Virus record (IMG/VR): IMGVR_UViG_2778261058_000005
Location: 1 to 4,446 of that record
Direction: 5' to 3' (one strand)
Source of the DNA: a virus
Taxonomy: Duplodnaviria > Heunggongvirae > Uroviricota > Caudoviricetes
Length of the DNA stretch: 4,446 bases
The position numbers were made by a program, and so were the translations under genes. Positions within the stretch are counted from its first letter, which is position 1. Each line of letters starts with the position of its first letter. The notes beneath the pieces were generated by a model that saw nothing but the letters and a program-made list of their open reading frames with translations, made no database searches and was not told the origin of the DNA. Below, in pieces: positions 1 to 4,446 of this stretch.

Positions 1-134
1 AGCCGCATGGCCCGCTGGCTGCTGATCCGCTTTCCGGTATAGGTGTCGTATGACAACCCCAGCTCTTCCGCAAGCATCCCGGGCGTTGTGACGGGGGTGT
101 TATTTTTGCGTTGAAAAAGCCCCTGGAAAAACAT
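1..134 (-). CDS. Hypothetical protein, N-terminal ~44 codons only (gene continues beyond window start)
   Basis: Manual minus-strand translation from ATG (132-134) gives [44 protein letters not shown] with no stop before position 1. Its ATG overlaps the TAA of the upstream 60-aa ORF in a TAATG arrangement, suggesting translational coupling. Not in the ORF track because it is truncated. Product not recognised. Confidence 0.4.
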   Translation of the reverse strand, partial: MFFQGLFQRKNNTPVTTPGMLAEELGLSYDTYTGKRISSQRAMR

Positions 135-316
135 TACTCACCTCCGGAGGCGACCCGGTGACCGCGATCGAGATAACGCGCAACCAGCCACGACCAGCAC
201 AGACACAGCGCCCCGGCAACAACAAAACCAGCCGGGGGATAAATCAGCCAGGCGCCATACGCCAGCAAAAGCGCCCCCAGCACGCCCACCAGTGGCGTGA
301 GAATTATCAGAAACAT
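134..316 (-). CDS. Small membrane protein, 60 aa, two predicted transmembrane helices
   Basis: ORF track 134..316. Two hydrophobic stretches (residues ~2-26 and ~29-49) followed by a charged tail [13 protein letters not shown]-like GAGGT (321-325, minus strand) lies 4 nt upstream of the ATG, and only 11 nt separate it from the stop of the upstream 241-aa ORF. Function unknown. Confidence 0.5.
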
Positions 317-327
317 AATGACCTCGG

Positions 328-1053
328 TTAAAGCGAGCGGATACCAACGCTGACCAGATGCTCAGACAGATCCGGCTCCGGTTCACCACCATTGACCAGC
401 ATCCGGCTCATTGCTGTAAACATCGCAACAGGGCCGTCGATTTTGGCTTCCGGCGTGGATTTATTCGGGAAGATATTGTCGTTTTTGTCCGGTTTTACCG
501 TAACGTTAGACATCATCCAGTTCATGACCGGATGATTGCTGTGATGGAAACGCCCGGCATAGACCAGTGATTCCGTTTCCTTCATGGCCTCTGACAGATT
601 GCGGACCGTCTGCGGAACTTCCACCAGCGGTATACCTTCTTCAGCCAGCGCCAGACTGAACTGCATTGCGCTCCACGGGTCAAATCCCAGTTCCCTCAGG
701 TTTTCACCGCCAATCCATTCCAGCAGGTCACTTTTTATCTGAGTATGATCGATAACATCACCATCCGTCAGGATGAGCTTATCCATCTCCGCCCACTTCC
801 GGTAAAGTTCTGCCTGCTGCCGTGAGCATCGTTCCAGCCGTCCTTCCGGAAGCCAGAATTTAAAATCGGCATGAACATGCCCGTTATCCGTTCGCCAGAG
901 TTTTGCCGCCGCACAGATATCAATCTTATGAGCAAGGTCGACGCCGACCCACATGGGATATGTTTTCAGCTCATGCTGTGGAGCGATGTATTCACACTTC
1001 TCCCACTTAATCATATCCATCCAGGCAGACTCGGCAGTGACCCACACATTCAT
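328..1053 (-). CDS. Stand-alone large-terminase nuclease-domain homolog (TerL C-terminal RNase-H-like domain only; no ATPase domain)
   Basis: The 241-aa ORF aligns by eye colinearly, with one 1-residue indel, to residues ~313-553 of the TerL encoded at 1580-3241, at roughly one-third identity. Shared motifs: NVW/NIW start, [10 protein letters not shown] vs AGLDLSSTSD, DGDVID vs PGDCID, GFDPW vs GFDTW, NKxx..KID..VA near the C-terminus. The acidic residues expected for the terminase nuclease active site are retained. An in-frame stop lies 6 codons upstream of the ATG, so no ATPase domain is encoded. No clear SD, so the exact start is uncertain (ATG at codons 12 and 14 are alternatives). Confidence 0.7.
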
Positions 1054-1140
1054 GTGTTTCGTGAGAATATTTCAAGTTTTTTAAAATTGACTGTATATCA
1101 ATCGTTTAACATGAAAAAACAGTCTTTATAAATCATCGAG

Positions 1141-1172
1141 CAATACACAGCGCAATACACGTATCTGTATTG
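1141..1172. promoter_or_regulatory. Operator-like site: direct repeat CAATACAC (1141-1148, 1153-1160) and perfect inverted repeat CAATACA-N6-TGTATTG (1153-1172)
   Basis: Read directly from the sequence. It lies ~90-120 bp upstream (minus-strand sense) of the 241-aa ORF start, in an AT-rich non-coding region. Further ATACAC-like half-sites occur at 1183-1189 and 1201-1206. A -10-like TATAAA (minus strand, ~1126-1131) lies between the palindrome and the ORF. Promoter position not pinned down. Confidence 0.35.
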
Positions 1173-1325
1173 TTTTAATGCTGATACACACCGTTTTTTG
1201 ATACAGTGATTCGACCTACCATCGCGAAGCATTTTTTATTTCTTGTGTGTAACAATCTGACGAGGTGAGCACTCAAAGAGATAAGAGGCAGTAGAAATTT
1301 CGATCCCCCCTGAATGCAATTTTTC

Positions 1326-1337
1326 GTATATATATAC
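1326..1337. repeat. Perfect 12-bp alternating palindrome GTATATATATAC
   Basis: Read directly; immediately adjacent to the tandem GCGGGTTA array. Confidence 0.6.
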
Positions 1338-1344
1338 AAAACAG

Positions 1345-1370
1345 TGCGGGTTATGCGGGTTAGCGGGTTA
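1345..1370. repeat. Three head-to-tail copies of (T)GCGGGTTA (1345-1353, 1354-1362, 1363-1370)
   Basis: Read directly from the sequence. Same motif as the spaced array at 1448-1500 but in inverted orientation. Confidence 0.65.
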
Positions 1371-1402
1371 TCTTCGCGTGCTAATTATCTTTTACTCTTT
1401 AA

Positions 1403-1415
1403 TATCAATATGTTA
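1403..1415. promoter_or_regulatory. IHF-like site TATCAATATGTTA (matches WATCAANNNNTTR) in the AT-rich spacer between the two repeat arrays
   Basis: Consensus match by eye. AT-rich context means chance matches are plausible. Confidence 0.25.
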
Positions 1416-1447
1416 AAAAACAACGCATTTAAATATCAGCCAGAATG

Positions 1448-1500
1448 TAACCCGCAAGACATTCAAAATAACCCGCAAACACCCCTCAAATAACCCGCAA
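1448..1500. repeat. Three copies of TAACCCGCAA at 1448-1457, 1469-1478 and 1491-1500 (spacing 21 and 22 bp, about two helical turns)
   Basis: Read directly. This is the reverse complement of the GCGGGTTA tandem motif. The array starts ~80 bp beyond the terL stop codon. Confidence 0.65.
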
Positions 1501-1579
1501 AAACATCCCTGAAAGTAGGTGCCGGTAATACTGAAAATTTATTCCATTAAATGAGCATTGTCCTCTCTCATCCATTCCG

Positions 1580-3241
1580 TTACACACCATCAAACGCCGC
1601 AAGCCGCTCTTTGTGGCTGTCGCTCATATCGAATGCAAATTCCTCATGCTCTGCCTGGAATGTGCCAAACGCCATCAGCGCCGCAACGCTCGGGTCTATC
1701 TTGTTGGATGATTTTTTCTTGTTCGGCTTGATATTGGCGTTCGCGTCACTCTGCATCACAACATTACTCATTGACCAGGCCAGCACCGGATCACCACGAT
1801 GCACAATCACCTTCCGGTTAACAAAAACTTCGAACGATTTCGCCGCCGGACTGAAACGAAGGTATGTTTGCGGGAACGGCTCCACCTCAAATCCTGCGCC
1901 CTGTAGCTGCGTCCTCAGGTGCGTGGCGTTCCATGTATCGAAGCCCACCAGCCTGATATTGAAATTTTCTGCATCTGCCATGATGTCATCACGGATACGG
2001 TCATAATCAATGCAGTCACCCGGTGTTGTGCGTATCCAGCCCGCCTTTACCCACTGGCGATAGATGGCGCGGTTTTTATTGGCGGGGTTCTGTAGCTGAA
2101 ATTCCGGCAGATAGTGACGGGAAACCAGCATAATCTTTTTACCGACCGGAAAGGCATAGCACACGCTGGAAATATCGCTGGTTGATGATAAGTCCAGCCC
2201 CGCGTAGCACTCCTGCCCGTATAAATCCGCCTCCGCGAACGTTCCGGCGCACTCCGCCCATGCACCGTTACCCATCCACGGCGTAGCCCCCTGACACCAG
2301 ATATTGAATCGCTTGGTGAGCATTTCCACCCACTGCGACGGAATACCCCGCGCTTTCTGGATGGTTGAGGCCAGTTTTTCACGATCGACGGAAACATCGA
2401 TATTGGGATTCGCCTTTATCCACATCGCCGGATCGTCAACCTCGCTTTCATCATCCAGCTCGTAAATCAGCACGAACATGGATTCGTTCACCTCTTCACC
2501 ATCCAGTATCTGGCAGCAATAGTCGTAGTGTTGTTTACAGGCTGAAACAACGTTGCTCCCCGATGTGGTGATGGCAAATAATAACCCCTCCGGACGCGCC
2601 CCCATTCCCAGTTCAAGCGCGGAATAAACCCCGTTGTCAGGGTGCAGGTGATATTCATCCACAATGGCAAGACTCGGGTTTGTACCTTCAATGGTTGCCG
2701 CTTTTGCTGCCAGTGGTTTTAACAGGCTGTTGGTTTTCGGGTGTATCACCTTGTGTGCCTGAATATTTACCCGCTTTCGTAACGGTCGGGATAAAAGGCA
2801 CATCTGACGCGCATCATCAAACACGATCCGCGCCTGATCACGACTCACGGCGGCGGTGTAAATATCCTGCTGCCCGTTTTCCATAACCAGAAACCAGTTA
2901 GCCAGGATAGCGGCGACCGTGGATTTGGCATTTTTTCGCGGTACTTCAATGAATGCGCTGGTGTATTTGCGCCGCCCGGTGGCCTTAACCTTAAAGCCCA
3001 GGATGCACGCAAAGGCGAACTGCTGCCACGGCTCCAGCTCAATGGGGCTACCGCGCATTGCGCCTTTTACGTGCGGGCACACCCTGGAAAAGGCAATAAA
3101 CCGCTCCACGACCTCCGGATCGAACGTGTAAAGGGGGTTTTCAAGGTCAGAAAAATACCGTTTAACGGCCTGTTTCAGTCGTTTACAGGCCGTAATTTTG
3201 CCGTTTTTTACGCCTTCTGCGTACTCATGCCAGGCGGTCAA
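1580..3241 (-). CDS. terL: Phage terminase large subunit (ATPase plus nuclease), 553 aa, TTG start
   Basis: ORF track 1580..3241; start codon is TTG (plus-strand CAA at 3239-3241). P-loop-like PRKNAKST (residues 101-108) and Walker B LAIVDEYH (191-198) in the N-terminal half. C-terminal nuclease motifs GLDLSSTSD (D350, D356), GDCID (D409, D412) and KID (D516). SD-like GAGGA lies 5 nt upstream of the TTG, inside the terS acidic-tail codons. Family assignment (HK97/Terminase_1-like) is from memory of typical sequences, not from a search. Confidence 0.9.
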   Translation of the reverse strand: MTAWHEYAEGVKNGKITACKRLKQAVKRYFSDLENPLYTFDPEVVERFIAFSRVCPHVKGAMRGSPIELEPWQQFAFACILGFKVKATGRRKYTSAFIEVPRKNAKSTVAAILANWFLVMENGQQDIYTAAVSRDQARIVFDDARQMCLLSRPLRKRVNIQAHKVIHPKTNSLLKPLAAKAATIEGTNPSLAIVDEYHLHPDNGVYSALELGMGARPEGLLFAITTSGSNVVSACKQHYDYCCQILDGEEVNESMFVLIYELDDESEVDDPAMWIKANPNIDVSVDREKLASTIQKARGIPSQWVEMLTKRFNIWCQGATPWMGNGAWAECAGTFAEADLYGQECYAGLDLSSTSDISSVCYAFPVGKKIMLVSRHYLPEFQLQNPANKNRAIYRQWVKAGWIRTTPGDCIDYDRIRDDIMADAENFNIRLVGFDTWNATHLRTQLQGAGFEVEPFPQTYLRFSPAAKSFEVFVNRKVIVHRGDPVLAWSMSNVVMQSDANANIKPNKKKSSNKIDPSVAALMAFGTFQAEHEEFAFDMSDSHKERLAAFDGV

Positions 3242-3581
3242 GCTCGTCCTCTTCCTCTGTTTCCGGTGGATTTCTGCGGCGGCTTACCGGGTCAAAACCC
3301 AGCAAAGAAGCCATTTTGATCATTATTCTTTCTGCGTCAGCCTTTGCGCTCAGGGCGGGGTTTCTGCTCTCACTGCCCTGACTGTTAACAATGCTGAATC
3401 CGCGCGTCGCAAGGTCTTCGACGGCTTTGCGGTATATGGAGTAGTTAACGCAATACAGCTCCAGATTGCTCCAGTCGGCGGGGGTAAGGTCTTCCCGCCC
3501 GGAAAGCTGGCGCGATTTTTCCTTCCACTGCCTGACCGCGATTTCATCCAGGTAAGCGGGGGCTTTTGGTGGTCTTGCCAT
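3225..3581 (-). CDS. terS: Phage terminase small subunit, P27-family-like, 118 aa
   Basis: Start placed at the internal ATG (3579-3581), giving the N-terminus MARPPKAPAYLDEIAVRQW..., which resembles the MAGRPPKP-type start I recall for P27-family small terminases. Conserved-looking core LTPADWSNLELYCVNYSIYRKA...LGFDPVSRRR and acidic tail ETEEEDELDRLA. Its 3' end overlaps the terL start by 17 nt. The 165-aa version from ATG 3720-3722 adds a non-protein-like extension and is treated as an overcall. Confidence 0.8.
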   Translation of the reverse strand: MARPPKAPAYLDEIAVRQWKEKSRQLSGREDLTPADWSNLELYCVNYSIYRKAVEDLATRGFSIVNSQGSESRNPALSAKADAERIMIKMASLLGFDPVSRRRNPPETEEEDELDRLA

Positions 3582-3700
3582 GTTCTTTTTTCGCCCAATT
3601 ATTTTCAAAAAAATTCCCGTGCACAAAAATTTGAGGAGGCGGTCGGTGTCCGGCAGGGACGGTTTCGTCCTGAAAACCTCCCCCACCCCCTCTGACAGCC

Positions 3701-3886
3701 TCACCAGCGATTGCGAAAACATTCCATGACCTCGCGGTCACGGTCGGTTAATCGCTTCGGTGTGGTGCGTTCTGTGCGCCCTGTCCTGTTGACTTTGTGC
3801 CCTGTCTCCTGTGTCTTCCATAAGTCACGCTGCCTTATCAGTCCACGTATCAGCCTGTTTTGCTCCTGTTCAGTCATCATCGCCAT
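3701..3886 (-). CDS. Possible small basic protein (61 aa) between HNH and terS
   Basis: C-terminal part of ORF-track entry 3701..4081, taken from ATG 3884-3886: MAMMTEQEQNRLIRGLIRQRDLWKTQETGHKVNRTGRTERTTPKRLTDRDREVMECFRNRW. Arg/Lys-rich. Overlaps the HNH 3' end by a few codons in another frame. No recognisable motif and no clear SD, so it could be a chance ORF inside the cos region. Confidence 0.2.
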   Translation of the reverse strand: MAMMTEQEQNRLIRGLIRQRDLWKTQETGHKVNRTGRTERTTPKRLTDRDREVMECFRNRW

Positions 3887-4310
3887 ACATCCAGTCGTTA
3901 CGATGTGCCGCCCGTTCTTCCTGCTCGCGATACATGCCCGCCTTACGGTTCGCTTTCGTGGCTGGATCTTCCCGTGTCGTCTTACGGTTGTGGCACGTCT
4001 GGCACAATGCCTGGTGGTTCCACTCAGGCCAGAAGAGAACATCACCGCCGCCATTGATGGGAATGATGTGATCCACCACAAGAGCTGGCGTATAAATCCC
4101 CTTAGCCAGACAACGCACGCATAACGGGTTTTTGCTCAGGTACAGGGCGCGGTATTTGTCCCACTGCCGGGAATACCCACGCGCGCGGCGGTGCCCCCGT
4201 CTGGCATCCTCTGCACGCCATGCAGCCCGCCTGTGCTCTTCACACTTGCCGGACTTCACGCGCTTATTACAGCCCGGCTCAGTGCATCGCCTTAATGGTT
4301 GCCACGGCAT
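3870..4310 (-). CDS. HNH endonuclease, packaging-associated type, 146 aa
   Basis: Cys pairs CTEPGC and CVRC...CQTCH with the His-Asn-His core DHIIPINGGG...WNHQALCQTCHNRK. G-rich SD-like GGGGG ~7 nt upstream of the ATG. Sits immediately upstream of terS-terL, the usual position of the HNH that cooperates with terminase in HK97-like cos phages. Confidence 0.85.
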   Translation of the reverse strand: MPWQPLRRCTEPGCNKRVKSGKCEEHRRAAWRAEDARRGHRRARGYSRQWDKYRALYLSKNPLCVRCLAKGIYTPALVVDHIIPINGGGDVLFWPEWNHQALCQTCHNRKTTREDPATKANRKAGMYREQEERAAHRNDWMYGDDD

Positions 4311-4446
4311 CAGTACACCCCCACATCACGATAAACCGACCAGAGCGCAGAAATAGCCATAGGCAGTTCAGACTGTTCCACAGGTGATGTCAGCGCCAGT
4401 GATATAAGACGGTAATTCACCATTTGGATTGTCCGCTCCACCCAAC
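4310..4446 (-). CDS. 3' end of an upstream gene (C-terminal ~44 codons; gene starts beyond window end)
   Basis: Manual minus-strand translation gives ...WVERTIQMVNYRLISLALTSPVEQSELPMAISALWSVYRDVGVY then stop. The TGA (4310-4312) shares one base with the HNH ATG (TGATG). Product not recognised; a chance open frame is possible. Confidence 0.35.
   Translation of the reverse strand, partial: WVERTIQMVNYRLISLALTSPVEQSELPMAISALWSVYRDVGVY

Follow-up and report, generated by a model that had tools for sequence, protein, structure and literature searches.

Why a terL gene should be followed by 526 bp of AT-rich, repeat-laden DNA and then by part of a second terL, rather than by a portal gene as is normal for HK97-like packaging modules, was the question raised by the stretch of viral DNA analysed here (the window; 4,446 nucleotides). 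The coordinates on which the original prediction of a synteny break rested were confirmed. Thus, terL ends with its stop at 1580, a non-coding gap of 526 bp (1054-1579; 36% GC) is found next, and the 3' half of a second terL lies beyond it. The repeats in the gap also proved to be real and non-random, comprising six TAACCCGCA/TGCGGGTTA 9-mers at 1345-1500 and, at 1140-1160, a GCAATACAC pair. Misassembly does not account for the arrangement, because 35 complete E. coli genomes contain the entire window at 97-98.5% identity. From the comparisons described below, it is very probable that the window spans attR of a 14-15 kb satellite of the HE-PICI/cf-PICI type, inserted by its integrase and in the same orientation in terL of a prophage with an HK97-type head.

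Genes of the window and of the surrounding loci

All genes of the window are on the minus strand. At 1-134 is the 5' end of the portal gene of the helper prophage, which runs past the window start and was identified from the annotation of locus L001 (strain ETEC4090; 18893-20134) and from gene order, which matches that of the uninterrupted locus L004. Between this gene and terL is a small helper ORF of 60 aa (134-316), taken from the ORF list and given as hypothetical protein in the annotation of L001 and L004 (1577-1759), for which no match was found in a Pfam search. The 3' part of helper terL (328-1064), approximately codons 341-585, encodes the nuclease domain and is annotated 'missing N-terminus'; the 241-aa ORF at 328-1053 matched the TerL nuclease profile PF20441 at positions 64-283 of 286 only. 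On the other side of the gap is satellite terL (1580-3241), the last gene of the satellite, which codes for 553 aa with PF03354 ATPase and PF20441 nuclease domains, followed by the P27-family small terminase gene terS (3225-3722; PF05119), for which the RefSeq start is later and corresponds to window 3581, by the gene for an HNH endonuclease (3870-4310; PF01844 and annotation) and by the 3' end of a head-tail connector gene (4310-4387; annotated at L001 24310-24612). The GC content of 1065-1579 was 0.363 compared with 0.526 for terL and 0.515 for the helper terL fragment. Satellite TerL and the interrupted helper TerL are 31% identical, in keeping with the suggestion that two packaging-module lineages are juxtaposed at this locus.

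The connector gene is cut off in the window's strain. Homology to other copies ends at 4387, and the remaining nucleotides (4388-4446) are the terminus of an IS21-family insertion sequence, as indicated by nucleotide matches; a 63-nt query from this terminus matched about 2,800 records, mostly plasmids, and the match in L040 stops approximately 40 bp before istA. An IS21-family element therefore interrupts the connector gene at 4387/4388 in this strain and, with this gene disrupted, the window's copy of the satellite may be defective for transfer and possibly is no longer transferable.

Portal, protease, capsid and integrase genes as well as att sites, which the original prediction had proposed to look for in the flanks, were all found in L001. 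The satellite measures 14,042 bp between att sites in L001 and 15,245 bp in strain 042 (L005). In the direction of transcription, the genes of the L001 satellite are those for a tyrosine integrase, two AlpA-type regulators, BRO-N, Icd-like, DUF4222, primase-like, SSB and PerC proteins and, in the late part, those for major capsid, prohead protease, portal and head-tail connector, then HNH, terS and terL. Pfam matches on the satellite included the integrase (PF00589 together with the arm-DNA-binding domain PF13356), two Phage_AlpA proteins and a DUF927 primase, and capsid, S78 protease, portal and connector genes were also present. No tail or lysis genes are annotated between the att sites of L001 or 042. 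Directly adjoining the satellite integrase in L001, and before it, are prophage HNH, terS and a terL annotated 'missing C-terminus', while after the AT-rich gap are the terL annotated 'missing N-terminus', the small ORF, portal, protease, capsid and a full contractile tail module that ends at potB. The 15-kb block of 042 is the same, its DUF927 primase being intact, and it interrupts terL of another prophage, one with a lambda-like tail. The satellite and the interrupted terL are co-oriented in both strains, with int, AlpA, primase and terL of the satellite on one strand with terS, terL and portal of the helper. The surrounding prophage is assumed, by analogy, to be the satellite's true helper.

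The two halves of helper terL thus flank the satellite, and the N-terminal half in L001 is 14 kb away from the C-terminal half. What had been taken for a terL-fragment cassette is the 3' half of the host prophage terL, the 5' half of which is 14 kb off, beyond the satellite. The idea of a satellite-like element that borrows terminase functions was correct as to the satellite, an element that extends from int to terL, and incorrect as to the borrowing, HNH-terS-terL, capsid, protease, portal and connector genes all being its own.

Uninterrupted helper terL was found in approximately 900 genomes, of which L004 is an example, in the order terS-terL-small ORF-portal. A portal gene just beyond the window start, in an order common to related phages, had been named as the finding that would speak against a break in synteny. 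Such a gene is indeed present, starting at approximately 134 and in the order that is normal in these approximately 900 genomes; the break is nevertheless real and results from nesting of one element in the other. In proteobacterial cf-PICIs, genes for capsid, protease, portal and connectors precede hnh-terS-terL (Alqurainy et al. 2023, 10.1101/2022.09.08.507074), which indicates that, in the satellite's family, terL is normally the last gene and portal is upstream. The portal gene of the satellite is accordingly upstream of HNH and the order of the helper genes is normal, so that the break in gene order stems from nesting.

Crossover core, att arm and in-silico excision

Breakpoints were located at a 7-bp core by alignment of uninterrupted terL with both junctions, an approach that had been suggested along with the prediction. 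This block of identity, shared between attL, attR and attB, is TTGGTAA in L001 and 042, with attB seen in L004. Comparison of the three att sites placed the attR core of the window, TTCGTGA, at 1058-1064. This is the rarer allele ('tcacgaa' as published), TTGGTAA (or 'ttaccaa') being the commoner, and the two core substitutions are the sole differences between the 526-bp gaps of the window and 042. The window's strain is represented by the attR side, attL being outside the window. A 'locking' mutation or descent from a rare attB allele was considered as an explanation of the substitutions, and locking was dropped, 'tcacgaa' being a published core allele in both attL and attR; since it is the reverse complement of the window core, the two substitutions represent a known core allele and not damage. 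An uninterrupted terL with the TTCGTGA core was not found among 5,426 genomes.

When the satellite was excised in silico at the core, an intact helper terL of 585 codons with no internal stop was obtained in three combinations. Identity between restored terL and the uninterrupted allele was 579/586 for L001, in which the N-terminal fragment is at 35114-36134, and 563/586 for 042. The terL fragment of the window, when joined to the N-terminal half from L001, likewise contained no internal stop. The crossover is at approximately codon 341, where the conserved segment ...NFFTKHMNVW... links the ATPase domain to the nuclease domain. As judged from these alignments, the satellite splits helper terL at codon ~341, and the 526-bp gap is satellite DNA that extends from its last gene (terL) to the crossover core, i.e., the integrase-distal att arm.

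These findings bear on the view that the gap is the scar of illegitimate or homologous recombination between packaging modules in a decaying prophage mosaic. Two adjacent terL lineages, one of them truncated, and an IS nearby in the window's strain are what such a scar might leave. Nevertheless, the missing half of terL is intact 14 kb away and gives a full ORF when spliced at the 7-bp core, 35 genomes and two distinct prophage backgrounds share the identical junction, and the element has an integrase, AlpA, a doubled motif at the published spacing and att strings that match those published. The scar explanation is effectively refuted by these results and retains hardly any probability. The moron insertion or random mosaic junction originally proposed is likewise replaced by a site-specific attR with a 7-bp core.

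The gap itself is composed of segments with different distributions. The integrase-distal att arm at 1065-1214 (30% GC) is specific to HE-PICIs, having been found only in about 34 genomes with a terL-embedded satellite, and is absent from PICIs at clpS/cspD. Next to it is a flank (1215-1317) common to other PICI termini at lower identity, as seen in an alignment (A3) of the window with 042 and with L002 and L003, and the last part of the gap (1520-1579) is the terL 3' flank. Gap positions 162-467 were covered by BLAST matches in about 200 genomes, and the module at 1215-1520 was 80-90% identical in about 200 other E. coli genomes; in all, ~240 genomes of this species have the module. In L002 and L003, this module is the integrase-distal end of classical PICIs at clpS/cspD, the late genes of which are quite different. 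The sole match to the gap in a phage-collection search was one of 75 bp, in L042.

The possibility that moron-like cargo, either a small protein or a regulatory RNA, is encoded in the gap was weighed in view of its short ORFs of 38-59 aa and of a 58-aa hypothetical protein that is annotated in one genome and overlaps the module edge. None of the short ORFs within 1054-1579 matched Pfam, an Rfam search of the gap gave no match at E<=1, no gene or CDS is annotated there by RefSeq in three complete genomes, and no sigma-70-like promoters or intrinsic terminators were found in the gap on either strand as compared with 2.7 and 0.5 expected. Conservation, moreover, follows the iterons rather than a reading frame. 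Cargo of this kind is thus highly improbable.

Within the HE-PICI-specific arm, motif search revealed the doubled motif tgTGTATTGCantgTGTATTGCa (plus strand, GCAATACACAGCGCAATACAC) at 1139-1162 on the minus strand, 1140-1160 of the window being the reverse complement of the doubled motif published for HE-PICIs. Exactly two co-oriented copies occur per element, one at each end. For the published motif, which also occurs twice per element, distances of 81±2 and 132±2 bp to the attP centre are given by Tommasini, Mageeney & Williams (PMC10111431). The near edges of the copies found here are 79 bp from the core centre in the gap and 134 bp on the int side, values to be compared with those published in the knowledge that the measuring convention of that paper is not exactly known. 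In PICIs with other integrases (clpS/cspD and phoQ; including EcCICFT073), the doublet is a different one, AACTACACCATTAACTACACC, with the 12-bp register retained; again two copies have the same orientation, the first just upstream of int and the second close to attR. Since the integrase carries the arm-DNA-binding domain PF13356, the doubled motif is best read as a candidate integrase arm-type site. In its architecture, the satellite resembles the lambda attP/attR intasome, where the tyrosine integrase likewise possesses an arm-binding domain, the overlap core also measures 7 bp and arm-type sites flank this core on either side, in an AT-rich arm. The putative arm sites of the satellite differ from those of lambda in being tandem doublets at ~80 and 134 bp, and its target is inside a phage gene, for which no substitute end is supplied.

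Relation to described satellites and proposed cycle

The nested configuration, site group, core alleles and doubled motif were already published in 2023, and the present finding is therefore confirmatory. The elements in question are HE-PICIs of site group A:Terminase_1:246 (Tommasini, Mageeney & Williams, NAR Genom Bioinform 2023, PMC10111431; preprint 10.1101/2022.07.18.500453). The supplement of that paper lists E. coli elements of about 15 kb (A_Terminase_1_246) with the att identity 'ttaccaa' and with the second allele, 'tcacgaa', in attL and attR; for one of the tcacgaa elements, the helper given is a 57-kb prophage at potB. The published attL string, including sequence upstream of int, was identical to L001 at 163/163 positions, and published attR strings with the tcacgaa core matched window 963-1116 at 145-146/154. 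The integrase, a tyrosine integrase with an arm-binding domain, may belong to the single HE-PICI integrase clade. As far as these sources describe the group, its members share with the present satellite the att block ttaccaa/tcacgaa, two copies of a doubled TGTATTGC motif, each at a set distance from the core, the zones Integration/Bro/Replication/Late and, in some cases, helpers that are ~57 kb prophages at potB. Nothing essential differs, the IS21-family insertion in the connector gene being peculiar to the window copy.

The likeness to cf-PICIs is also close. Genes for int, alpA and primase, morphogenesis genes followed by hnh-terS-terL, the lack of tail and lysis genes and proteins distant from phage counterparts are common to both. 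The prototype, EcCIEDL933, is 15.4 kb and the nominal size of cf-PICIs is 10-15 kb (10.1101/2022.09.08.507074), so that the 042 satellite (15,245 bp) is slightly above this range and below the prototype. cf-PICIs use six attB sites in the bacterial chromosome (10.1101/2022.09.08.507074) whereas the present satellite is inside a prophage gene, and for it the small capsids and tail-only piracy of cf-PICIs are putative.

From sequence and published work on relatives, we infer the following course of excision, replication and packaging. The arm-binding domain of the integrase would bind the doubled GCAATACAC motifs at ~80 and 134 bp on either side of the 7-bp core and form an intasome with the core. 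No full-length helper TerL would be made as long as the satellite is integrated, and late transcription of the helper could read into the co-oriented satellite, no terminator being predicted in the gap. On induction, Int and AlpA would excise the satellite at the core and thereby restore the reading frame of helper terL. The excised satellite would then replicate from one or more iteron origins and package itself, using its own HNH, TerS and TerL and its own small capsids and taking only tails from the helper. Given its own capsid and terminase genes, tails are presumably all that the satellite needs from the helper. The nesting would accordingly be hyper-parasitic, with a satellite in the packaging gene of a prophage blocking the phage terminase until the satellite leaves. 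For the annotation of prophages and satellites, it matters that split terL 'pseudogenes' of the present kind do not represent decay, and the arrangement also bears on the spread of virulence-associated islands in pathogenic E. coli.

Iteron module of the integrase-distal end

The only new lead is a conserved module, similar to a second origin, at PICI termini. A description of such a module was not found in the papers searched, and the word 'iteron' does not occur in the text of the HE-PICI preprint. The module begins with a palindromic AT box, TTTTTCGTATATATATACAAAAC (1318-1341; 12.5% GC), a candidate unwinding element. Repeat search identified three abutting iterons, TGCGGGTTA, TGCGGGTTA and AGCGGGTTA, at 1345-1370 on the plus strand. 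An AT-rich spacer of 77 bp (1371-1447; 28.6% GC) separates these from three TAACCCGCAA iterons (1448-1500; plus strand), which have a phasing of 21-22 bp and are inverted relative to those at 1345-1370. In alignment A3 (window, 042, L002 and L003), no variation was seen in the box or in either iteron array, while the flanks and the spacer, the most variable part of the module, drifted.

The relationship of these repeats to the replication region of the satellite was evident from the distribution of perfect TAACCCGCA in the 32.5-kb locus L005, where 12 copies were counted compared with 0.24 expected. Eleven of the 12 are in two clusters, one in the gap and one directly 3' of the primase gene (L001 28931-29055; L005 24460-24584). 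The reverse complement of 1335-1515 reads as three TGCGGGTTA (21-22 bp phasing), the 77-bp spacer and three abutting TAACCCGC(A/T), and the primase-adjacent cluster as four TGCGGGTTA (21, 21 and 11 bp apart), a 45-bp spacer (28.9% GC) and two abutting TAACCCGCA. The same 9-mer, the 21-bp phasing, the AT-rich spacer and the opposite orientation thus suggest that the gap module is paralogous to the satellite's own origin and inverted relative to it. A scan of species-representative genomes for the iteron triplet gave 34 loci, all of which were unrelated microsatellite-type AACCCG repeats from other phyla and were set aside.

PICI origins, as described by Fillol-Salom et al. (2018, PMC6092414), lie directly 3' of rep and consist of two iteron sets with an AT-rich region between them, and the canonical cluster at L001 28931-29055 occupies this position immediately 3' of rep. 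The gap module resembles the PICI/SaPI-type origin in having three plus three iterons around a 77-bp AT-rich spacer, with iterons identical to the primase-adjacent ones of the satellite. It differs in being inverted and at the far end of the element, where it follows terL at ~7.5 kb from the primase gene rather than immediately 3' of primase, and in being present also in PICIs with other origin iterons. Satellite P4, with its ori/crr pair, provides a parallel for two separated clusters of one initiator iteron type in a small satellite with a primase-helicase-type replication protein. The ori/crr of P4 is cited as the cognate site of the alpha protein (PMC6092414); the iteron found here is unlike the P4 type I repeat, Rep is a DUF927 protein, and the cis role of the second site is putative. 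Most likely, to judge from these resemblances, 1318-1500 is a second Rep-binding origin-type site and an inverted paralogue of the primase-adjacent origin.

The TAACCCGCA arrays could instead be accessory sites for recombination, bound by AlpA/excisionase or by integrase arms, and not replication sites. The int-distal att arm of lambda carries Xis sites, and the present iterons are likewise in the int-distal arm, as inverted arrays around an AT-rich, bendable spacer. Their position argues otherwise, the iterons beginning ~285 bp from the core and past the doubled motif, and an identical iteron cluster adjoins the 3' end of the primase gene, at 6-7 kb from both att ends. The module is also present in PICIs with a different integrase, att site and doubled motif. 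A recombination role is thus improbable, although it is the least so among the alternatives considered.

A packaging site was also envisaged, i.e., a PICI cos with a non-lambda cosB, in which the iterons would be R elements retained from Rpp-type PICIs. Rpp-type PICIs have an unusual cosB (PMC6739421), L002 and L003 encode DUF1441-family or terS-like proteins, and a weak cosN-like string is upstream of the box in L003. This string is not conserved in the window, however, and no lambda-type cosN (GGGCGGCGACCT-like) was found within 3 mismatches in L002 or L003, nor was there an exact copy in the loci scanned. EcCICFT073, the cos1, cos2 and ori of which have been mapped by experiment, contains two exact cosN sites and lacks both the TAACCCGCA iterons and the box. 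In HNH-dependent packaging of the HK97 type, moreover, cos usually adjoins HNH/terS. With no cosN beside the repeats and no iterons in the mapped cos regions of EcCICFT073, the lambda-type cos reading was rejected, and a packaging site of any such kind is very unlikely.

To return to the origin-type reading, the gap-type module is kept perfectly in L002 and L003, the primase-adjacent iterons of which (GTCGTCCCA and GTAGACAG) are unrelated. An explanation in terms of the element's own Rep only is therefore incomplete. In these two elements, either the Rep of another satellite may act in trans or some other factor may bind the module; differences between L002 Rep and 042 Rep are mainly in the N- and C-terminal segments. 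A stronger proposal is that 1318-1500 is a functional second Rep-binding origin or crr-like site that was displaced to the integrase-distal end and is under purifying selection in PICIs with unrelated iterons, and hence that it serves for replication in trans by the initiator of a co-resident satellite (or that another common factor binds it). This proposal is tentative and, as a whole, rather doubtful; if true, it would mean that one satellite hitchhikes on another.

The AT box was also noted outside the gap-type module. Thus, TTTTTCGTATATATATACAAAAC directly precedes the primase-adjacent ori iterons of L002 itself (L002 23209-23230) as well as iterons in L042. The latter, a 2.2-kb contig from a lysate, contains a DUF927 primase gene followed by both module types in tandem. 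Across both modules of L042, 10 of 11 iterons are GTGGGTTA in place of GCGGGTTA, and this co-variation of the iteron in the two modules is as predicted for a shared binder.

Crossover core alleles and the homologous position in satellite terL

Between the 526-bp gap of the window, which separates the terL of the helper-embedded PICI (HE-PICI) from the 3' part of helper terL, and the corresponding region of strain 042, only two differences were noted. These were at positions 1060 and 1063, both inside the 7-bp crossover core (1058-1064), which reads TTCGTGA in the window as opposed to TTGGTAA in 042. Both substitutions are synonymous and at third-codon positions of the terL frame. The core of the window thus corresponds to a published second core allele, 'tcacgaa', which is present in attL and attR alike (PMC10111431, supplement). 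Uninterrupted terL with the TTCGTGA core was found in none of 5,426 complete E. coli genomes.

In the satellite's own terL, at the position homologous to attB (window 2300-2330), the sequence TTGGTGA was read by eye. On comparison, also by eye, this heptamer is one base from either known core allele, and its flanks are unlike those of the helper core. Because the flanks differ, integration of the satellite into its own terL is probably prevented; similar prevention of self-integration has been recorded in the literature for another HE-PICI.

Doubled motifs of other PICIs

According to the paper that described HE-PICIs (PMC10111431), other PICIs are without the HE-PICI doubled motif. PICIs that are not helper-embedded were found to carry a doubled motif of their own, AACTACACCATTAACTACACC, in two co-oriented copies, one approximately 25 bp upstream of int and the other near attR. 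The copies were at 15688-15708 and 29639-29659 of L002 and at 15776-15796 and 26375-26395 of L003 (both PICIs at clpS/cspD), and at 4885-4905 and 16104-16124 of EcCICFT073 at the phoQ site (L041). The 12-bp register of AACTACACCATTAACTACACC is identical to that of the HE-PICI motif, and these doublets look like the counterpart arm sites of another integrase group.

Origin-like modules and replication proteins

At the end distal to the integrase gene, the L002 and L003 PICIs have a perfectly conserved copy of the box-plus-iteron module of the window (1318-1500), at 16110-16290 and 16030-16210, respectively. The iterons of the primase-adjacent origins, GTCGTCCCA in L002 and GTAGACAG in L003, are unrelated to those of the module, which in these PICIs is a putative non-cognate, or 'orphan', origin-like site. 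Two origin-type modules were also noted in tandem after the 3' end of a DUF927 primase gene in the 2.2-kb contig OR845527.1 (270-560), with iterons changed to GTGGGTTA in both modules; the source of the contig was a lysate of phage propagated on an EDL933-derived host. This contig, deposited as an unverified 'phage' record, looks like PICI DNA.

The DUF927 replication proteins of the strain 042 satellite (L005 24607-26727) and L002 (23549-25693) are nearly identical over the central approximately 420 residues and diverge in the first approximately 140 and last approximately 150 residues. Since the ends of these proteins diverge and the origin iterons of L005 and L002 are also unlike, the comparison suggests a swappable origin-recognition domain.

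Intactness of satellite copies

The primase gene of the ETEC4090 satellite (L001 29078-30365) is frameshifted and shortened whereas the primase of the strain 042 satellite is intact (706 aa); thus, intactness varies among copies of the satellite. The window copy may itself be defective because an IS21-family element interrupts its head-tail connector gene. The terminus of this element occupies the last 59 bases of the window (4388-4446), which match approximately 2,800 E. coli records, for the most part plasmids; the insertion sequence probably also explains the window boundary at 4446. In L040, a locus with istA, the match to the insertion sequence stops approximately 40 bp short of that gene.

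Follow-up and report, generated by a model that had tools for sequence, protein, structure and literature searches.

A probable detached unit of the Rep-dependent replication origin at the terminase end of a capsid-forming phage-inducible island

The Rep proteins of SaPIs are self-loading initiator-helicases whose C-terminal winged helix binds iterons; 6-12 of these flank an AT-rich centre in the SaPI origin, which directly follows rep (PMC9371898). E. coli PICIs have been reported to share this organization, and such an origin was shown to be functional for EcCICFT073 (PMC6092414). Capsid-forming PICIs (cf-PICIs) are phage satellites of a widespread class that was described only recently, and no sequence-level description of their origins was found in the accessible literature. 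The closest architectural precedent for the locus presented here is provided by the ori and crr regions of P4, two clusters of one 8-bp repeat located kilobases apart, one of them directly 3' of the initiator gene. In the P4 record, crr (4291-4590) directly follows the alpha gene beside attP, and ori (9086-9809) is located 4.7 kb away from it. P4 replication reportedly needs both ori and crr, and the initiator, the alpha primase-helicase, is said to bind both. Distant iteron clusters also act in plasmid copy control, as exemplified by P1 incA and by the extra iterons of iteron plasmids.

The DNA analyzed here (IMGVR_UViG_2778261058_000005:1-4446), a stretch of 4446 nucleotides hereafter called the window, corresponds to one end of a ~14-kb island of the cf-PICI type (capsid-forming phage-inducible) inserted in a prophage terL gene. 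It is 98.5% identical over its whole length to strain ETEC4090, and between 1072 and 1579 it matches E. coli 042 (locus L003) at 100% identity. The gene order of the island begins with the integrase, HTH regulators, Icd-like, DUF4222, the DUF927 primase/helicase (Rep), SSB and PerC, and ends with capsid, protease, portal, connector, HNH, TerS (P27 family) and TerL; such a gene set defines a capsid-forming PICI (bioRxiv 10.1101/2022.09.08.507074). The terL gene of the island itself (1580-3241, minus strand) encodes 553 amino acids comprising TerL_ATPase and TerL_nuclease domains. It is distinct from the interrupted prophage terL, whose 3' part, a nuclease-domain fragment, occupies positions 328-1053 and whose 5' (N-terminal) fragment is found ~15 kb off, the two pieces being located at 15257-16000 and 31231-32259 in L003. 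The prophage hosting the island is of the HK97/P27 type, which makes the satellite helper-embedded, a situation already known for other PICIs (PMC10111431). Homology to uninterrupted phage terL stops at 1059-1071, and the apparent crossover core is about TTGGTAA(G/A)AA. Since the island is inserted inside the prophage terL, the repeat array described below sits in the non-coding end of the island, between its own terL and the att junction (~1054-1071), and 80 bp separate the terL stop codon from the start of the array.

Six exact copies of GCGGGTTA are found in this region within 156 bp, three of them abutting and three inverted; together with their leader (1318-1344), they form what we call unit A. 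The coordinates that the initial annotation had given for these copies, and the distance of 21-22 bp that it had noted between the inverted ones, are correct. The contiguous arm (1345-1370, plus strand) is made of TGCGGGTTA at 1345-1353, a second TGCGGGTTA at 1354-1362 and (A)GCGGGTTA at 1362-1370, all exact, with start spacings of 9 and 8. The spaced arm (1448-1500, minus strand) contains three exact copies reading TAACCCGCAA on the plus strand, at 1448-1457, 1469-1478 and 1491-1500, their start-to-start distances being 21 and 22 bp. No exact GCGGGTTA beyond these six occurs elsewhere in the window. With at most one mismatch, the motif is present 11 times in the window for 3.5 expected, a count that 0 of 200 shuffles reached, and the 32.5-kb context of E. 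coli 042 contains 13 exact copies for 0.8 expected. The initial annotation was therefore right in holding six copies to be beyond chance. It had also considered that the motif could be a dispersed REP-like repeat; this is ruled out because 12 of the 13 exact copies in the E. coli 042 context fall into two clusters, to which the enrichment is confined, and the 8-mer occurs at chance frequency elsewhere.

The two arms are separated by an AT-rich spacer (1371-1447), also recognised at the outset; this spacer is 77 bp long, has a GC content of 28.6% where the window as a whole has 51.7%, and constitutes a candidate melting region. It carries an IHF-like site, TATCAATATGTTA (1403-1415, plus strand), whose perfect match to the consensus WATCAANNNNTTR we confirm; two such perfect matches are present in the window for 0.18 expected. 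The stretch 1400-1420 is the least stable 20-mer of the window (dG -19.5 for a mean of -28.8 and a standard deviation of 2.9). On the other side of the contiguous iterons, and abutting them, lies a conserved leader, AATTTTTCGTATATATATACAAAACAG (1318-1344), which contains (TA)5 at 1327-1336 and represents a second candidate unwinding element: 1318-1338 is the second least stable 20-mer in the window. Adjoining the third abutting iteron, the box TCTTCGCGTGCTAA (1371-1384) hardly varies among all A units of the GCGGGTTA class; it might extend the contact with Rep or serve in priming.

Searches for other kinds of elements were negative. The region had no match in a plasmid collection, an Rfam scan of the whole window (E <= 1) returned no RNA family, no sigma-70 promoter or intrinsic terminator was found in a scan of 1000-1700, and no DnaA box occurs in the non-coding region. 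An open reading frame of 59 amino acids crossing the array (1314-1493) was rejected as coding, given the 1- and 2-bp indels observed among relatives; likewise, the spacer region is considered non-coding because about half of its columns vary between relatives and its indels are not multiples of three.

The second cluster of the E. coli 042 context lies just past the stop codon that ends the DUF927 gene (L003 24443-24565). This unit B also contains six exact GCGGGTTA: two of them abut, and 44 bp of AT-rich spacer separate these from the other four, which are inverted and spaced by 11, 21 and 21 bp. This corresponds to the design of unit A in the opposite orientation. The two clusters (16275-16427 and 24443-24565) are 8.0 kb apart in L003. 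A rep-adjacent array of GCGGGTTA was likewise observed in L001 (28932-29054), L005 and L006, and the pair of units A and B is present in ETEC4090 as well as in islands inserted at other chromosomal sites (L005, L006).

A survey of 80 IMG/VR loci encoding Rep relatives indicates how the two units are usually arranged. The usual origin is a double unit of ~310 bp directly 3' of rep, composed of B then A and terminating in TATATATATA. In unit B, an AT-rich spacer generally separates two abutting iterons from four or five inverted ones that are spaced; in unit A, the spaced iterons come first and are followed, across an AT-rich spacer, by two or three abutting copies and then by (TA)5. The two units adjoin each other 3' of rep in about 50 of the IMG/VR loci and in the prototype EcCIEDL933, where both units lie between rep and ssb and no distal copy exists, and their internal geometry is that seen in the window. 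In a split subset, B stands alone after rep and A is found 7.7-9.2 kb downstream at the island end, its geometry unchanged: the inverted copies start at +102, +123 and +145 from the first abutting copy, identically in all distal and rep-adjacent A units. The lineage of the window belongs to this arrangement, with A ~8 kb from rep, beyond the whole packaging operon, adjoining a cos-like block and the att arm. Like the PICI/SaPI origins (PMC6092414; PMC9371898), unit A has short iterons that face each other across an AT-rich centre, here with three copies on each side. It differs from them by its position ~8 kb from rep and across the packaging operon; unit B, and unit A of the islands where it accompanies rep (type I), do lie immediately 3' of rep. 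A further difference concerns composition, the PICI/SaPI origin being a single iteron/AT/iteron unit and that of the cf-PICI family a B plus A assembly of 11-12 iterons with two AT-rich spacers and a terminal (TA)5.

In islands with B alone beside rep and with sequence coverage of the distal region, a matching distal A is present, L029, L030 and L084 excepted. In these three loci, rep is followed by B only, and neither A nor (TA)5 occurs within the next 10 kb; the islands may extend beyond the DNA examined, or B may suffice by itself. L105, which appeared as a B-only island lacking A, is uninformative, an extra gene following terL before the contig ends, and the apparent distal cluster of L080 was discarded as a false positive caused by a coding Gly/Asp-rich repeat. 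L007 possesses three units, namely a complete B plus A of the GGGACAAC type beside rep (26215-26500) and an extra distal A (14131-14262) whose iterons differ at one position (GGGACAAG).

The relation between these iterons and the initiator provides the main argument on function. The only Pfam match of the island Rep is DUF927. The protein is homologous to the 'Pathogenicity island protein' chain of PDB 8TCH (E = 4.5e-14) and matches more weakly the 'Active helicase' chain of PDB 5DGK; an AlphaFold (AF2) model built with 30 homologues reached a pLDDT of 52, with values below 50 for the C-terminal domain, too low to confirm a winged helix, and a PDB profile search with an alignment of this domain gave chance matches only. 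Five iteron classes could be distinguished among relatives: GCGGGTTA, GTGGGTTA, GAACCAAC, GGGACAAC and TGGGATAA. The last 95 residues of Rep share an identity of 0.86 within a class and 0.44 between classes, and the helicase core can reach 0.99 identity between iteron classes. The closest pair of C-terminal domains between classes (68% identity) corresponds to iterons one base apart, which argues that the C-terminus of Rep is the specificity determinant. The iteron of the window is the one found beside rep in the same island, and iterons covary with Rep class by class, recombinants excepted. In this respect too the locus resembles the PICI/SaPI systems: its initiator is homologous to the 'Pathogenicity island protein' helicase and its iterons track the Rep C-terminal domain. 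Outside this domain, residues 1-140 of Rep, in an alignment of L002, L003, L004, L009 and L010, behave as a mosaic module shared by Reps of the DUF927 type and of the P4 alpha-like type (D5_N/Pox_D5). These N-terminal ~140 residues are almost identical in EcCIEDL933 and EcCICFT073, the remainder of the two proteins being unrelated.

The split layout with matching distal arrays occurs in two of the five classes. The second case is illustrated by E. albertii (L010), in which TGGGACAAGT is present both in B (3660-3785) and in the distal A (5952-6056), beside a homologous cos-like block; a scan of species-representative genomes with the leader pattern retrieved one locus only, in E. albertii. The flanks of the distal units are homologous across classes (73% over 132 bp) although the iterons differ, which argues that the distal iterons are kept in step with Rep. 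Other iteron classes likewise have (TA)5 at the outer end of their unit A (e.g. L080, L007). The IHF site behaves differently: its TATCA and TT are invariant among the A units of the GCGGGTTA class, and a perfect consensus is present in 15 of 69 origins over all classes against 4% of background windows, so that the match is conserved inside the GCGGGTTA class and not across iteron classes.

The initial annotation had also suggested looking for the array in related elements. It is present in 25 distinct distal A units, drawn from 48 loci and with pairwise identities down to 74%, in which the iteron cores are nearly invariant. In this set, 44 columns of the iteron cores are invariant and 4 variable, and (TA)5 has 10 invariant columns and none variable; the spacer has 39 invariant and 38 variable columns, and the other flanking columns are divided 34 to 34. 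The iteron cores are far more conserved than their surroundings (Fisher p = 1.3e-7), abutting copies 1 and 2 being invariant among 23-25 distinct related units. The array is a real, non-random and selectively maintained site, predicted to organize a nucleoprotein complex. Of the three kinds of assembly site listed in the initial annotation, the iteron origin is the one that gained ground: the same iteron occurs directly 3' of rep, the arms are placed on both sides of an AT-rich spacer as in PICI origins, and the iterons covary with the C-terminal domain of Rep. The tracking of the Rep C-terminus by the iterons, the matching distal arrays in two split classes and the selective conservation support this reading: 1318-1500 is, in our judgment, probably the detached unit A of the Rep-dependent origin of the cf-PICI, and the 8-mers are putative iterons of the DUF927 Rep.

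Cassette exchange complicates this picture. A terL-anchored comparison indicates that rep-ori cassettes differ between cf-PICIs whose TerL proteins are 99-100% identical. An intact distal GCGGGTTA unit is retained together with other rep-proximal iterons in at least eight loci (L004, L093, L099, L113, L123, L124, L134 and L139), the non-matching rep-proximal origins being apparently complete; in L007, the mismatch between the distal unit and the rep-proximal iterons is partial. The breakpoints, located by comparing recombinants with L092, fall among the initial ~140 codons of rep on one side and shortly 3' of unit B on the other, and the distal unit is therefore left behind as an orphan array. 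It follows from the loci with a non-matching Rep that the array can persist without a cognate Rep in cis. Orphan arrays may be recent recombinant passengers, or they may have a function that is Rep-independent or exerted in trans. The whole distal unit could also be a dispensable relic, half of an origin that a rearrangement stranded at the end of the island and that travels with the packaging and cos module. The cassette swaps excluding the distal unit and the mismatched loci speak for this, and EcCIEDL933 does function as a cf-PICI without a distal unit (bioRxiv 10.1101/2022.09.08.507074). We nevertheless hold a relic to be unlikely: the iteron cores and (TA)5 are almost invariant in units in which about one column in two varies in the flanks and the spacer, and B-only islands with the distal region covered almost always keep the matching distal half with its (TA)5.

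The initial annotation had envisaged a packaging site, and the immediate neighbourhood of the array does contain a cos-like sequence. Positions 1215-1317 form a diverged second cos-like block of the phiP27/HK97 type, which is not part of the repeat and is 70% identical over 91 bp to positions 12010-12110 of L004. Within the L004 block, 12020-12056 is identical at 37 of 37 positions to phiP27 DNA overlapping the annotated cos-site, between HNH and terS, and the block matches the physical end of Burkholderia phage phi1026b as well, at 93% identity. The candidate canonical cos of the island is found elsewhere, in the gap between HNH and terS (3596-3705), where AAAAATTTGAGGAGGCGGTCGGTGTCCGG precedes a C-rich tract. 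This candidate can be aligned to the cos region of phiP27, with 70% over 54 bp (E = 2e-4). The terS frame (3225-3722) is open over 165 codons, 118 of which are annotated in RefSeq (3225-3581); the upstream extension would cross the candidate cos region. At its other end, terS overlaps terL by 17 bp (3225-3241).

A cos-like block of the phiP27 type adjoins the array in every distal module, and inverted repeats around an IHF site recall the R3-I1-R2-R1 layout of lambda cosB. The array could on these grounds be a cosB-like platform for TerS or an accessory site for the adjoining block. The proximity to packaging sequences thus stands, the cos-like block at 1215-1317 being next to the array; the array itself as a terminase site is not supported. 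Type I islands have A beside rep, far from any cos, and the array is also present in islands devoid of terminase genes (L004, L005, L007 and L010). The cos blocks of L004 and L007 are 95% identical, yet their iterons are unrelated and follow the Rep class. The array moreover stands on the HNH side of the cos-like block rather than on the terS side, and the cosB region of EcCICFT073 has other repeats, AACCGGACAT (PMC6739421). The Rpp-type cosB of classical PICIs was rejected as a model, the cos regions of EcCICFT073 carrying AACCGGACAT repeats and its origin GGTAGACAG-type iterons. Compared with lambda-type cosB and with the Rpp-dependent cosB of EcCICFT073, the window shares inverted repeats around an IHF-type site near a cos-like sequence, but its repeats follow Rep and not the terminase and lie on the opposite side of cos. 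We regard a packaging role of the array as very unlikely.

Toward the junction, the island ends in an att arm (1054-1214 with the junction) that is specific to terL-inserting islands: up to its end at ~1214, it is common only to islands located at the prophage terL insertion site. The arm carries a second perfect IHF consensus, TATCAATCGTTTA, at 1096-1108, two copies of GCAATACAC at 1140-1148 and 1152-1160, and further copies of ATACA(C/G) within 1140-1206. The GCAATACAC and ATACA(C/G) repeats are candidate arm-type sites of the integrase. A recombinase arm-site cluster had been among the initial proposals for the array as well. The repeats would then be arm-type sites for the island integrase or excisionase within attP, and the location of the array in the non-coding island end, 275-430 bp from the junction and with an IHF consensus nearby, is in keeping with it. 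However, the module is common to five insertion sites (prophage terL, yifB, clpS/cspD, dinD and yejO), and the att arms of other insertion sites, where compared, are unrelated to that of the window. The motif is absent from the integrase-side arm, its twin array is located 7-8 kb from att, and the site-specific arm ends at ~1214, before the array begins. We give this recombinase reading practically no weight. The island end appears as a cluster of cis-acting sites, in which the att arm, the cos-like block, (TA)5 and unit A are neighbours.

If unit A is a detached origin unit, a possible course of events can be outlined. Once the island has excised, Rep would bind both arms of unit A through its C-terminal ~95 residues, possibly with IHF bending the spacer at 1403-1415. 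Opening of the least stable duplex, in the spacer centre and (TA)5, would follow, and the helicase would load. Unit A could serve as a second initiation site or as a partner of B through Rep-mediated looping, in the manner of P4 ori and crr. That both clusters would be needed in cis, as reported for P4, receives indirect support from the matching A carried by B-only islands with distal coverage, apart from the three loci mentioned above.

Rep binding to unit A could also be negative. The array would in that case contribute to copy control or handcuffing, titrating Rep or pairing with B to limit initiation, which would agree with the presence of the same iterons as in the rep-proximal cluster, kilobases away, and with their selective conservation. 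In most relatives, however, A adjoins B and belongs to the origin itself; it also bears the weakest duplex and a (TA)5 that does not vary in the family, and an initiation element therefore fits better than a sink. Satellites amplify upon induction, and we know of no requirement for tight copy control in these elements. A negative role consequently seems improbable to us. Iteron plasmids such as P1 (incA) and R6K, with its alpha and beta origins and gamma iterons, do resemble the island in having distant initiator-binding clusters that could loop; the island differs by its helicase-type Rep, by being an induced satellite and by a detached unit that keeps the two-sided layout of an origin.

The analogy with P4 extends to the composition of the clusters, each of which mixes abutting direct and inverted copies in P4 and in the island, and to the location of one cluster next to att. 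The arrangement is reversed, the attP-side cluster being the rep-proximal one in P4 and the att-side cluster the distal one in the island. The initiators differ as well: P4 uses the alpha primase-helicase and the island a DUF927 Rep that is not alpha-like, and the iteron sequences are unrelated. A BLASTP comparison of the island Rep with P4 alpha gave E = 0.011 over 54 residues. The Reps of L004 and EcCICFT073 are P4 alpha-like (41% identity).

A bolder proposal would make unit A, rather than B, the true initiation site, with a Rep-iteron complex next to cos coupling replication to packaging or conferring packaging specificity on the island, and with orphan arrays allowing replication or packaging in trans by the Rep of a co-resident island. 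It draws on unit A holding the only (TA)5 and the spacer that IHF may bend, and we consider it a long shot; were its trans component true, satellites would exploit one another through orphan arrays.

With unit A retained as the probable detached part of the origin, a plan common to the whole family can be proposed for cf-PICI origins, in which B is joined to A and (TA)5 closes the assembly; their iterons fall into five classes that go with the final ~95 residues of Rep. In one lineage, the two parts of this origin are separated by the entire packaging operon, a layout otherwise known from P4 ori and crr. In this lineage, an att arm, a second cos-like site and an origin half follow each other in this order within ~450 bp, and rep-ori cassettes are exchanged independently of them. 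The finding would gain in importance if the detached half were necessary, or functionally coupled to the adjoining cos-like site. If the detached half is required, minimal replicons or PICI vectors built from rep and the adjacent origin would fail in the split lineage, and the Rep-iteron classes would predict which islands cross-replicate.
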